DNA of 59,897 nucleotides, counting the filler. It is 4 parts of 4 records of this genome, joined end to end, with 100 filler letters (N's around TTAATTAATTAA, not from the genome) between each part and the next. Parts side by side here need not be neighbours in the genome. Positions count along the whole stretch, not along the records: positions 1 to 18,419 come from SRR31156797_2819; 3 more parts are not named here. One strand, written 5' to 3'. Positions within the stretch are counted from its first letter, which is position 1; each line of letters opens with the position of its first letter. Of this stretch, positions 1 through 59,897 are shown piece after piece. A program made the position numbers and the translations under genes. A model generated the notes under the pieces. That model saw only the letters and a program-made list of their open reading frames with translations. It made no database searches and was not told where the DNA came from.

Positions 1-71
1 AAAAGTTCTGGAAGGGGAGTCCAGAGGGGAGACCTCTTTCAAGAGGTTTCCCCTCTGGACGTCGGAGGCAT
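1..71. repeat. REP-like palindromic element downstream of trpA
   Basis: aaaagttctgga + hairpin tccagagggg...cccctctgga + cgtcggaggcat; same flanks as the element at 913-972. Confidence 0.7.
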
Positions 72-80
72 TCTTCTCTT

Positions 81-842
81 TTATTTCCACGGCTCCATGA
101 ATTCATCACTCGACTTGCCGGATTCGACGTGAGTGATGAGTGCGGAACCGAAAACGGCGGCATCCATCAACCCGTCGAACTCGGCGAGCTGATCGGGATG
201 CTTGATGCCGAAACCGAGGGCGATGGGGATGTCGAAGACTTCCTTGGCCTCGGCCAGTTTTTCCTTGATACGAGTGGGCAGGGCTTTTCGTTGGCCGGTG
301 GTGCCGAGTACAGATACGAAATAGCAAAACCCGGACGCATTTTCGGCATACAGCTTCATGCGTTCCTTGCTCGTGTTCAGTCCGACAAGGGGGACCAGCG
401 CTACGCCGTGTGGCTCAATGGCGTCCTTGACGAACTGGGATTCTTCATGCGGTATGTCTGCGATGATCAGCCCGGATACGCCTGCGGCCTCACAATCTTC
501 GCCGAATTTATCCAGTCCGTATTGGTAGACAGGATTCAAGTAGCCCATGAGCAGCAGAGCGGCATTGAACTGGCCCTTACGTGCCTTGAGTTCCGCGAGA
601 ATCCAGTCGAGGTTGATACCGTCTTCCAGACATTGGAGTGAGGCCTTTTCCACGACGGGGCCATCGGCCACGGGATCGGAAAAGGGCATACCTATCTCAA
701 TGACAGAGGCGCCGGCCTTGTCCAGTTCTTCCATTTCCTTCCAGAATTGTTCCCGATTGGGAAATCCTGCCGGGAGGAATGGAATGAGACCGACCTTGCC
801 TTGCGCGGTGGCCTCTTCAATCTTTATTTGCATTGGATTCAT
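81..842 (-). CDS. trpA: Tryptophan synthase alpha chain
   Basis: IEIGMPFSDPVADGPVV and LGFGI motifs; ATG at 842 with GGAG RBS upstream. Confidence 0.97.
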   Translation of the reverse strand: MNPMQIKIEEATAQGKVGLIPFLPAGFPNREQFWKEMEELDKAGASVIEIGMPFSDPVADGPVVEKASLQCLEDGINLDWILAELKARKGQFNAALLLMGYLNPVYQYGLDKFGEDCEAAGVSGLIIADIPHEESQFVKDAIEPHGVALVPLVGLNTSKERMKLYAENASGFCYFVSVLGTTGQRKALPTRIKEKLAEAKEVFDIPIALGFGIKHPDQLAEFDGLMDAAVFGSALITHVESGKSSDEFMEPWK

Positions 843-912
843 GAATATCTCCAAATTCTATTCTCACAGTAATGATTCACTCCAACTTTTTGTTACTAAC
901 GCGAAACGCGCC

Positions 913-972
913 AAAAAGTTTTGGAGATTCCTAAGAACCTTTTTCAAAAGGTTCTTAGGCCGCCGGAGGCAT
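913..972. repeat. REP-like palindromic element between trpB and trpA
   Basis: aaaagttttgga + hairpin cctaagaacctttt/aaaaggttcttagg + cgccggaggcat. Confidence 0.7.
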
Positions 973-973
973 C

Positions 974-2137
974 CTAAAGGATCTGGTCGAGGATGCCGAG
1001 GTCCTTGTCACCGCGTCCTGACAGGCAAACGAGTACGGATTTTCCGTGCAGTTTGTCTTTGTTTTCAATGGCGTAGGCCACGGCGTGAGAAGATTCTAAC
1101 GCCGGGATAATGCCTTCGCGTCGTGATAATACTTTGAACGCGTTCAAGGCTTGCTTATCATTGATTGTCACGTACTCGGCGCGGCCGATGTCCTGCAAAT
1201 GGGCATGCTCAGGACCGACTCCGGGATAATCCAGACCGGGAGCTACGGAATGGGACGGGAGAATCTGTCCTTCATCCGTTTGTAACAGCTTGGTTTTCAT
1301 GCCGTGCAATACGCCATCCGTTCCGAGATTGAGCGGTGCGGAATTGTCGCAGCCCGGTTCACCAGTGCCTGCGGCCTCCACGCCGACGAGCTTGACGGAT
1401 TCGTCAGGCACGAAATGATGGAACATGCCGATGGCGTTAGACCCACCGCCCACACAGGCAGTGACTATGTCCGGCAGATTACCGTCATTGCGATCCATAT
1501 ACTGCTGACGGGCTTCTTTGGAGATGATTTGTTGGAATTCACGCACCAAATCAGGGAAGGGGTGCGGTCCGGCAGCCGTGCCGAAACAGTAATGGGTGTT
1601 TTCCTGATCGGCCAACCAGCGTCGTAAAGCCTCGTTGATGGCGTCCTTGAGTGTCTTTGTACCGGATTCGACAGGGATGATTTCCGCCCCCATGAGTCGC
1701 ATCCTGTTGACATTGGGGGCCTGACGCACCACGTCGGCGGCGCCCATGTAGATGACGGCCTTCATGTCGAGCATGGCAGCGGCTACAGTAGTCGCCACAC
1801 CGTGCATACCTGCGCCTGTTTCGGCCAGCAATACTTCCTTGCCCATCATCTTGGCGAGGAGTCCCTGCCCAAGCGTGTTGTTGATTTTGTGTGCGCCTGA
1901 ATGGTTCAGGTCTTCACGTTTGAGCCATAGGTCCAGACCAAGGTCCTTGGACATGTGTTGGCAGTATGTCATGGCCGAAGGACGGCCCACGTTTTCCTTG
2001 AGCATTTGAATAAAGCGCGTCTGAAATTTCTCCGAGGGGAGAATGGTTTTCATGGCTTCTTCAAGCTCGATAAGCGGCGGCATGAGCAGTTCTGGAATGA
2101 ACTGTCCGCCAAAATCGCCGAAATAACCCTTTTTCAT
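974..2137 (-). CDS. trpB: Tryptophan synthase beta chain
   Basis: LKREDLNHSGAHKINN PLP-Lys motif, ETGAG, GGGSNA, SGRGDKD; start MKKGYFG overlaps trpF stop (TAATG). Confidence 0.97.
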   Translation of the reverse strand: MKKGYFGDFGGQFIPELLMPPLIELEEAMKTILPSEKFQTRFIQMLKENVGRPSAMTYCQHMSKDLGLDLWLKREDLNHSGAHKINNTLGQGLLAKMMGKEVLLAETGAGMHGVATTVAAAMLDMKAVIYMGAADVVRQAPNVNRMRLMGAEIIPVESGTKTLKDAINEALRRWLADQENTHYCFGTAAGPHPFPDLVREFQQIISKEARQQYMDRNDGNLPDIVTACVGGGSNAIGMFHHFVPDESVKLVGVEAAGTGEPGCDNSAPLNLGTDGVLHGMKTKLLQTDEGQILPSHSVAPGLDYPGVGPEHAHLQDIGRAEYVTINDKQALNAFKVLSRREGIIPALESSHAVAYAIENKDKLHGKSVLVCLSGRGDKDLGILDQIL

Positions 2138-2763
2138 TATTCTTCCTCCGCGAGAATCCTGAAGACTTCCCGCAGCTTTGATGCATCCTTGACACCTGGC
2201 TCGAGTTCTACCCCTGAATTGATGTCCAATCCTGGAGGATTTATGGCCAGAGCTTTTTTGATGTTGTGTGGCCCAAGGCCGCCAGCAAGAAACCAAGGTG
2301 TAAGTATTTCGATATCTTGTAGTGTGGCAAAATCAATGGTCGTCCCCGTTCCGCCCTGGCCTTTGGTCCCTGCATCCAGCAGAAAATGACCACAGGCTTC
2401 AGAGTAGTTTTCCATGTCTCGGAGCAATGCTGAAGCAGAGGAATAAGTATTCGGCCAGAAAACTCGAATGACCCTATCGGGTCCGATTTTCCAGCAGGCA
2501 TCCATATCCTGTCCACCATGGAGTTGGGCTGCGTGCAGTCCGCACCGGTCCATGGTCTCAATGATTTCTTCAGCGGTCTGGTCGACAAAAATGCCAACTT
2601 TGGTGACCTTGCCAGTTTTGACCGAGGCCACGAAGTCGGGATCGGCCAACCGAGGACTTTTGGGGTGAAAGATGAATCCAAGCAGATCAACGCCGAGATC
2701 GACGCACAGCTTAACATCTTCCATGCGGGTCATGCCGCACACTTTGACCAGAGGTCGTGCCAC
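2137..2763 (-). CDS. trpF: Phosphoribosylanthranilate isomerase
   Basis: VKVCGMT, QLHG, FLAGGL, SGVE motifs; GTG start overlaps trpC stop. Confidence 0.93.
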   Translation of the reverse strand: MARPLVKVCGMTRMEDVKLCVDLGVDLLGFIFHPKSPRLADPDFVASVKTGKVTKVGIFVDQTAEEIIETMDRCGLHAAQLHGGQDMDACWKIGPDRVIRVFWPNTYSSASALLRDMENYSEACGHFLLDAGTKGQGGTGTTIDFATLQDIEILTPWFLAGGLGPHNIKKALAINPPGLDINSGVELEPGVKDASKLREVFRILAEEE

Positions 2764-3533
2764 TACTTTGCTCCTGTCAACTCGGCCAGTTTTTCGCCGG
2801 GGTTGTCCGCTTCCATCAGGCAGGTTCCGACCAGCACGGCGTCGAAACCGAGGCCGGCCATTTCTTCTACCTGTGCACGTTTGGATATGCCGCTGGCACA
2901 AATCCAAAGTTCGCCTTCCTGCTTTTGCTTGATGAAGTTGCGGCTTTGATCCAGTGACGTCTCAAGGGTGTCGAGATTCCGGTTGTTGACCTGAATAATG
3001 TCAGCTCCGGCTGCACGGGCCATGTCAAGGTCTGCTTGGTCGAAGATTTCAACCACCGGGCTTAGGCCGGGCATACGGGCCAGCTCCACCATCTGTGCAA
3101 GGTGTGTCACATCGTCACACATACGGGCGACCAGCAGCACGGCGGCTGCCGGGCTGGATGCGGTCATGGCGACCTGAAGCGGGTCGAGGATGAAATCCTT
3201 GCGCAACAAAGGAATACCGGGTTGGCTCATCATGAACAAAAAGTCCGGGGTGCCGCCAAAGTATTGGTGCTCCGTAAGGACGGAGATGGCAGCTGCTCCA
3301 TTGTTGGCATATATCTCTGCAAAATCCAACGGGTTTGCATTTTCGCGCAGAACACCTTTGCTCGGACTGGCAGGCTTGAACTCGGCAATGACGGCTCCGG
3401 GGCCTTTGGCTTTGATAGCCTCAACGAATGAGGGACGGTCGCCACGGTAAACCGCGGGCAAATGTCCTTCCATGAAGCTTTTACGGAGGGAATCAATTTC
3501 AAGTTGCTTTGCTTCTCTGAATTTATTCAACAT
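2763..3533 (-). CDS. trpC: Indole-3-glycerol phosphate synthase
   Basis: IAEFKPASPSKG, ISVLTE, LLRKDF, NNRNL. Confidence 0.96.
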   Translation of the reverse strand: MLNKFREAKQLEIDSLRKSFMEGHLPAVYRGDRPSFVEAIKAKGPGAVIAEFKPASPSKGVLRENANPLDFAEIYANNGAAAISVLTEHQYFGGTPDFLFMMSQPGIPLLRKDFILDPLQVAMTASSPAAAVLLVARMCDDVTHLAQMVELARMPGLSPVVEIFDQADLDMARAAGADIIQVNNRNLDTLETSLDQSRNFIKQKQEGELWICASGISKRAQVEEMAGLGFDAVLVGTCLMEADNPGEKLAELTGAK

Positions 3534-4530
3534 ATGGAATTCCTTTCTTCAGTCCGGTGTATACTGTGTCTCGGGCCAGTTCAGCGCATTCGGCCATGGG
3601 TCCCTTGTCCAAAAGATGCAGGCACCCTGCCAGATTCAGGGCCACCATGTCCATCATGGCGCGTGGTCCATTCCCGGCGAGAATCTCTTTGAGTTTGACC
3701 ACGGCATCTTCTTTGTTCGTGACAACAACTTCCTTGGGATCATGCGCTTCAAAGCCGAGTTGCTGAGGGTTGACCGTAGTTTTTTCCATCACGCCGTCAT
3801 GGATGATATATCCTCGGCTGACCCCCCATGTGGTCAGTTCATCAAATCCGCCTGCCCCTGAGAAAAGGAGTGCGCGGTTGACGCCGGTCAGAAGTAGAGT
3901 TTCGCCCATGAGTTCCAGCCGTTCAGGGTCGCCTACGCCCATGAGCTGATGAGATGGACGGGCCGGGTTGAGCAATGGGCCCATGAAGTTGAACAGGGTA
4001 CGGATACCAAGCTGCTGACGCACGGGCATGACGTGCTTGAAGGCCGGGTGATAAGCAGGAGCGAATAGAAAGGCGAAGTTATGTTTCTTCAGACCTTTAG
4101 CGGCTTCTTCCGGGGCCATGTCCAACGGGATACCGAGAGCTTCCAGAGCGTCGGCTGATCCGCATGAGGACGACAGGGCGCGGTTGCCGTGTTTGGCAAC
4201 GGTGTAACCCATGTCCGCGAGAAACAGGGAGACTGCTGTAGAGTTGTTGAAGCTGCACTGGCCATCACCACCTGTGCCGCAAGTGTCAATAACCGGTTCC
4301 GTGTGCGTGCCGTCAAAACCCGGGATCTTGATGGCGTGAGCTACTCCGGCACGGACTCCGGCGGCCAAATCTGTGGAATCTTCGCCCTTGACGCGCAGCC
4401 CCATGAGGAAGGCTCCGGTTTGGGATTCGGTCATTTTCCCGTCCATGAGTTCGGTGAACATAAAGTCCGCCTGCATGTCGGTGAGTGGCTTTCGCTGTGC
4501 AATGATTTCAAGTATTTCAGGTATGGTCAT
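3523..4530 (-). CDS. trpD: Anthranilate phosphoribosyltransferase
   Basis: DTCGTGGDG, KHGNRALSS, RTLFNFMGPLLNP. Confidence 0.96.
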   Translation of the reverse strand: MTIPEILEIIAQRKPLTDMQADFMFTELMDGKMTESQTGAFLMGLRVKGEDSTDLAAGVRAGVAHAIKIPGFDGTHTEPVIDTCGTGGDGQCSFNNSTAVSLFLADMGYTVAKHGNRALSSSCGSADALEALGIPLDMAPEEAAKGLKKHNFAFLFAPAYHPAFKHVMPVRQQLGIRTLFNFMGPLLNPARPSHQLMGVGDPERLELMGETLLLTGVNRALLFSGAGGFDELTTWGVSRGYIIHDGVMEKTTVNPQQLGFEAHDPKEVVVTNKEDAVVKLKEILAGNGPRAMMDMVALNLAGCLHLLDKGPMAECAELARDTVYTGLKKGIPYVE

Positions 4531-4534
4531 ATCA

Positions 4535-5107
4535 TTATCCTTGTATATTCAGAAAGTTCTGGAGTAATTTTGGGCCGTCCGGTGTGAGGATGGATTCCGG
4601 GTGGAACTGGACGCCATGCCATGGCCGGTCCTTGTACTGGATACCCATGATTTCGCCCTGTCGGGTTCGGGCCGTGACATCGAGTGTGTCTGCCGCTTTC
4701 TCAGCCGGAACAATGAGCGAGTGGTATCTGCACACCTCGAAGGGTGAGTCGAGACCGGCGAAAACGCCTTGCCCATCGTGGATTACCTGCGAGGTCTTGC
4801 CGTGCATGATCCGTTCGGCGCGTTCCACAGGTGCTCCGGCAAAGTGCCCAAGGGTCTGATGCCCCAGACAGACGCCGAATACCGGAATCGTTTTGGGCAG
4901 TCGGCTGAGGAATTCCAGACAAAAACCGGCATTTTCCGGGTTGCTTGGTCCGGGTGAGAGACAAACTCGTTCAAGCGTGCCGCTTTGCGCCAGATCCAGT
5001 ACTGTTTCGCGGTCGTTGCGGATGACCACTGGGTTGGCTCCAAGTTGTTGGAAGGCTTGCACCAGATTGAAGGTGAAGGAATCGAAATTATCTATCAGCA
5101 AAAACAT
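4535..5107 (-). CDS. trpG: Anthranilate synthase component II (glutamine amidotransferase)
   Basis: LLIDNFDSFT, SPGP, GVCLGHQ, QFHPES; start MFLLID. Confidence 0.96.
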   Translation of the reverse strand: MFLLIDNFDSFTFNLVQAFQQLGANPVVIRNDRETVLDLAQSGTLERVCLSPGPSNPENAGFCLEFLSRLPKTIPVFGVCLGHQTLGHFAGAPVERAERIMHGKTSQVIHDGQGVFAGLDSPFEVCRYHSLIVPAEKAADTLDVTARTRQGEIMGIQYKDRPWHGVQFHPESILTPDGPKLLQNFLNIQG

Positions 5108-6545
5108 CGGTTCCCCCCTTGCCTGTGATGACTTCCAGAATAACACGTGCCTTGTTGTGACATTCGTTCCACTCGGATTCAGCGTTCGAATCGTACACGA
5201 TGCCAGCTCCGGCCTGCCAGTGGCAGATGCCGTTTCGAATCCACATGGACCGGATGGTAATGCCCGTGTCGAGGGAGATAACGCCGTCGTCCAGCCCCAT
5301 CCAGCCTATGCAGCCGCCATAAGGGCCGCGTTCCTGTGGTTCCAGATCGGCGATAATTTCCATGGCCCGAATTTTCGGTGCGCCGGATAATGTTCCCGCC
5401 GGGAAGGTGGATTGAAGAACATCCACGCCATCCAGTCCGTCTTTTAACTTACCTTCCACATAGGATGTGAGGTGCATGACATGGGAGAAGCGTTCAACGT
5501 TCATGAATTTTTCGACGGTGACTGTGCCGGGTTTGGAAATACGACCCAGATCGTTTCGACCGAGGTCGACCAGCATGACATGCTCGGCCCGTTCTTTGGG
5601 GTCGGCCAACAGTTCTTTTTCCAGACGCATATCTTCTTTCTCGGTTTCGCCTCTCCAGCGAGTTCCGGCGATGGGACGTACTTCCAGATGTCCGGCCGAG
5701 CTTCTGACCATCATTTCCGGGGATGATCCGAGCAGGGTGATGCCACAGGTTTTGCCCATGGACGAGCAGTCCGGGAATTTCATGTAGAACATGAATGGTG
5801 AAGGATTGGCCTGTCTGAGGCGGCGATAAATCTTGAAAGGTTCATCTGGCAAAGGCACGGTGAATCGGGTGGACAACACCACTTGAATGCATTCGCCTTC
5901 GGCAATGAGTTCCTTGCACCGCTCTACGCCGCGCATGTATTCTTCCTTGCCGGGATGGACCGTGGGTGTCCCGACCTCGGGAGCAGTCAGGTCCGCGCCC
6001 CATTGAATGGGGGCAGGCATGGGGGTCGCGCCTTTATCAAGGCTGAGATAGCAGCAGGAGTGGCGCAGGTGATCGAAAAGGACCATTTGTCCGGGCAGGA
6101 CTAAACACGCCTCGGCATCGGCTGGTTTGCAGCATTCGGTCAGCTTGCGTTCGAACATGCCAGCTACGCCATATCCGAAGTAGCCGTACAGACCGCGAGT
6201 CAGGCCGGGGAGGCCGTCACGCGCGTTGCCACCGGTTGTTTCCTGCGTGATCGAGAGTCGCTTCACGGCCTTTTTGATGCCAGTGAGATACTCCATACCT
6301 TCCAACTCTTTGAGCTGGGCAAGCCTGTCGTCTGAAACTTCTACCATCAGCTTGCCATCCACGGGGTGGAGCATGAGTCGATAGTCCCAGGCGATCAAAC
6401 TGTATCGACCAAGGCGACCATCCACCTCTGCCGATTCCAGCAAAATGCCGGGTTGGTCTCCCACCAGTCCCATATAGAGGGATATGGTGGTCTGGACGTC
6501 AGCCGGGAGCCACTTCCCGTGCTGCGTCAGTGAAATCTTTTCCAT
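5088..6545 (-). CDS. trpE: Anthranilate synthase component I
   Basis: LLES, NPSPFM, GSSPE, PIAGT, KERAEHVMLVDLGRND, GAPKIRA. Confidence 0.96.
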   Translation of the reverse strand: MEKISLTQHGKWLPADVQTTISLYMGLVGDQPGILLESAEVDGRLGRYSLIAWDYRLMLHPVDGKLMVEVSDDRLAQLKELEGMEYLTGIKKAVKRLSITQETTGGNARDGLPGLTRGLYGYFGYGVAGMFERKLTECCKPADAEACLVLPGQMVLFDHLRHSCCYLSLDKGATPMPAPIQWGADLTAPEVGTPTVHPGKEEYMRGVERCKELIAEGECIQVVLSTRFTVPLPDEPFKIYRRLRQANPSPFMFYMKFPDCSSMGKTCGITLLGSSPEMMVRSSAGHLEVRPIAGTRWRGETEKEDMRLEKELLADPKERAEHVMLVDLGRNDLGRISKPGTVTVEKFMNVERFSHVMHLTSYVEGKLKDGLDGVDVLQSTFPAGTLSGAPKIRAMEIIADLEPQERGPYGGCIGWMGLDDGVISLDTGITIRSMWIRNGICHWQAGAGIVYDSNAESEWNECHNKARVILEVITGKGGTDVFADR

Positions 6546-6663
6546 TATTTTTCCTTGTAGGTTCAGTCTCGTTAGTTGAGCGGGCGAGGTATAACCTCCC
6601 ACCCTTTTACCTTTTTTCGGTTTTCATATGACTTTCACGTCCCTTTCATTGTGTGCTCCTTAT

Positions 6664-6698
6664 AAAAAAGGCCGTACCCTTTCTGGGGGTGCGGCCTT
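6664..6698 (-). terminator. Intrinsic terminator of putative internal trp attenuator
   Basis: Minus strand aaggccgcaccc-ccagaaa-gggtacggcctttttt (one C.A mismatch) inside the operon between tyrA and trpE. Confidence 0.85.
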
Positions 6699-6766
6699 GG
6701 TTCACGTTCGATTCCAAGTAACGGCATGAGCCGCACCATTTATGAAGTTTCGTTACGCCACCACCA
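6688..6766 (-). promoter_or_regulatory. Putative Trp-sensing antiterminator plus TGG-TGG-TGG stall site in the tyrA 3' end
   Basis: GGTGCGGCT (6737-6729) complementary to GGCCGCACC (6696-6688, terminator 5' arm); three Trp codons at 6758-6766. Confidence 0.75.
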
Positions 6767-7510
6767 CTGTGCCCGATCTGCGAGCAGATCGAGATCACCG
6801 CCTGCGGCCAGGCTGAGGTAGGACATGAATTTGCGGTTGACTTCCTGAAGAAATGGATTCGATTCAGAGATTATCTCGAAGAGTTCCGTATCCTGTGTGA
6901 GCATTTTTCGGGCAGAGTCCAATCTGCGTTTGAACGAGGGGGTGATGAAGTTATCAATACCTTCCACATCTCTGGCTGCAGCTAAAAAAGCCACGGTGGA
7001 CGTGAAATTCAATCCCTGAACAAAGGCCATGGATCGGTCGTGATCTTCAGCTGTTGTCGAGAAACAGTCGTAGCCACATGCCTGCATAAGTCGGGTGACT
7101 TTATTTGCGGCATCTGTATCGGTCTCGCGTCCCGGTGCGACAGCAACCTTGGGTGTAAAATCTTCCGGGATAACTGGGCCGAAAAGCGGATGCGTACCGA
7201 CCACTGGACCGTCATAGCGTTCTATCATGGCTTTCATGGGGAGCATTTTGACTGAACCAACATCGCACAGGATTGTTGAGCCATTCAGGTACGGCACCAC
7301 ATGGTCCAAAACGGATTTCATAGCCGTTACCGGCACACTGAGCAGCAACATGTCGCAGTCTGTGAGAGCCTCGCGGAGTGTCTTCTCGGTGTATGGAAGG
7401 TCCAAAGCAATGACGGTGCGCCCGAGATCGGCAAAGGCTTTGGAAAAAAGCCCGCCCATCTGACCACTTGCGCCCGCGATGGCGATTGTATGTATATCTG
7501 CCTCAGTCAT
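6740..7510 (-). CDS. tyrA: Prephenate/arogenate dehydrogenase with C-terminal WWW
   Basis: GASGQMG Rossmann motif, DVGSVK, GTHPLFGP, EDHDRSMAFVQG; ends QWWWRNETS. Confidence 0.92.
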   Translation of the reverse strand: MTEADIHTIAIAGASGQMGGLFSKAFADLGRTVIALDLPYTEKTLREALTDCDMLLLSVPVTAMKSVLDHVVPYLNGSTILCDVGSVKMLPMKAMIERYDGPVVGTHPLFGPVIPEDFTPKVAVAPGRETDTDAANKVTRLMQACGYDCFSTTAEDHDRSMAFVQGLNFTSTVAFLAAARDVEGIDNFITPSFKRRLDSARKMLTQDTELFEIISESNPFLQEVNRKFMSYLSLAAGGDLDLLADRAQWWWRNETS

Positions 7511-7514
7511 TGCC

Positions 7515-8855
7515 TTATCCGATGATTTTCTTCCATTCGTTCCAGAAGCCGGGGAATGATTTGTTGACGCAGGTTGGATTGTCGAGAGTGACGTCGATAC
7601 CCGCCAATTGGAACAGGGACATGGACATGGCCATGCGATGGTCGCCGTATGTCGTGAAATCTACTGCATGACCGTTGGGCAACCTGCCGGGACGGATGAT
7701 GAGTGAGTCTTCAACAATTTCTGTTTCAGCCTGAGTGCGGGATACTTCCACAGCGCAGGCTTCCAGTCTGTCGGTTTCCTTGATGCGCAGATGAGCCACA
7801 TTGGTGATGGTGGTCGGCGAGGTCGCGAATGCTGCGGCAGCGGAAACTGTCGGGACCAGATCCGGGCAGCGGCCCATATCCACGGTTATGCCATGCAAGG
7901 TGCTCGGTTCAATGAGGATGCCGTCAAAGGTGACCTTGATGGATGCCCCCATTTGGCTGAGAATGTCCATGATGGCCCGGTCGCCCTGAAGCGAATCCGC
8001 TGCCAGTCCCTTGATGAGTACGGGGCGTCTGCCCACAGCTCCGGCGGCCAGAAAGTAACTGGCGTTGGACCAGTCGCCTTCAACTCGATAATGTGTCGGA
8101 TCATAGCCGGTCGGTTTGACAATAAACCGAATTTTACCGGGGCTGACTGCCTTGATGGAGCGCCACGGCACTGTTTCCCATTTTTTGCCTTTTTTGATTT
8201 CGACTTCAAATCCTGCCTTGAAATCTTCCATGATGCGCAAGGTCAGAGCTACATACGGCCATGAAATAGCTTTTTTCCCTGTGACCGTGATTGTGGTTTC
8301 ATGGTCAGTCAAAGGCGCACCTAGGAGCAGACCGGAGAGGTATTGGCTGCTTTCTTCCAGGGTGATTTCCACCTTTTTTGAGGTGTAGCCTTTGCTGGTC
8401 ATGATAAAGGGGAGGAATCCCTCTTTTTCAGCAAATTCGAATGTGGAGCCGAGTTTTTGCAAGGCTGTCACCAGTTCGGCCATGGGCCGTTCATGCATAC
8501 GCTGGGCGCCGTGTACTTTGAAGGAACCGTACCCGGCAGCGGCCACGGCGGTCATCAGACGGCAGGTAGTCCCGGATTCGTGCATGAATAATTCATGGGG
8601 TTCTTCATCCTTGTGCTTACCGTCTGCATTGCCGCCCTTGGGGCCGGACTCCATGCCTGTGACGATGAGTTTTCCGTCTTTTTCATCGATTTTTGCTCCG
8701 CAGGCGGTCAGACAACCGCGTGTGCGGGTGATGTCGTCTGAATCGAGGATAGATGATACTTCGGAGACGCCGTTGGCCAATGCTGCCGCGATGAGTGTGC
8801 GGTGGGAAAGCGACTTGCTGGCCGGTGCATTGATGATAATCGGTTCCTTGGTCAT
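7515..8855 (-). CDS. aroA: EPSP synthase
   Basis: SKSLSHR, ESGTTCR, SSQYLS, KETDRL, DHRMAMS, KSFP; start MTKEP overlaps pheA stop. Confidence 0.96.
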   Translation of the reverse strand: MTKEPIIINAPASKSLSHRTLIAAALANGVSEVSSILDSDDITRTRGCLTACGAKIDEKDGKLIVTGMESGPKGGNADGKHKDEEPHELFMHESGTTCRLMTAVAAAGYGSFKVHGAQRMHERPMAELVTALQKLGSTFEFAEKEGFLPFIMTSKGYTSKKVEITLEESSQYLSGLLLGAPLTDHETTITVTGKKAISWPYVALTLRIMEDFKAGFEVEIKKGKKWETVPWRSIKAVSPGKIRFIVKPTGYDPTHYRVEGDWSNASYFLAAGAVGRRPVLIKGLAADSLQGDRAIMDILSQMGASIKVTFDGILIEPSTLHGITVDMGRCPDLVPTVSAAAAFATSPTTITNVAHLRIKETDRLEACAVEVSRTQAETEIVEDSLIIRPGRLPNGHAVDFTTYGDHRMAMSMSLFQLAGIDVTLDNPTCVNKSFPGFWNEWKKIIG

Positions 8856-9952
8856 GATCGATTCTCCTGAGTGGGGTAGGTGCCGAGGACTCGCAGCGTA
8901 TGGCACTGCTGACGAATGTCCTCAAGGACGTCTTGGTAACGGTCGCCGCCCAAATCACATTCGAGGTCGGTGAAGAAAACATATTTCCATTTTTCACCTC
9001 GGAACGGACGGGATTCAAGCTTGGTCATATTGATGCCTTGATGCCCCAGAGTGGTCAACACGCGGGCCAGTGCACCTGGTTTGTCGGGCAAAGTGAAAAG
9101 TATGGTTGTCTTGTCGCGTCGGTCTTCCTGTGAAGGAGCTGCGCCGATGATGAGGAATCGTGTCCAGTTGTCGGGCAAGTCCTCGATGGATTGGGACAGC
9201 ACGTTCATGGCGTGCATGTCAGCCAGCTTGATGTGACCGATAACGGCAGCAGCTTTTTTGCCTGCGACTACTTCGGCAGCCTCAGCTGTTGATTCCATGG
9301 GGATGGTCGGTACATCCGGCAGATGGGTGCGCAACCAATCACGGCATTGGCCCAATGGTTGAGGGTGGGAGTATATGACCTCCACATCCTTAAGGGATTC
9401 GGCTTTGGACATGATCGAGTGGCTGATGCGACTGAAAACCTCGGCCTGAATGTAGACCTTGTATTTCATGAACAAGTCCACGACCTGCCCCACGGTGCCT
9501 TCAATCGTGTTTTCCATTGGTATGACGCCGAGTTCGGCCCCTTCCTCGGCCACGGCCCGGAATATTTCTTCAAAATTCCCCTTGGGAGTCAGGGATGCGG
9601 CACTGCCCATGTGTTCGATGGCAGCAAAATAGGAGAAGGTCCCTTCAGGGCCAAGATAGACCACACGCTCGGGGCGTTGCAGATGGCGCGAGGAGCTCAT
9701 GATCTCGCGGTAGATGGTGCGCAGGTGTTTGTCCGGCAACGGGCCGGGACTGGAACCCGCGATCTTGTTCATGACTTCCTGCTCGCGGAAGGGTTTGTAG
9801 ATGGCTTCGCCCTTGGACGCTTTGTATCGGCCTACACCGAGGCTCAGATTTGCCCGTTGATTGAGCAGGTCCACGATTCGACGATCCACGGAGTCGATGG
9901 ACTCGCGCAGTTCGCCGAGATCGGGAATATCGTTGTGGTCTTTATCTGCCAT
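8852..9952 (-). CDS. pheA: Chorismate mutase / prephenate dehydratase (P-protein)
   Basis: N-terminal AroQ (LRESID..LLNQRA), YLGPEGTFS, TRF, ACT domain ESRP. Confidence 0.96.
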   Translation of the reverse strand: MADKDHNDIPDLGELRESIDSVDRRIVDLLNQRANLSLGVGRYKASKGEAIYKPFREQEVMNKIAGSSPGPLPDKHLRTIYREIMSSSRHLQRPERVVYLGPEGTFSYFAAIEHMGSAASLTPKGNFEEIFRAVAEEGAELGVIPMENTIEGTVGQVVDLFMKYKVYIQAEVFSRISHSIMSKAESLKDVEVIYSHPQPLGQCRDWLRTHLPDVPTIPMESTAEAAEVVAGKKAAAVIGHIKLADMHAMNVLSQSIEDLPDNWTRFLIIGAAPSQEDRRDKTTILFTLPDKPGALARVLTTLGHQGINMTKLESRPFRGEKWKYVFFTDLECDLGGDRYQDVLEDIRQQCHTLRVLGTYPTQENRS

Positions 9953-9967
9953 GACGTTCTCCGAAGC

Positions 9968-10951
9968 CTAAGCTTCCTTGATTTCTTCTTTGATGCGCAT
10001 GCCGAAGTGTCGACCAGCTTCATCGGTTTTGACCATGATTTTATCACCAACCTTGAGGGTCACGACGGACACTGGTTCACCTTTGTCCGAGACAACGCGG
10101 ATGGTTTCGGCGTTTTGCAGGAAAATTTGACCTTCGGTGGTGGCTTCTTTGGTTTTGATTGCGGCCTTAATGAGCAACATGGGCCGAACTTCCACTTTGA
10201 CACGGCCTACGGTGGCTATACTGGTGCCGCCATCCGCTCCTACGATGAGCACATCGTCGCCAGCACCCAATTCATCCAGATACGTGGTTTTGTCACCGGG
10301 CATCTGGGCATAGGCGTGGACCGCTCCTGCATTGATACGGAAGGGACGTGCAGCCACATACGGATTGGATTCGGTCTCGGCATGGACAAGGAAGGAGAAG
10401 GCTGAGGAATTGCCGATGAGCATGCCTTGGCCTTTTTTCAGGACGGAAATGGTGTCGACACAGACGCGATGCCCTAATCCAGTGGATTCGATTTCGGTGA
10501 CTTCAGCGATTTGGAGGTCCATGGTTCCCTGCGAGAGTTTGAGTTCCGAGACGATCTGCTTAAGGTCGGCTGCGCCTTCGGGCAATACGACCACGGTGTC
10601 ACAGCCGCGCTCCAGAATTCCTGCGGCCAGCACAGCCCGATCCAGTGATTCACATTCCAGCGCCAGCGTGTCCACTTGCGCAAGAATATTTTCTACCGGA
10701 ATAATCTCCCATCCCTTTTTAAGTACGACATCCTTGCCGTTTCGAATGCCCTTGATAGCGACGTCCTCGTCGGCCTTTTTAGTCAATTCGACAACGGGCA
10801 TATCGTCGGGAGTAATGACTGTGACACGACCAAGAGATTCGACTGCTTTGACCTGGGATTTCTCGACCATTACAGCGTCTACACCTGACTCCAGAGCCAG
10901 AGTGACGAGGTGTTTGTCAAAGGGGACGGACTTGAAGATGACTTTTTTCAT
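9968..10951 (-). CDS. aroB': 3-dehydroquinate synthase II (archaeal-type AroB')
   Basis: WEIIPVEN, RVCVDT, RPFRINAGAVHAY, LQNAETIR, GRHFG. Confidence 0.93.
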   Translation of the reverse strand: MKKVIFKSVPFDKHLVTLALESGVDAVMVEKSQVKAVESLGRVTVITPDDMPVVELTKKADEDVAIKGIRNGKDVVLKKGWEIIPVENILAQVDTLALECESLDRAVLAAGILERGCDTVVVLPEGAADLKQIVSELKLSQGTMDLQIAEVTEIESTGLGHRVCVDTISVLKKGQGMLIGNSSAFSFLVHAETESNPYVAARPFRINAGAVHAYAQMPGDKTTYLDELGAGDDVLIVGADGGTSIATVGRVKVEVRPMLLIKAAIKTKEATTEGQIFLQNAETIRVVSDKGEPVSVVTLKVGDKIMVKTDEAGRHFGMRIKEEIKEA

Positions 10952-10963
10952 TGTACGGTACCG

Positions 10964-11761
10964 TTATCCATTAAGGTGATTGAGGGCGGTTCCTACCGAT
11001 TCATCATCGTGGACCACCATGTTGAGCGCTTCCACCAGACGGGTCGGATTCTTATGCTGGAATACGTTGCGGCCTACGGACAATCCTGCGCCACCGGCTT
11101 CCAGTGAATCATGCACCATTTGAAGAAATGCCTCTGTGCTGTCAAGTTTGGGACCACCAGCTATGACAACAGGAATACAACAGGAATCGCACACATGGGC
11201 AAAGGTGTCTATGTTGCCAGTGTACGGGACTTTCACAACGTCCGCACCGAGCTCTGTGCCAACACGGGCGCAATGGGCTACGACATCGGCGTCGTATTCG
11301 TCAGAAATTTTGGGACCACGAGCGTACACCATGGCCAGTAATGGGATGCCCCAGTTGGCAGCATCGGAAGAAATCTTGCCGAAGTCGTTGAGCATGGCAG
11401 CCTCGGTTTCGTCACCGAGGTTACAATGGATGGAAACGGCGTCTGCGCCGAGACGGACGGCATCTTCCACACTTGCGACCAGTGTTTTGGCATTGGGGAA
11501 GGGAGACAAGGAAGTGGAAGCTGACAGATGGACGATCAGCCCGATGTCCTTGCCCTGGGCACGGTGTCCACAACGAACCAGTCCTTTGTGCTCGATGACT
11601 GCGTTGGCACCGCCGTCAACAACTTTGCCGACGGCTTCGCGCATATCGACCAGCCCATCGATAGGGCCGACGGTTACGCCGTGGTCCATGGGAACTACGA
11701 TAGTTCGGCCGGTATTTCGATTGAAAATCCTTTCCAGCCTGATGGCTTTACCTATGTGCAT
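10964..11761 (-). CDS. aroA': 2-amino-3,7-dideoxy-D-threo-hept-6-ulosonate synthase (DhnA-type aldolase, AroA')
   Basis: [28 protein letters not shown]; adjacent to aroB'. Confidence 0.9.
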
Positions 11762-11816
11762 TTCATTCTCCTTGAGGTTGTCCCTTCACTGAGTGAGCAT
11801 CCAACCGACGAGCCAC

Positions 11817-11854
11817 AAAAAACAAGGGCCGCCGGCTTTCGCCCGCGGCCCTTG
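11817..11854 (-). terminator. Attenuator terminator upstream of aroA'
   Basis: Minus strand caagggccgcgggc-gaaa-gccggcggcccttg followed by tttttt. Confidence 0.88.
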
Positions 11855-11888
11855 AAGAGGTTTTGTTCAGTTTGTATCCACCAGTTGG

Positions 11889-11984
11889 CTACAATGCACC
11901 TCTCCCAAGACCACGAGCGTGGCTATACCAATACCAGAAGGTAAAGTTGGAAAAGGATGCGTTGAAGACAGTTGTGGAGTTCAT
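11889..11984 (-). CDS. Aromatic amino acid attenuation leader peptide, 31 aa (MNSTTVFNASFSNFTFWYWYSHARGLGRGAL)
   Basis: Translated by hand; 4 Phe, 2 Trp, 2 Tyr with FTFWYWY cluster; lies between promoter and terminator of the aro/trp operon; absent from the ORF track. Confidence 0.85.
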   Translation of the reverse strand: MNSTTVFNASFSNFTFWYWYSHARGLGRGAL

Positions 11985-11992
11985 GGCTTTAT

Positions 11993-12021
11993 TAGCTACA
12001 CAGCCAAGGGCAATCTGTCAA
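11993..12021 (-). promoter_or_regulatory. sigma70-type promoter of the aro/trp operon
   Basis: TTGACA (12021-12016), 17-nt spacer, TAGCTA (11998-11993); 8 nt upstream of the leader ATG. Confidence 0.65.
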
Positions 12022-12373
12022 CAAAAAAAATCGCAGCGATTTCGGGGTGATAGTATATATAGTAATGTGCTGTGTGACCGGCGGTCACTTTTTTTGCGTG
12101 TTTTGGCCTTGAAATATGCATTTCTTGTGGGGATGAATTTTAAGGAAATGATTTTTGGGAGCGCACAATTGGTTTTGTCGTTTTGATGTTCTTTTTTGAA
12201 GCTATTGTGAGTCTGAGAGTTTTGAATGTGCTAGCCGAGAGTTGTTCATTTTGACATTTTTTGTATAAAAAATACGATGCAAAAATACAAATAATTACAA
12301 AAAAGTAAAATAAATGTTTTTTTAAAAACCGATAAAACTTCTTTTTTACATAAATAGTAATATAAAACTGTTT

Positions 12374-12389
12374 TGGCACGACTCTTGAT
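12374..12389 (+). promoter_or_regulatory. Putative sigma54 promoter of amtB-glnK
   Basis: TGGCACG-actc-TTGAT, close to TGGCACG-N4-TTGC; AT-rich upstream region. Confidence 0.6.
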
Positions 12390-12437
12390 AGAGGGAGGAC
12401 AGGTTAGAAACGCATTTTATTCAAAGAGGAGTTCCCA

Positions 12438-13796
12438 ATGTTTTCAAGAAAGTCCCCGAACCATGTTTTCAGGAGGCTCGTTACAGGCGCAGTAGTCTTG
12501 ACGGCAGCTCTTGCCCCTACCTTTGCCTATGCAGAAGAGGTGGAATATTTGACGCAGTCCAACGCCAATATTTTGTGGACGTTGATCGCAGCATGTTTGG
12601 TCATGCTCATGCAGGCCGGTTTTGGCTGCGTTGAGGCCGGTTTCACTCGCGCTAAATCCGCAGGCAATATCATGATGAAGAACTTTCTGGATTTTTCCGT
12701 CGGTTCGGTCATCTTTTTCCTGTTTGGCTTTGCGTTGATGTTTGGTCTGGACGCTGGTGGGTTCATCGGTACTTCCGGCTACGGTCTGACTGGTGTTGGT
12801 GAGAGCGACATGATGTGGACGTACACTTTCTGGTTCTTCCAGTCCGTGTTTGCCGCTACTGCCGCGACCATCGTTTCCGGTGGTATGGCCGAACGCACCA
12901 AGTTTTCCAGTTACATTATAGTTTCCATCGTGGTTACCGGCGTGATCTATCCTATTTCAGGCCACTGGGCGTGGGGTTCTTTGTGGTTGGGTGATGACGG
13001 AGCCGGTTGGTTGGAAGGTCTTGGCTTTTGCGATTTCGCCGGGTCCTCTGTTGTTCACTCCGTGGGTGGGTGGATCGCTTTGGCCGGCGCCATGGTGCTT
13101 GGTCCCCGTATCGGCAAGTACACTGAAGACGGCAAAGCCAAGGCTATTCCCGGTCACAATATTCCACTTGCTGGTTTGGGAGTCTTCATCCTTTGGTTTG
13201 GTTGGTTTGGTTTTAACCCCGGCTCCACGACGACTGCTGACGATACTATTGGTTTGATTGCCATGAATACTTCTTTGGCCGCCGCCGCAGGCGTTCTTGG
13301 TGCCATGGTTGTTTCCTGGTTTCGCTACGGCAAGCCCGACATTTCCATGACTTTCAACGGAGCCCTCGCAGGTTTGGTTGGTATCACTGCCGGATGTGCT
13401 ACGGTTACTCCGAGTTCTTCCATGATGATCGGTTTGGTGGCAGGCGTGCTGGTTGTCTTGTCTATTGAGTTTATCGATAAAGTTCTCAAAATTGATGATC
13501 CGGTCGGTGCAGCCTCAGTCCACGGTGTGTGTGGTGCCTGGGGTACTATCGCTTGTGGTCTGTTTAATGTTGATGGCGGGTTGTTTTTTGGTGGCGGTTC
13601 GACGCAGCTTGGGGTTCAGCTTCTCGGCGTCGGTACTTTTTTTGTCTGGGCATTTGGTGGAGGTTTCCTTCTCATGAGTACGGTCAAGGCTTTCTTCGGT
13701 CTTCGTGCTGAAAAGGATGAAGAACTCAAGGGTTTGGATATCGCCGAACACGGTTCCGAGTCCTACAATGGCTTTCAGCTCTTCTCCAACGAGTAA
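12438..13796 (+). CDS. amtB: Ammonium transporter
   Basis: MQAGF, DFAGSSVVH, WFGWFGFN, DDPVGAASVHG. Confidence 0.96.
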   Translation: MFSRKSPNHVFRRLVTGAVVLTAALAPTFAYAEEVEYLTQSNANILWTLIAACLVMLMQAGFGCVEAGFTRAKSAGNIMMKNFLDFSVGSVIFFLFGFALMFGLDAGGFIGTSGYGLTGVGESDMMWTYTFWFFQSVFAATAATIVSGGMAERTKFSSYIIVSIVVTGVIYPISGHWAWGSLWLGDDGAGWLEGLGFCDFAGSSVVHSVGGWIALAGAMVLGPRIGKYTEDGKAKAIPGHNIPLAGLGVFILWFGWFGFNPGSTTTADDTIGLIAMNTSLAAAAGVLGAMVVSWFRYGKPDISMTFNGALAGLVGITAGCATVTPSSSMMIGLVAGVLVVLSIEFIDKVLKIDDPVGAASVHGVCGAWGTIACGLFNVDGGLFFGGGSTQLGVQLLGVGTFFVWAFGGGFLLMSTVKAFFGLRAEKDEELKGLDIAEHGSESYNGFQLFSNE

Positions 13797-13852
13797 GCTG
13801 AATCCGTTTACAAGAAGAATGAATCAAACGTATTTATTAGGAGAATAAGAAA

Positions 13853-14185
13853 ATGAAGCTCATTATAGCATATATCAGGCCCGAAAAGCTCAATGACGTG
13901 AAGCAGGCCTTGTACGCCAAGGAGATTTATTCCCTGTCCGTGTCTAATATACTTGGTTCCGGTCGCCAGAAAGGGTTTACCGAAACCTATCGTGGCGTGC
14001 AGATGGAAGTGAACCTGCTTAAGAAGGTTCGTCTTGAAATTGGTGTGAATAATGATTTTGAACCGTTGGCTATCGAAGCGATCCAGTCTGCCGGTCATAC
14101 CGGTACTGAAGGTGATGGTGTGATTTTTGTTCAGGATCTTGCCAAGGCCATGCGCATTCGGACTGGTGAAGACGGCATCCTTTAG
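13853..14185 (+). CDS. glnK: PII nitrogen regulatory protein
   Basis: GSGRQKG, T-loop ETYRG, GDGVIF, RIRTGE; follows amtB. Confidence 0.94.
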   Translation: MKLIIAYIRPEKLNDVKQALYAKEIYSLSVSNILGSGRQKGFTETYRGVQMEVNLLKKVRLEIGVNNDFEPLAIEAIQSAGHTGTEGDGVIFVQDLAKAMRIRTGEDGIL

Positions 14186-14208
14186 AAGTCGGTCTATTAA
14201 TATGAACT

Positions 14209-14237
14209 GCCGGAACGACAATATTTGTCGTTCCGGC
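14209..14237 (+). terminator. Hairpin after glnK
   Basis: gccggaacgacaa-tat-ttgtcgttccggc, perfect 13-bp stem, no clear U-tract. Confidence 0.6.
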
Positions 14238-14428
14238 GAGTTGCTCCCATTAAATTTCAAAAAAAACAATACGACATACCTCCACCCCTGACCGTCGGCC
14301 TTGTCCGGGGCATGATTTCGACTCATCATGCCTCGGACTGGCCGAAAATCTTTTGAGAATTACAATTTTGAACGGATAGCCAACCAAGAAGATTTGACAT
14401 TTAGTAAATGTTCCCGCATACTTGATAA

Positions 14429-15148
14429 ATGTATAAATGTGTATTTTTCGGATGTTCGTTATTGGTTCTTATACTATGTGCTCTTCCTGCCAAAGCAGAG
14501 GAAGTGGTTTTGGCATATGATGAATATCCGCCACTGAACTATACTGAGAATGGGAAAGCCTGTGGTGAGGTTATAGATCTCGTCCGTGAAGCTGGACAGC
14601 GGTTAGGCGTGGGAACGATTTTTATTAAACGACCGTTTGTCAGAGCCATTCAGGAAGTCGAATTCCGTGGCGTTGATGGAATTTTGGGAGTCGTAAAGAC
14701 CAAAGAACGACAGAAATATTTGTATTATCCTTCGACTGGACATACCTTGGATGGGCCTGCACTTTTTGCGCACATGCAAAGTGGCGTAAAGGTGAATTCT
14801 TTGGAAGACACACGCGGACTTGTTGTCGGGGTGATGCGAGGGTATCAATACGGCGAAGGCGTATTCGAGTCTTTGGCTGGAGAGATTCGACCCGTCAAAG
14901 ACGGTGATACCTTGTACAAAATGATTGCCGAACGCCGTTTTGATATCGGTTTAGGGTACCGGTTGTCCGGTGAATATTATTTGAAAAGGCTCCCCGGCGG
15001 GGATCAGGTCAAACCCGTATTATTGTTGCCAACACTTTCGTTGTATCTGGCTTTTTCAAAAAAACTTGGCCCCCGTGGTTTGGAACTTGCCGAGAGTTTT
15101 TCCGAAGAAATTGATCGCATCAAGAAAGAACGCACGCTGGTGCAGTAA
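14429..15148 (+). CDS. Periplasmic substrate-binding (PBPb/family 3) protein
   Basis: Signal peptide (AKA), EYPPL, RPFVRA, VGVMRGYQY, LYLAFSKK. Confidence 0.8.
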   Translation: MYKCVFFGCSLLVLILCALPAKAEEVVLAYDEYPPLNYTENGKACGEVIDLVREAGQRLGVGTIFIKRPFVRAIQEVEFRGVDGILGVVKTKERQKYLYYPSTGHTLDGPALFAHMQSGVKVNSLEDTRGLVVGVMRGYQYGEGVFESLAGEIRPVKDGDTLYKMIAERRFDIGLGYRLSGEYYLKRLPGGDQVKPVLLLPTLSLYLAFSKKLGPRGLELAESFSEEIDRIKKERTLVQ

Positions 15149-15159
15149 AACGTAAATTG

Positions 15160-15198
15160 AAAGCCCCGCCATCATGTCATGATGGCGGGGCTTTTTTT
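15160..15198. terminator. Bidirectional intrinsic terminator
   Basis: aaagccccgccatcat/atgatggcggggcttttttt between convergent genes. Confidence 0.85.
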
Positions 15199-15201
15199 GT
15201 C

Positions 15202-16578
15202 TTATTTCGTGCGTTTGAGTTTCGCTCGTGCGGAGAGGAAAACCCCCAGAGCACTGAAAACTGTTAAAGTTATGAACGAAATGTTCATGGCTTCAACAAA
15301 GGCGTTTGCATTTCCGGCATGGAGGGCGGTTGGTCCGACCATGGTTGCCAAAACTGCGCTGATGAAAACAAGGCTGATGGTCATACCGGTCGTACGCATC
15401 CCCGCGACCATGGCGGAAGCAATGCCGTAATTTTCTTTTTCCACGGCTCCCATAATGACGGCTGTGTTGGCTGTTGCGAATATGGCACTGCCAGTTCCGC
15501 ACAGTCCGAGGACCGCGAGAATGAGCCAGAGTGATCCGTTATCACCGATGAAAATGGCTCCACCCAGTCCTGCTGTGGCAAAGAGCATGCCGACAGTAGC
15601 AACATGGTGTGCAGCCCATCGTTGGCAAAGTTTGCCGCTGATCGGAGAAAAGAGTGTCTGCATGAGTGGTTGAGCCATGAGTATCATTCCGGCTTCACTG
15701 GGCGTCATGCCTTGTGCGATTTGAAGATAGAGAGAAATCAGAAAGGTGATGCCAAATGTGGCGGCATAACTGATGAACTGTACAGTATTGCCCAGTGCAA
15801 ATGATTGGTTCGTAGTGAACAAAGTCATATCTAACAACGGGGCTTTTGCACGTTTTTCCCAGAGGGCGAATGCAGCAAGTGATACCACTCCGCCAGCAAG
15901 CATTATCTTGCCCGTGAGCAAGTGAAAGTGGGAACCGCCTTGTGAAAGTAGAACCATGCCCATGGCAATGAAGATGGCGCCACCCCAGTCAAAAGGTGGA
16001 CATTTTTTGTGTTCCGGTTTGACCGGAAGAAGGTAGAGCGCCAGTGCAAGACAAAATGCACACGGCACAGCTCCTATATAGAAAATGGCGCGCCATCCCA
16101 TGGTGGTGGCAATGATTCCGCCGAGCCATGGTCCTGCTGAAAGGCCGACGTAAACACCAGCCGAGGCAATTCCCAGAGCCATGGATCTGCGTGGTCCCGT
16201 AAAGAGGTCTGCGAGAATGGCCAGTCCGGTGGTGACCATCATTGCACCACCGCCTCCTTGAAAAACACGGAGTATAATGAAATTTTCAATAGACCCGGAC
16301 AGGGGCAAAATCAGGCTGACTGTTGTGAACAAGGCCATACCGGTGGCAAAGATGAATCCTCGACCGGTCATGTCGGCCAACCGAGTTACCGGGAAGAGAA
16401 GCATGGCGACTGCGGATATATAGCCTGATTCGACAAGCCCGAGTTGTGCGGCTGTTGCACCGAATTCCTTGCCCAGTGACGGAATTGCCACGGCAACGGA
16501 TGAGAGCATGAATACCAGTGAAAACTGGGTGACTGTGATGGCCCAGAGGGCCGCAGTGCGTTCTTTTTCCGAAATCAT
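15202..16578 (-). CDS. MFS efflux transporter (DHA2-like)
   Basis: Many TM helices, RLADMTGR, RVFQGGG, WRAIF, DWGG motifs. Confidence 0.88.
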   Translation of the reverse strand: MISEKERTAALWAITVTQFSLVFMLSSVAVAIPSLGKEFGATAAQLGLVESGYISAVAMLLFPVTRLADMTGRGFIFATGMALFTTVSLILPLSGSIENFIILRVFQGGGGAMMVTTGLAILADLFTGPRRSMALGIASAGVYVGLSAGPWLGGIIATTMGWRAIFYIGAVPCAFCLALALYLLPVKPEHKKCPPFDWGGAIFIAMGMVLLSQGGSHFHLLTGKIMLAGGVVSLAAFALWEKRAKAPLLDMTLFTTNQSFALGNTVQFISYAATFGITFLISLYLQIAQGMTPSEAGMILMAQPLMQTLFSPISGKLCQRWAAHHVATVGMLFATAGLGGAIFIGDNGSLWLILAVLGLCGTGSAIFATANTAVIMGAVEKENYGIASAMVAGMRTTGMTISLVFISAVLATMVGPTALHAGNANAFVEAMNISFITLTVFSALGVFLSARAKLKRTK

Positions 16579-17037
16579 TTATTTTTTCACTTCCTTGAAT
16601 TCATTTTGGACATTTGCGTAGATGCGATCGAGCATGGATTTGGCAAGTGTTTTTTCGTCCTTGGAAAATCCTTTGAGCATGACCTGATTGTGTCGGTCGA
16701 GCAAAGGGATGAGTGTGGCATAGAGTTGTTTGGCCTTATTCGTCGGATACACAAACTTTTGACGACGATTCTTTGGGTTTTCTTCTCGTCGTACAAGACT
16801 GGAAGCCTCCATGCTTTTTAACATTCTGGCTGTTGCTGCTGGGCAAACACGTATGCTTGCCGAAAGCTGGTCTTGAGTTTGGCCTTCTCTTTCCACCGTG
16901 GTCATGATGTATGGAATTTGTCCTGAGCAGAGTCCGTGTTCATTAAGCCAGGAGTCGAGTATGCACCCGTTGAGCCTGAATAGTCGGCTTATTTTGTATC
17001 CAAGACTTGTTGTGCGCCGTCCTGTATTATCCTGCAT
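16579..17037 (-). CDS. MarR family transcriptional regulator
   Basis: 152 aa winged helix, RREENPKNRRQKFVYPT wing; abuts the MFS gene. Confidence 0.88.
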   Translation of the reverse strand: MQDNTGRRTTSLGYKISRLFRLNGCILDSWLNEHGLCSGQIPYIMTTVEREGQTQDQLSASIRVCPAATARMLKSMEASSLVRREENPKNRRQKFVYPTNKAKQLYATLIPLLDRHNQVMLKGFSKDEKTLAKSMLDRIYANVQNEFKEVKK

Positions 17038-17048
17038 AAAAGCTCTTT

Positions 17049-17109
17049 TGTTGACATGTTAACAGTTGCGAAGGGAGATCTTTAAAAAACATTTGTTGCT
17101 GTGTCAACT
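17049..17109. promoter_or_regulatory. Two imperfect palindromes, candidate MarR operators
   Basis: GTTGACATGTTAAC (17050-17063) and GTTGCTGTGTCAAC (17095-17108); the second contains a minus-strand TTGACA. Confidence 0.55.
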
Positions 17110-17214
17110 ATCTTTGTGGGTGAGATTCTATTTTACAAAAAAAGATGAAAAGGAGGGAGAGAAAGTAAAAGATGTGAGAGTATGAGGGTAGATTTTATCT
17201 GTAAAATATACGCA

Positions 17215-17919
17215 CTAAAAAAAGCGACATTCTTCAGTGTATTGATTGAAGTCTTCGAGGAAACCTTGATGTTTTTTTAAGAAATCCTTGGTGAAATAGA
17301 CTCCAAGAGGTGCATCCATGAGATGTATTCGTTGTATCTTGTCTTCAGCATGTTGTTTTTTGACAATTTCATCCATGGACCCATTATTAGCAAGAATTGC
17401 ATCAACGCGATTTTCAAGGAGGACATTGATCAGGTTGGGATAATCCCTGGCTTTGTACGAAATGGTGTATCCATTTTTTTTCATCCAGCGTTCGGCATTG
17501 GTCCCCCGAAAACACGCACATTTAGCTTCTGTTGGAAATGTTGGGGCAGTCGGATCGTGAAGATAATCTTTTCTGACATACCAGAAAAGTTTGTGGTCGT
17601 TGAAGGGGGCTGATTGGGTAGCAAATACATCGCGTTCCGGCGTTTGGGAAGCCGGGAAAAAACCATCTACTTCACCATGGAGTGCCATTGACTGTGCCCG
17701 GGCCCACGGGACAACATGCAGGGATAACTCAATCCCCATCTTTTTCAGAGTGCATTGCACAATATGAATGCAGGTCCCACTGGGCTTTTGCTTTGTATCG
17801 CAAACAACATACGGAGCAAGTTCAAGTGTAGCCAGTGATATGCGACGCGGCTGCCCAGCGGTTGCTTCTGTGTAAATTATGACAAAAAGAAATAGCCAGA
17901 TGAATATTTTGTGCCGCAT
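17215..17919 (-). CDS. Periplasmic substrate-binding (PBPb) protein
   Basis: Start MRHKIF with GAGG RBS, signal peptide, VPWARAQ, RVDAIL, LGVYFTK. Confidence 0.78.
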   Translation of the reverse strand: MRHKIFIWLFLFVIIYTEATAGQPRRISLATLELAPYVVCDTKQKPSGTCIHIVQCTLKKMGIELSLHVVPWARAQSMALHGEVDGFFPASQTPERDVFATQSAPFNDHKLFWYVRKDYLHDPTAPTFPTEAKCACFRGTNAERWMKKNGYTISYKARDYPNLINVLLENRVDAILANNGSMDEIVKKQHAEDKIQRIHLMDAPLGVYFTKDFLKKHQGFLEDFNQYTEECRFF

Positions 17920-18012
17920 ATTGTCCTCTCGTGGGGGAGTTTGGCATAGTTTGATGATTTTGTGAATAGTAATCAAACCTATCCATAGCAGCGAAGTCAT
18001 TAAAAAAGGAAA

Positions 18013-18060
18013 AAATAAAACTGCCCGGTTCGGCAAAAGCCGAACCGGGCAGTTTTATTT
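18013..18060 (-). terminator. metK terminator
   Basis: Long perfect inverted repeat aaataaaactgcccggttcggc-aaaa-gccgaaccgggcagttttattt. Confidence 0.85.
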
Positions 18061-18074
18061 TGTTTTTAGTTCAG

Positions 18075-18419
18075 CTAGATCTTGGCTGCGGTGCGCAGAT
18101 CGTCCACGGCATCGGTCTGTTCCCAAGTGAACTCGGGGAGTTCTCGACCGAAGTGACCGTAGTTGGTCGACTTCTGGAAGATCGGACGGCGCAGGTTCAA
18201 GCGTTCCAGAATGTAGTAGGGGCGCATGTCAAAGACTTCAGTGACAGCTTTGGTCAACTGTTCGTCAGAGACTTGACCGGTGCCACGAGAGGAAACAACC
18301 ACGGAAACCGGGTCAGCGACACCAATGGCGTATGCAATCTGGACTTCGCACTGAGCTGCGAGGCCAGATGCGACAACGTTCTTGGCAACGTAACGGGCCA
18401 TGTATGCGCCGGAACGGTC
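18075..18419 (-). CDS. metK: S-adenosylmethionine synthetase, C-terminal part (truncated by contig end)
   Basis: [31 protein letters not shown]. Confidence 0.95.
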
Positions 18420-18519
18420 NNNNNNNNNNNNNNNNNNNNNNNNNNNNNNNNNNNNNNNNNNNNTTAATTAATTAANNNNNNNNNNNNNNNNNNNNNNNNN
18501 NNNNNNNNNNNNNNNNNNN
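18420..18519. other. Artificial contig spacer
   Basis: N run with TTAATTAATTAA six-frame stop; base composition changes across it. Confidence 0.98.
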
Positions 18520-18549
18520 TTTAGGGGTTTAGGGGTTTAGAGGTTTAGG
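18520..18549 (+). repeat. Tandem 8-mer TTTAGGGG, about 4 copies
   Basis: tttagggg tttagggg tttagagg tttagg at the contig edge. Confidence 0.8.
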
Positions 18550-18705
18550 CAATAAGAATTGAGATCATAATGAAATGAGAATAGAACTGTCATCTCGACC
18601 CCAACAACGCCAAGACTACGTCGGGTAAACTCCTGAAATGTATAATTGGCCTGTCCGCCGAAGTCCGTCAGTTGATGGACGTAGGTGGAAGAGATCTATT
18701 CATGA

Positions 18706-19965
<1,260 letters not shown>

Positions 19966-19967
19966 AT

Positions 19968-19995
19968 AAAAAAGGGCTCAGAATTCTGAGCCCTT
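19968..19995. terminator. Terminator between tgt and the convergent gene
   Basis: aaaaaagggctcagaattctgagccctt. Confidence 0.7.
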
Positions 19996-20016
19996 ACTAC
20001 TTACTACTATCTATCT

Positions 20017-23000
20017 TTATAGATCTCCTCCAAGCGACCACAACCATCTCGGACTGGAAAAACCGTCCCCGTTGTATTCCCAGGCACAATCAATTCTAAG
20101 TAGTGCGAAACCAAGGTAGATCCTGGCACCGATACCCACGGAACCGATCATATCTTCCCACGTGTTACCGATGGGCCATACACCGTTCTCAACTAATTGA
20201 AGATCGCTTGTCCATGCAGCTCCGACATCCGCAAAAAGAACTCCGCGTACCTGAAATAATGATATCGGAGGTAAGCCGAGTTTTGCATATTCTATCAGTG
20301 GAAATCTCAGTTCGGCATTGAACAGCATGAATTTATCACCCCAGGTCTGGAAAAGCGTTGCACCTCGCACCGGCATGATATATTCACTTAAATAATACAT
20401 GCTCAGTTGCTCAGAGAAACTATTTTCACTGTCTCCAAATATCGGGGCATTGGGATTATAAACATAATTGATCCAGTTATCTATGCCTCCCAGTAGAAAG
20501 GTCTGAGGATCCGGTCCAAAGGAAACCCCGCCGTTAAAACGAAATGCAAGATGATAATTATTGGTGATCTTGAAGTATTGGCGAAAATCCAATTTCGCCG
20601 TATAGAATTCCGGTGTTTCAGCTGTGATCTTTGGTGACATTTCAAAGCTAAGTCTATATCGACTACCGTCCATTGGTCCGGTATATGAATAGATGGTATT
20701 GTCTTTGACCAAAGCCAATTCTGCGCGATATTCATGAATATCCGCATCGTATAGCGCTGCGATATCCTGATTGCTATCCAAGAGATCACGCTTTACATAG
20801 AAGTATGAATTATTAAGTTCCACTCTATGATGCTTACTCAAGGGATAATCTGCAAAAAAGTTAAAACTTCTATTCGTATATCTGGTTATAAAATAACCAT
20901 ATGGATTTGTTTCAGAGATCTCCCCCGGGATATAGGTAGCGTAATTATCTGATTGATTCATGATGATCAAACCAAAATTCGGCCTGTACTTCCGATAATA
21001 ATATGCAAGGGCATAATCCGAATTTTGCAGATCGATATATAGGTCGGTACCAATATAAACCTGATGATCTCCCATAACATCCGAGAACATGAATGTCGCC
21101 TGGCCCTGTACCCCATAAAACGTTGAATAGCCAAATTGACTGTCTACAAGATCAAGCGAGAATTTTGTTTTGTAAGGCTTGTCAATATAAGAACCTTTTT
21201 CATCTATTATCTCGGCAGAATCCAACTCAACTACCTGAGTATCAGGTGTATCGTAACCATATGCATAATCGGGGACAAAGACATAATTCGTGTAATCGGA
21301 TAAGCGTTGGATCTCATCATCCCCTTTAACGATCCTTACTTTTCCATCCTGTGGTTTTTCTTCCTGATTCATTTCCCTGATACGCTCTATCTTCATCATG
21401 CTTTCAGTGATATCGAACGGCATATCCCCTGATTCTTCTCTTTGACTGGTTAATGCCAGGTTTTTTTCTTCCATGTCAAAAGGATGATTCATTCTAAAAA
21501 TATCCCAACCGTAATCTTTAAAAGCACAAAATATCAGATTATCACCTGATCTGTCAAGATTCAGATGGAATATTCCACCTACCACATTTGAGATCGCATA
21601 TGCATCGCCGTCCTTAGGCTGGATATAGATATTTTTGATCCCATTCGCATCAGAGGTATAAACGAATCCACGGCCTTGGGGATCGCAAAAAGGATAATCT
21701 TCGTTATAATCCGTTTCTGTTTGCGGTGTTTTCACCTTGCTTTCTACGTCCAGCAGATAAATATCCGTCTGATAAGGATGTCTTGGGTCTCTGTATTCTT
21801 TGGTTTTCAATCTTTCGCTGACATAAACGATCTTTTTACCGTCAGATGTCCATTGGGGATTTTCATCCCCTTCGGGGTCGTTTGTCAGATTGACCAGTTT
21901 TTCACTTTCAAGATCATAAATAAATATGTCACTTTGAGAGCCATTATGACCCGAAAAAGCAATAATGTTATTATCTATCGGATGAAATGCCGCAGAGAAT
22001 ACACCTTGCAATTGCGACAGGGTATAAAATGTTTGTTTGCCATTCTCAACATCCACAACAACAAGCGCATCGTGCCTACCGCTTTTTGCTGCAAAAACAA
22101 TGTGTTTTGAATCGGGAGACCAGGAAATACCCGGAGTTAGCCATTTAAGCTCTTCAAGACTGGCTTTACGATTTCCCCTGACGACCCTTCTCATTTTTTT
22201 GCCATCAAGAGCATCCATTAAGAAGATATCTGCATAGCCTTTTTTATCACTTAGAAACGCGATCTTATCACCTGAAGGAGAGATCGCCGGGGCTATGTTC
22301 TGATAATTTTTCATTTGTTTATGGTCGGTCAATCTTACAGCTAATTCCCTGATATCTTCCGTTGTGCTGATCTCGGGCCAATACATCTTTTTCAGATATT
22401 GATGCCATTCTTCAGTGAATTCTTTTTTTGACATATTAAAAGTATACTGAATACCGCGCTCAACATCGTGATAGATCTTCAGTTTGGTATAGAATTCCGT
22501 TAATTTCTGGTAACCATATGTTTCACGGATAAATTTAAAAATGCTTTGACCGCCTTTATAAGCATAATAACCGGTCAAGGCTTCCAAGGGATATGCCTCA
22601 AATTGACTGTTATAAGCAAAATCTCTCATGAACATATCAGCTTCGGTATCCCATCGGGATGATTCATACTCAGCACTGCCTTCGGCAAGCCAAAGTGGTA
22701 TGTTAAGGCGAACTGCTCCGGAAATAATTGATTGAATGTTTCCACCGTAGTATAGATCATTCATAAAAGCATGGATCAATTCATGATGAATAACGTGCCG
22801 CAAAGCTCTGTAGGATCCTTCAAATGGGACGACGACCCTATTCTTGAACAATTCCGTAAAGCCTCCTACTCCTTCGGGCATATAGGCATTGGTCGTATTG
22901 GTCTGTTGAAAATCGTTATGACTGTCATAAACGATAATGGCATAACGTTTTTTCAGATCCCAATCCAATAAAGTTGAAATGGATTCGTAAGCAGCTTCGG

Positions 23001-23181
23001 CTGTTTTTGCGGCATAATCCGAAATAGTCTTATTCTCGCCGTTAAAATATATATTGAAGTGCTTGCTTTGTATAAAATTCCAGTCAAAAACATCATATTG
23101 TACCTTGTTTTGTCCAAATTGGGCAAAAACTGCCGAGATGATCAACAAGGTCAGGATAAAGATGTTCTTGAGTATTTTCAT
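20017..23181 (-). CDS. Secreted zincin-like + PD40/TolB-like beta-propeller + Omp85-type beta-barrel protein
   Basis: Signal peptide then QFGQNKVQY; HHELIH and EGSAEY; SPSGDKIAF/WSPDSKHIVF/WTSDGKKIVY repeats; barrel motifs PVRG, NAELRFP, FADVG. Confidence 0.8.
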   Translation of the reverse strand: MKILKNIFILTLLIISAVFAQFGQNKVQYDVFDWNFIQSKHFNIYFNGENKTISDYAAKTAEAAYESISTLLDWDLKKRYAIIVYDSHNDFQQTNTTNAYMPEGVGGFTELFKNRVVVPFEGSYRALRHVIHHELIHAFMNDLYYGGNIQSIISGAVRLNIPLWLAEGSAEYESSRWDTEADMFMRDFAYNSQFEAYPLEALTGYYAYKGGQSIFKFIRETYGYQKLTEFYTKLKIYHDVERGIQYTFNMSKKEFTEEWHQYLKKMYWPEISTTEDIRELAVRLTDHKQMKNYQNIAPAISPSGDKIAFLSDKKGYADIFLMDALDGKKMRRVVRGNRKASLEELKWLTPGISWSPDSKHIVFAAKSGRHDALVVVDVENGKQTFYTLSQLQGVFSAAFHPIDNNIIAFSGHNGSQSDIFIYDLESEKLVNLTNDPEGDENPQWTSDGKKIVYVSERLKTKEYRDPRHPYQTDIYLLDVESKVKTPQTETDYNEDYPFCDPQGRGFVYTSDANGIKNIYIQPKDGDAYAISNVVGGIFHLNLDRSGDNLIFCAFKDYGWDIFRMNHPFDMEEKNLALTSQREESGDMPFDITESMMKIERIREMNQEEKPQDGKVRIVKGDDEIQRLSDYTNYVFVPDYAYGYDTPDTQVVELDSAEIIDEKGSYIDKPYKTKFSLDLVDSQFGYSTFYGVQGQATFMFSDVMGDHQVYIGTDLYIDLQNSDYALAYYYRKYRPNFGLIIMNQSDNYATYIPGEISETNPYGYFITRYTNRSFNFFADYPLSKHHRVELNNSYFYVKRDLLDSNQDIAALYDADIHEYRAELALVKDNTIYSYTGPMDGSRYRLSFEMSPKITAETPEFYTAKLDFRQYFKITNNYHLAFRFNGGVSFGPDPQTFLLGGIDNWINYVYNPNAPIFGDSENSFSEQLSMYYLSEYIMPVRGATLFQTWGDKFMLFNAELRFPLIEYAKLGLPPISLFQVRGVLFADVGAAWTSDLQLVENGVWPIGNTWEDMIGSVGIGARIYLGFALLRIDCAWEYNGDGFSSPRWLWSLGGDL

Positions 23182-23227
23182 TATATCTCTTTTAAATCCC
23201 CTAACTAACTTAGGTGAAATATGTTTC

Positions 23228-23830
23228 TTATTTTTCCAGCTTTTCATTAATTATGGCGGCAATATCCTCGTGGATATCCGCAATTGTCCGGTTACCGTCT
23301 ATAAGCTTGCAGCGATCGGGATCTTTTTCAGCCAGAGCATGATACCCGGAACGTACGCGTTTTCTGAATTCCATTCCTTCGATCTCAAGTCGATCGGCTT
23401 TACCTATTCTCTTTGCAGCGGTTTCAATATCCGTATCAATAATAAATGTCAGATTCGGCACAAGTTCATGCGCACCTATCATATTCAGTCTTTCGATCAA
23501 TTCTAAGGGTAGCTCCCTGCCATATCCCTGATAAGCTGTTGTAGAGTCATAAAATCTGTCTGATACGACAATCCCGCCTTTGTCCAGATGTGGTAAAATC
23601 ACTTCAGTAACCAACTGAGAACGGGCAGAAGCATATAATAATAACTCAGTTCGGAAATCCATTTCCATATGATCTTTATTCAGTAGAATTGAACGTACCG
23701 CATTTCCAATAGGTGTATGTCCCGGATCAAAACAATGTAAAACATCGCGATCTTTTGACAATAATTCAACACAGCGTTCGGCTTGCACGCTTTTTCCTGA
23801 TCCGTCTATACCTTCAAATGTAATGAACAT
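23228..23830 (-). CDS. tmk: Thymidylate kinase
   Basis: FITFEGIDGSGKS, SDRFYDSTTAYQG. Confidence 0.96.
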   Translation of the reverse strand: MFITFEGIDGSGKSVQAERCVELLSKDRDVLHCFDPGHTPIGNAVRSILLNKDHMEMDFRTELLLYASARSQLVTEVILPHLDKGGIVVSDRFYDSTTAYQGYGRELPLELIERLNMIGAHELVPNLTFIIDTDIETAAKRIGKADRLEIEGMEFRKRVRSGYHALAEKDPDRCKLIDGNRTIADIHEDIAAIINEKLEK

Positions 23831-23991
23831 GGGCTTCCTGTATTTGTTAATTGCTTAATTTATAGAAATAAAACATAAAAAAAAAGTCCATAATGGAAAG
23901 ACAGAGCAGTCAGTCCTTCTGAATCCGTCAGTTGGCAGAGAAGGATGATTTTCAGTTTCAACGATCAATAAATCTAAGAAACAAATATATA

Positions 23992-24019
23992 GTACGGACG
24001 TGATGCATCGCGTCCCTAC
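23992..24019. repeat. GTAG-type REP palindrome
   Basis: gtacggacgtgatgcatcgcgtccctac; related palindrome gtacgaaacagacatgtctgttccgtac at 28358-28385. Confidence 0.6.
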
Positions 24020-24022
24020 AAT

Positions 24023-24547
24023 TTATCGCATATCGATCTCACAATGGACAATCTCTCCGAAGTATATCCTATGAAAATCAGTTTCGCCCGGATATTTTGG
24101 CATTATGCTCTCGTCAAGAAAATGAGTTTCATCCATATCTTGCCAGTAATTCTTTTTACAGGCGATTATCAGATCAGCTTCATCAAAGCCGGGAGCGTCA
24201 ATTCCCGGAACAGCTACCGGAGTAAGTCCTGCAACGGCATGCTTATCTTTTACATCCCTTCCGGATGTTGAACCCAAATACGCCAAGGTTTTCTTGAATT
24301 CTTTCGGGAAGCGCGACAAGGTGAATGAATCGTACTTTTCCATAAATTCCAATGTATGTCTCGAAGGACGAACCACAACTTGTGCGAAAGGTTTACTCCA
24401 CATGGATCCAATGCTTCCCCATGCAACTGTCATGGTATTAAAATCATTTTTCTCAAGGCTTCCTGATGTTAACAAAAACCATTTATTTTCCCATACATCA
24501 AATGATCTTAATTCCAGATCCTTGACATTGATCTCTTTTCTTTTCAT
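24023..24547 (-). CDS. Flavin reductase-like (flavoredoxin family) protein
   Basis: NTMTVAWG, VRPSRHT, SGRD, HRIYFGEI; start MKRKE. Confidence 0.85.
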   Translation of the reverse strand: MKRKEINVKDLELRSFDVWENKWFLLTSGSLEKNDFNTMTVAWGSIGSMWSKPFAQVVVRPSRHTLEFMEKYDSFTLSRFPKEFKKTLAYLGSTSGRDVKDKHAVAGLTPVAVPGIDAPGFDEADLIIACKKNYWQDMDETHFLDESIMPKYPGETDFHRIYFGEIVHCEIDMR

Positions 24548-24634
24548 GATTACTCTCCTTTTCAAAAAAAATAGTAACATTTTTTTACTTTTAAAATTAA
24601 ATTCTATCCAAGAAACTAATAAATAGGAGTTCCC

Positions 24635-24850
24635 ATGCCAAAACAATTGAATTATGTGTGCCCAAAATGCGGCAGTCGCCAATACGAACTAGATGAGATC
24701 AGAACGACAGGTGGAGGTTTAAGCAAACTTTTAGATGTCCAAAATAAAAAGTTTACCGTTGTAAGCTGTGAAAAATGCAAATACTCGGAATTGTACAAAG
24801 CCAGCACAAGTATGCTTGGTAATATTTTTGATTTGTTTGTAGGCGGCTAA
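24635..24850 (+). CDS. Zn-ribbon protein (DUF2082-like)
   Basis: CPKCG...DVQNKKF..SCEKCKYSELY; AGGAG RBS. Confidence 0.8.
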   Translation: MPKQLNYVCPKCGSRQYELDEIRTTGGGLSKLLDVQNKKFTVVSCEKCKYSELYKASTSMLGNIFDLFVGG

Positions 24851-24993
24851 ACAATTGACAGTTGATAGTTGACAAATAATAAATTCTGAAACCTCAGTAA
24901 AAAGTGTGTGTCACATCACACTTTTTTTATGCTCTTGATAATTTGAAAATAAATTACTAGCATTTAGAAGAACTAAAAAAGTTTGGAGAAAAT

Positions 24994-25047
24994 ATGGGGA
25001 CGAAAATAATTCTTAGTAAGAGTTTTGATTTTGCATTGGATATTTAA
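24994..25047 (+). pseudogene. N-terminal remnant of a four-helix-bundle (23S rRNA IVS/Avd-like) protein gene
   Basis: GGAG RBS then MGTKIILSKSFDFALDI*; KSFDFAL is typical of the family N-terminus. Confidence 0.5.
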
Positions 25048-25069
25048 TTAAATATTCTCTTTAAAAGAT

Positions 25070-25318
25070 AATCCCGACTTCATGGAGGGATTCTATTAAT
25101 AAAAAGCCCGGCATGAAATGCCGGGTATTAATATCCCAATAAATTACCAACCTTGAACGGAGTTGAAAGGTTGACCGATTATTGAAATGTTCATTTTTTG
25201 TTATTTGAATAGAACAACCCATCGACTTCGCTCGGGGTTAATTTTTTAGAGAAAATTATTAGCCCGGCATTTCATGCCGGGCTATAAAGTGTCTAACCCT
25301 TCGACAAGCTCAGGGTTA
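25070..25318. repeat. Cluster of REP-like palindromes (BIME-like)
   Basis: gcccggcatgaaatgccggg (25106-25125) and inverted copy tagcccggcatttcatgccgggcta (25260-25284); taacccttcgacaagctcagggtta (25294-25318); further hairpins. Confidence 0.7.
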
Positions 25319-25337
25319 AATTTATTTTTTAATTAAA

Positions 25338-26540
25338 TTAAGCGTCTTCGGCAGCTTTAATCTCTTCGATATACCAGGACATGATCTTTTCAAATTCTTC
25401 GCCCTCGGAAAATCCAACCTTTTTATATCTGATCATTCCTTTATTATCAATAACAAATAATGTCGGTATGCCCTTCACTCCAAAAGCTGTGTTCAACCCA
25501 TCGGCATAATAAACGGGGAAGTCAAATTCGTTCTTTTCAATAAAAGGTGGAACTAAGAATTTATCTTTATCGGTTGAAACAACAATGATCTCAACTTCTT
25601 CGTCATCTTGATACAGGTGATACACCTCATTCATATGTGGTAATTCTTTCCGGCAAGGTGGACACCAGGTTGCAAAAAAGCTGACGACAAGTATCTTGTC
25701 TTTGAAATCCTCATGCGTAACTGATGTTGAATCCAAACCTTGGATCACAAATTCCGGCATGGGAATATTCAGTTGATCCGCAAGCAGGTTCTGGCGAAGG
25801 ATATTACGTCCAACAAAAACCGTTTCATCGATCATCGTGTTGGTTTCAGCTTTAGAATAGCCCAAAAGCCCGGCCGTATTCATGACCTCAGCTTTAGCAT
25901 CTAAAGAACCGGGTGTCATTTTCAGTGCTTCAATACAAGCAATAAGCGATGCTTCATAGCGATTCATTTTATTCAAGGCTTTGCCATAATTCAACAATAT
26001 CTCAGTATCCTGATAGTATCCGATAATTTCTTCATAAACATTCAAGGCGTCGGTAAGTCTTTGGTTCTTAATCAATAGCATAGCATATTCATCACCTACC
26101 ATGGCCTTATATGCACTTAAGCGATCATTCAATTCTTCTTCGGTATAGTTTCTCTCTTGATAATATAATTTTGCAGATTCAAGAAATGCATCAGACTGGG
26201 TCATTTCTTTACCCCGTTCAACCGCATTGAACACAGAATCTTGCAAAACTTCATGAACATCTGCATCACTTGATAAAAATCCAAGTGTCATTGCTTTTGA
26301 AAAAATATCAGGATTTTGATTATATATCTTGATCACCTTACGGTAATCATCCAATTCACCTCTTTCTGCTATCTGAGGTAATGCCCTTTCACAGGCCGAA
26401 TATAATTCTGTACTTTCTTTTTTCTGATTTCTCATGATGAAAGAGAGTAACTCATCATAGTTAGATTCTGAGGTCAATTCACGATTTGCACAACCAATAA
26501 ATAAAAATATGACACTTAGAATTAAAGCGATCTTTTTCAT
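25338..26540 (-). CDS. Lipoprotein with TPR-like region and C-terminal TlpA-type thioredoxin
   Basis: Lipobox FIGC, FFATWCPPC, GIPTLFVID. Confidence 0.85.
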   Translation of the reverse strand: MKKIALILSVIFLFIGCANRELTSESNYDELLSFIMRNQKKESTELYSACERALPQIAERGELDDYRKVIKIYNQNPDIFSKAMTLGFLSSDADVHEVLQDSVFNAVERGKEMTQSDAFLESAKLYYQERNYTEEELNDRLSAYKAMVGDEYAMLLIKNQRLTDALNVYEEIIGYYQDTEILLNYGKALNKMNRYEASLIACIEALKMTPGSLDAKAEVMNTAGLLGYSKAETNTMIDETVFVGRNILRQNLLADQLNIPMPEFVIQGLDSTSVTHEDFKDKILVVSFFATWCPPCRKELPHMNEVYHLYQDDEEVEIIVVSTDKDKFLVPPFIEKNEFDFPVYYADGLNTAFGVKGIPTLFVIDNKGMIRYKKVGFSEGEEFEKIMSWYIEEIKAAEDA

Positions 26541-26557
26541 ATCTTCTCCTACCCTAA

Positions 26558-27595
26558 TTATTTAAATATATCTGTAGACATTCTCAAAGAGATCAAATGT
26601 GAACTTCCCAGGTCACCACTTTGAGATGGTCTGAATGAATAAATAAGATCAAGATACGGCATATTGAACTCTATACCGGCGTGTACACCGTCACCATATC
26701 GATAACTTACTCCTACAGCGACTACATCTTTATATCCCAACTGAAGAACCGGCTGAATATCCAGAGCGAGTGCAGATCCAATGGAAAACATGTAATAATC
26801 CAAGTTCTCCGTAATGGACAATGCTGAACTTATACCGGGTTTTATATCCATATTCCCTACTTTAAAAGGGAAAACCCATGCCGCTTTAAACTGTGGTGGA
26901 TAGTATTGAGCCGTACCGCTATTAAACACCATAACAGCTGAAGGTATATTTTTTAAGGAATACAAAGATTGAACAAATTCTCCGCGATGCTCGGCATGCA
27001 AATCAAGTGTCAGGCCAAAGCCATTGGTCTCGATCAGTCCGGTATATAGGAATCCGATATTTGCTCCTAGCAGGAAATTGTTCTTTTGATAGACCGGCAT
27101 ACCCAAGTGAACCGTATAATTTGCTATCCCTGTAAAAAGGACACCGTCATAATCAATGATCTCGTTCTCATCTAATTGTCCGTTGCCTTCACCGGTATCA
27201 CCGGTGCCCGGTATACCGTCGATCCCATAATCCAACAAAGCATTCCGCGAATCCGGGATATCCGTTATTCCGATCCTTGAGACCATAATTCCCAAAGGAC
27301 GATCTTTAAGCTTAAATGTAAAAGCAGCTGAACTGGCGGTCACTTCATTTCTAAACCAGGATGAGTGATACAAGTAAAGTGATTTGCTTGAAGTTTCACC
27401 TAATCTTGCAGGATTCAGAAAAGCATTTTCACTTCCATTCTGGATCAAACCGTAGGCTTGTCCATATAGTTCACCACCCGGACCTCTGAGAAGATTTAAA
27501 TAATCATTACCATAACTGGCGTAACCCGCCATCATGACCATGGGTATAGCGATCAGTAATAATAATATTCCCAATTTTTTCGTTTTCAGCAACAT
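26558..27595 (-). CDS. Putative outer-membrane beta-barrel (PorV/UPF0164-like) with acidic Gly-rich insertion
   Basis: Signal peptide, FLNPARL, C-terminal DLGSSHLISL; insertion DYGIDGIPGTGDTGEGNGQLD. Confidence 0.55.
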   Translation of the reverse strand: MLLKTKKLGILLLLIAIPMVMMAGYASYGNDYLNLLRGPGGELYGQAYGLIQNGSENAFLNPARLGETSSKSLYLYHSSWFRNEVTASSAAFTFKLKDRPLGIMVSRIGITDIPDSRNALLDYGIDGIPGTGDTGEGNGQLDENEIIDYDGVLFTGIANYTVHLGMPVYQKNNFLLGANIGFLYTGLIETNGFGLTLDLHAEHRGEFVQSLYSLKNIPSAVMVFNSGTAQYYPPQFKAAWVFPFKVGNMDIKPGISSALSITENLDYYMFSIGSALALDIQPVLQLGYKDVVAVGVSYRYGDGVHAGIEFNMPYLDLIYSFRPSQSGDLGSSHLISLRMSTDIFK

Positions 27596-27661
27596 AGTGG
27601 TTTGAATATAATATATTTTTTGTGCGGATGTTCCAAGTTTTAAGCTTTAATACTCAAAATA

Positions 27662-28339
27662 TCAACTTAAAATCAATTTTCCTTCATCTATTCTGTAATT
27701 AATATCCGCTATTTTCGCGATCCTGTCATTATGGGTTACAAGAAAAAATGTCTGATTCAGATCCTTTTGTATCTTTTTAAATAATTCAAGCACACGCTCC
27801 CCTGTCTCTTTATCCAGATTACCCGTAGGTTCATCAGCTAGAAGTATATCGGGATTATTTACCAGAGCACGGCCAATAACTGCACGCTGCTTTTCTCCCC
27901 CGGATATTTCAGCAGGGAAATGATGCATGCGCCCGGAAAGTCCCAGATAATCCAGCATTTCTTGAGCTTTATTAATTGCCTTGTGCCGATTCATACCACC
28001 TATCATCATTGGCATGGCAACATTTTCTTCAATGCTAAATTCAGGTAGCAAATAATGGAATTGAAAAACAAAACCGATGTGTTTTGAACGAAACATCGCA
28101 AGTTGGTTCTCGGGCATATGTGTCACATCTTTGCCTGCAACCCTGATCTCACCGGCATCAGCTGAGTCCATGGTTCCGATGATATTTAAAAAGGTGGATT
28201 TCCCGGAACCCGAAGGTCCCATCAGTGAAATAAAATCACCTTTATTGATCTTTAGGTCTATACCATCAAGTACTTTAAGGACCTTCGTACCTGACAGATA
28301 GTGCTTGCTTAGATTTTTTACTTCAATGATCGTTTTCAT
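27662..28339 (-). CDS. lolD: Lipoprotein-releasing ABC ATPase
   Basis: GPSGSGKST, GFVFQFHYLL, SGGEKQR, DEPTGNLD; follows two LolC/E-like genes. Confidence 0.88.
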   Translation of the reverse strand: MKTIIEVKNLSKHYLSGTKVLKVLDGIDLKINKGDFISLMGPSGSGKSTFLNIIGTMDSADAGEIRVAGKDVTHMPENQLAMFRSKHIGFVFQFHYLLPEFSIEENVAMPMMIGGMNRHKAINKAQEMLDYLGLSGRMHHFPAEISGGEKQRAVIGRALVNNPDILLADEPTGNLDKETGERVLELFKKIQKDLNQTFFLVTHNDRIAKIADINYRIDEGKLILS

Positions 28340-28390
28340 ATTTATCTCGATATTTATGTACGAAACAGACATGTCTGTTCCGTACGCTTA

Positions 28391-29620
28391 TTACTGTTTT
28401 GTTTTAATTGCATCTAGAGGTTTGATTTTATTAGCTCTTCTCGCCGGGATCAATGAAGATAATGTGATCAATAAAGAAACCATAGCAAGCGTAGCCAATA
28501 CATCCCAAACATTGACTATAACCGGGACATATTTAAAAATATAGACATCATTGGCACCCGGCATAACAAAAAACGGGAAAAACTGCTGGATAAGCAGAAG
28601 TATCACAGCAGTCACGGCTCCTAAGACCATTCCCAAGCCGCCGGTATACCATCCCAATCTAAAATAGATCCTATGGGCATCACGAGGTGCACACCCCATG
28701 CTTTGCATAATGCCGATCTCCCATTTCTTTTCCAGCAGTAACATGATCATTGAGGAGATCAGATTGAATCCGGCAATGATCACGATCAGGCAGAGAACAA
28801 GGAATGTTGCCACTTTTTCCACTTGCATGGCGGAGAATAATTCAAGATGCTCCTCCCACCAGCTGGAGACCCGGGCATTTTCAGGCATATGCTCTTTCCA
28901 GTATTTGTTTACCGTATTCAATTCTACGGATGAATGCAATTCCGCTTCAAACATATGATAATCCGGTTCATCCAATAAATATTGCATATCCAGAATATGC
29001 ATATAAGCCCTGTAATCGTAATCAAATACCGTGACGTTAAATATATCTTTAACAATACATTGCATGCTGGGGGCATTATAGGTTTTTACATCAAGAAGAG
29101 ATACAAGATTAAGTGTATCCCCAACATCCAATCCCAATTTATTTGCCAATGAAAGTCCGATCACTATCTCCGGATACGATGTCTGTGCAAGGTCGTCGGT
29201 CAGAAATTCTTTATTCCGGAGATACGGTTCAATATCAAGAATATCTTTGTATTCATCCGGTCTTATGCCCTTAATAAATGCCAATTGTTGATACTTTCCT
29301 GAGCTGACAAGCATTTTACGTTCAATGCTGGGAGTTACAGTTTTAAACCGAAGATCTTCTTTGATATCTTCAAATAGTTCATTCCTGCCTTCAGCCTCGG
29401 CATTCTTGACATAAAAGGTCAAATCCGGTGCCATATCCTGGGTTCTTTGGAATAGCATATCGCGAAAACCATTCATAACTGATAGAGATGCAATTATTGC
29501 AAAGGTGCCTAGAAATGTACCAATAATGGTTATGATAGAGGTCGTGGAGATCATCTTGACTTTTTTTCGAGACGAGAAATATCGTCCTGCGATGTAATTA
29601 ATATATGACTTTTTACTCAT
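28391..29620 (-). CDS. LolC/E-family permease
   Basis: LSVMNGF, EKKWEIGIMQSMG, IPARRA. Confidence 0.85.
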   Translation of the reverse strand: MSKKSYINYIAGRYFSSRKKVKMISTTSIITIIGTFLGTFAIIASLSVMNGFRDMLFQRTQDMAPDLTFYVKNAEAEGRNELFEDIKEDLRFKTVTPSIERKMLVSSGKYQQLAFIKGIRPDEYKDILDIEPYLRNKEFLTDDLAQTSYPEIVIGLSLANKLGLDVGDTLNLVSLLDVKTYNAPSMQCIVKDIFNVTVFDYDYRAYMHILDMQYLLDEPDYHMFEAELHSSVELNTVNKYWKEHMPENARVSSWWEEHLELFSAMQVEKVATFLVLCLIVIIAGFNLISSMIMLLLEKKWEIGIMQSMGCAPRDAHRIYFRLGWYTGGLGMVLGAVTAVILLLIQQFFPFFVMPGANDVYIFKYVPVIVNVWDVLATLAMVSLLITLSSLIPARRANKIKPLDAIKTKQ

Positions 29621-30833
29621 ATCGCAATACCTCGACAGGCTTGATCGATGATGCTTTTCTTGCCGGAAAGAATGTTGCGATCATTGAAGTGCTTATCCCG
29701 ATCAGAACAATGATGATCATTACATCAAAACTGATATCAATAGGCAATCGATCAATAAAATAAACATCTGCTGAAAGTTTGATCCAGGCAAAACGCATTT
29801 GTCCCCATTCCAGGAATTTTGCAATCAGTATACCGATACCGATACCCATGATAGAGATGCTTAGCCCGTCAATCATAAATTTCTTACGAATACCCGAAGG
29901 TTTCATTCCCATAGATTTCAGAATGGCCGTATCACGTTCTTTGACCAATACGATCATTACGAGCGTTGATATAATATTGACCATTGCAACCAGGGCAATG
30001 ATCCCAAACGTAATGACAATGGGCGCCTTTTGTGTCTGTAACCACTTAAATAACATAATGTTACGTTCACGCCATGTTACAGGGATATAGTGATACTGTG
30101 AAACCTGATTGATCCAATTTGATACATCATCAGCCAAGAGTGGATCTTGTAACAATAATTGATAACCACTGATCATTTTATCACTGTTATTGATCTGTGC
30201 AGCATAGCTCATAGGTGCATAAGCATAATTGGCATCAAATTCTTTCATACCTGTAGAAAAGATACCCGTAACGATGGCATCATAAGATCGAATAGGATTG
30301 AATGGCGATGGTACCCCTTCAACGAACATAGCAGAAACTGTATCACCTACTTGGGCATTCAAATAATCTGCTGCACCTTTGCCGAGATACAAACCGTTCA
30401 GTTCTTCATCCTCTCTAAAATCTACCGTACCGGCAATATCTTTCTTGGCTTTATATAGCATTTCCAGAAAATCAGATTCATTTACACACTCAATGATCAC
30501 ACCTTCGGTCTCGTCACCTTTACGGATCATTGCTTCCAGATCAACATAGGGTGTTACTTTTGTAATATCTTCATTTGAGAGTAATTCATTAACATATTCC
30601 GGATCATACTCAAGTGATCTTTTAAAACTTTCTATTCTGATATGAGCTTCGAACCCGGTGATCTTATCCACAAGATTATTTTCAAAACCGCGTAAAATAC
30701 CCATTGTGATCGTCATCGCGATCGTTCCAATGATCAGGCCAATAATTGCCAGAATACGAATAAACGGTACAAATTGGTCAGAGCGCTTATGAAAAAGCGT
30801 GCGTTCGGACAAATAAAATAAAAATTTAAACAT
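29613..30833 (-). CDS. LolC/E-family permease
   Basis: GILRGF, KERDTAILKSMG, YFIDRLP, PVEVLRYE. Confidence 0.87.
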   Translation of the reverse strand: MFKFLFYLSERTLFHKRSDQFVPFIRILAIIGLIIGTIAMTITMGILRGFENNLVDKITGFEAHIRIESFKRSLEYDPEYVNELLSNEDITKVTPYVDLEAMIRKGDETEGVIIECVNESDFLEMLYKAKKDIAGTVDFREDEELNGLYLGKGAADYLNAQVGDTVSAMFVEGVPSPFNPIRSYDAIVTGIFSTGMKEFDANYAYAPMSYAAQINNSDKMISGYQLLLQDPLLADDVSNWINQVSQYHYIPVTWRERNIMLFKWLQTQKAPIVITFGIIALVAMVNIISTLVMIVLVKERDTAILKSMGMKPSGIRKKFMIDGLSISIMGIGIGILIAKFLEWGQMRFAWIKLSADVYFIDRLPIDISFDVMIIIVLIGISTSMIATFFPARKASSIKPVEVLRYE

Positions 30834-30846
30834 CTAAATTTACTTA

Positions 30847-30876
30847 GCTGTCGGCTGTCAGCTGTCAGCTGTCAGC
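30847..30876. repeat. Tandem 7-mer GCTGTCA, about 4 copies
   Basis: gctgtcg gctgtca gctgtca gctgtca gc. Confidence 0.8.
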
Positions 30877-30902
30877 AATTGAATGGTATATTTATATGAC
30901 CT

Positions 30903-32414
30903 TTATGATAATTTTTCAGATCTCATTGCCGGGAAAAGCAACACGTCTTTAATACTTGTGTGTCCTGTAAAGAGCATAATGGTCCTGTCAAAACCAATAC
31001 CGACCCCACCCGTGGGCGGCATGCCGGTCTCAATGGCTTGAATGAAATCTTCATCAAAGGCCTGAGCTTCATCATCACCTTCCACCCGCAAACGATCCTG
31101 GCCTTCTAAACGTTCCCGTTGATCCAAGGGATCGTTCAATTCGGAGAAAGCATTTGCGTATTCTGACCCGCAAATGAAAAGTTCGAATCGTTCTACAAAA
31201 CGTTCATCTCCATTTCGTTTTATCTTAGCCAAAGGAGAAATAGCTTTGGGATAGTCGATCACAAAGGTAGGTTGTATAAGCTTGGGCTCAATGTATTCAT
31301 CAAATAATTTATCCAGAAATTGCCCATAATTCCATTTCGGATCAAAATCCATATTGTTCTTTTTGCACCAATCCGCAAAATCCTTTTCAGAATACGCCGC
31401 AATATCGATCTTCAGGTGTTCTTCAAAAAGTTCAGCCATGGGCTTGCGTGCAAAAGGTTTTGAAAAATCAATGGACTCACCACGATATTCAACGACCAAG
31501 CTTCCGGTCACGTCTGCGATCGTCTTGAAATATTCCTCTACAAAGTCCATCATGTAGTAATAATCGACATAGGCTTCGTAAAATTCAATAGCTGTGAATT
31601 CGGGATTATGACTTCGATCCATACCCTCATTCCTGAAATTCCGTGAGAATTCATATACTTTGTCAAAACCACCTACGATCAATCTTTTAAGATAAAGCTC
31701 ATCGGCTATTCGCAAATAAAGATCCTGATCAAGACTATTATGATGAGTTACAAAAGGTCGCGCATTGGCACCGCCATAAAGCGGTTGCAAGACAGGAGTT
31801 TCAACTTCAAGGTATCCCCTGCTATCGAAAAACTCTCTGGTAGCCCGCGTAATAGCAGCACGTTTTACAAATGTATCCTTTACTTCGGGATTAACGATCA
31901 GATCAAGGTAGCGTTTACGATAACGCTGTTCTTTATCTGCAAAGGCGTCAAAAACCTCGCCGTCTTTTTCCTTTACAATAGGCAAGGGACGAATATTCTT
32001 TGTAAGAAGGGTCAGGGATGTTGCTTTAACGGTTGTTTCACCTGTGCGGGTTTTCATGACGATCCCTTCAACTCCGATGATATCACCAATATCAAGCAAT
32101 TTGAACATTGCATAAGGCTCTTCGCCAATATCGTTTTTGGAAATATATAGTTGAATGCGACCTTCAGCATCCTGGATATGCGCAAAACTGGCTTTACCCA
32201 TAATTCGCCTATTCATCAACCGTCCGGCAATAGAGACTGTCTTTTCTTCCAGTTCATCAAAATTGTCCAGGATAGTTTGACTTTTATGGCTAACTGTATA
32301 AGAATATGGAAAAGGCTCAAAGCCCATTTCCTTTATCTTTGCTATCTTTTCCTTGCGTTGTTCAAGAATATTTTCGAGTGTTGAGTGTTTTTCCTGTTGT
32401 ACTTGTTCGCTCAT
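30903..32414 (-). CDS. lysS: Lysyl-tRNA synthetase class II
   Basis: OB-fold, RYRKRYLDL, FRNEG..HNPEF, GMPPTGGVGIG. Confidence 0.97.
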   Translation of the reverse strand: MSEQVQQEKHSTLENILEQRKEKIAKIKEMGFEPFPYSYTVSHKSQTILDNFDELEEKTVSIAGRLMNRRIMGKASFAHIQDAEGRIQLYISKNDIGEEPYAMFKLLDIGDIIGVEGIVMKTRTGETTVKATSLTLLTKNIRPLPIVKEKDGEVFDAFADKEQRYRKRYLDLIVNPEVKDTFVKRAAITRATREFFDSRGYLEVETPVLQPLYGGANARPFVTHHNSLDQDLYLRIADELYLKRLIVGGFDKVYEFSRNFRNEGMDRSHNPEFTAIEFYEAYVDYYYMMDFVEEYFKTIADVTGSLVVEYRGESIDFSKPFARKPMAELFEEHLKIDIAAYSEKDFADWCKKNNMDFDPKWNYGQFLDKLFDEYIEPKLIQPTFVIDYPKAISPLAKIKRNGDERFVERFELFICGSEYANAFSELNDPLDQRERLEGQDRLRVEGDDEAQAFDEDFIQAIETGMPPTGGVGIGFDRTIMLFTGHTSIKDVLLFPAMRSEKLS

Positions 32415-32447
32415 GGTTGATTCCTTTCAATATCTAAGTAAGATAAT

Positions 32448-32547
32448 NNNNNNNNNNNNNNNNNNNNNNNNNNNNNNNNNNNNNNNNNNNNTTAATTAAT
32501 TAANNNNNNNNNNNNNNNNNNNNNNNNNNNNNNNNNNNNNNNNNNNN
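32448..32547. other. Artificial contig spacer
   Basis: N run with TTAATTAATTAA. Confidence 0.98.
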
Positions 32548-33046
32548 GATGATACTTCTGGGAAAAAACGGGCTGGTCAATGCCATGCTTGTGGGTATGG
32601 GAATTATCGACGAGCCGGTGCAATTGATTTTCAACACTACCGGCGCGGTCATCGGCATGACCCATATCATGCTGCCTTACATGATATTCCCCCTGTACAG
32701 CGTCATGCGCAATATCGACCCGGCCCTGATGCGGGCGGCTTATAACCTGGGCGCCAAGCCATGGCAGGCCTTTTTCAAGGTGTTTCTGCCTCTCACGCTT
32801 CCGGGGATATATGCCGGAGGGTTGATCGTTTTTGTAATTTCCCTGGGTTTCTTTATTACGCCCGCCCTGATGGGCGGACAAAAAGACATTATGGTCGCGG
32901 TTCTCATCGAACGGCAAGTCATGGAAACCCTGGAATGGGGAATGGCCGCCGGCCTCAGCCTGATCCTGTTAACGGCCACTTTATTGCTGACCCTGATCAT
33001 GAGGCGTTTTTCAAAGGCGGAAGGCTTTCTGGAACAAGGCGGTTGA
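32548..33046 (+). CDS. PotB-like ABC permease (5' truncated)
   Basis: LPYMIFPLY, AAYNLGA, FFITPALMGG. Confidence 0.85.
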
Positions 33047-33047
33047 A

Positions 33048-33851
33048 ATGGAAAAAGAGCACAAGGGCTGGTGGCTGTTATACGCGGCCGGAATACTGAT
33101 AACCATTTACCTGATTCTGCCTTCCTTTATCGTTATTCCGGTGAGTTTCAATGATTCTATTCTATTGAAGTTTCCGCCGGAAAAATATTCTTTCAGATGG
33201 TATCAATCTTTTCTATCCCGTCCCGATTGGACCGGGGCTTTGTGGTTGAGCCTTAAACTCGGCGTCGGGGTGATGATCGTTTCAACTGTTCTGGGCGTGC
33301 TGGCCTCGATAGGACTGGTCCGAGGCAACTTTCCGGGTAAAGGAGTTTTAAGGGCCTTTCTTATATCGCCCATGATCGTGCCGGTGGTGGTCACGGCCCT
33401 GGGCTTTTACTATTTTTACGGAGAACTCAAACTGAGCGGAAACCCCTGGAGCCTGCTGATAAGCCATACCTGCATGGCCATACCCATTGTCATTATTATT
33501 GTCTCCGCGACCCTGGACGGCGTCAGCCCGAACCTGGAACGGGCCGCCCAGAACCTCGGCGCGACGCCCAGACAGGCTTTCACTAAAATAGTCTTGCCGA
33601 TAATTCGCCCCGGTATAATAACCGGGGCGCTTTTCGCCTTTATTCTGAGTTTTGACGAAGTGGTCATCGCCGCCTTTATCGGCGGTTACCGTTCCTCAAC
33701 CCTGCCCAAAAAGATGTTTGAAAACGTCAGGGATGAAATGGATCCCACCGTGGCCGCCATTTCAACCCTGCTGGTTCTGATCAGCGTTGTGCTGCTCGTC
33801 GTGGTCGGCTGGCTCAATAACAGAAGTCGAAAACTTAAATCCAGTCAATAA
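33048..33851 (+). CDS. PotC-like ABC permease
   Basis: SPMIVP, LERAAQNLGA, SFDEVV, TLPKKM. Confidence 0.88.
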   Translation: MEKEHKGWWLLYAAGILITIYLILPSFIVIPVSFNDSILLKFPPEKYSFRWYQSFLSRPDWTGALWLSLKLGVGVMIVSTVLGVLASIGLVRGNFPGKGVLRAFLISPMIVPVVVTALGFYYFYGELKLSGNPWSLLISHTCMAIPIVIIIVSATLDGVSPNLERAAQNLGATPRQAFTKIVLPIIRPGIITGALFAFILSFDEVVIAAFIGGYRSSTLPKKMFENVRDEMDPTVAAISTLLVLISVVLLVVVGWLNNRSRKLKSSQ

Positions 33852-33881
33852 CAATAGTATTCATAAGACGCTTTTTTGCTG

Positions 33882-35102
33882 TCACCCTTCCACATGAATA
33901 TCCAGGGGCGCTTCCGGGCAGGCATCCAAACTATCCACCGCGGTTTGAGCATGGACGGCCGCGCCCACGGGCATAACCGCCTTTTCGTTAAAATCGAATA
34001 GAGAGCTGTGCAGGGGGTGATCATACCCGGCTTCGGCGTTATTGGTCCCCAGCCACCAATACGCGCCCGGAATCCTTTGCTGAAAATAAGATGCGTCCTC
34101 GCCGCCCATGTTGGGATACAAGGTTTCCACTACCCGGTCCTTTCCTATTGCCTGCGCTGCTGCTTCCTTGAATAGATCGACCAGGACCGGATGGTTGTAC
34201 ACGGACGGATAATGAAGGTTCAATTCCAATTCGCACCGGCCGCCAATGGATTCAGCAACTCCCCGGGCGGTTTGCTCCAATATGCCGGCAAGCTCCTGCC
34301 GAGCTTCCGGCCTGAGGCTTCTAATCGACCCGGTCAGGGTTACCATGTCGGGAATTATATTGTCGGCCGTGCCCCCGTTTACGGAAGCAAAGCCCAAAAT
34401 AGTCGGGTCAACGGGATCGATGCGGCGCGACACTATGGTCTGGGCCGCCATGATCACCATACCGGCCATCAACACCGGATCGGTCACGAACTGGGGCCGG
34501 GAAATATGCCCGCCCTTGCCTATCATTTTTAGTATAAAACCGGATCCGGCAATGCTGCAGTAGTCTCTTTTTATATTAACCGTCCCCTCGGGAAAACGGG
34601 GCGCCAGGTGGGACGCAAAAAAATAATCCACGGATGGATTTTCCAGTGCCCCGTCCTTGATCATGGGCAGGGCGCCCCCGGGAGTGGTGTCTTCACTTGG
34701 TTGGAAAATAAATTTAACATTTCCGTTTATAAGCTCTGAATGCCGTGACAGGACTTTGGCCGCTCCCATTAAAATGGCTGTGTTGGCGTCATGACCGCAG
34801 GAGTGGGCGACCCCGGGATTAGCCGATGCATAAGGAACTGTTTTTTTATCTTCCATGGGCAGGGCGTCGATGTCGGCCCTCAAGGCGACCGTCTTTCCGC
34901 TGCTGTTCCCGGATAGTATCCCGATAACGCCTGTCCCGCCTACGTCTGTCTTGACTTCCAGGCCAAGCTCCTTTAGAAAATCCGCAATCACGCCGGCTGT
35001 TCTGAATTCCTTCATCCCAAGCTCGGGATGGTGATGAAAATCTCTTCGCCAGGTCATCATTTCTTCGCTGATATCTTGTGCTTCCTTCAGAAATAAGTTC
35101 AT
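33882..35102 (-). CDS. M20D amidohydrolase
   Basis: RRDFHHHPELG, RADIDALP, HSCGHD, GEDAS, PLHS; start MNLF. Confidence 0.9.
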   Translation of the reverse strand: MNLFLKEAQDISEEMMTWRRDFHHHPELGMKEFRTAGVIADFLKELGLEVKTDVGGTGVIGILSGNSSGKTVALRADIDALPMEDKKTVPYASANPGVAHSCGHDANTAILMGAAKVLSRHSELINGNVKFIFQPSEDTTPGGALPMIKDGALENPSVDYFFASHLAPRFPEGTVNIKRDYCSIAGSGFILKMIGKGGHISRPQFVTDPVLMAGMVIMAAQTIVSRRIDPVDPTILGFASVNGGTADNIIPDMVTLTGSIRSLRPEARQELAGILEQTARGVAESIGGRCELELNLHYPSVYNHPVLVDLFKEAAAQAIGKDRVVETLYPNMGGEDASYFQQRIPGAYWWLGTNNAEAGYDHPLHSSLFDFNEKAVMPVGAAVHAQTAVDSLDACPEAPLDIHVEG

Positions 35103-35110
35103 GCTCGCCT

Positions 35111-35209
35111 TCCTGAGAAACAAAGCTTGGTTCGGCAGCGTGTGGCATCGCAAAAGCTTTGTTAATTCAATATGTGATTTTCACTGTAGATGTAGCTCAA
35201 CTACTCGCT
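35111..35209. repeat. ~100-bp dispersed repeat, copy 1
   Basis: First 25 nt tcctgagaaacaaagcttggttcgg identical to copy 2; both end tagatgtagctcaRctactc. Confidence 0.85.
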
Positions 35210-35661
35210 TGTAAACTCTGATTTTGAAAAATTCGATCCATAAGAATATGATTAGCCTTCAAAATCCTCATGCAATTTCTGATAAAGAGATTGCCTGCTT
35301 TTCTTTACACCTATTATCCGCCCAGAGCAAGCTGCCGGTGCAGTAATAAAGCATAGTTTTAACACAAAAATAAAGCCCTGGAACGAAGATCGTTCTATGG
35401 GTTTTTCTCACTTGCAATTAAAATCCAATGACACCAATTAATTAAAATCTGCAAATAACCATATTTTATAAATAAAACAAATCATTATCCGTCTTGTTCC
35501 CGTGCTCCGCGCAGGGACGCACTGTCTTGGCGGTTCCGCCGCCTCTTAAATAATTGTGCAACAAGCTGCTGAATATTATATTCTGTTTAAATCGGAGACT
35601 GGGAGTAAGAGTCATTTCGCCCGCCGCCGGCCAGGCTTTGTTTATTAGGAGAGGAGTTATC

Positions 35662-36756
35662 ATGCAAATGAAGTCCAAGTTGTTTTCTATTATCTTGATT
35701 TTCCAACTTCTATTAATAAGTTGTTCTCTATCGCCGGCGCCTGTAAGCCAGGAATTATCACTGTCCAACAGCGGTTCGAAGCAAAATCCGGCGCCTGCCT
35801 CTAACAAAGAGCGCGCCAGCATGCCCGGGCCGGAAGAATTTAAAAGAGCCCTTAAAGAGGCTTACCAGGCATACAGGGGAGTAGTAAAAGGCAAGAATGC
35901 GGACTATATACCCTACCTGGCCCAGGTCGACCCCGGTCTTTTCGGCCTGGCCATCGCTACTGCCGACGGAGAAATCTACATGATCGGCGATGCGGATACG
36001 CCTTTTGCCATTGAATCCATTTCAAAGATTTTCACTCTTGCCCGCATACTGCAGGATGAAGGAGCGCAAACCGTAGTCGACAAAATCGGTGTAGACGCCA
36101 CAGGTCTTCCTTTTAATTCAGTTATGGCTATAGAATTACTGAAAACCCGGGCCGGCAATCCCCTGGTCAATGCCGGGGCCATGGCCTCGGTGAGCCTGGT
36201 TCAGGGGGAAACTCCGGCAAAAAAGTGGGAAGCCGTAATCGGCACTATGAACAGTTTCGCAGGGCGCACACTTTCCGTAAACGAAGAGGTGTACAGATCC
36301 GAATCAAAAACCAACACCCACAATCAGGCTATCGCCAGGCTGTTGCAAAGTTACGGCAGGTTCTACGCCGATCCTGTTGCAACCCTGGATATTTACACCC
36401 GACAGTGTTCGGTTGCCGTGACGGCCCGGGACTTGGCCGTCATGGGCTCAACCTTGGCTAATGGCGGACAAAATCCTTTTACCGGGCGCCAATGCGTTGA
36501 TGCGGCTCATATATCCAAAATACTGGCCCTTATGATGACGGCCGGGCTTTATGACGCTAGTGGGAAATGGGTTTTCAATACAGGCCTTCCCGGCAAAAGC
36601 GGAGTCGGCGGAGGCATCCTGGCTGTTGTTCCCGGTAAATATGCCATTGCAGCCTATTCTCCGCCCTTGGATGAGGCCGGAAACAGCGTACGTGCGCAAT
36701 TGGCTATTGAATATTTGTCAAAAAAACTAAAGGCTAATTTATTTTCAGCAGAATGA
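35662..36756 (+). CDS. glsA: Glutaminase A with lipoprotein signal peptide
   Basis: ADYIPYL, ESISK catalytic SxxK, NPLVNAGA, KSGVGGG; N-terminal hydrophobic stretch ending LISC. Confidence 0.92.
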   Translation: MQMKSKLFSIILIFQLLLISCSLSPAPVSQELSLSNSGSKQNPAPASNKERASMPGPEEFKRALKEAYQAYRGVVKGKNADYIPYLAQVDPGLFGLAIATADGEIYMIGDADTPFAIESISKIFTLARILQDEGAQTVVDKIGVDATGLPFNSVMAIELLKTRAGNPLVNAGAMASVSLVQGETPAKKWEAVIGTMNSFAGRTLSVNEEVYRSESKTNTHNQAIARLLQSYGRFYADPVATLDIYTRQCSVAVTARDLAVMGSTLANGGQNPFTGRQCVDAAHISKILALMMTAGLYDASGKWVFNTGLPGKSGVGGGILAVVPGKYAIAAYSPPLDEAGNSVRAQLAIEYLSKKLKANLFSAE

Positions 36757-36934
36757 CACGCCCCGCGACCGGCTGCGGAGGATTAAACCCGCTTCATTAG
36801 GCCTTGGTCGGTCATATTCGGCTTTGCCGAAAGTGACCCGAGTAAAAGAAAAAAATGTTGGAATAAAGGCATAAGGGCGCGGTCCGCCCCTATCTACCTT
36901 ATTAATGACGACGAGCGATTTTCGCCCTTTTTAC

Positions 36935-37034
36935 TCCTGAGAAACAAAGCTTGGTTCGGTTGCGGGCGACACCCCAAGAAGTTTGTTGCTTCGATATGTT
37001 AGCTACACTAATAGATGTAGCTCAGCTACTCACT
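36935..37034. repeat. ~100-bp dispersed repeat, copy 2
   Basis: Direct repeat of 35111-35209. Confidence 0.85.
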
Positions 37035-37752
37035 ATCCTTGAATCGCCTGCATCAGAGCGTCAGCTACAACCCGCGGATTGGCATACAGGGTTTCATGTC
37101 CGCCGTCGACCTCTATTACATTGTATTGACCCAGTCCCTGGGCCATGCCCATATAAGCGCCCGGCGGCAATGATGCATCATCCTTGCAAAATAGAACAGT
37201 TCGCTGAACGGAAAGGGCGTCAAACGCGGCCGTGGATACATTGGTGGTGAACAATGCCAAGGGTTGAGGAATCAGTTGCTTTATCAAACGGTCCTGGACA
37301 TCCGCGGGTTCGCCGGCCATAAGCGCATTTCTAACAAATTCTTCATCCACCGGAACGCAGTTGTCCGGCGACGCCCCGGCGGCCGCTGTCATACCCTCGG
37401 CTACTTCCGGAGGCACCAGGTCGAACTGGGCTTTTCCATCCGGCAGAATAAAAGCATTGTGGAACACTATATGATCAACCTTATCCGCCGCCTTGGGCGC
37501 GGCCGCCTGCATCATAAAGCCGGCGCTGGAATGCCCCGCCAGAACTACCGGTTGGGTCTGCCTTGCCAGGACTTCGACGATTCGGTTGACATAATCGTCA
37601 AATTTAATTTGAGACCGATCTTCACCAGGCCCGTGTCCCGGCATGGTCGGGGCTTCAGCCGTATGTCCGGCCGCCTCCAATGCTTTGATCACGCCGTCCC
37701 ATACCCAGCCGCCGTGCCAGGCCCCGTGAATCAGAACAAAATGCTTACCCAT
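37033..37752 (-). CDS. Alpha/beta hydrolase (SABP2/methylesterase-like)
   Basis: FVLIHGAWHGGW, GHSSAG nucleophile elbow, DD..GGH. Confidence 0.88.
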   Translation of the reverse strand: MGKHFVLIHGAWHGGWVWDGVIKALEAAGHTAEAPTMPGHGPGEDRSQIKFDDYVNRIVEVLARQTQPVVLAGHSSAGFMMQAAAPKAADKVDHIVFHNAFILPDGKAQFDLVPPEVAEGMTAAAGASPDNCVPVDEEFVRNALMAGEPADVQDRLIKQLIPQPLALFTTNVSTAAFDALSVQRTVLFCKDDASLPPGAYMGMAQGLGQYNVIEVDGGHETLYANPRVVADALMQAIQG

Positions 37753-37919
37753 TATGATTCCTCCTTGGAAATATTTACTCCGGTCATGCATCACCGGCGC
37801 TCGACATACATACGTTCAGTGATGAAATACGGTCTACGATGTAGTTTTGGTCATTGTATCAACTTGAAATAACGATTAAAACAAAAAAATACCCGGCCCC
37901 TGTTTTTATTCCAGCCCAA

Positions 37920-37962
37920 TAAAAAACGGCGCGCCGACCTGGAAAAAGGTCGGGTCACGCCG
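37920..37962 (-). terminator. Intrinsic terminator after small ORF
   Basis: Minus strand acggcgtgacccgacc-tttttcca-ggtcggcgcgccgt then ttttt. Confidence 0.7.
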
Positions 37963-38054
37963 TCAACAGAGGAATGAACAGGGTTATGTTATAAACGGAG
38001 CCTTGCAGCAACCTCTAAAGAAGTTGTTGCTTATCCATTACGGGCTGTTGGTTT

Positions 38055-38237
38055 TTAAACCGTCTGCCAGAACTTCAACTTCCTGGCCAGAAAGGACCTG
38101 CCGGCCTTTGGATGCAGCATGGGTTTAATTTCCTGGAGATAATTACCGAAGCGGACGTTAACCTTGCCGTACATTTTCAAATATTCGGCTCTTCCCTTGT
38201 CCGACAAAGCATACCAAACTCGATTGTCTATGATCAT
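38055..38237 (-). CDS. Hypothetical small protein, 60 aa
   Basis: GGAGG RBS before ATG 38237, upstream sigma54 box, downstream terminator. Confidence 0.65.
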   Translation of the reverse strand: MIIDNRVWYALSDKGRAEYLKMYGKVNVRFGNYLQEIKPMLHPKAGRSFLARKLKFWQTV

Positions 38238-38270
38238 GGCGCCCTCCATGAGTATTTGTAATTCTTTATA

Positions 38271-38285
38271 ACAAGTTTGGTGCCA
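38271..38285 (-). promoter_or_regulatory. Putative sigma54 promoter
   Basis: TGGCAC-caaac-TTGT on the minus strand. Confidence 0.6.
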
Positions 38286-38339
38286 CAGTTGTAAGTTGCT
38301 GATAATTAATAGTAAATCGAGAATGGCTTAAAATGAGGT

Positions 38340-38531
38340 CGGAACTCCCGGTTCCGAAAAAGCCAGCTTGTTATTGCGAAAAAAATGTAGCTTTTTAGTA
38401 TATTTATAGTGCAAAGAAAATATTTTGTAATTAATGATGCTAGTTATGAATCGATATCTATAAAAAAGGCCTGATATCGCCGATGAGAACCAACGCGACT
38501 TAAAAATAAAAAAACGGAACTCGCAGTTCCG
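38340..38531. promoter_or_regulatory. Two palindromes CGGAAC-N5-GTTCCG (candidate enhancer sites)
   Basis: cggaactcccggttccg (38340-38356) and cggaactcgcagttccg (38515-38531). Confidence 0.7.
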
Positions 38532-38621
38532 CTAATTAATAAAGAAAATTTCAGAGACAGATTTGGGCTACACTTTAGATTCAATAATTAATAAAAAATA
38601 CTACATAATTTATGGACGGCG

Positions 38622-40034
38622 CTATTTGAAGCTTTCTTTATGCAACCCATACTTGGTCATGAGTTTATGAAGCTGGCGGGTGGAAATCCCGGCATGGCGG
38701 GCAGAATTGTTTATGCTGCCCTTATGTTCGGCCAGGATCTTCCTCAGGTAGTGCGCCTCTATATAATCCACTGCCTTCTGTCTTGTCGCGGCCAATGTCA
38801 GAGATGAATCAAGATAGGGAACCGGGGCGTTGGATTCCTGGCTGCAAAATTCATTGGGCAGGCTTTCCAGTGAAATCCTGTCCGAAGATTCAATAATAAA
38901 CGCCCTTTCGATTATGTTTTCGAGCTCGCGAACATTGCCCGGCCATTCATACCGTACCAGGGCTTCCATGACCTCGGAATGCACCCCTTTAATTTCCTTA
39001 AGATATTCTTTATTAAGCTTTTTCAGGAAAATATCGATCAGCAGGGGTATGTCTTCTTTTCTGTCCGCCAGGGATGGTATTTCAATGGGAAATACTTTCA
39101 GTCTGTAAAAGAGGTCCCGCCGGAACTGACCGTTCAACGACATTTCTTCCAGATTCTCATTCGAAGCCGCTATGATCCTGACATCCGTCTCAATTGTGCC
39201 TTCGCCGCCCACTCTCTGGAATGTTCTGTCCTGCAGAACCTGCAGCATCTTGATCTGCGCGGGTTGAGTAATGGTTCCCACTTCATCCAGAAATATTGTT
39301 CCGCCCATGGCGATTTCAAACTTGCCCGCCTTTTTTCGCACCGCTCCGGTAAAGGCCCCTTTTTCATGCCCGAATAATTCACTTTCGATCAAATTATCAG
39401 GTATGGCCCCGCAATGCACGGCTATGAACTGTTGATCGCTCCTGGCGCTCAGGCTGTGAATCAACTTGGCCAGCAGCGTCTTACCAGTGCCCGTATCCCC
39501 GGTTAACAGAACAGTGCTCTTGGTCGGCGCCACCTTTCGGACTTTTTCATAGACATCCCGCATTAAATCGCTGTTTGTCTTGGCAATTTCAAATGAATCG
39601 GTCAACCAGAAACGATCGCGAAGATAATCAAGCTCCGATTGCATCAAAACGGATTCGTAAAGACTTTGAACGACATACTTGATTTCTTCCATGTCCAGGG
39701 GATAAGTCAGATAATCCCCGGCGCCGGCCTTGACCGCGGCCACAGCCTCCCTTATCCGCTCGGGTGGAGTCATCACAACTATTATCGCACCCGGGAACGT
39801 CTGTCTGAAAGGCCTTAATGCTTCGTTAAATCCGTTGAGTGGATTGGAAGCCTTGTTCACCCGCAAAAGGTCCACGTCTATGAACGTGAACTCATAGCGT
39901 TTCCGGCGAAAACGGTCCAACAACTCCTGCCGGTTTTCAACGGTTTCCACCCTGTAATCGCCGCCGAGGCAGGATTTAATTTGTTGGGTTGCCGCGGGCG
40001 CCCCCGAAGCAACCAGTATGGGTTTTTTATTCAT
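38622..40034 (-). CDS. sigma54-dependent activator (atypical REC - AAA+ - Fis-type HTH)
   Basis: [37 protein letters not shown]-terminal HTH. Confidence 0.92.
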
Positions 40035-40295
40035 TCAAAGCACCAAAGTCCTGTTATGGCAACTTGATACGATAATTCGAAAAAAATAACAATTGTATTA
40101 TGGCCGCCCCTGGCCCTGAATATCTCATGGCATGTAATATTATGAAATAATTGACGAAATAATGTTCGAGCGGAATGTTTTATAAATTGCTTTCTTTGAT
40201 TTTCTGCATCGCAACAGGAAAATATTTACTAATTAGTAATTTTTTATCGGGGCGAGAAAAGCCTTCGCCCCGTCTTGATCATGTATTCCGGACTA

Positions 40296-41409
40296 TCAAT
40301 TCTGAATTTCCCCCTTGGCCTGGCTGAGAAGAAATGACCGGACAAAAGACTCTATATCGCCGTCAAGGACTGCATCCACATTGCCCATTTCCGTTGAAGT
40401 GCGGTGATCTTTAACCAACCGGTAAGGATGAAGAACATAGGATCTAATCTGGCTGCCCCAGGCAATCTCCTTTTTATTGTCGTGCATTTTCTTCATCTCT
40501 TCCGCTTTTTTCTGCTCTTCAACCTGATAAAGCCGGGCCCGGAGGACCTTCATGGCCAGATCCTTGTTGCGATGCTGGGATTTTTCATCCTGGCACTGAA
40601 CGACTATTCCCGTGGGAATATGTGTGATTCGGACCGCGCTGCTTGTTTTATTTACATGTTGTCCGCCCGCGCCGCTGGCCCTGTAAGTATCTATACGTAA
40701 ATCCTTATCCTGAATGTCTATCACGATGTCTTCGTCTATCTCCGGAGTCACAAACACACTGGCAAATGATGTATGACGCCTGTTGCTGGCGTCATAAGGC
40801 GAAATCCGCACCAACCTGTGTATGCCTATCTCCGGTCTCATCAATCCAAATGCATAATCGCCGTTCATGGTCAGGGTCACGCTTTTAAGGCCGGCTTCTT
40901 CACCTTCCAGCATGTCCACGATCTGGGTCTGAAAATTATTGCGATCCGCCCACCTGAGATACATTCGAAGAAGCATTTGAGCCCAATCCTGGGCTTCCGT
41001 CCCGCCCGCGCCCGCATGAATGTCCACAATGGCGTTGCTTCTGTCGTGGGCGCCGGAAAGCATTCTCTGAACCTCGAATTGGTCGATTTGCTTTTCCAAT
41101 TCGCCGGTTTTGCTCAATACCTCCGCGCCGGTTTCCTCGTCTTCCTCCTCCAGGGCCAGATCAAGAAGAATTTCAGCCTCTTCCAAGGATTCTTCCAGGT
41201 TCGACCAGTTCTCCTTCTTCTCGGACAACCTGGTCCTTTCCCGGGTGACTTCCTGCGCTGTAGACGTATCGTCCCAAAAGCCCGGCTTGGTCATGATCTT
41301 GTCAAGCTCGGCCAGGCGGTTATTCAATGTTTCCAAGTCAAAGATAACCTCGGAGCGTGTCTAGGCGTTCACGAAGGGTTTTTACGATTGGTTTGATGTC
41401 TGCTAACAT
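40296..41409 (-). CDS. prfB: Peptide chain release factor 2 with programmed +1 frameshift
   Basis: ORF1 MLADIKPIVKTLRERLDTLRGYL ends GAGGT-TAT-CTT-TGA-C (CTT TGA at 41343-41338); ORF2 has SPY and GGQ. Confidence 0.96.
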
Positions 41410-42971
41410 TTTTTTCTCCTGACATAAACAACCACGAAGAATAAAGCGGCGACGCCCAGGCATAACCGCGGAATTAAATCTCCAGTGGCGTTGTATATGG
41501 TTTTTATATCCAATAGGGGTACTCGCCCCTCTAAAATGTCCTGTTCAAAAAGATCCAGTTTTCCCTGAACGGATCCGTCGGGCATTATAAAACCGCTTAT
41601 GCCCGTATTGGCCGCCCTTATTATCGATCTCCGGTTTTCAACCGCACGAATGATTGCCTGCGAAAAGTGCTGGGCCGGGGCTGATGATTTACCGAACCAG
41701 GCGTCGTTGGTGATAATAACCAGGTAGTCCGCTCCCGCCGTGACCTGTTCATCGGCCAGGGCTGTAAAAATCGACTCATAACATATTAATACACCAATCT
41801 TTTCATCGTCAAGCTCAAGAAGCTTCCCTTTTTTGCCCGGGAAATAGATGCCGGCCGCCTCGGTTATCTTGCGGACAAAAAAGAGTATTTCCTTCATGGG
41901 CACGTATTCGCCGAAAGGAACGAGATGGACCTTGTCGTAATAACCCAATACCTCGGCCTTTTCATCCACCAGGTAAGCCCGATTATAATACCTGCGCTCC
42001 GATGAAGCTTCTTCAAAGGCCGGGGCGCCGAACAAAAGGGCGCTCTTCGACCTTTTTACCAGGTTGTCAAGCCAATCCGTGGCCGCTTCGTCGCGCAGGT
42101 AGAAAAACGGCGCTGCGGTTTCAGGCCATACAATCAAGTCCGGATTTTTACTGGAGGCATTTAGCGTTAAATTTTGGTATGTTACAAGGGTTTTAACCCT
42201 GTTGTCCGGATCCCACTTGATTGATTGCTCTATGGACGCCTGTACTATTGTTGCTTTTGTCTCCTTGGCCGCTCTTATAGCTTCGTCAATCGACTTGTAT
42301 CTATAGTGCCCATAAATCGAAAGCGCCATGAATACAGCCAAAACGCAGGCGCCGGGAAAAACTGTAGATTTAATCCCGGATTTCCTGAATCTTGTGTAAG
42401 CTTCCGCAAGAGCGAGATTCACAAAAACAATAACAAAAGTCAAACCGCCCGCTCCGACCAGGTCGGCCGCCTGCACAAAAATCCTGGACGGCGCCAAAGC
42501 CGCCCCTAAAGGCTCCCAGGGGAATCCGGTCAGGAAAAAACTCTTGAAATAATCGAGCCCGGTAAAAATCGCGGCCCCCAGTAACATCCATAACAAACCG
42601 CCAGGCTTCACCCCCGGGAATTTTTCCAAATTACTTATCCCCAAGGCAAACAGGGCGGGGTACAAGGCCAAATAACCTGTCAGCAAAAAGAATATGGGCA
42701 AGGCCGCGATCAAGGGCAGGTAAGCGTAGGTGACGAGAACATTAATCAGCCAGTAAAGCAGCGTGACGGTGTGAACAAACCCGGCGACAAAGCCAATGCG
42801 AAAAGCCCGGCCGGGTTTCAAGTCCCTGCAAACAACTATCAGCGGAACCAGCCCAGCGAATATTATGGGCCAGATTTCAAAATAGGGAAAAGCCGAAGTC
42901 AGCAGCAGACCGGAAAGAACGGATACGCCTAATAATCCCCAGTCCGGGGAGGAAAGCCGGTTTCTTACCAT
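41403..42971 (-). CDS. lnt: Apolipoprotein N-acyltransferase
   Basis: TGFPW, WPETA, YDKVHLVPFGEY, LICYE, TNDAWFG. Confidence 0.96.
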   Translation of the reverse strand: MVRNRLSSPDWGLLGVSVLSGLLLTSAFPYFEIWPIIFAGLVPLIVVCRDLKPGRAFRIGFVAGFVHTVTLLYWLINVLVTYAYLPLIAALPIFFLLTGYLALYPALFALGISNLEKFPGVKPGGLLWMLLGAAIFTGLDYFKSFFLTGFPWEPLGAALAPSRIFVQAADLVGAGGLTFVIVFVNLALAEAYTRFRKSGIKSTVFPGACVLAVFMALSIYGHYRYKSIDEAIRAAKETKATIVQASIEQSIKWDPDNRVKTLVTYQNLTLNASSKNPDLIVWPETAAPFFYLRDEAATDWLDNLVKRSKSALLFGAPAFEEASSERRYYNRAYLVDEKAEVLGYYDKVHLVPFGEYVPMKEILFFVRKITEAAGIYFPGKKGKLLELDDEKIGVLICYESIFTALADEQVTAGADYLVIITNDAWFGKSSAPAQHFSQAIIRAVENRRSIIRAANTGISGFIMPDGSVQGKLDLFEQDILEGRVPLLDIKTIYNATGDLIPRLCLGVAALFFVVVYVRRKKC

Positions 42972-42977
42972 TTCAGT

Positions 42978-43841
42978 TCAAGCGGCGTCGGCGCGGGAAT
43001 CGCCCGATGAATTGCGCCTTATCTCGACAGTATTGATTTTGCGTTCGTCAGCGTTGCGGATAATAATGACCATATCTCCGAATTCCACTTGCTCATTCTC
43101 CTCCGGAAGACGACCGATCAGGTCCGTAATAAAACCGCCGACAGACTCATAATCGCCGTCTGGAATTTCAACGCCCAAAAAATCAGCCAAATCTTCAATG
43201 TGAAGGCTTGCTTCCACGAGGTACGCATTTTCATCAATCTGTCTTATATTCTCTTCTTCCACATCATATTCGTCGTGGATGTCGCCGATGATCTCCTCGA
43301 TTATGTCTTCCAGGGTCACCAGTCCGGCAGTTCCGCCGTATTCATCCAAAACTACGGCCATATGACTTTTCCTGGATTTGAGTTCACTAAGAAGATCAAC
43401 TATTTTCTTTCCTTCCGGTACGAATATGGGCGAACGTATCGCTTCCCTTGGCAAGGGCTCTTCATCGGATAAACTCCAATAAGTCAAAAGATCCTTGGCC
43501 AGCAATATGCCCTCGATGTGGTCGATGTCCCCTTGATATATGGGCAGGCGCGTATGACCATGAGAAATTATTGTTTCCAGCACATCGCCTATTGACGATT
43601 CAATCGGCGCCGCAACTATGGATGTTCTGGGAACCATTATTTCCCTGGCAATGGTTTCTCCAAATTCGAAAATACTCTGGATCATCTCCCCTTCACCATG
43701 GGTGATGACGCCCTTTTCAGCGCCCTGGTCGATGAGATCCTGTATTTCCTCTTCAAATCTTTCGGCAGTCGTTTCCGATTTCAGGCGTTTGTAAAACGCC
43801 TTGAGCTTTCGGATTATGCCTTGTGATTGATCGTCCTCCAA
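42978..43841 (-). CDS. corC: CBS/CorC-HlyC domain protein
   Basis: REIMVPR, DEYGGTAGLVTLEDIIEEI; conserved position upstream of lnt. Confidence 0.88.
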   Translation of the reverse strand: MEDDQSQGIIRKLKAFYKRLKSETTAERFEEEIQDLIDQGAEKGVITHGEGEMIQSIFEFGETIAREIMVPRTSIVAAPIESSIGDVLETIISHGHTRLPIYQGDIDHIEGILLAKDLLTYWSLSDEEPLPREAIRSPIFVPEGKKIVDLLSELKSRKSHMAVVLDEYGGTAGLVTLEDIIEEIIGDIHDEYDVEEENIRQIDENAYLVEASLHIEDLADFLGVEIPDGDYESVGGFITDLIGRLPEENEQVEFGDMVIIIRNADERKINTVEIRRNSSGDSRADAA

Positions 43842-43910
43842 TCTATTGTATCCTTATGGTCCGCCGGTAATAATTATCCGCGGACATTTTTTTTGGGGGT
43901 TAATTGTTTC

Positions 43911-45761
43911 TCAGCTTCTTTCAAGGGAAATGTTATAGCGCTGGATAAGCTCCTCAAGCCTGGTTTCGGGCTGGTTCAACATCTCGGCGGCAACTGCCAG
44001 ATCTCCGTATGCTCTGGCCAAGGCCCTGCGAATATACAGTTTCTGGACTTCATCCAGGATTGCGGACTCATCCCCGTCGCTTGAATAAAATGCTTCCGTG
44101 GATAAACGGAGGTCCGGGGGCAGGTCATCCAGTATAATTCGACCTCCGCGTGCAAACATAACCAGCCGGTCTGTCATATTCCTGAGCTCGCCCACATTGC
44201 CCGGCCATGGATATGAACGTAAACATTCCGCGGCGGCAGGATCGATTTCCGGAACCCGCAAACCTCTTTCCTTGGCCGCCCTGCTCAGAAAATGATTGGC
44301 CAGAGTGGTTATATCATTCTTGAGCTCCCTCAACGGCGGCGTGGCCAGGCTCACTTCCGAAAGGCGATGGTAAAGATCTTCCCTGAATTCCCCGTGCTCA
44401 ACAAGCGAATAAAGGTCGACGCTGGTTGAAGTAATGGTCCGGAAATTACTGGGGCGAGGTCTTGAAGAACCTATTCTGTATACAAGGCATTCTTCTATAG
44501 CCCTGAGCAACTCCACCTGGCCGGATAAGGAAAGGTGATCAATATGGCGAATAAAAATGGTTCCGCCGTCGGCTTTTTCCAAAAGACCGGGAGAACCTTC
44601 CTCGGAAATAGTGCCTTCTTCCTGGCCGAACAGAGCGCTTTCCAATTGGCCCGGCTGTATGGTTGAACAGTTGATGCTCATGAAAGGACCGCGGCGGCGC
44701 ATGCTCTGTGAATGAATGCGGCGGGCCAACACTTCCTTGCCCGTGCCCACTTCGCCTATAAGCATGATTCTGGCGTCGGTTACAGCAACCTGGGACAGAG
44801 TTCCCAGAAGCGCCTTGATCTGGTGATCGTCGCCCACGAAACTCGAACTTTCGCTCAGGTCTTCCTCCTCGCGAGTCAACCTGTAATCCAGTTCGCCGAT
44901 AAGATTGGCGTTAATCAGGGCCGATGAAATCAGGCTGCCCAACGATGTAAGGAAATTAAGGTCCTTTTCATTGTAACTTCTCGAACTGCTTTCAACATAG
45001 AGCAGACCCAGTGAATCGGCATGGGCTTTTAAAGGGACGGCCATTATCGAGTGAGCATTATCTTTAATAATTCTTTCGCCCTTGACAAAATCAAGATCTT
45101 CCAAACCGTATGGCCATATAATCGCCTGGTTTTCGTTAATCGCCAGATCGACAAGCGGGCGCGGGATGGACAGCCTGCGACTTTCAGGCCTGGAAAGCAG
45201 GGCGGTCATGCGTTCGGTGTGGCTTGTTTCCGGCCACAACAGGGCGAGACTTGTCGCCCCGAATATCTTTGTTATGGCGTAAGCTGTCTGTTTAAGCACC
45301 CGGCCTTTGTTCGGGCGGTTGGCCAATGCGGAAGCAACCTGGAATAATGGCGCCAGGGCCGCCCTGTCCAGCGAGCCAAGGTCGGAATCAGCCGGCGCGG
45401 CAATCACTCCCTCAGGTTCGGAATCAACCTCGCCGACGATTAAAACCGCACCCTCGCGTCCGACAGCAACATCCAGATCAGGATCGAAAAGAAAAACCTC
45501 CTGGCCGACCTTTATTTCATCGTTTCTTTTAAGGTCGACCTGGCCTTCCAGCCTCGAATCATTGTACTGAGTGCCGTTAGTGCTGCCCAGGTCCTTTAAA
45601 ACATATCCATTTTCGGATTTGAATATTTCGGCGTGCATTCGGGATGTGGCCCGATCAAACAGAATTAGGTCGCATTCCGGCGATCGTCCGAGAACAGCGC
45701 TGTCGCCGATTTCGAACTGAAAACCAAATCGATCTTCTCTAAATGCAAATAGGACAGGCAT
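43911..45761 (-). CDS. FHA - GAF - degenerate sigma54-type AAA+ regulator
   Basis: FHA GR..SRMH..STNGT; GAF; Walker A GEVGTGKE; GAFTGA and Walker B DE absent. Confidence 0.85.
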   Translation of the reverse strand: MPVLFAFREDRFGFQFEIGDSAVLGRSPECDLILFDRATSRMHAEIFKSENGYVLKDLGSTNGTQYNDSRLEGQVDLKRNDEIKVGQEVFLFDPDLDVAVGREGAVLIVGEVDSEPEGVIAAPADSDLGSLDRAALAPLFQVASALANRPNKGRVLKQTAYAITKIFGATSLALLWPETSHTERMTALLSRPESRRLSIPRPLVDLAINENQAIIWPYGLEDLDFVKGERIIKDNAHSIMAVPLKAHADSLGLLYVESSSRSYNEKDLNFLTSLGSLISSALINANLIGELDYRLTREEEDLSESSSFVGDDHQIKALLGTLSQVAVTDARIMLIGEVGTGKEVLARRIHSQSMRRRGPFMSINCSTIQPGQLESALFGQEEGTISEEGSPGLLEKADGGTIFIRHIDHLSLSGQVELLRAIEECLVYRIGSSRPRPSNFRTITSTSVDLYSLVEHGEFREDLYHRLSEVSLATPPLRELKNDITTLANHFLSRAAKERGLRVPEIDPAAAECLRSYPWPGNVGELRNMTDRLVMFARGGRIILDDLPPDLRLSTEAFYSSDGDESAILDEVQKLYIRRALARAYGDLAVAAEMLNQPETRLEELIQRYNISLERS

Positions 45762-46206
45762 GGTCCATTAATTTCCGTTCTCTGTTACTCAGGCTCGGAC
45801 CCAGATGCTGAGCTAAGACTGCTTTATTAACCATTACGTTAGATTGACATAAAATGTCTTGTCTGTCAATTAGTTATCGAACCTGTCGATAATTACTGCT
45901 TTTTTACGGCGCTTTAGGGTCTTGTTGAAATAATTGTGCAATTACAGCCTGATAGACCCCTGACGACTTGTTCCCCGTGTCGACCGAAATTCGGTGGATA
46001 TAAAAAAACAATAATTAAAATAACAGAATTTAATATAGCAAGGCAGGGCCCCCCGAGTCAAGGCGGATGGCGCCTGCGGAATTCAGAGGCCGACCTTCTC
46101 CCATGCACCTGGCTCCAAGGCGCCTAATGGGAAAATTGCCTTGACCCTATCTATCTATTATGATAGCCGTCGTTGCACGGAAATCTGTGGAAAGGCGGGT
46201 TGATAA

Positions 46207-47571
46207 ATGGCTGACATAGCCCCTCTCAGGGGTATCATTTACAATAAGAAAAAAGTAGGCGATATGCGCAATGTGGTTGCGCCGCCTTACGATGTTGTAA
46301 CTCCTGAACAGCAAGCGGAATACCATCGTCGGCACCCTAACAACGTCATGCATGTGGACCTCGGTCCTAAAAAAGACGGCGATCTTAATGATTATGACTG
46401 GCATGAAAGAGCCGGTTATGAATTCAATCGCTGGCTGGCCGAAGGAGTATTGGTCAGGCATGAAAAGCCGGCCATATACATTATGGAAACCGATTTTGAC
46501 GACCCGGGCACCGGCGAAAGAATGACCCGGCACGGCTTTGTTTGTCTGCTCCGGCTGGAAGAGTTCGGCGCCGAAGCCAAAATCAGGCCCCACGAACGCA
46601 CCTTTTCCTACCACAAGGCGGAAAGGCTGCATCATATGGAGCACGTTCAGTCCAACCTGAGCCAAATTTTTACTGTTTTTCCCGACGAAAGGCGAGAGGC
46701 CCTCTCAATTATCCAGGCCGGGGAACAGGAAGCCCCGCTCTTTGATTTCCAGGACCATAGTGGAATGGGACACCGTATGTGGCCGGTTTGGGATAAGGGG
46801 ATTATTTCAGACTTGGGCGAATTAATGCGCGACAAAACTATCTATATCGCCGACGGGCATCATCGATATGAAACCGCTTTGAATTATCGCCGTATAAAGG
46901 CGGAAAAAGGCGTTAAGATCGATACAAATTCTCCTCTTAACTACTTGATGGTCTACCTGTGCGCGGTTTCCGATCCGGGATTGGCCATTCTACCCGCACA
47001 CCGTCTTATAAAACGCACTCTAAACCAGAGTAAGGAAGAACTGGAAGGCGCTCTTAAGAAATTCTTCGAAGTAAGAACATTTTCTTTCACCATGGTGGAA
47101 GAACGTTCCGCAAGACATGCCTTTCTCAGAAGGCTGCGCGAAGAAAGCCATGAAGGCAATGTCATGGGCGTATACTCCAAACTTGCCCAGACTTTTTACC
47201 TGCTTAAAAAACGTAATAATGCCGGTGAAGGATCATGCTTGGAAAAGTGGCCTGAATTGTTAAGAAAACTTGATACTGTCGTCCTGACGAGTCTTGTTTT
47301 CCAGGAAGCCCTGGGCATGACTGAAGCGGATTTGGACGACGCCGCCCGGATATCATATTCCAGCAAGGCTGACGAAGCCATAGACAGGGTGAATCACGGT
47401 CAGGCTGAACTGGCGGCCATATTGAATCCAACGCGAATGGAACAGGTCCAGGACGTGGCCGAGGCCGGATTGGTTATGCCCAGAAAGTCTACATTCTTCT
47501 ATCCCAAGGTAACCACCGGAATGGTTTTTAATCCTGTCAATCCATTTGAAGAAATAGAACCGGCTGTTTAA
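46207..47571 (+). CDS. DUF1015 family protein
   Basis: APPYDVV, RPHERT, IADGHHRYET, MPRKSTFFYPK. Confidence 0.9.
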   Translation: MADIAPLRGIIYNKKKVGDMRNVVAPPYDVVTPEQQAEYHRRHPNNVMHVDLGPKKDGDLNDYDWHERAGYEFNRWLAEGVLVRHEKPAIYIMETDFDDPGTGERMTRHGFVCLLRLEEFGAEAKIRPHERTFSYHKAERLHHMEHVQSNLSQIFTVFPDERREALSIIQAGEQEAPLFDFQDHSGMGHRMWPVWDKGIISDLGELMRDKTIYIADGHHRYETALNYRRIKAEKGVKIDTNSPLNYLMVYLCAVSDPGLAILPAHRLIKRTLNQSKEELEGALKKFFEVRTFSFTMVEERSARHAFLRRLREESHEGNVMGVYSKLAQTFYLLKKRNNAGEGSCLEKWPELLRKLDTVVLTSLVFQEALGMTEADLDDAARISYSSKADEAIDRVNHGQAELAAILNPTRMEQVQDVAEAGLVMPRKSTFFYPKVTTGMVFNPVNPFEEIEPAV

Positions 47572-47772
47572 GTCCTGTTTTTATGTTTTGGCGCGGGGCG
47601 CCCGCGCCAGAATATTACAACTCCATCCGGCAGGCGGCATGACTTTACGGCTGCCTGCACATAGTTCTATAATGTTCGCCATCGTTACTTCTCTCATTAA
47701 GAATTTTGTGTATAAGAACCATTCATGGATGAACGCATAATAATTCTATAAAATCATGGAGTTATTCATCTC

Positions 47773-48567
47773 GTGAAAAACGATACGGCCATCCCGGAAG
47801 GATTAACCAGGGATTCTGTCTTTGAAGGACGCCTGACGATTTATCAGCCTGCATCCGGATACCGTTTTTCCATAGACGCGCCATTACTGGCTGATTTTGT
47901 TCGTTGCGAACCCGGGGAGACCGTTGTCGAACTCGGCGCCGGCGCAGGAGTTGTTTCCATTATTATCGCCTCGGTCATTGGTTCCGGCCGGGTGATAGCC
48001 GTGGAATTACAAGATCGCCTTGCGGAATGCGCCCGCTTGAATATTAATGAATTCAGGAACGCCCACAAAAGCGACGTTGATCTGAATTTGATTAAAATGG
48101 ACTGGTCCGACCTGAGCAAGGATGCCGTCGGCGGCTCTGTTGACGTAGTAATATCAAATCCTCCATACAGAAAACTGGGTTCCGGCAGGATAAATCCCGG
48201 CCGGGAAGAAGCTGTGGCCAGGCACGAAATAATGGGCGGCGCTGATTCAGCCGCCAGGGCGGCCGCTAAAATTCTTTCCGCCGGCGGACGCCTGGCAATG
48301 ATTTATCCCTCATCCCGATTGGCGGGGCTGATTGCCGACTTGAAAGCCCATCGATTTGAACCAAAAAGATTAAGGATGATACACAGCCGCCGGCGAGAAT
48401 CCGCCAGGCTTGTTTTGATCGAGGCTCGTATGGGAGGTAAGGAAGAGCTTGAAATTCTGCCGCCCATGTTCATTTACGGCGACGGCAGGGAATATTCGGA
48501 AGAGGTATCCGCTATTCTTTCCGGGCGTCCCTTTGACGGGCCAGGAGAGCCGTCAACTGATCTTTGA
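47773..48567 (+). CDS. tRNA1(Val) adenine-N6 methyltransferase-like protein
   Basis: GYRFSIDA, ELGAGAG, SNPPY, ARHE. Confidence 0.85.
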   Translation: MKNDTAIPEGLTRDSVFEGRLTIYQPASGYRFSIDAPLLADFVRCEPGETVVELGAGAGVVSIIIASVIGSGRVIAVELQDRLAECARLNINEFRNAHKSDVDLNLIKMDWSDLSKDAVGGSVDVVISNPPYRKLGSGRINPGREEAVARHEIMGGADSAARAAAKILSAGGRLAMIYPSSRLAGLIADLKAHRFEPKRLRMIHSRRRESARLVLIEARMGGKEELEILPPMFIYGDGREYSEEVSAILSGRPFDGPGEPSTDL

Positions 48568-48994
48568 GTTCCCGGTCTTTTACTGAAGAAACCGCTGAAA
48601 TTATGCTTTGATTTATCGGCTTGGGCCCGGGCTCCCGCCTTGTCGCCCCTGAAGGCCCGGCGCTTTTCAATTTTCGCCTGGCCTCGATTGATCCGACACG
48701 AAAAATGATGTCGTTGATCATCGGGGCGCCAAGCGCTTCATTAATATTCTTGATAAAGTCAGCCTTAAGGTAGCCCAGGCGGTCTATCCAGACCGAACTG
48801 CCCACCAATACGGTCAGACGGCCGTTCTTTACAGATTCGGGCACGGCTTTTGATGCATTATAAGAACCGACCGCGTCTTCCCATACATCAAATACCCGAA
48901 CCATTTCCCGGGCCAGACCTAAAAAGCCCTCGTCCATCGATTTGGATATGATCTGACCCAAAGAGGTCAACTGGCTGCGCGGTCGGTTATCCAT
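48512..48994 (-). CDS. DUF721/DciA family protein
   Basis: WEDAVG, LTVLVGSSVW, IKNINEALG..IIFRVG. Confidence 0.75.
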   Translation of the reverse strand: MDNRPRSQLTSLGQIISKSMDEGFLGLAREMVRVFDVWEDAVGSYNASKAVPESVKNGRLTVLVGSSVWIDRLGYLKADFIKNINEALGAPMINDIIFRVGSIEARRKLKSAGPSGATRREPGPKPINQSIISAVSSVKDRELKDQLTALLARQRDARKE

Positions 48995-49004
48995 TTCTTA
49001 TCTG

Positions 49005-49250
49005 CTATTGTTCCTCTTCTTCATTTTTCTCGGGATTGAGACCAAGGCATTTGTCCGCGAATTTACACCACTTGGCGCAGCCTTCGTTCAGTTTCGGATT
49101 TGAAAATATATGGCCGCAGCCCGGACATTTACGCCTGGCGTCATCTTTATAAAATTCCACCTGGGCGTGACAATTTGGGCACGTAATTTCAAATATGTCT
49201 CCCGGTTTCCAAAACTGGGTGTTTTGACCCGGGCATTGTGTTATTGCCAT
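49005..49250 (-). CDS. Small Cys-rich metal-binding protein, 81 aa
   Basis: CPGQ, CPNC, CPGC, CAKWC..C; GGAGG RBS. Confidence 0.8.
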   Translation of the reverse strand: MAITQCPGQNTQFWKPGDIFEITCPNCHAQVEFYKDDARRKCPGCGHIFSNPKLNEGCAKWCKFADKCLGLNPEKNEEEEQ

Positions 49251-49271
49251 GTTATTCGCCTCCCTTTCCGA

Positions 49272-50018
49272 TCAGGCCGCGCGTTCTTCCGTTTTCTGAA
49301 CCACCTCGCCGGACGGGTCGATCTGAACCAGGTGCAATAATATGGAGCCTCCGGCTTTTTTCGCGGCCTCGCTGACCAAGTGCACCATCCCGTAACAACA
49401 TGGAACGGTCATATAAAGAACCGTAACGTCCTTAATGTTGTTTTTTCTAAAAATTTCAATCAGCTTTTCTTCGTACCCCGATGTGTCGTCCAACTTGGGG
49501 CAGGCGATTATCAGCGCTTTGTCGCGAAGAAAATCCTGGTGGAGGCCGGTCAGGGAAAAACCCGTGCAATCAGCCGCGATTAGAAGTTCGGCATTCTTTA
49601 GAAAAGGAGCTTCCGGAGGAACAAGATGCAACTGTATCGGCCAGTTGCTCAGGGCGGAAGGAAGCTTGCCTCCGGCCGGCGCGGCAGGGGTAAGAGGTTT
49701 CAATTCCTGGACCATGCTGCCCGGACAGCCGCAGGCCAATGGTTCGGGCTGCGATTGAACGGGACCGCTCTGATTAAGACTAGCCAAGTGAGCTTCCACG
49801 GCTTCTTCGTCAAAATCGGGAGCTTCCCGTTCTATCACTTCAAGGGCCCCTTGCGGGCAATCCCCGATGCATGCTCCCAAACCGTCGCAATATATGTCGC
49901 TGACCAGTTTGGCTTTACCGTCTATTATCTCCAGCGCGCCTTCGGCGCAGCCTATGACGCAAGCTCCACACCCATCGCACTTTTCTTCATCTATCCTGAT
50001 AATGTTTCGTTTGGCCAT
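49272..50018 (-). CDS. 4Fe-4S ferredoxin-domain protein (hcp-regulon type)
   Basis: CDGCGACVIGC, CDGLGACIGDCP, WPIQL, ACPKLD, PCC. Confidence 0.85.
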   Translation of the reverse strand: MAKRNIIRIDEEKCDGCGACVIGCAEGALEIIDGKAKLVSDIYCDGLGACIGDCPQGALEVIEREAPDFDEEAVEAHLASLNQSGPVQSQPEPLACGCPGSMVQELKPLTPAAPAGGKLPSALSNWPIQLHLVPPEAPFLKNAELLIAADCTGFSLTGLHQDFLRDKALIIACPKLDDTSGYEEKLIEIFRKNNIKDVTVLYMTVPCCYGMVHLVSEAAKKAGGSILLHLVQIDPSGEVVQKTEERAA

Positions 50019-50074
50019 TTGGCGCCTCCTCTCTTTTGTTAAGTAGAGGATGCCATTTTTTCAGGCATTTCGCC

Positions 50075-50088
50075 TTGACCTAAGTCAA
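50075..50088. promoter_or_regulatory. CRP/FNR-family (HcpR-type) palindrome
   Basis: TTGAC-CTAA-GTCAA, 57 nt upstream of the ferredoxin gene start. Confidence 0.65.
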
Positions 50089-50119
50089 CAGGCAAAGAAA
50101 AAAAGTTAATGCGCGATAC

Positions 50120-50584
50120 TTAATCAATGTCCTCAATCTTGGCTATGGCCTCTTCAGCGCTCACATCCGCATATATAACGCTCATCAACCCGGCAATGTA
50201 CTGGTCCATCATGGCCACGTTGGCGTAGACAAGATGCTTGATAATGGCCGGCGTCATCATTTCTTCGGCGCCTTCCACATCTATACTGGTCTTGAATCTA
50301 ACTTCGCCGTCGCTGAAGTCCATTTCAAAGTTGCCGATAAACATGCCATAGTTGGCTCTGGTGATGAACTCGGCTATGGCCGGTCTCTTTTCTTCCGGAA
50401 CAAAAGGAGCAAGACTTGAATAGAAGATAACCTGCTTCTCATCTTCCCTTGCCCTGGCAATGCACTCCCAACGGCCGTTTTTGCCTTTAAAGCCCATCCT
50501 TAGGGCCGGCGCGTCTTCTATGCGTTGATAATGCCAGTCGTCATCGATAAAAAATTGTTCCATGGTGTCAAATATTAGTGCCAA
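50120..50584 (-). CDS. YbjN domain protein
   Basis: EFITRANYG..GNFEMDFSDGEVRFKTS. Confidence 0.85.
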   Translation of the reverse strand: MALIFDTMEQFFIDDDWHYQRIEDAPALRMGFKGKNGRWECIARAREDEKQVIFYSSLAPFVPEEKRPAIAEFITRANYGMFIGNFEMDFSDGEVRFKTSIDVEGAEEMMTPAIIKHLVYANVAMMDQYIAGLMSVIYADVSAEEAIAKIEDID

Positions 50585-50733
50585 TGTTTTACTCCTTCTA
50601 AATATCCGTTAGATTTTTCCATTTTTCTACCTCAACTCCACACTCGTAAGAATTGAGAACTATTAAACAAAAATGCGCTCGTCGGCTTTTCCGCCGAAAC
50701 GGGCGAATCAAGTGTTTTTGCCGCTGCTTTAAA

Positions 50734-51981
50734 TTACATATTTACACAATTAGCCGGCTCTTTACCAGCGGCAATTTCGGCAACCATGTCGTATTCCGAT
50801 CGGATGACCTGCATTAATTGAGAAAAAACCAACTGGTGCGTCGACAAATGTTCCAGAATGTCCATTATCTGGTGTTTGCCAAGAGCAGGACGATGAGGCC
50901 GGTCCTGAATCAGGGCCTGAATGATGTCCGATAGCTGAACGATGGTGTTTTCCAGGGTAAAGCTGTCTCGGGTAATGTGGAACGGGTACCCGGATCCGTC
51001 CGGTTTTTCATGATGAAATGACGCCCAGTCGCGTATGTCTTCCAGGGCGGGAATATGTGAAAGTATGTAGTAGGTTTCGTAGGGATGGCGCTTGATTATC
51101 TGGAATTCTTCTGTTGTCAAAAAGGAAGGTTTTTCAAGTATTTCATCAGGTACGGCAAGCTTGCCCAAATCATGGAACAGGCCGGCGATGCGAAGCTTCT
51201 TTACTGTTGTTTCAGGCAAACCCATGCTCGCCGCGAAAAAGTGGCATAAACGGGCCACTCCCTCTGAATGGCCTATTGTAAATGGGCTTTTATTATCAAC
51301 TATGGTGGCGAAAATGGAGGCGATTGTCTCAAGCTCGGCCAGATCCAGGTTCCGGCATGCCTCCGGTTGATACCTGGCCAGGGCGCCTGGAAGGTGCCTG
51401 GAATAAAGACTCAGCCAAAAAACCTCGATTACGGACTTATTTAAAAAAATATCAACAATCTCGGGCTTGAAAAATGAACCGGAAAGGGCTTCGATTTGCT
51501 CTTCGATCTTTTTTCTATTAAGGATCAATTCCGTTTTCCAGTCAAGAAGCGCATCAATGCGGTCGGCTATGAAAAGTATGTTGGCCATTAATGCCGTTCG
51601 GGAGTCCAACTGCAAATCCTTGAGCTTTTCCCACTTGGTATGATGATGCAAAACGATTTTGGCCGATCTGTCGAAATATGGAAAAATCCTTAATAAATCA
51701 GCGCCTTCTCGGCAGTGCTCCCCCGCCCCCTTCCAATCAAGTTGTAAAAGCGATTTATGGGTGTGGGTGCGAGAAACCCCGGCGTCGTGTAATAGGGCTG
51801 CTGTTCGAAGATCTTCAATTTCACCCGGATTTAAATCCAACTCTTCGGCAATGCTCATGGCTACAAACGCGACTCTTTTGCCATGATGGACTATTTTTCC
51901 GCCGACCAGCCCTAATGCTTCAGATAAAGCAATGACAAGGTCATGAAGATTTACTTGAAATGCATTTCCCTGGTCAGGCAT
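50734..51981 (-). CDS. Tandem HD / HD-GYP phosphodiesterase
   Basis: LLHDAG, FHDLGK, HHEKPDGSGYP. Confidence 0.88.
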   Translation of the reverse strand: MPDQGNAFQVNLHDLVIALSEALGLVGGKIVHHGKRVAFVAMSIAEELDLNPGEIEDLRTAALLHDAGVSRTHTHKSLLQLDWKGAGEHCREGADLLRIFPYFDRSAKIVLHHHTKWEKLKDLQLDSRTALMANILFIADRIDALLDWKTELILNRKKIEEQIEALSGSFFKPEIVDIFLNKSVIEVFWLSLYSRHLPGALARYQPEACRNLDLAELETIASIFATIVDNKSPFTIGHSEGVARLCHFFAASMGLPETTVKKLRIAGLFHDLGKLAVPDEILEKPSFLTTEEFQIIKRHPYETYYILSHIPALEDIRDWASFHHEKPDGSGYPFHITRDSFTLENTIVQLSDIIQALIQDRPHRPALGKHQIMDILEHLSTHQLVFSQLMQVIRSEYDMVAEIAAGKEPANCVNM

Positions 51982-52253
51982 TTTTCTATTCTGTCTTACG
52001 CCCCTCGGTGATAATGGTTGGTTTATTACCCTTTAAGTTGTTAAGTTTATAATAATATGCTTTGATTATCAAGGAAAATCAGGCCGCTATGAATAAGGTC
52101 CAGGCGCTCCCCCCGGCTTTGCCCAAGGCTTGCCAATAACCGCGGCCGACATGATAAATGGCGGATGTCGTCGTATACACTTAACTATCTTGCAATTTGC
52201 ATGGGCTATGAATTAATATTTCTTTTGAACACCATCTAACAGGTTGGGTCGCT

Positions 52254-53309
52254 GTGGATAAAAAAGATATCAAAATACTGATCGTCAACGATAAAATAGA
52301 CCTGAGGAATATAATCCGCGATTACCTGAGGCAGGACGGGTATTCGAATCTGACAGTATCGGAAAACGGCAAGTCGGCTTTTCGTAAAGCCAAATCCGAA
52401 AAAATCGACATGATAGTCGCTGATTACGATATACCGGAATTAAGCGGTCTGGACCTGCTCAAGGCAATCAGAAATGATAATCTCACCTCCGAAATGCCTT
52501 TTATTCTTATTTCTTCGGAAACTCAGCAAAAACACGTGGCCCTGGCCGCTGAAAAAAAGGTTGATGCATACATTGTCAAGCCTTTCTCTTATCAGACCCT
52601 TTCAGATAAGGTTGATTACCTTTTAAGGAAAATTTTGAAGCCTTCGGACAGCGACATTCACTATCGAGATGCCAATCGTCTGGCAGGGTCGGGCTTGCTG
52701 GAGGAAGCCCTTGAAAAATATCGCCAGGCCATGGATGCATCCCAGAACGCCATGGCGGCCATACATTACAAGGTCGGCCGTATTCACGAACAAATGCAGA
52801 TGATTGACACGGCTGAATCTGATTACCATGAAGCAATCGCCATGAGCGACGTCCTTGTGGAAGCCCACGATGCTCTGGGTGAAATTTGCCTGCAAAAGGG
52901 CGATTCCGCCGATGCATTGGGTTACTTCAAACGCAGTTCGGAAATCAGTCCGCTCAATGCAAGCCGCCAAATGAACCTCGGAGAAGCAAGGTATTCCACC
53001 GGAGATTTCGAAGGCGCTGAAAAGGCATTTAAACTGGCCCTGGAACTCGACCCCACCAAAACGCATCTCTTTAACCATCTCGGTGTAAGTATGCGCCGGC
53101 AAGGAAAACTGGAAGAAGCACTGGAATACTTGATCAGGGCCGCGGAAATCGCCAGTGACGACGAAAACCTGTTTTATAACATCAGCCGCGTCTACATGGA
53201 TCTTGGAGATGCCGAAGAGGCAAAAAAATATTTAAATAAAGCTCTTGGGTTGAATCCCCATATGGAAGAAGCCAGGGGTTTACTCGATCGGATAAGAGAA
53301 AAAGCATAA
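52254..53309 (+). CDS. Response regulator receiver with TPR repeats
   Basis: REC (ADYDIPELSG, VKPF) followed by several TPRs. Confidence 0.85.
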   Translation: MDKKDIKILIVNDKIDLRNIIRDYLRQDGYSNLTVSENGKSAFRKAKSEKIDMIVADYDIPELSGLDLLKAIRNDNLTSEMPFILISSETQQKHVALAAEKKVDAYIVKPFSYQTLSDKVDYLLRKILKPSDSDIHYRDANRLAGSGLLEEALEKYRQAMDASQNAMAAIHYKVGRIHEQMQMIDTAESDYHEAIAMSDVLVEAHDALGEICLQKGDSADALGYFKRSSEISPLNASRQMNLGEARYSTGDFEGAEKAFKLALELDPTKTHLFNHLGVSMRRQGKLEEALEYLIRAAEIASDDENLFYNISRVYMDLGDAEEAKKYLNKALGLNPHMEEARGLLDRIREKA

Positions 53310-54167
53310 TGGTTAAGGTTACAGAAGGAGATTTGGTTTATCTGCAGCAGCCGGATATGGAAGATCCTGTTATTATTGCCGGATTTTCCGGTTGGGCAAA
53401 CTCGGGCGAAGTAGCCGACGGAGTTCTGGAATACTTGATAGAGAGCTTTTTGGTGAAGCCTCTGGCCTCGCTGACAATGGAAAAGTATGTTGATTACATG
53501 GAAAACAGGCCGGTAGTCGATATCAGTGAGGGAAGACTGCTGGATCTGGAGTTACCTGATGCAAAGTTTTTTTATGTCGGGACAAAAAAAGGGGAGCCCG
53601 ACCTGATTCTGTTTACATCGCCGGAGCCAAAATTCAAATGGGTTGAATTCTGCGAATCCGTATTTAGCCTTGCGCTAAAAATGGGAGTTAAACGTATATT
53701 CACCATTGGCGGCACATATGATTATGCGCCTCATTGGCTTGAACCGTCCGTGTCCGCGGTCTATTCGGATAATTGTCCTCAAAGTCTTATTGATACGGTA
53801 AATGAATTGGCGGGAAAAGCCGAGTACCAGGGCCCGATCAGCATCCATACAATGTTGATGAAACAATCTGCCGAATATGATCTTTCGGTAGTCGGATTAT
53901 GGGGGCATGCACCAGTTTACATTCAAACAGGCAACTTGAAACTGCATTATCGTATAGTTGAAATATTAAAAAAAGCTATAAATCTGTCATTCGGCATCAA
54001 TGATTTGCTCATGGCTTCCATGGAAATGGACAAGCGTATTGATGAAATGATCGAAAACGATCCCAAGTTGAAGAACTATTTAAAAGAATTAAACGACGAA
54101 TTTCCGCAGCCGCCAAAACCTAAGGAAAGTCAGTCAAAAGTGAAAAAACCCAGTGAAGACTCAGAGA
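53309..54167 (+). CDS. PAC2 family protein (3' truncated)
   Basis: IAGFSGWAN, EYQGP, LWGHAPVY. Confidence 0.8.
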
Positions 54168-54267
54168 NNNNNNNNNNNNNNNNNNNNNNNNNNNNNNNNN
54201 NNNNNNNNNNNTTAATTAATTAANNNNNNNNNNNNNNNNNNNNNNNNNNNNNNNNNNNNNNNNNNNN
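54168..54267. other. Artificial contig spacer
   Basis: N run with TTAATTAATTAA. Confidence 0.98.
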
Positions 54268-54269
54268 AA

Positions 54270-54734
54270 ATTCAGGCTTCGGCTGGGAATGATGCAAATA
54301 TCAAGCTCTTGTCTTTACCCGAGGGAATTCTCCATTCCTGCCTTTACGATCGGTCCATAGTGGATCAGGGAACAGCGGCCAAAAACTATCGCATCAAGGG
54401 GCTTCAGACTTTTACGCAGCCCTGCGGCTCGCCCAAACCGGACGGCGCGGTCTGTACGTGCGACTGCATCGCGGTATCATCCACATACCAGGGAACCAAA
54501 ACTGTCTGCACCTGCGATACAATTACCGTGTCGGACGGAAACCCGATCCCGTCCGGCAGCGTTTGCACGTGCAACGTAATAAATGTCGGAACCAAAGCCA
54601 AGGTCGTTCCCCTGGGTCATAAAAGGCGGTATACCGGCACGACGTGCACCTGCGACACTATCTGCACATGCAATACGGTTTGCAGTTGCGTGGGACACAC
54701 AATCACTACCGGTCATTATTGGCGTCCGAATTGA
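54270..54734 (+). CDS. 5'-truncated protein: WD40-like repeat end plus Cys-rich CxC-repeat tail (putative rSAM substrate)
   Basis: Frame is open from the contig edge (IQASAGNDANIKLLSLPEG...); six C-[TS]-C motifs, 15 Cys, ends HYWRPN. Confidence 0.8.
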   Translation: MQASAGNDANIKLLSLPEGILHSCLYDRSIVDQGTAAKNYRIKGLQTFTQPCGSPKPDGAVCTCDCIAVSSTYQGTKTVCTCDTITVSDGNPIPSGSVCTCNVINVGTKAKVVPLGHKRRYTGTTCTCDTICTCNTVCSCVGHTITTGHYWRPN

Positions 54735-54778
54735 TCAGATCCGGCAAGTATGTTTTTAAGGAAGATGAGTTGGCGACC

Positions 54779-55063
54779 ATGCCCGGCGACAATAATTATT
54801 ATCAGTGCCCTCCGCATATTTCCTGGTGCGTGGAAAAGTCAGGGTTGATTCTCATCAACGGTAATTCCGGGGCGTCCTATTGGTTGGGATATCCGGAAGC
54901 GGCTGCCTGGGATCTTTTATCCCGTGGATATAAATATGAATCGGTATTGAAGATGTTAAGATTTGTCGCGGCCATGGACGCCAGGACCGGCGAACCATTC
55001 CTACATGACCTCTTAAAGGAGTGGCTGGAAAAAGGCTTGATTCTAATCAGAGAAATAGCATGA
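54779..55063 (+). CDS. PqqD/RRE-like protein
   Basis: 94 aa; predicted strands then helices (LILIN..SYWLG.PEAAAWDLL..LKEWLEKGLI); ATGA overlap with the next gene; start could be a few codons earlier. Confidence 0.7.
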   Translation: MPGDNNYYQCPPHISWCVEKSGLILINGNSGASYWLGYPEAAAWDLLSRGYKYESVLKMLRFVAAMDARTGEPFLHDLLKEWLEKGLILIREIA

Positions 55064-57057
55064 GTAATATTTCGTTAACGTCCGCATGCAACCGGAATTG
55101 TCCTTACTGCTTCACTCTTTCGGTGTATTCGGGGGCTGGTAACGAATCGGGCCATATGCCGCTTTCACTGTTTAATCGTGTTTTAGATTACCTGGAACGT
55201 TCGAATATAAACCAGGCTTCTCTACTGGGCGGGGAGCCGACGCTGCATCCTGAATTTTCCTTATTAGTGGATCGGGCATTGGAGCGCGGCTTTGATTTAC
55301 TGGTGTTTTCCAACGGCCTGATGCCTCGAGAAAGCATTGAATGCCTGGAGGAAATCGGTCCGGAAAAGCTGACGGTTCTTTTAAATGCAACGGACCAGGA
55401 GTCGCTTCGGCCCGAAGATAAAAAGCGGGTTGAAGAAACAATGGAGCGATTAGGTTCGAGGGTAATGCTAGGGTTGAATATATATTCGACTCTGGTTCCT
55501 CTTGAAAGACTGCTCCAGCATATTAGAGATTTTCAGCTTAAGCCCGCCATCCGCCTGGGTCTGGCCCATCCCTGTCTTTCTCAAGCCGCAGCGGGAAATA
55601 ATAGATATTTGGCGCCGCGCAATTACCCCCTGGTCGGACGCAACATTTTTTCTTATTCCGCATTGCTTGATGAAATAGGCGTCAGCCTTGAATTTGATTG
55701 CGGATTTGTACCATGCATGTTTCCGGATGAAGCAGCCGACATGTTGGCCTCGTCGATGGATAATATCGGAACCCGCTGCAACCCGATACTTGATATCCTG
55801 CCTGATGGAAATGTAATATCCTGCTTCCCCTTGTCCGAATTCGGCCGGGTCCATCTCGACTCCACCTGTGACGCCGATCAACTAAGGAAATGGTTTGAGG
55901 AAAAACAGGAGTCTTATAGAAAAGTCGGCATATATCCGGAGTGTTCCAGTTGCGTGTTGAAGCAGGAAGGAAAATGCAATGGCGGCTGCCTGGCCTCGGC
56001 AATGAAAAGATTGCATCACGGACCTTTTCATTTTGAGGCGCGGACCAAAGGGAAAGCTGGTATTGTAGAACAGGTTGAGACGCAAAAGGATAAAGTAAAC
56101 ATTGATAGGGAAAGGCGATCGAGTCGGCCGCAATGGGCGATTCCCTATATAGACCAGCCGGCATCCTTCTGGGAAGACATTGCCCAACGCTTTGGAAAAG
56201 ACATCAGGGAAGTATATCTTCCCCTGCCCGGCAGTGTTGTCGGATCCGGGCGGCCGGTCCAGCCGGATTCCAGAGTGGAAGAATTCCTGGCCCATGCGCC
56301 CCTGGATTGGTCGGTGCTCATCAATCCGATCGTTTTACCGAGACCGGCTGAAGAACTGGCGCCGGAGGTCATTTCGGCTTTAAAGCGTCTTATTGATAAA
56401 AAAGGATTCCAGGGCGTCACTGTATCCAATCTTGATTTGGCAAAAAATATACGGGCGGCTTTGCCGGAAATATCGATAACCGCATCAGTGCTGATGGACG
56501 TATTCAATCCCAACCAGGTTTTTATGCTGGACGGCGTCTGCGACTGCCTGGTTTCGGCCAGTCGCATCATGCGCAACATTCCGGCCTTATCAGCTTTGCG
56601 CCAGGCCTTTACCGGCCGAATCAGGCTTATCGTAAACGAAGCGTGTCTGCCCCATTGTCCGTTTCGAATGCAGCACTTTTTTGAGATGAACGACGCTTCA
56701 ATAAAGAACCCAAATTCTCTATGCAACAGCTTATTGGATCGATATCCATGGATGCGGTTGACCGGCGCCTGGGTGCTGCCTCAGCATTTACATCTGTACG
56801 AAGATACATACGATGAGCTAAAAATAGCCGGCCGGATTACCTTGCAGAATCCGGATCGCTATTTCCATGTTCTGGATGCATATATCAAGCGTCGGCCTTT
56901 AACTCCAGACCTGATCGGCGGCGGCCCGGCTTCGGTGTTGACCCCAATGGATATTGATGAGGAATTTTTTAAAAAAACCCTGTACTGCGACCGACAATGC
57001 CACAATTGCACCCTTTGCCGTGATTACCATCAACTGCAAATCAGCCAAGCAATATGA
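55060..57057 (+). CDS. Radical SAM/SPASM protein fused to a U32-family domain
   Basis: CNRNCPYC, GGEP, SPASM C..DGNVISC..CSSC.CNGGC; C-terminal domain from about 56134 with NEACLPHC, LKIAGR, CDRQCHNCTLC. Confidence 0.82.
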   Translation: MSNISLTSACNRNCPYCFTLSVYSGAGNESGHMPLSLFNRVLDYLERSNINQASLLGGEPTLHPEFSLLVDRALERGFDLLVFSNGLMPRESIECLEEIGPEKLTVLLNATDQESLRPEDKKRVEETMERLGSRVMLGLNIYSTLVPLERLLQHIRDFQLKPAIRLGLAHPCLSQAAAGNNRYLAPRNYPLVGRNIFSYSALLDEIGVSLEFDCGFVPCMFPDEAADMLASSMDNIGTRCNPILDILPDGNVISCFPLSEFGRVHLDSTCDADQLRKWFEEKQESYRKVGIYPECSSCVLKQEGKCNGGCLASAMKRLHHGPFHFEARTKGKAGIVEQVETQKDKVNIDRERRSSRPQWAIPYIDQPASFWEDIAQRFGKDIREVYLPLPGSVVGSGRPVQPDSRVEEFLAHAPLDWSVLINPIVLPRPAEELAPEVISALKRLIDKKGFQGVTVSNLDLAKNIRAALPEISITASVLMDVFNPNQVFMLDGVCDCLVSASRIMRNIPALSALRQAFTGRIRLIVNEACLPHCPFRMQHFFEMNDASIKNPNSLCNSLLDRYPWMRLTGAWVLPQHLHLYEDTYDELKIAGRITLQNPDRYFHVLDAYIKRRPLTPDLIGGGPASVLTPMDIDEEFFKKTLYCDRQCHNCTLCRDYHQLQISQAI

Positions 57058-59861
57058 CGGCGGACAATTCATCAAAGAAATTTAGAGGCTTCACCAAGTC
57101 ACATCCGGACTTGCCGATTTTTCGTATCGATTCATCTGAAAACAGCGTTCTTTACACGCCGGGCAAACTGGCTGTTCTTGAGCCGATAGATGCTGATGCG
57201 GTTGAATCATATTGGCGAAACAGGAAGAGTCCGCACAAGGGAAGTGTTGCTTTGCCTGTTGCCGGGTGGATGGAAGAGCACGCCCACAAGGCCGTGGAAA
57301 AAAGCGAGTCCATGCTTTCCGAACCTTACCTGCCTGAATGCCTGACCGTTTGCCTAAGCAGCCAATGCAACCTTGGCTGTGCATATTGCTATTCGACCGT
57401 TAATATGGTTCATGGAACAGGCCGGATAAATTGCGGGCCCGAAGTGATTGATGTATCCGTTGTTCGGGCTGCTTCCTTAATAGTTGCGGAAAACTGCGTA
57501 AAGAAAAACCTGCCTTTTCATCTGGTCCTGCATGGGGGCGGAGAGCCTTCGATGCACTGGGAGCTTATTCAGGAAATTGTCTCTTCGACCAAATCGATTG
57601 CCAGAGATTGCACCCTGGATTGGTTCGGTTACATTGCGACCAATGGACTTTTAAGTGTAAAGCAGGCTGAATGGCTGGCCGCCAACTTCACGCGGGTCGG
57701 CTTATCCTGCGACGGGCCGCCGGATATTCAAAATAAACAACGCCCCTTGAAAACAGGCGGCTCGTCATCCCGGATTGTCGAGCGGACAGCGCGTATCATT
57801 GTAGACAGGCTTGGGGACCTGATTATAAGGGCCACAATTACGCCCGGTTCGTTCATGGGCCAGGAAGAAACAGCTGAATACTTTGTGAATGCCTTAGGAG
57901 CGACGGAAATAGTCTTTGAACCGGTATATGGGTTTGGCGAGGAAGGCGGCGGATTCCATCACGGTCTGGCCGATGAGTTCACCCGGTTTTATATGGATGC
58001 ATATAAAAAGGTCGAAAAACTTGGTTGCTCGTTGTCATTTTCGGGCGTCCGCCTCGACGAGCTTCACGGACCATATTGCGATCCTTTAAGAAACGTTCTT
58101 CGCCTTATGCCGGATGGATCGGCGTCAGCTTGTTTCTTGCCGGCCCAGGGGCATCATCTTTCTCTCAACCAACTTACTATCGGCGGCATGAACACTGATT
58201 CAGGCCTGTTCACGCTGGACCAGGACAAGATTACGGCCCACAGGCGTTTGGCCATGACATTGCCGGCCTCCTGCAGGGACTGCATTAATATTTACCATTG
58301 CACGTTCGGCTGCCCCGAACAATGCCCTGTTTCAAATTCGGAATTTAATGCAAAAGCAATTGTCGGGGAAGAGCAAAGTTTCCGGTGCGTGTTACATCAG
58401 CAGTTGAGCCGTGAACTGATTCTAAGGGCGGCCTCGCAAATGATTGAAGCACAAAACGCGGAAGTCATTTTGTCATCTAGGGAAACGGAATCTGAAGAAA
58501 AGCGCTTGTTGTCTTATTTATCACCGGCCCCGCCCCAGGTTGACCAACAAGCGATCATCAGGGAGTATCGGGCCTTAACAGGGAAATACAACGTTCATCA
58601 ATACAAGCCTCCCGGCCCCGGTTGGGAAGATGCCGGATTCATTCACAACGGCCCCCAAGCCTGGGATGAAATCATTAAATTGAATAACCAGAGTATGGCT
58701 GGGCGTCCCATGTCCATTTACATTCACATTCCCTTTTGCGATCAGCTTTGCGGTTTTTGCGATTGTTATTCCCTGCCCAAGGGAAGAAATTGGGAGAAAC
58801 GAGAGGATTCGTTTACGAGGGCTTTGGTTAATGAAATTGATGCCTGGGGGCGGATCGGCGAAATAGGGAACAAGCCGGTAACGACGATTCACTTTGGGGG
58901 CGGGACTCCAAACTGTCTGAGTAATGAAGCTTTCGATAGAATTCTTAAAGCGCTGAACAGATGGTTCCAAACCACGAATGAAACCGAATGGGCTGTTGAA
59001 ATCACGAGCCGCCTGCTAACGGAAAACTTTCTGATGCGCCTGCACCAATGGGGAATAACCCGTTTGCATGTTGGGGTTCAATCCCTGAATGATTCCGTGC
59101 GCAGAAAAGCAGGCAGGCTGGATGAGCCCGATGAAGTTTTGGCAAAGATAAAAATAGCCGACCAAGCGGGATTTCTGGTTAGTGTTGATGTTATATACGG
59201 CTTGCCCGGCCAAACCATGGAAGATGTTTTCGAAACGCTGACAAAGCTGAATGCGCTCGATATTCCCGGCGTCTCAATGTACCGCTTTAATCTTTCACGG
59301 CGTAACAAATGGTTTGCCAAAAGGTGTAACAACTTTCAGCCGGACGCCTTGTATGATTATGCCCTGCTGCAGGTCGTGGAGCAGATGCTTTCAGGGTTCA
59401 ACTATTTCAAACAGTATTTCAATCATTACGCCAGGGCGGAGGATCGCAATCTGTATTTTACTTATCCGCAAAGAGGGGAAGATTTACTGGCTGTCGGACC
59501 CACGGCGGACGGCGTTTTCGGCGACTACATGTATCGCCATCCCGGCTATGGGGCTTATATGAAAAATGAGGGCGACAGGCAAAACCCTGTTTCACTGCAA
59601 GGCGGCGCCTATAAACCTGCTTGGGAAGCGGCAGCCAAACCTGTTCTAACAGGCCTCAATTCCGGCTGTATAAGCCGGAAAGTAATAGAGGATTGCGGCC
59701 TGGATAATTTAATGAAAAGGTGGATTGAATGCGAACTGCTCCTCGAGAATCCTCATGATGACAATATGATCTTAACAGCCAACGGCACATGGCTGATTAA
59801 TGAGATGATTTTGGATGTCAGGCGGGTGCTTCAGGAAGACTTTGGGCGCCGGTGTGATTAG
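57054..59861 (+). CDS. Double radical SAM protein: rSAM/SPASM fused to a HemN/class C-like rSAM domain
   Basis: CNLGCAYC, GGGEP, TNG, CRDC..CTFGC; second domain YIHIPFCDQLCGFC, IHFGGGTP, GVQS, DVIYGLPGQ. Confidence 0.85.
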   Translation: MTADNSSKKFRGFTKSHPDLPIFRIDSSENSVLYTPGKLAVLEPIDADAVESYWRNRKSPHKGSVALPVAGWMEEHAHKAVEKSESMLSEPYLPECLTVCLSSQCNLGCAYCYSTVNMVHGTGRINCGPEVIDVSVVRAASLIVAENCVKKNLPFHLVLHGGGEPSMHWELIQEIVSSTKSIARDCTLDWFGYIATNGLLSVKQAEWLAANFTRVGLSCDGPPDIQNKQRPLKTGGSSSRIVERTARIIVDRLGDLIIRATITPGSFMGQEETAEYFVNALGATEIVFEPVYGFGEEGGGFHHGLADEFTRFYMDAYKKVEKLGCSLSFSGVRLDELHGPYCDPLRNVLRLMPDGSASACFLPAQGHHLSLNQLTIGGMNTDSGLFTLDQDKITAHRRLAMTLPASCRDCINIYHCTFGCPEQCPVSNSEFNAKAIVGEEQSFRCVLHQQLSRELILRAASQMIEAQNAEVILSSRETESEEKRLLSYLSPAPPQVDQQAIIREYRALTGKYNVHQYKPPGPGWEDAGFIHNGPQAWDEIIKLNNQSMAGRPMSIYIHIPFCDQLCGFCDCYSLPKGRNWEKREDSFTRALVNEIDAWGRIGEIGNKPVTTIHFGGGTPNCLSNEAFDRILKALNRWFQTTNETEWAVEITSRLLTENFLMRLHQWGITRLHVGVQSLNDSVRRKAGRLDEPDEVLAKIKIADQAGFLVSVDVIYGLPGQTMEDVFETLTKLNALDIPGVSMYRFNLSRRNKWFAKRCNNFQPDALYDYALLQVVEQMLSGFNYFKQYFNHYARAEDRNLYFTYPQRGEDLLAVGPTADGVFGDYMYRHPGYGAYMKNEGDRQNPVSLQGGAYKPAWEAAAKPVLTGLNSGCISRKVIEDCGLDNLMKRWIECELLLENPHDDNMILTANGTWLINEMILDVRRVLQEDFGRRCD

Positions 59862-59897
59862 AGGAATCGAGGCAGAGCCTCGAAGACATTGCGTTCC

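What the first reader, a model, noticed from the sequence alone, without database searches (positions are those of the whole stretch)
6664..6766. Internal Trp attenuator that uses the C-terminus of TyrA as its leader peptide
Seen: tyrA ends QWWWRNETS* (TGG x3 at 6766-6758), and these are the protein's only Trp residues. Two nt after its stop is GGTGCGGCT, a 9-bp complement of the 5' arm of a U-tailed terminator (6698-6664) that precedes trpE. The terminator stem has a C.A mismatch at a position where the antiterminator pairs perfectly. Established: trpL-type attenuation uses tandem Trp codons in a dedicated short leader. Inference: a ribosome stalled at WWW leaves the antiterminator free and trpEGDCFBA is transcribed, while a ribosome at the stop codon masks it and transcription ends. 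A 256-aa enzyme gene would thus double as the sensor.
Basis: partly seen in the sequence, partly recalled or inferred. Interest (0 to 1): 0.82.

Follow-up and report, generated by a model that had tools for sequence, protein, structure and literature searches.

The report
Trp attenuator built into tyrA end
The last codons of the tyrosine-pathway enzyme gene tyrA, three tryptophan codons in a row, appear to act as the sensor of a ribosome-stalling switch that decides whether transcription continues into the tryptophan genes, and the arrangement is conserved across an order of sulfate-reducing bacteria.

Summary
tyrA (6740-7510, minus strand) ends QWWWRNETS*, and these are its only Trp residues. 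A 9-nt segment two bases past the stop pairs with the 5' arm of a U-tailed hairpin upstream of trpE. Comparison with 79 related loci supports the attenuator reading and sharpens it. A compact terminator is present in 59 of 71 loci with WWW and in 0 of 9 loci with only xWW. The antiterminator and terminator arm covary between lineages (swap test 0 of 20000). RNAalifold, given no structure, predicts the antiterminator helix. The antiterminator starts 16.7 +/- 3 nt after the last Trp codon, although the stop codon position ranges from -26 to +5 relative to it. In two genomes where trpE is not next to tyrA, trpE is preceded by free-standing short leader ORFs (…WWWR…RGGVRPV*) with the same layout and tails that resemble TyrA tails. 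Against a purely regulatory origin, the middle Trp is invariant across distant TyrA proteins, WWW survives in 12 loci without a compact terminator, and no expression data exist. Verdict: a real ribosome-mediated Trp attenuator (about 0.8) whose leader peptide is the C-terminus of a 256-aa enzyme. It is a new variant of a known kind, and I found no description of it in print.

The parts
6740..7510 (-). tyrA (prephenate/arogenate dehydrogenase, 256 aa). Its last 8 codons act as the leader peptide.
   Evidence: ORF. Pfam PDH_N E=2.7e-15. 99% identical protein named prephenate dehydrogenase of an uncultured Pseudodesulfovibrio.
6758..6766 (-). Three tandem Trp codons (W249-W251), the proposed stall site. 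W250 is invariant across the TyrA family; W249 and W251 are derived.
   Evidence: Alignment A4: W250 invariant, position 251 is W/Y/F, position 249 is variable.
6740..6757 (-). Five tail codons (RNETS) plus the TAA stop. They act as a spacer that places the antiterminator just outside a ribosome stalled on the Trp codons.
   Evidence: Tail length is 4-14 codons in relatives that have a terminator, while the Trp-to-antiterminator distance stays at 11-23 nt. Residues 253-256 have pLDDT below 50.
6729..6737 (-). Antiterminator 5' strand, GGTGCGGCT. It pairs with 6688-6696.
   Evidence: The helix is 98% paired with 2 compensatory pairs in 30 sequences and is predicted independently by RNAalifold.
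6699..6728 (-). Linker between the antiterminator and the terminator. It can form a small local hairpin with the 3' half of the antiterminator (GCGGC/GCCGU). Its role is not settled; a pause or transient hairpin is an inference.
   Evidence: MFE. A hairpin at this place is seen in the Pseudodesulfovibrio and Humidesulfovibrio rows but not in the short Maridesulfovibrio linkers.
6664..6698 (-). Intrinsic terminator: hairpin 6698-6668 with a C6691/A6675 mismatch, followed by a T run to 6664.
   Evidence: -17.5 kcal/mol. Terminator helix is 93.7% paired in 30 sequences.
5088..6545 (-). trpE, the first of the regulated trp genes. trpG, trpD, trpC and trpF follow on the same strand.
   Evidence: Pfam Chorismate_bind and Anth_synt_I_N. 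GATase, Glycos_transf_3, IGPS and PRAI for the next ORFs.
11815..11984 (-). Context: the first-tier attenuator upstream of aroA'. It is a 31-codon leader ORF with an F-T-F-W-Y-W-Y run, an antiterminator in its tail, and a terminator with a T run.
   Evidence: ORF 11889-11984, sequence, fold z = -3.5. An attenuator at this position in D. vulgaris is listed in Table 7 of PMC1173090 (passages read).

Best explanation
The element is a ribosome-mediated (trpL-type) transcription attenuator internal to an aromatic supraoperon (aroA'-aroB'-pheA-aroA-tyrA | trpEGDCF...). Its leader peptide is the C-terminus of the full-length enzyme TyrA. RNA polymerase coming from upstream transcribes the tyrA end, then a G-rich antiterminator strand, a linker, and a U-tailed hairpin. 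When charged tRNA-Trp is plentiful, the lead ribosome passes the three TGG codons and, within one to five further codons (or while sitting at the stop), covers the antiterminator strand. The terminator hairpin then forms and transcription stops before trpE, so the Phe/Tyr genes are expressed without the trp genes. When tRNA-Trp is scarce, the ribosome stalls on WWW. Its front edge stops just short of the antiterminator strand, which begins about 16 nt after the last TGG. That strand pairs with the terminator's 5' arm as soon as the arm emerges, the terminator cannot form, and polymerase reads on into trpEGDCF. Shown by sequence analysis: the elements, their conservation, covariation and spacing, and their homology to free-standing leaders. 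Inferred: ribosome stalling, ribosome-polymerase coupling at the end of a 771-nt gene, and the response to Trp.
For: (1) Anatomy is as described.
(2) Conservation of WWW: 120 of 120 listed TyrA homologs (57-99% identity) carry WWW near the C-terminus, and 114 of them have no other Trp.
(3) Linkage to a terminator: of 80 evaluable loci (79 of the 80 fetched, with L038 dropped because its contig ends before the stop, plus the window), 59 of 71 WWW loci have a compact hairpin plus T-tract between tyrA and trpE, against 0 of 9 xWW loci (Fisher p = 1e-6 on loci and 0.01 on 22 hand-delimited lineages).
(4) Antiterminator strength: it beats dinucleotide shuffles with median z = -3.2 over 59 loci (26 of 59 at 0/200).
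(5) Covariation: in 30 aligned sequences the antiterminator helix is 98% paired (38-51% when slid), with A-U<->G-C at 19/11 and C-G<->U-A at 18/12. RNAalifold, given no structure, returns this helix rather than the terminator. Across 16 lineage representatives with different helix sequences, summed own-pair energy is -372 against -293 +/- 12 for permuted partners, 0 of 20000 permutations as low.
(6) Spacing: the antiterminator core starts 16.7 +/- 3.0 nt (range 11-23) after the last Trp codon, but from -26 to +5 nt (sd 8.5) relative to the stop, with tails of 4-14 codons.
(7) Nascent-RNA folds: with the 3' arm not yet made and RNA free from 10 nt past the last TGG, the terminator 5' arm is held by the antiterminator in 59 of 59 loci. 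With a ribosome at the stop it is held in 1 of 59.
(8) Imperfect terminator: it is often imperfect exactly where the antiterminator is perfect. Pair 93:109 is unpaired in 12 of 30 sequences while pair 35:93 is paired in 30 of 30.
(9) No room for a promoter: in short-spacer lineages the T-tract is followed within about 15-25 nt by the trpE ribosome-binding site, and no promoter-like site was found in the window's spacer. trpE must therefore be reached by read-through.
(10) Free-standing homologs: in genomes whose tyrA is not followed by trpE, trpE is preceded by short leader ORFs. There is one in L081 (…YRWWWRVIDVRGGVRPV*) and two in tandem in L082 (…NWWWR…GRGCGLGA*, …NWWR…GRGCGPDA*). Each has its antiterminator 15-16 nt after the last TGG and a terminator about 70 nt after it, and the tails resemble TyrA tails such as …WWWRSHTERGGVRPS*.
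(11) Two-tier logic: a separate F/W/Y-rich leader attenuator upstream of aroA' gives one switch for all aromatic amino acids and one for Trp alone.
Against: (a) WWW is not maintained only by attenuation. W250 is invariant and position 251 is aromatic in TyrA proteins of 35-44% identity, and 10 of the first 60 of 150 distant representatives I printed also have WWW, with unknown gene context.
(b) 12 of 71 WWW loci lack a compact terminator: L024, L030, L031, L053, L054, L062, L078 (long imperfect hairpin only), L033 and L036 (hairpin kept, T-tract weak), L060, L064, and L077 (contig ends 127 nt after the stop).
(c) All 3 tyrA loci not followed by trpE keep WWW.
(d) On a TyrA tree the WWW state changes only 4 times, and the independent-pairs test has no power (median p = 1). 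The locus-level Fisher test is therefore inflated by shared ancestry.
(e) In full-length equilibrium folds the terminator remains in the MFE in 48 of 59 loci even with the ribosome placed on WWW. The switch must be kinetic.
(f) For some lineages the antiterminator is no better than many shuffles (L076 and L080 at 42-44 of 200; L026 and L027 at 22-24 of 200).
(g) No anti-antiterminator is evident, so an untranslated transcript would read through by default. Tight ribosome-polymerase coupling after 250 codons is assumed, not shown.
(h) Rfam Trp_leader scores 15.4 bits against a gathering score of 41.
(i) There is no expression evidence. Only an RNA-library contig from a relative bridges the site.
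Confidence: 0.8

Rival explanations
1. The hairpin is a constitutive, partial intra-operon terminator that fixes the ratio of aro/tyr transcripts to trp transcripts. WWW is purely a structural feature of TyrA's last helix, and the upstream complementarity has no sensing role.
For: W250 is invariant and position 251 is aromatic in distant TyrA. WWW persists in 12 loci without a compact terminator and in all 3 unlinked tyrA. The terminator stays in the equilibrium MFE in 48 of 59 loci. The tree-aware test has no power.
Against: The upstream strand covaries with the terminator arm across lineages and is the structure RNAalifold chooses. Its distance from the Trp codons is fixed while the stop codon moves. 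The first Trp is absent only where the terminator is absent (0 of 9). The same module occurs as a short Trp-codon leader ORF upstream of trpE.
Confidence: 0.08
2. The attenuator depends on translation but is not Trp-specific. As recalled for rph-pyrE in E. coli, it reports how closely the ribosome on the tyrA end follows RNA polymerase (general translation or nucleotide status), and WWW is incidental.
For: A ribosome at or near the stop covers the antiterminator in the window. Terminators placed downstream of a translated gene are known to be modulated by the ribosome (abstracts of PMC4231749, and PMC4824070, listing).
Against: The conserved distance is to the Trp codons, not to the stop. The regulated genes are the trp genes. 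The free-standing leaders keep WWW or WW at the same distance. A second attenuator in the same operon carries an F/W/Y run, which shows codon-specific design in this organism.
Confidence: 0.07
3. The terminator/antiterminator switch is set by a trans factor (a TRAP-like RNA-binding protein, uncharged tRNA as in T-boxes, or a small molecule) rather than by the ribosome.
For: None specific. The switch itself would be compatible with any effector that blocks the 5' strand.
Against: There is no T-box or riboswitch match even at E <= 10 in 6300-7100. Only 3 (G/U)AG triplets occur in the 245 nt examined, against the 11 repeats TRAP binds (abstract of PMC3064811 in the listing). In many lineages the 5' strand lies inside the translated tail, where ribosomes must pass over it.
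Confidence: 0.03

Closest known systems
E. coli trpL-type leader-peptide attenuation of trp operons
   Same: Tandem Trp codons in a translated ORF, a U-tailed terminator upstream of trpE, and an antiterminator that shares the terminator's 5' arm. The gap between the Trp codons and the antiterminator fits a ribosome's leading edge (about 14 nt in trpL as I recall it; 16.7 +/- 3 nt here).
   Different: The ORF is a 256-codon enzyme gene with no promoter or start codon dedicated to a leader. There are three segments rather than four: no anti-antiterminator is evident, so the untranslated default should be read-through rather than termination. The element sits inside a supraoperon, not at its 5' end. 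The Rfam Trp_leader model does not reach threshold.
WWW motif in Chlamydia trachomatis YtgCR (PMC7755916, abstract and outline read)
   Same: A rare triple-Trp motif inside a long protein-coding ORF is used as a Trp sensor through impaired translation, with a transcriptional consequence downstream and an effect on trp gene expression.
   Different: In Chlamydia, stalling promotes termination within ytgCR, lowers the level of a repressor, and so acts in trans on the trpBA promoter. Here stalling is predicted to prevent termination in cis through an RNA antiterminator directly upstream of trpE.
rph-pyrE intercistronic attenuator of E. coli (recalled; no paper retrieved)
   Same: A full-length upstream enzyme gene plays the part of the leader. 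Ribosomes finishing it control an intrinsic terminator in the intercistronic gap before a biosynthetic gene.
   Different: As I recall it, the signal there is how closely ribosomes follow a UTP-limited polymerase. There are no cognate regulatory codons, and the ribosome blocks the terminator itself rather than an antiterminator.
mccA-mccB ribosome-controlled terminator (PMC4231749, abstract read)
   Same: An intergenic intrinsic terminator is suppressed by upstream RNA sequence, and termination is restored when a ribosome occupies the upstream ORF.
   Different: The upstream ORF has seven codons, no amino-acid sensing is involved, and the purpose is transcript ratio and stability.
B. subtilis aromatic supraoperon with a TRAP attenuator upstream of trpE (operon layout from passages of PMC1173090; TRAP from the abstract of PMC3064811)
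   Same: A trp operon is embedded in an aro operon, and an internal Trp-specific terminator/antiterminator switch lets upstream transcription be cut off before trpE.
   Different: The sensor there is a Trp-activated RNA-binding protein on 11 (G/U)AG repeats. Here there are no such repeats, and the sensor is the ribosome on codons of the preceding gene.

Membership tests
Ribosome-mediated leader-peptide transcription attenuators (trpL type) | Tandem codons for the regulating amino acid in a translated ORF upstream of the regulated genes | tested here: met
   Three in-frame TGG codons at 6766-6758. Conserved in 120 of 120 listed homologs.
Ribosome-mediated leader-peptide transcription attenuators (trpL type) | Intrinsic terminator (GC-rich hairpin plus U-tract) between the regulatory codons and the first regulated gene | tested here: met
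   Hairpin 6698-6668 plus a T run to 6664. Present in 59 of 71 WWW loci.
Ribosome-mediated leader-peptide transcription attenuators (trpL type) | Mutually exclusive antiterminator that uses the terminator's 5' arm, kept by selection | tested here: met
   Shuffle controls, compensatory pairs, swap test 0 of 20000, RNAalifold consensus.
Ribosome-mediated leader-peptide transcription attenuators (trpL type) | Spacing that leaves the antiterminator free when the ribosome stalls on the regulatory codons and covers it when the ribosome moves on | tested here: met
   Core starts 11-23 nt (mean 16.7) after the last TGG, regardless of stop position. Nascent-RNA folds give 59 of 59 against 1 of 59. The ribosome footprint size is recalled, not measured.
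Ribosome-mediated leader-peptide transcription attenuators (trpL type) | A short dedicated leader ORF with its own start codon | tested here: not met
   In the window the ORF is tyrA, 256 codons with a PDH_N domain. Relatives L081 and L082 do have short leader ORFs with the same module.
Ribosome-mediated leader-peptide transcription attenuators (trpL type) | Anti-antiterminator or pause hairpin (segment 1:2) that gives termination when the leader is not translated | tested here: inconclusive
   A small local hairpin involves the antiterminator's 3' half in the window. It is not seen in the short Maridesulfovibrio linkers. No segment overlapping the Trp codons pairs with the antiterminator.
Ribosome-mediated leader-peptide transcription attenuators (trpL type) | Read-through that rises when charged tRNA-Trp falls | not testable with these tools
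   Only contigs of public runs were available.
Rfam RF00513 Trp_leader | Covariance-model score at or above the gathering threshold | tested here: not met
   15.4 bits against 41, E = 3.9. It is still the top hit and spans 6662-6769.
T-box leaders and TRAP-controlled trp leaders | T-box covariance-model match, or 11 (G/U)AG repeats | tested here: not met
   No T-box hit at E <= 10. 3 (G/U)AG triplets in 245 nt.
WWW-motif Trp sensors in long ORFs (Chlamydia YtgCR type) | Triple-Trp motif inside a long functional ORF whose impaired translation changes downstream transcription | tested here: inconclusive
   The motif and the long ORF are met. The predicted direction of the effect is opposite (anti-termination in cis) and has not been measured.

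The most novel reading that the evidence does not exclude
The TyrA tail and the free-standing trp leader peptides of some Desulfovibrionaceae are one and the same genetic module. Either a leader-peptide gene was born when the 3' end of an enzyme gene travelled with the trp operon and gained its own start codon, or a leader was absorbed into tyrA. On this reading, an enzyme ORF has been under dual selection through most of the order, and the tail's amino acids (EGC, RGG, GGG motifs) are dictated by the antiterminator RNA rather than by the protein.
Probability: 0.55. Interest if true: 0.85.

Novelty: new variant of a known kind. Interest (0 to 1): 0.74.

Why it matters
Attenuation is usually described, and searched for, as a short dedicated leader ORF in a 5' untranslated region. 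[quoted passage not shown] This case shows that an ordinary enzyme gene can supply the sensor. It gives a two-tier control of an aromatic supraoperon: an F/W/Y leader at the front and a Trp-only switch in the middle. It also explains why a variable, probably disordered enzyme tail carries oddly conserved G-rich codons, and it offers a natural series (embedded leader, free leader, lost attenuator) for studying how leader peptides arise. The element is simple to test with reporters and 3'-end mapping in cultivable sulfate reducers. It also suggests re-scanning operon-internal gaps for runs of cognate codons at the ends of upstream genes.

Tried and rejected
- Whole-genome context: no genome is held for this window, so relatives came from the search for related loci. 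243 stretches encode a relative, the best 80 were kept, and I did not see the other 163.
- Rfam: only sub-threshold hits in 6300-7100, and nothing relevant in L081 or L082.
- Consensus terminator scan: it missed the element.
- Tree-aware test of WWW against the terminator: too few independent changes.
- Equilibrium folding as a test of the switch: the terminator dominates in 48 of 59 loci, so I used nascent-RNA folds instead. That test is partly circular, because the antiterminator segment was defined by duplex search.
- Public runs: one metatranscriptome (X1, small share) and three runs of unknown kind. All are kept as contigs, so they show no ends and no levels. X1 record 3 (605 nt, a relative with 37 differences) bridges 6470-7074, i.e. 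tyrA end, attenuator and trpE start. This does not prove a transcript. 33 of its 37 differences are listed, and only one of them (6704) lies in 6627-6769.
- ORF starting at the ATG directly after the tyrA stop: I rejected it as a leader. It has no Trp codon, and the ATG is present in only 5 of 12 Pseudodesulfovibrio-clade rows (reading).
- Solved structures: 2pv7 aligns only to residue 218. The AlphaFold monomer places WWW in the last helix with a low-confidence tail, which says little about function.
- Literature: searches, and passages of PMC1173090, PMC545781, PMC5343134 and PMC2965389, gave no description of this internal attenuator. The Vitreschak et al. 2004 paper on proteobacterial attenuators is not held. 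Supplements were closed and subscription journals are not searched, so prior mention cannot be excluded.

Full report
**1. What is in the window**

The minus strand carries an aromatic supraoperon:
- a DeoC-type aldolase (aroA', 10964-11761)
- dehydroquinate synthase II (aroB', 9968-10951)
- chorismate mutase/prephenate dehydratase (pheA, 8852-9952)
- EPSP synthase (7515-8906)
- prephenate dehydrogenase (tyrA, 6740-7510)
- after a 194-nt gap, trpE (5088-6545), then trpG, trpD, trpC and trpF

The nearest TyrA in the protein collection (99% identity) is from an uncultured Pseudodesulfovibrio. The same gene order is described for Desulfovibrio vulgaris in PMC1173090. The passages I read mention an attenuator only upstream of aroA'.

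**2.

tyrA ends CAG TGG TGG TGG CGT AAC GAA ACT TCA TAA. The three Trp at residues 249-251 are the protein's only Trp. Two bases after the stop lies GGTGCGGCT (6737-6729). It pairs with 6688-6696 of a 31-nt hairpin (6698-6668, -17.5 kcal/mol) that is followed by a T run to 6664.

The duplex energy is -19.1 kcal/mol against -11.4 +/- 2.5 for shuffles. None of 200 shuffles and none of 65 other tyrA windows do as well. The terminator's single mismatch (C6691/A6675) sits at a base that pairs perfectly in the antiterminator.

The window's only other TGGTGGTGG is antisense to an ORF. Rfam's best hit across exactly this span is Trp_leader, but at 15.4 bits it is far below threshold.

**3. Comparative evidence**

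*WWW is conserved.* All 120 listed protein homologs (57-99% identity) have WWW near the C-terminus, followed by a tail that varies in sequence and length. 114 of them have no other Trp.

*WWW goes with a terminator.* I fetched 80 loci from named genomes of Desulfovibrionales: Pseudodesulfovibrio, Humidesulfovibrio, Desulfocurvus, Maridesulfovibrio, Nitratidesulfovibrio, Salidesulfovibrio, and MAGs of Desulfohalobiaceae and Desulfomicrobiaceae. One locus (L038) ends before the stop and was dropped. With the window this leaves 80 evaluable loci. A strict search (single hairpin of -8 kcal/mol or better, at least 5 T in 8) finds a compact terminator between tyrA and trpE in 59 of 71 loci with WWW. 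It finds none in the 9 loci whose motif is xWW.

*The complementary strand is real and covaries.*
- In the 59 loci, a segment complementary to the terminator's 5' arm (and often its loop) lies at or just before the stop. The median z against shuffles is -3.2.
- The helix sequence differs between lineages and changes on both strands together. Examples are GGGGTGCGGC, GGGACGCGGC, GGGAGAA.TGC, GGGGAGGAGTGCG and GGGGGAGGAA, each with its own complement.
- In a 30-sequence alignment the antiterminator is 98% paired with two compensatory pairs, against 38-51% paired when the partner columns are slid.
- RNAalifold on the same alignment, given no structure, returns the antiterminator and not the terminator.
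- Among 16 lineage representatives, each upstream region fits its own terminator arm far better than those of other lineages (0 of 20000 permutations as good).

**4. The spacing refines the model**

The core of the antiterminator begins 16.7 +/- 3.0 nt (range 11-23) after the last Trp codon in all lineages. Its position relative to the stop codon ranges from -26 to +5, and tails run from 4 to 14 codons.

In long-tail lineages the antiterminator lies inside the coding sequence. This explains otherwise odd conserved tail motifs (…EGCVR*, …ERGGVRPS*, …KGGG.*): they encode the G-rich strand.

The constant is therefore the distance a stalled ribosome needs, not the stop codon. This matches what I recall of trpL, where the gap is about 14 nt.

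I also folded the nascent RNA with the 3' arm not yet made. With RNA free from 10 nt past the last TGG, the 5' arm is captured by the antiterminator in 59 of 59 loci. With a ribosome at the stop it is captured in 1 of 59. At equilibrium the terminator wins in 48 of 59 loci, so the switch has to be kinetic, as in classical attenuators.

**5. A natural control**

Three tyrA loci are not followed by trpE within the fetched DNA: L060, L064, and L077, whose contig ends 127 nt after the stop. I searched their genomes with TrpE and found it in two of the three.
- In L081, trpE is preceded by a promoter-like region and a 28-codon ORF ending …YRWWWRVIDVRGGVRPV*.
- In L082 there are two tandem units, …NWWWRIDSFGRGCGLGA* and …NWWRTVSLGRGCGPDA*.

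Each unit has an antiterminator 15-16 nt after the last TGG and a U-tailed hairpin about 70 nt after it. These are ordinary leader-peptide attenuators. Their tails resemble the TyrA tail of the neighbouring Nitratidesulfovibrio clade (…WWWRSHTERGGVRPS*). The embedded and free forms are thus one module in two settings, which is the strongest argument that the embedded form works as an attenuator.

**6. What is protein and what is regulation**

In TyrA proteins of 35-44% identity, W250 is invariant, position 251 is W, Y or F, and position 249 is variable. An AlphaFold model (pLDDT 84) puts WWW in the last helix and gives the four final residues pLDDT below 50.

The triple thus looks like an ancestral Trp extended on both sides. 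The informative residue is W249. It is missing in 9 loci from about five lineages, and none of those has a terminator (spacers of -4 to 105 nt).

Conversely, 12 WWW loci lack a compact terminator, so WWW can outlive the switch or have a protein role. On the tree the trait changes too rarely for a valid independent-contrasts test. A Fisher test on 22 hand-delimited lineages gives p = 0.01 and should be read as rough.

**7. Mechanism and logic**

Transcription from upstream of aroA' first meets a classical attenuator. Its 31-codon leader holds F-T-F-W-Y-W-Y, and its tail pairs with the next terminator's 5' arm. This switch could respond to all three aromatic amino acids.

Polymerases that pass it express the common-pathway, Phe and Tyr genes. 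At the end of tyrA they meet the second switch, which uses only Trp codons. The trp genes can therefore be shut off alone.

In lineages with about 90-nt gaps, the T-tract is followed almost at once by the trpE ribosome-binding site. An unconditional terminator there would silence trpE.

**8. Comparison with known systems, and novelty**

The element works like trpL attenuation but fails one defining feature, a short dedicated leader ORF, and it lacks an evident anti-antiterminator. It shares the 'WWW in a long ORF' idea with Chlamydia YtgCR (PMC7755916, abstract), but there stalling causes termination and acts through a repressor. It shares the 'upstream enzyme gene as leader' idea with rph-pyrE (recalled) and mccA-mccB (PMC4231749, abstract), which sense no amino acid.

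None of my eight literature searches, nor the passages I read, describes this internal attenuator. The library omits most subscription journals, and supplements were closed. I rate it a new variant of a known kind.

**9. Limits**

Everything here is sequence-based. The RNA-library contig that bridges the site is not proof of read-through. I saw 80 of 243 related loci, and the gene context of the distant TyrA proteins with WWW is unknown.

Noticed in passing
window 6572-6649 (minus strand), between the terminator and trpE: A small ORF with a good ribosome-binding site reads M-K-G-T-TGA and continues in the same frame as K-S-Y-E-N-R-K-K-V-K-G-W-E-V-I-P-R-P-L-N-TAA. The 'M x x T TGA K' opening is found in 10 of 12 Pseudodesulfovibrio-clade rows. 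The ENRKK.KGW.VIPRP.. part is found in 8, with differences mostly at third codon positions (by eye), as expected for translated sequence. I could not decide between a four-codon mini-ORF, stop-codon read-through or recoding, and a second Trp-related control of trpE.
   Followed up: partly
window 11815-11984 (minus strand), upstream of aroA': A classical leader-peptide attenuator sits at the head of the supraoperon. Its 31-codon ORF has the run F-T-F-W-Y-W-Y, its tail codons pair with the 5' arm of a following U-tailed hairpin (fold z = -3.5), and a TTGACA-type promoter lies upstream. Its G-rich tail (…GLGRGAL*) resembles the tails of the trp leaders in L082.
   Followed up: partly
L082 (reverse complement about 820-1480), upstream of trpE: There are two tandem leader-attenuator units with nearly identical antiterminators and terminators. 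The first has WWW and the second only WW. They look like a recent duplication that would give two-step attenuation.
   Followed up: partly
L013-L080, antiterminator strands (table): In many lineages the antiterminator 5' strand is Shine-Dalgarno-like (GGAGG, GGGAGG) and the terminator arm is correspondingly CCUCC-like. I did not examine whether pairing with 16S rRNA in the passing ribosome plays a part.
   Followed up: no
L060 and L064, downstream of tyrA: In these loci tyrA is followed after about 240-290 nt by an ORF beginning MNYHLFGESHGPAIG. I take this to be chorismate synthase from memory; it was not tested. The tyrA tail keeps WWW but no terminator follows.
   Followed up: no
L061, L067-L072 (Nitratidesulfovibrio), downstream of the terminator: TrpE appears to carry an N-terminal extension of roughly 70-80 residues rich in Pro, Ala and Glu repeats (MEMPEMPAQAE…) before the conserved start of the enzyme.
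   Followed up: no

What the first reader, a model, noticed from the sequence alone, without database searches (positions are those of the whole stretch)
54270..54734. Putative substrate is the tail of a larger WD40-like protein, with six C-[TS]-C motifs and an HYWRPN end
Seen: the ORF-track start (TTG 54309) is probably not the real start, because the frame is open to the contig edge. The extension reads ASAGNDANIKLLSLPEG, which resembles a WD40 repeat end (ASGSxDxTIKLW). The tail has VCTCDC, VCTCDT and VCTCNV spaced 18-19 aa apart, then a tight 6-aa-period array TCTCDT-ICTCNT-VCSCVG, and a terminal aromatic motif HYWRPN. Inference: a RiPP core fused to a folded beta-propeller, so the system may modify a protein rather than a free peptide. 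CxC could form thioether crosslinks or a metal/Fe-S-binding array, and H-Y-W could be a cyclophane site.
Basis: partly seen in the sequence, partly recalled or inferred. Interest (0 to 1): 0.82.

Follow-up and report, generated by a model that had tools for sequence, protein, structure and literature searches.

The report
Cysteine-rich protein tail matured by radical-SAM enzymes
The finding is the end of a larger exported WD40 protein whose conserved cysteine-rich tail is very probably modified by a neighbouring set of radical-SAM enzymes, a widespread system that seems not to have been described.

Summary
54270-54734 is the 3' end of a gene cut by an assembly break, not a 141-aa ORF. It has six C-[TS]-C motifs at the stated spacing and ends in HYWRPN.

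Full-length relatives are 450-540 aa. They carry a long conserved N-terminal leader with a twin-arginine (often lipoprotein) signal, then a WD40 propeller (in some an SH3 or NBR1-Ig domain), then this tail. Of 202 relatives, 158 end in Y[WY]x[PS]x-COOH.

In 70 of 78 loci from many phyla a radical-SAM relative lies within 10 kb. The window keeps the downstream half of the cassette:
- a PqqD-like recognition protein;
- a radical-SAM enzyme fused to a U32-like barrel;
- a SPASM enzyme fused to a HemN-like enzyme.

Two more SPASM enzymes normally lie upstream, beyond the contig edge. HYW-ended tails go with the extended enzyme set (46 of 52 loci). Tails with other ends have only one SPASM enzyme (16 of 17).

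The best reading is that the protein tail is matured like a RiPP in the cytoplasm, probably by thioether crosslinks plus further changes, and then exported by Tat. The chemistry is not shown. No curated family or paper that I could search describes the system. I rate it a new variant of a known kind.

The parts
54168..54267 (.). Assembly spacer (N44, TTAATTAATTAA, N44) between two contigs. The gene is cut here.
   Evidence: The same spacer occurs at 18420-18519 and 32448-32547.
54270..54734 (+). 3' fragment (154 codons plus stop) of the substrate gene: the end of the last WD40 blade, a linker and the Cys-rich tail.
   Evidence: One search gives the translation. One search aligns it with full-length relatives. 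Searches give 64 and 335 relatives.
54270..54326 (+). End of the last WD40 repeat (IQASAGNDANIKLLSLPEG).
   Evidence: It aligns with ...SGSxDxTIKLWxLPxG of the relatives. WD40 is shown in the relatives by Pfam.
54420..54470 (+). Conserved entry motif PCGSPKPDGAVCTCDCI (family consensus T-x-P-C-G-x-P-x-P-x-G-A-x-C-x-C-[DN]-C-V). It is shared by both tail subtypes.
   Evidence: Invariant or nearly invariant columns P51, C52, P57, G59, A60, C62, C64, C66 and V67. 161 of 202 relatives match a regular expression for it. The AF2 model predicts beta strands here with block pLDDT 83-93.
54507..54572 (+). Second and third CxC units (VCTCDT, VCTCNV).
   Evidence: C99 and C101 are nearly invariant.
54645..54689 (+). 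Array with a 6-residue period: TCTCDT-ICTCNT-VCSCVG.
   Evidence: In the family the unit is [VI]-C-[TS]-C-[DNV]-[TG], and a spacing of 6 is the commonest (207 cases). pLDDT is under 50 in the AF2 model.
54714..54734 (+). C-terminal motif HYWRPN followed by the TGA stop.
   Evidence: 158 of 202 relatives end in Y[WY]x[PS]x. Y150 and W151 are invariant in the 50-sequence alignment A4.
54779..55063 (+). S: a 94-aa PqqD-like peptide-recognition (RRE-type) protein.
   Evidence: One search gives the translation. A profile of 21 homologs hits the lasso-peptide leader binders TfuB1 (E 1.7e-4) and TbiB1 (E 2.1e-4) over its whole length. It has no Pfam or NCBIfam hit of its own.
55060..56094 (+). A: radical-SAM domain with a C-terminal Cys-rich part. 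This is the N-terminal half of the 665-aa protein. Its start overlaps the stop of S (ATGA).
   Evidence: PF04055, E 6.7e-15. The best NCBIfam hits are all far below their cut-offs.
56095..57057 (+). X: U32-like TIM-barrel domain with seven invariant cysteines. This is the C-terminal half of the 665-aa protein; in some genomes it is a separate gene.
   Evidence: AF2 pLDDT 88. Foldseek top hit is the U32 peptidase Mk0906, 5d88, E 1e-8; the next hits are at E 1e-4. PF01136 scores E 0.021, below its cut-off. Invariant Cys are listed.
57054..58463 (+). B: radical-SAM/SPASM peptide-maturase-like domain. This is the N-terminal half of the 935-aa protein. Its start overlaps the previous stop (ATGA).
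   Evidence: Best NCBIfam hits are PapB (E 4e-19), the SCIFF maturase, QhpD and YhhB, all below their cut-offs. PDB 5wgg, E 1.5e-9.
58494..59861 (+). H: HemN/HutW-like radical-SAM domain (class C methyltransferase-like). This is the C-terminal half of the 935-aa protein.
   Evidence: TIGR04107 scores 176.7 bits against a cut-off of 400. PDB HemN 1olt, E 2.9e-29, and NocN 9p2u, E 5e-21.

Best explanation
The ORF is the C-terminal end of a roughly 500-aa exported protein. The protein has three parts: an extended N-terminal leader that contains a twin-arginine (often lipoprotein) signal, a WD40 propeller as a passenger domain, and a Cys-rich tail.

The tail is the target of a dedicated cytoplasmic maturation cassette. 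One SPASM enzyme (b1, CteB/PapB-like) goes with the conserved entry module PCGxPxPxGAxCxC[DN]C. The extended set goes with the CxC array and the HYWxPN-COOH end. That set is b2, S, A-X, B-H and s2, of which the window holds S, A-X and B-H.

The most likely chemistry is:
- S-C thioether crosslinks from the cysteines to neighbouring Asp, Asn or Thr, made by the SPASM enzymes;
- one or more further changes (hydroxylation by the U32-like domain, methyl or methylene transfer by the HemN-like domain, or an aromatic crosslink) at or near the terminal H-Y-W.

The finished, folded protein would then leave by the Tat route, which accepts folded proteins, and in many relatives it would be lipid-anchored.

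Shown here: the gene architecture, the conservation, the synteny and the co-variation. Inferred: that the tail is the substrate, every chemical step, the export, and the order of events.
For: **The tail is a conserved C-terminal module on exported proteins.**
- There are 335 cluster representatives at E<=1e-3.
- In 185,579 species genomes, 200 of 218 pattern matches were confirmed as relatives.
- 158 of 202 relatives end in Y[WY]x[PS]x.
- The curated Tat model TIGR01409 passes its cut-off in 4 of 10 relatives tested.
- By regular expression, 121 of 173 M-starting relatives have an RR motif, 62 have a lipobox Cys after it, and 99 have P-x-[VILF]-[YFW] before it.

**The enzymes travel with the tail.**
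- 70 of 78 loci have a relative of the window's 935-aa enzyme within 10 kb or less.
- L001 and L005 have the order b1-[s2]-b2-substrate-S-A-X-B-H, and its downstream half is the order seen in the window.
- Whole genomes of 4.3-6.5 Mb hold only 1-8 matches to that enzyme at E<=1e-10, mostly inside the cassette, so chance adjacency is rare.
- 4 of 5 genomes with an 'orphan' tail carry the B+H cassette on another contig.

**The type of tail co-varies with the enzyme set.**
- 46 of 52 loci with HYW-ended tails have extended modules, against 1 of 17 loci with other ends. Fisher p = 6e-10, without phylogenetic correction.
- Both types occur in Accumulibacter, Bryobacterales, Desulfobacterales and Chloroflexota.
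- The N-terminal leader motif also differs by subtype.

**The enzymes are of peptide-maturase type.**
- S resembles lasso-peptide leader binders.
- b1's nearest solved structure is 5wgg, E 1.5e-19, followed by SkfB.
- PapB and the SCIFF maturase are the best NCBIfam hits for b1, b2 and B.

**Other points.**
- Several substrate genes per locus, as for RiPP precursors: five in L046, three in L018 and L012.
- No protease or exporter is conserved nearby. An ABC ATPase appears in only 9 of 78 loci.
- The distal tail is predicted without a confident fold (pLDDT under 50).
Against: - No modification has been observed.
- All nearest-family hits lie far below curated cut-offs, so the chemistry cannot be transferred from them.
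- The residue after CxC is Asp in 33%, Asn in 29% and Val in 31% of units. An Asp-specific thioether cannot be the whole story.
- CxC arrays with His, such as CSCVGH, also look like metal-binding sequence.
- The window's own N-terminus, and hence its signal, was not read.
- 6 of 52 HYW loci show no extended module within the DNA held. Two of these (L017, L024) lie near contig ends, and three (L015, L049, L074) have the cassette elsewhere in the genome.
- The Fisher test ignores relatedness.
- The leader and the tail are about 400 residues apart, which is unusual for recognition of the RiPP type.
Confidence: 0.7

Rival explanations
1. The tail is a metallothionein-like or Fe-S/metal-binding array whose cysteines stay free as ligands. 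The Tat route serves to export the metal-loaded fold. The radical-SAM enzymes act only on the terminal HYWxPN motif, or on another target.
For: - There are 15 Cys in 154 residues, and the CxC units often carry His, as in CSCVGH.
- Tat export is typical of cofactor-loaded proteins (established knowledge).
- The proximal module is predicted as a small beta structure.
Against: - The b1-only systems lack the HYW end yet keep the CxC modules next to a CteB/PapB-like SPASM enzyme. This links that enzyme to the Cys part itself.
- PqqD-like proteins are hallmarks of peptide modification.
- No metal transporter or chaperone is conserved nearby.
Confidence: 0.15
2. The tail is a true RiPP core that is cut off and released. 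The WD40 protein is only a very large leader or carrier.
For: - Large leader domains are known for other RiPP classes (recalled).
- There are several precursor copies per locus.
Against: - No protease or dedicated exporter is conserved in the 78 loci.
- The precursors carry their own Tat and lipoprotein signals.
- The passenger domains (WD40, SH3, NBR1-Ig) are extracytoplasmic binding folds.
- MNIO systems give a precedent for modified proteins above 30 kDa that stay whole (PMC13056109; abstract and passages).
Confidence: 0.08
3. The adjacency has no functional meaning: a Cys-rich low-complexity end that happens to lie beside radical-SAM genes.
For: Radical-SAM genes are common in anaerobes (established knowledge).
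Against: - 70 of 78 loci across at least eight phyla have the link.
- The genome-wide background is only a few matches per genome.
- The tail type co-varies with the enzyme set.
- The end motif is conserved.
Confidence: 0.02

Closest known systems
Ranthipeptide and SCIFF systems (PapB with freyrasin; CteB with SCIFF)
   Same: - The maturases are SPASM radical-SAM enzymes acting on Cys-rich targets.
- They are the best NCBIfam hits for b1, b2 and B.
- The nearest solved structure to b1 is 5wgg.
- They form thioethers from Cys to nearby residues (recalled knowledge).
   Different: - All scores are far below family cut-offs (69-126 bits against 340).
- The substrate here is a roughly 500-aa exported protein, not a peptide of about 45 aa.
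- The motif is CxC[DNV] in 6-residue units, not Cx3D.
- Up to five radical-SAM domains are involved instead of one.
QhpD/QhpC of quinohemoprotein amine dehydrogenase
   Same: - A SPASM enzyme crosslinks Cys to Asp or Glu in a small Cys-rich polypeptide. That polypeptide becomes part of a periplasmic protein and also carries a Trp-derived cofactor (recalled knowledge).
- TIGR03906 is among the hits.
   Different: - The score is below cut-off (58-78 bits against 453).
- Here the tail is fused to the passenger domain.
- The export signal is Tat/lipoprotein.
- There is no dehydrogenase context, and no flavoprotein or subtilisin partner nearby.
Anaerobic sulfatase-maturating enzymes (anSME)
   Same: A SPASM enzyme modifies a residue of a whole folded-protein substrate in the cytoplasm before export (recalled knowledge). 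TIGR03942 and PDB 4k36 are among b1's hits.
   Different: The target motif is different (no C/S-x-P-x-R), there are many target sites, and many enzymes plus PqqD-like partners take part.
MNIO-made exported RiPPs: bufferins and DAG-RiPPs
   Same: - The precursors carry signal peptides and use general export.
- Some are lipoproteins, and some are proteins above 30 kDa that are modified at a C-terminal Cys motif (PMC11626156, abstract and passages; PMC13056109, abstract and passages).
   Different: - The enzymes there are MNIO/DUF692, not radical SAM.
- Export there is by Sec signals, not Tat.
- The motifs differ (CPACGMG and others).
- That paper has no occurrence of 'radical SAM', 'twin-arginine', 'Tat' or 'propeller'.
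U32 family (UbiU/UbiV, RlhA) O2-independent hydroxylases
   Same: - Domain X has the U32 fold (5d88, E 1e-8) and a weak PF01136 hit.
- It has invariant cysteines in the same part of the barrel.
- U32 proteins bind 4Fe-4S clusters and hydroxylate without O2 (PMC6747719, passages; PMC10990095, search listing only).
   Different: - It is below the Pfam cut-off.
- The Cys pattern is C-x3-C-x21-C plus a C-terminal C-x3-C-x2-C-x2-C, not CX6CX15CX3/4C.
- It is fused to a radical-SAM domain.
- A protein substrate would be new for this family.
HemN-like class C radical-SAM methyltransferases (ChuW/HutW, NocN)
   Same: The H domain's best hits are TIGR04107 (E 6.8e-52), HemN 1olt and NocN 9p2u.
   Different: It scores 176.7 bits against a cut-off of 400. 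It is fused to a SPASM maturase domain, and its substrate is unknown.

Membership tests
WD40 repeat proteins (PF00400) | Repeats that match the WD40 profile and form a beta-propeller. | tested here: met
   The window fragment alone has no Pfam hit, because only about 19 residues of the last blade remain. Its closest full-length relative, L005, has seven repeats (E 2.2e-65). The fragment aligns with the last blade of 11 relatives.
Tat-exported proteins (TIGR01409 twin-arginine signal) | An N-terminal S/T-R-R-x-F-L-K motif followed by a hydrophobic stretch. | tested here: inconclusive
   This cannot be tested in the window, because the N-terminus lies beyond the contig edge. Among 10 relatives, 4 pass the curated cut-off, 1 lies just under it and 5 have no hit. 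By regular expression, 121 of 173 have an RR motif.
Bacterial lipoproteins | A lipobox [LVI][ASTVI][GAS]C at the end of the signal peptide. | tested here: inconclusive
   By regular expression, 62 of the 121 RR-bearing relatives have a lipobox-like Cys. Examples are AIGCGS in L005 and VMGC in P0003. No dedicated predictor was run.
PqqD / RRE peptide-recognition proteins (PF05402) | A winged-helix fold that matches the PqqD profile. | tested here: inconclusive
   S has no Pfam or NCBIfam hit. The profile of 21 homologs hits TfuB1 (E 1.7e-4), TbiB1 (E 2.1e-4) and a lasso PqqD chaperone (E 0.06). s2 scores E 0.0057 against PF05402, below its cut-off.
PapB family ranthipeptide maturases (NF047865) | A score at or above the curated cut-off of 340 bits. 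| tested here: not met
   B scores 69.0 bits. b1 scores 113.3 and b2 126.1 bits.
SCIFF maturase (TIGR03974) | A score at or above 425 bits, and a SCIFF precursor nearby. | tested here: not met
   The scores are 59 bits for B, 105.7 for b1 and 103.8 for b2. The target is not a SCIFF peptide.
Radical SAM superfamily (PF04055) | The CxxxCxxC core that matches the profile. | tested here: met
   A scores E 6.7e-15. The 935-aa protein scores E 7.3e-33 with two stretches. The motifs CNRNCPYC, CNLGCAYC and CDQLCGFC can be read.
Peptidase U32 (PF01136) | A profile match at or above 22.4 bits, and the CX6CX15CX3/4C motif. | tested here: not met
   The score is 14.6 bits, E 0.021. The Cys spacing is C-x3-C-x21-C. 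The fold does match U32 (5d88, E 1e-8, target-normalised TM-score 0.66). So it is U32-like in fold but not a member by sequence rule.
ChuW/HutW (TIGR04107) and HemN (TIGR00538) | A score at or above 400 and 325 bits respectively. | tested here: not met
   The scores are 176.7 and 139.5 bits.
RiPP (ribosomally synthesised, post-translationally modified peptide) | A gene-encoded precursor whose core is modified by enzymes encoded nearby, as a rule with a leader and proteolytic release. | not testable with these tools
   The genetic logic is met: substrate, recognition proteins and maturases lie in one operon. Modification and processing need mass spectrometry. No protease is conserved nearby.

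The most novel reading that the evidence does not exclude
The tail may be the precursor of a protein-derived redox or metal cofactor that is built without oxygen. In this reading, a cage of Cys thioethers made by three SPASM enzymes surrounds the invariant terminal Tyr-Trp. The U32-like Fe-S domain hydroxylates that pair and the HemN-like domain methylates or bridges it.

The result would be a quinone-like or crosslinked aromatic centre fused to a beta-propeller on the outer face of the membrane. It would be a single-chain, anaerobic counterpart of the Cys-rich cofactor subunits of the quinoprotein amine dehydrogenases, which sit beside a propeller subunit (recalled knowledge). It would also be the first protein substrate for a U32-type hydroxylase.
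Probability: 0.12. Interest if true: 0.95.

Novelty: new variant of a known kind. Interest (0 to 1): 0.78.

Why it matters
The system would extend RiPP-type radical chemistry from short peptides to whole exported proteins. It would add a maturation pathway of unusual size: up to five radical-SAM domains, a U32-like Fe-S barrel and two recognition proteins for one tail.

It is widespread in anaerobes and in wastewater and sediment bacteria (Chloroflexota, Desulfobacterota, Bacteroidota, Acidobacteriota, Accumulibacter and others).

The subtype-specific pairing of leader, tail end and enzyme set makes the enzyme-to-motif assignments directly testable. A cultured carrier, Flexilinea flocculi TC1 (L034), offers a way in.

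The pairing of Tat export with radical-SAM maturation would also show how cells hold back a protein until a multi-step modification is complete.

Tried and rejected
- **Whole genome:** none is held for the window, so the missing 5' part could not be sought on other contigs. The three other contigs in the window hold no b1, b2 or WD40 part.
- **Complex of S with the tail:** no verdict (score 0.00, below the mark, controls not run). This counts neither for nor against binding.
- **Fold of the tail:** Foldseek on the AF2 model gave no PDB match at E<=0.001. The ESM Atlas gave no usable hit for residues 35-154.
- **Domain X by sequence:** the profile of domain X against PDB sequences gave only chance-level hits. 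The U32 link came from the fold search.
- **Metagenome scan:** four relatives at 46-56% identity, none near-identical, so the window's upstream sequence was not recovered. Reads and contigs show that longer contigs exist, but the tool gives no letters. X3 holds only a 250-base piece.
- **In-frame enzyme-substrate fusions:** L042 8984-10348 and L025 1-1002 were considered as Rosetta-stone evidence. I rejected them because the enzyme part lacks its SPASM half, so they may be deletions or assembly chimeras.
- **DNA tandem repeat:** none found as an origin of the CxC array.
- **Literature:** nine searches found no paper on this system. Subscription journals are largely outside the library and supplements were closed, so prior description elsewhere cannot be excluded.

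Full report
**1. What is at the coordinates**

The window is four contigs joined by N44-TTAATTAATTAA-N44 spacers. The last spacer ends at 54267. The frame that holds the TTG at 54309 is open from 54270 and stops at 54732-54734.

The 154 residues (P0001) begin IQASAGNDANIKLLSLPEG and end HYWRPN. There are 15 cysteines.

- Chance does not give this. None of 100,000 shuffles reached six, and no other long frame of the window has even one C[TS]C.
- It is not a DNA tandem repeat.
- A contig of the probable source run extends 839 bases upstream of 54268. A contig from another study, differing at 187 of the 2000 laid bases, extends 12.5 kb upstream.
- Of the 30 differences listed inside the frame for that second contig, 22 are at third codon positions (my count). 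The frame is therefore translated and under selection.

**2. It is the end of a larger protein family**

A search for longer relatives gave 64 proteins. The exhaustive search gave 335 cluster representatives at E<=1e-3, 78 of them at E<=1e-10. The match nearly always lies at their C-terminus.

Full-length relatives are 450-540 aa. They share this layout:
- **Leader.** An N-terminal leader of 25-35 residues with conserved motifs (DDR[IL]KPV, then EEPE[IV]Y[AG][IV]), running into an RRxF[LI] twin-arginine motif. A hydrophobic stretch follows, often with a lipobox cysteine.
- **Passenger domain.** Usually a WD40 propeller (L005 has seven repeats, E 2.2e-65). In some relatives it is SH3_3 or NBR1-Ig instead.
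- **Linker.** A conserved LxDP...EKGT...RQxG stretch.
- **Tail.** As in the finding.

The window's first 19 residues align with the last WD40 blade. The curated Tat model passes its cut-off in 4 of 10 relatives tested.

**3. Anatomy of the tail**

The tail starts with a nearly invariant entry motif, T-x-P-C-G-x-P-x-P-x-G-A-x-C-x-C-[DN]-C-V, which 161 of 202 relatives match. A variable number of CxC units follows (median 5, range 1-10).
- The consensus unit is [VI]-C-[TS]-C-[DNV]-[TG].
- A spacing of 6 is the commonest.
- The end is [HST]-Y-W-x-P-[N/C/D], which 158 of 202 relatives carry.

A second subtype keeps the entry motif but ends in ...C[ST]C[DN]x[IV]C[TS]C[VI]P[IV]K or YY. It has its own leader motif, FRLQR[VI]YSDGS.E.P..Y.

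AlphaFold2 with 50 sequences gives beta strands with block pLDDT 83-93 for residues 41-80, which hold the entry module. The distal array and the end score below 50. No solved fold matches.

**4. The neighbourhood**

In the window the tail is followed by three genes on the same strand, two of them with overlapping ATGA start/stop pairs.
- **S (54779-55063).** A profile of 21 homologs hits the lasso-peptide leader-binding proteins TfuB1 and TbiB1 (E about 2e-4).
- **A-X, 665 aa.** It is a radical-SAM domain (A) plus domain X. X folds with pLDDT 88, and its top structural match is the U32 peptidase Mk0906 (E 1e-8; the next hits are at 1e-4). It has a weak PF01136 hit and seven invariant cysteines.
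- **B-H, 935 aa.** It is a SPASM maturase-like domain (B; best hits PapB, SCIFF maturase, QhpD, YhhB) fused to a HemN/HutW-like domain (H).

None of these proteins reaches any curated NCBIfam or Pfam family cut-off, apart from the general radical-SAM domains (PF04055, Fer4_12).

**5. Synteny across bacteria**

A scan of 185,579 species genomes found 200 confirmed loci among 218 pattern matches. The tool kept 78 of them, from Pseudomonadota, Bacteroidota, Desulfobacterota, Chloroflexota, Acidobacteriota, Nitrospirota, Planctomycetota, Actinomycetota and others.

- Seventy of the 78 have a relative of the 935-aa enzyme within the DNA held.
- A module map shows a larger cassette with nine modules:
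  - b1 and b2, two further SPASM enzymes of about 455 aa. Their best NCBIfam hit is PapB at 113 and 126 bits. The nearest structure to b1 is 5wgg, E 1.5e-19.
  - s2, a second PqqD-like protein.
  - The substrate gene or genes.
  - S, A, X, B and H.
- L001 and L005, the closest relatives, have b1-[s2]-b2-substrate-S-A-X-B-H. So the window lacks the upstream enzymes only because its contig starts inside the substrate gene.
- As background, whole genomes of 4.3-6.5 Mb hold 1-8 matches at E<=1e-10, mostly within the cassette.
- Of five genomes whose tail gene had no enzyme nearby, four carry B and H on another contig. The fifth (L028) has its tail gene 164 bases from a contig end.

**6. Co-variation**

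- Among 52 loci whose tails end in the HYW-type motif, 46 have at least one extended module. The counts are b1 41, B 39, b2 35, A 34, H 34, S 22, X 20 and s2 12.
- Among 17 loci with other ends, 16 have none of the extended modules. Of these, 14 have b1 and 2 have no enzyme at all in the DNA held. The one exception ends in HCWYPN.
- Fisher p is 6e-10, not corrected for relatedness. Both types do occur within Accumulibacter, Bryobacterales, Desulfobacterales and Chloroflexota.
- Nine loci could not be classed and were left out.

This pairs b1 with the shared entry and CxC module, and the extended set with the distal array and the HYWxPN end.

**7. Most likely working**

The protein is made with a leader that holds both recognition motifs and a Tat signal. 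In the cytoplasm the SPASM enzymes crosslink the cysteines. Thioethers are the best guess, because the nearest characterised relatives make them. Further enzymes then alter the terminal aromatic motif. The U32-like domain suggests O2-independent hydroxylation (the family's function is taken from PMC6747719, passages). The HemN-like domain suggests methyl or methylene transfer. The finished, folded protein then leaves by Tat and is often lipid-anchored.

Only the genetics is shown. Every chemical step is inferred.

The main rival is a metal-binding tail with free thiols. Release of the tail as a free peptide is less likely, because no protease or exporter is conserved nearby.

**8. Comparison with what is known**

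The nearest enzyme families are PapB, CteB and QhpD. The nearest concepts are:
- anSME and QhpD, which mature protein substrates before export;
- the MNIO-made bufferins and DAG-RiPPs, which have signal-peptide-bearing precursors, lipoprotein hybrids and proteins above 30 kDa modified at the C-terminus (PMC11626156 and PMC13056109; abstracts and passages).

This system differs in its enzymes (radical SAM rather than MNIO), its export signal (Tat), its motif, and the size of its cassette.

Nine literature searches found no description of it. NCBIfam release 20.0 and Pfam hold no model for the tail or for any cassette protein. Subscription journals and supplements were not searchable, so earlier description elsewhere cannot be excluded.

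**9. Verdict**

I rate it a new variant of a known kind, of high interest to RiPP and radical-SAM specialists. The predicted complex of S with the tail gave no verdict and counts for nothing.

Noticed in passing
window 18420-18519, 32448-32547, 54168-54267: The window is four contigs joined by N44-TTAATTAATTAA-N44 spacers. Genes on either side of a spacer are not neighbours in the genome.
   Followed up: yes
window 53309-54167: A PAC2-family (proteasome assembly chaperone-like) gene is cut by the end of the third contig. It is unrelated to the finding.
   Followed up: partly
L005:2268-2726 and 35 other loci (cluster 1): The s2 proteins (about 153 aa, with a PqqD-like C-terminal half) start with an RRxF[FL] motif like a Tat signal, but no hydrophobic stretch follows. 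This may be a signal mimic or a hold-back device.
   Followed up: no
L042:8984-10348; L025:1-1002: The N-terminal part of b1 or b2, without its SPASM half, is joined in frame to WD40 repeats and a tail. This may be a deletion, an assembly chimera or a true fusion.
   Followed up: partly
9 of 78 loci, e.g. L020:11877-13034: A further radical-SAM protein of about 385 aa (motif CNLSCAFCC) recurs in the cassette of some Chloroflexota.
   Followed up: no
P0038, P0040, P0173, P0174, P0183, P0187, P0203: Substrates of the CTCVPIK type have their own conserved leader (FRLQR[VI]YSDGS.E.P..Y before the RR motif). It differs from the leader of the HYW type, so leader and tail end co-vary.
   Followed up: partly
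P0024, P0036: Some SH3 or NBR1-Ig substrates carry the PCGxPxPxGxxCxC[DN]C entry module twice in one protein.
   Followed up: no
window 55060-55063 and 57054-57057: ATGA start/stop overlaps link S to A-X and A-X to B-H, which suggests translational coupling.
   Followed up: yes
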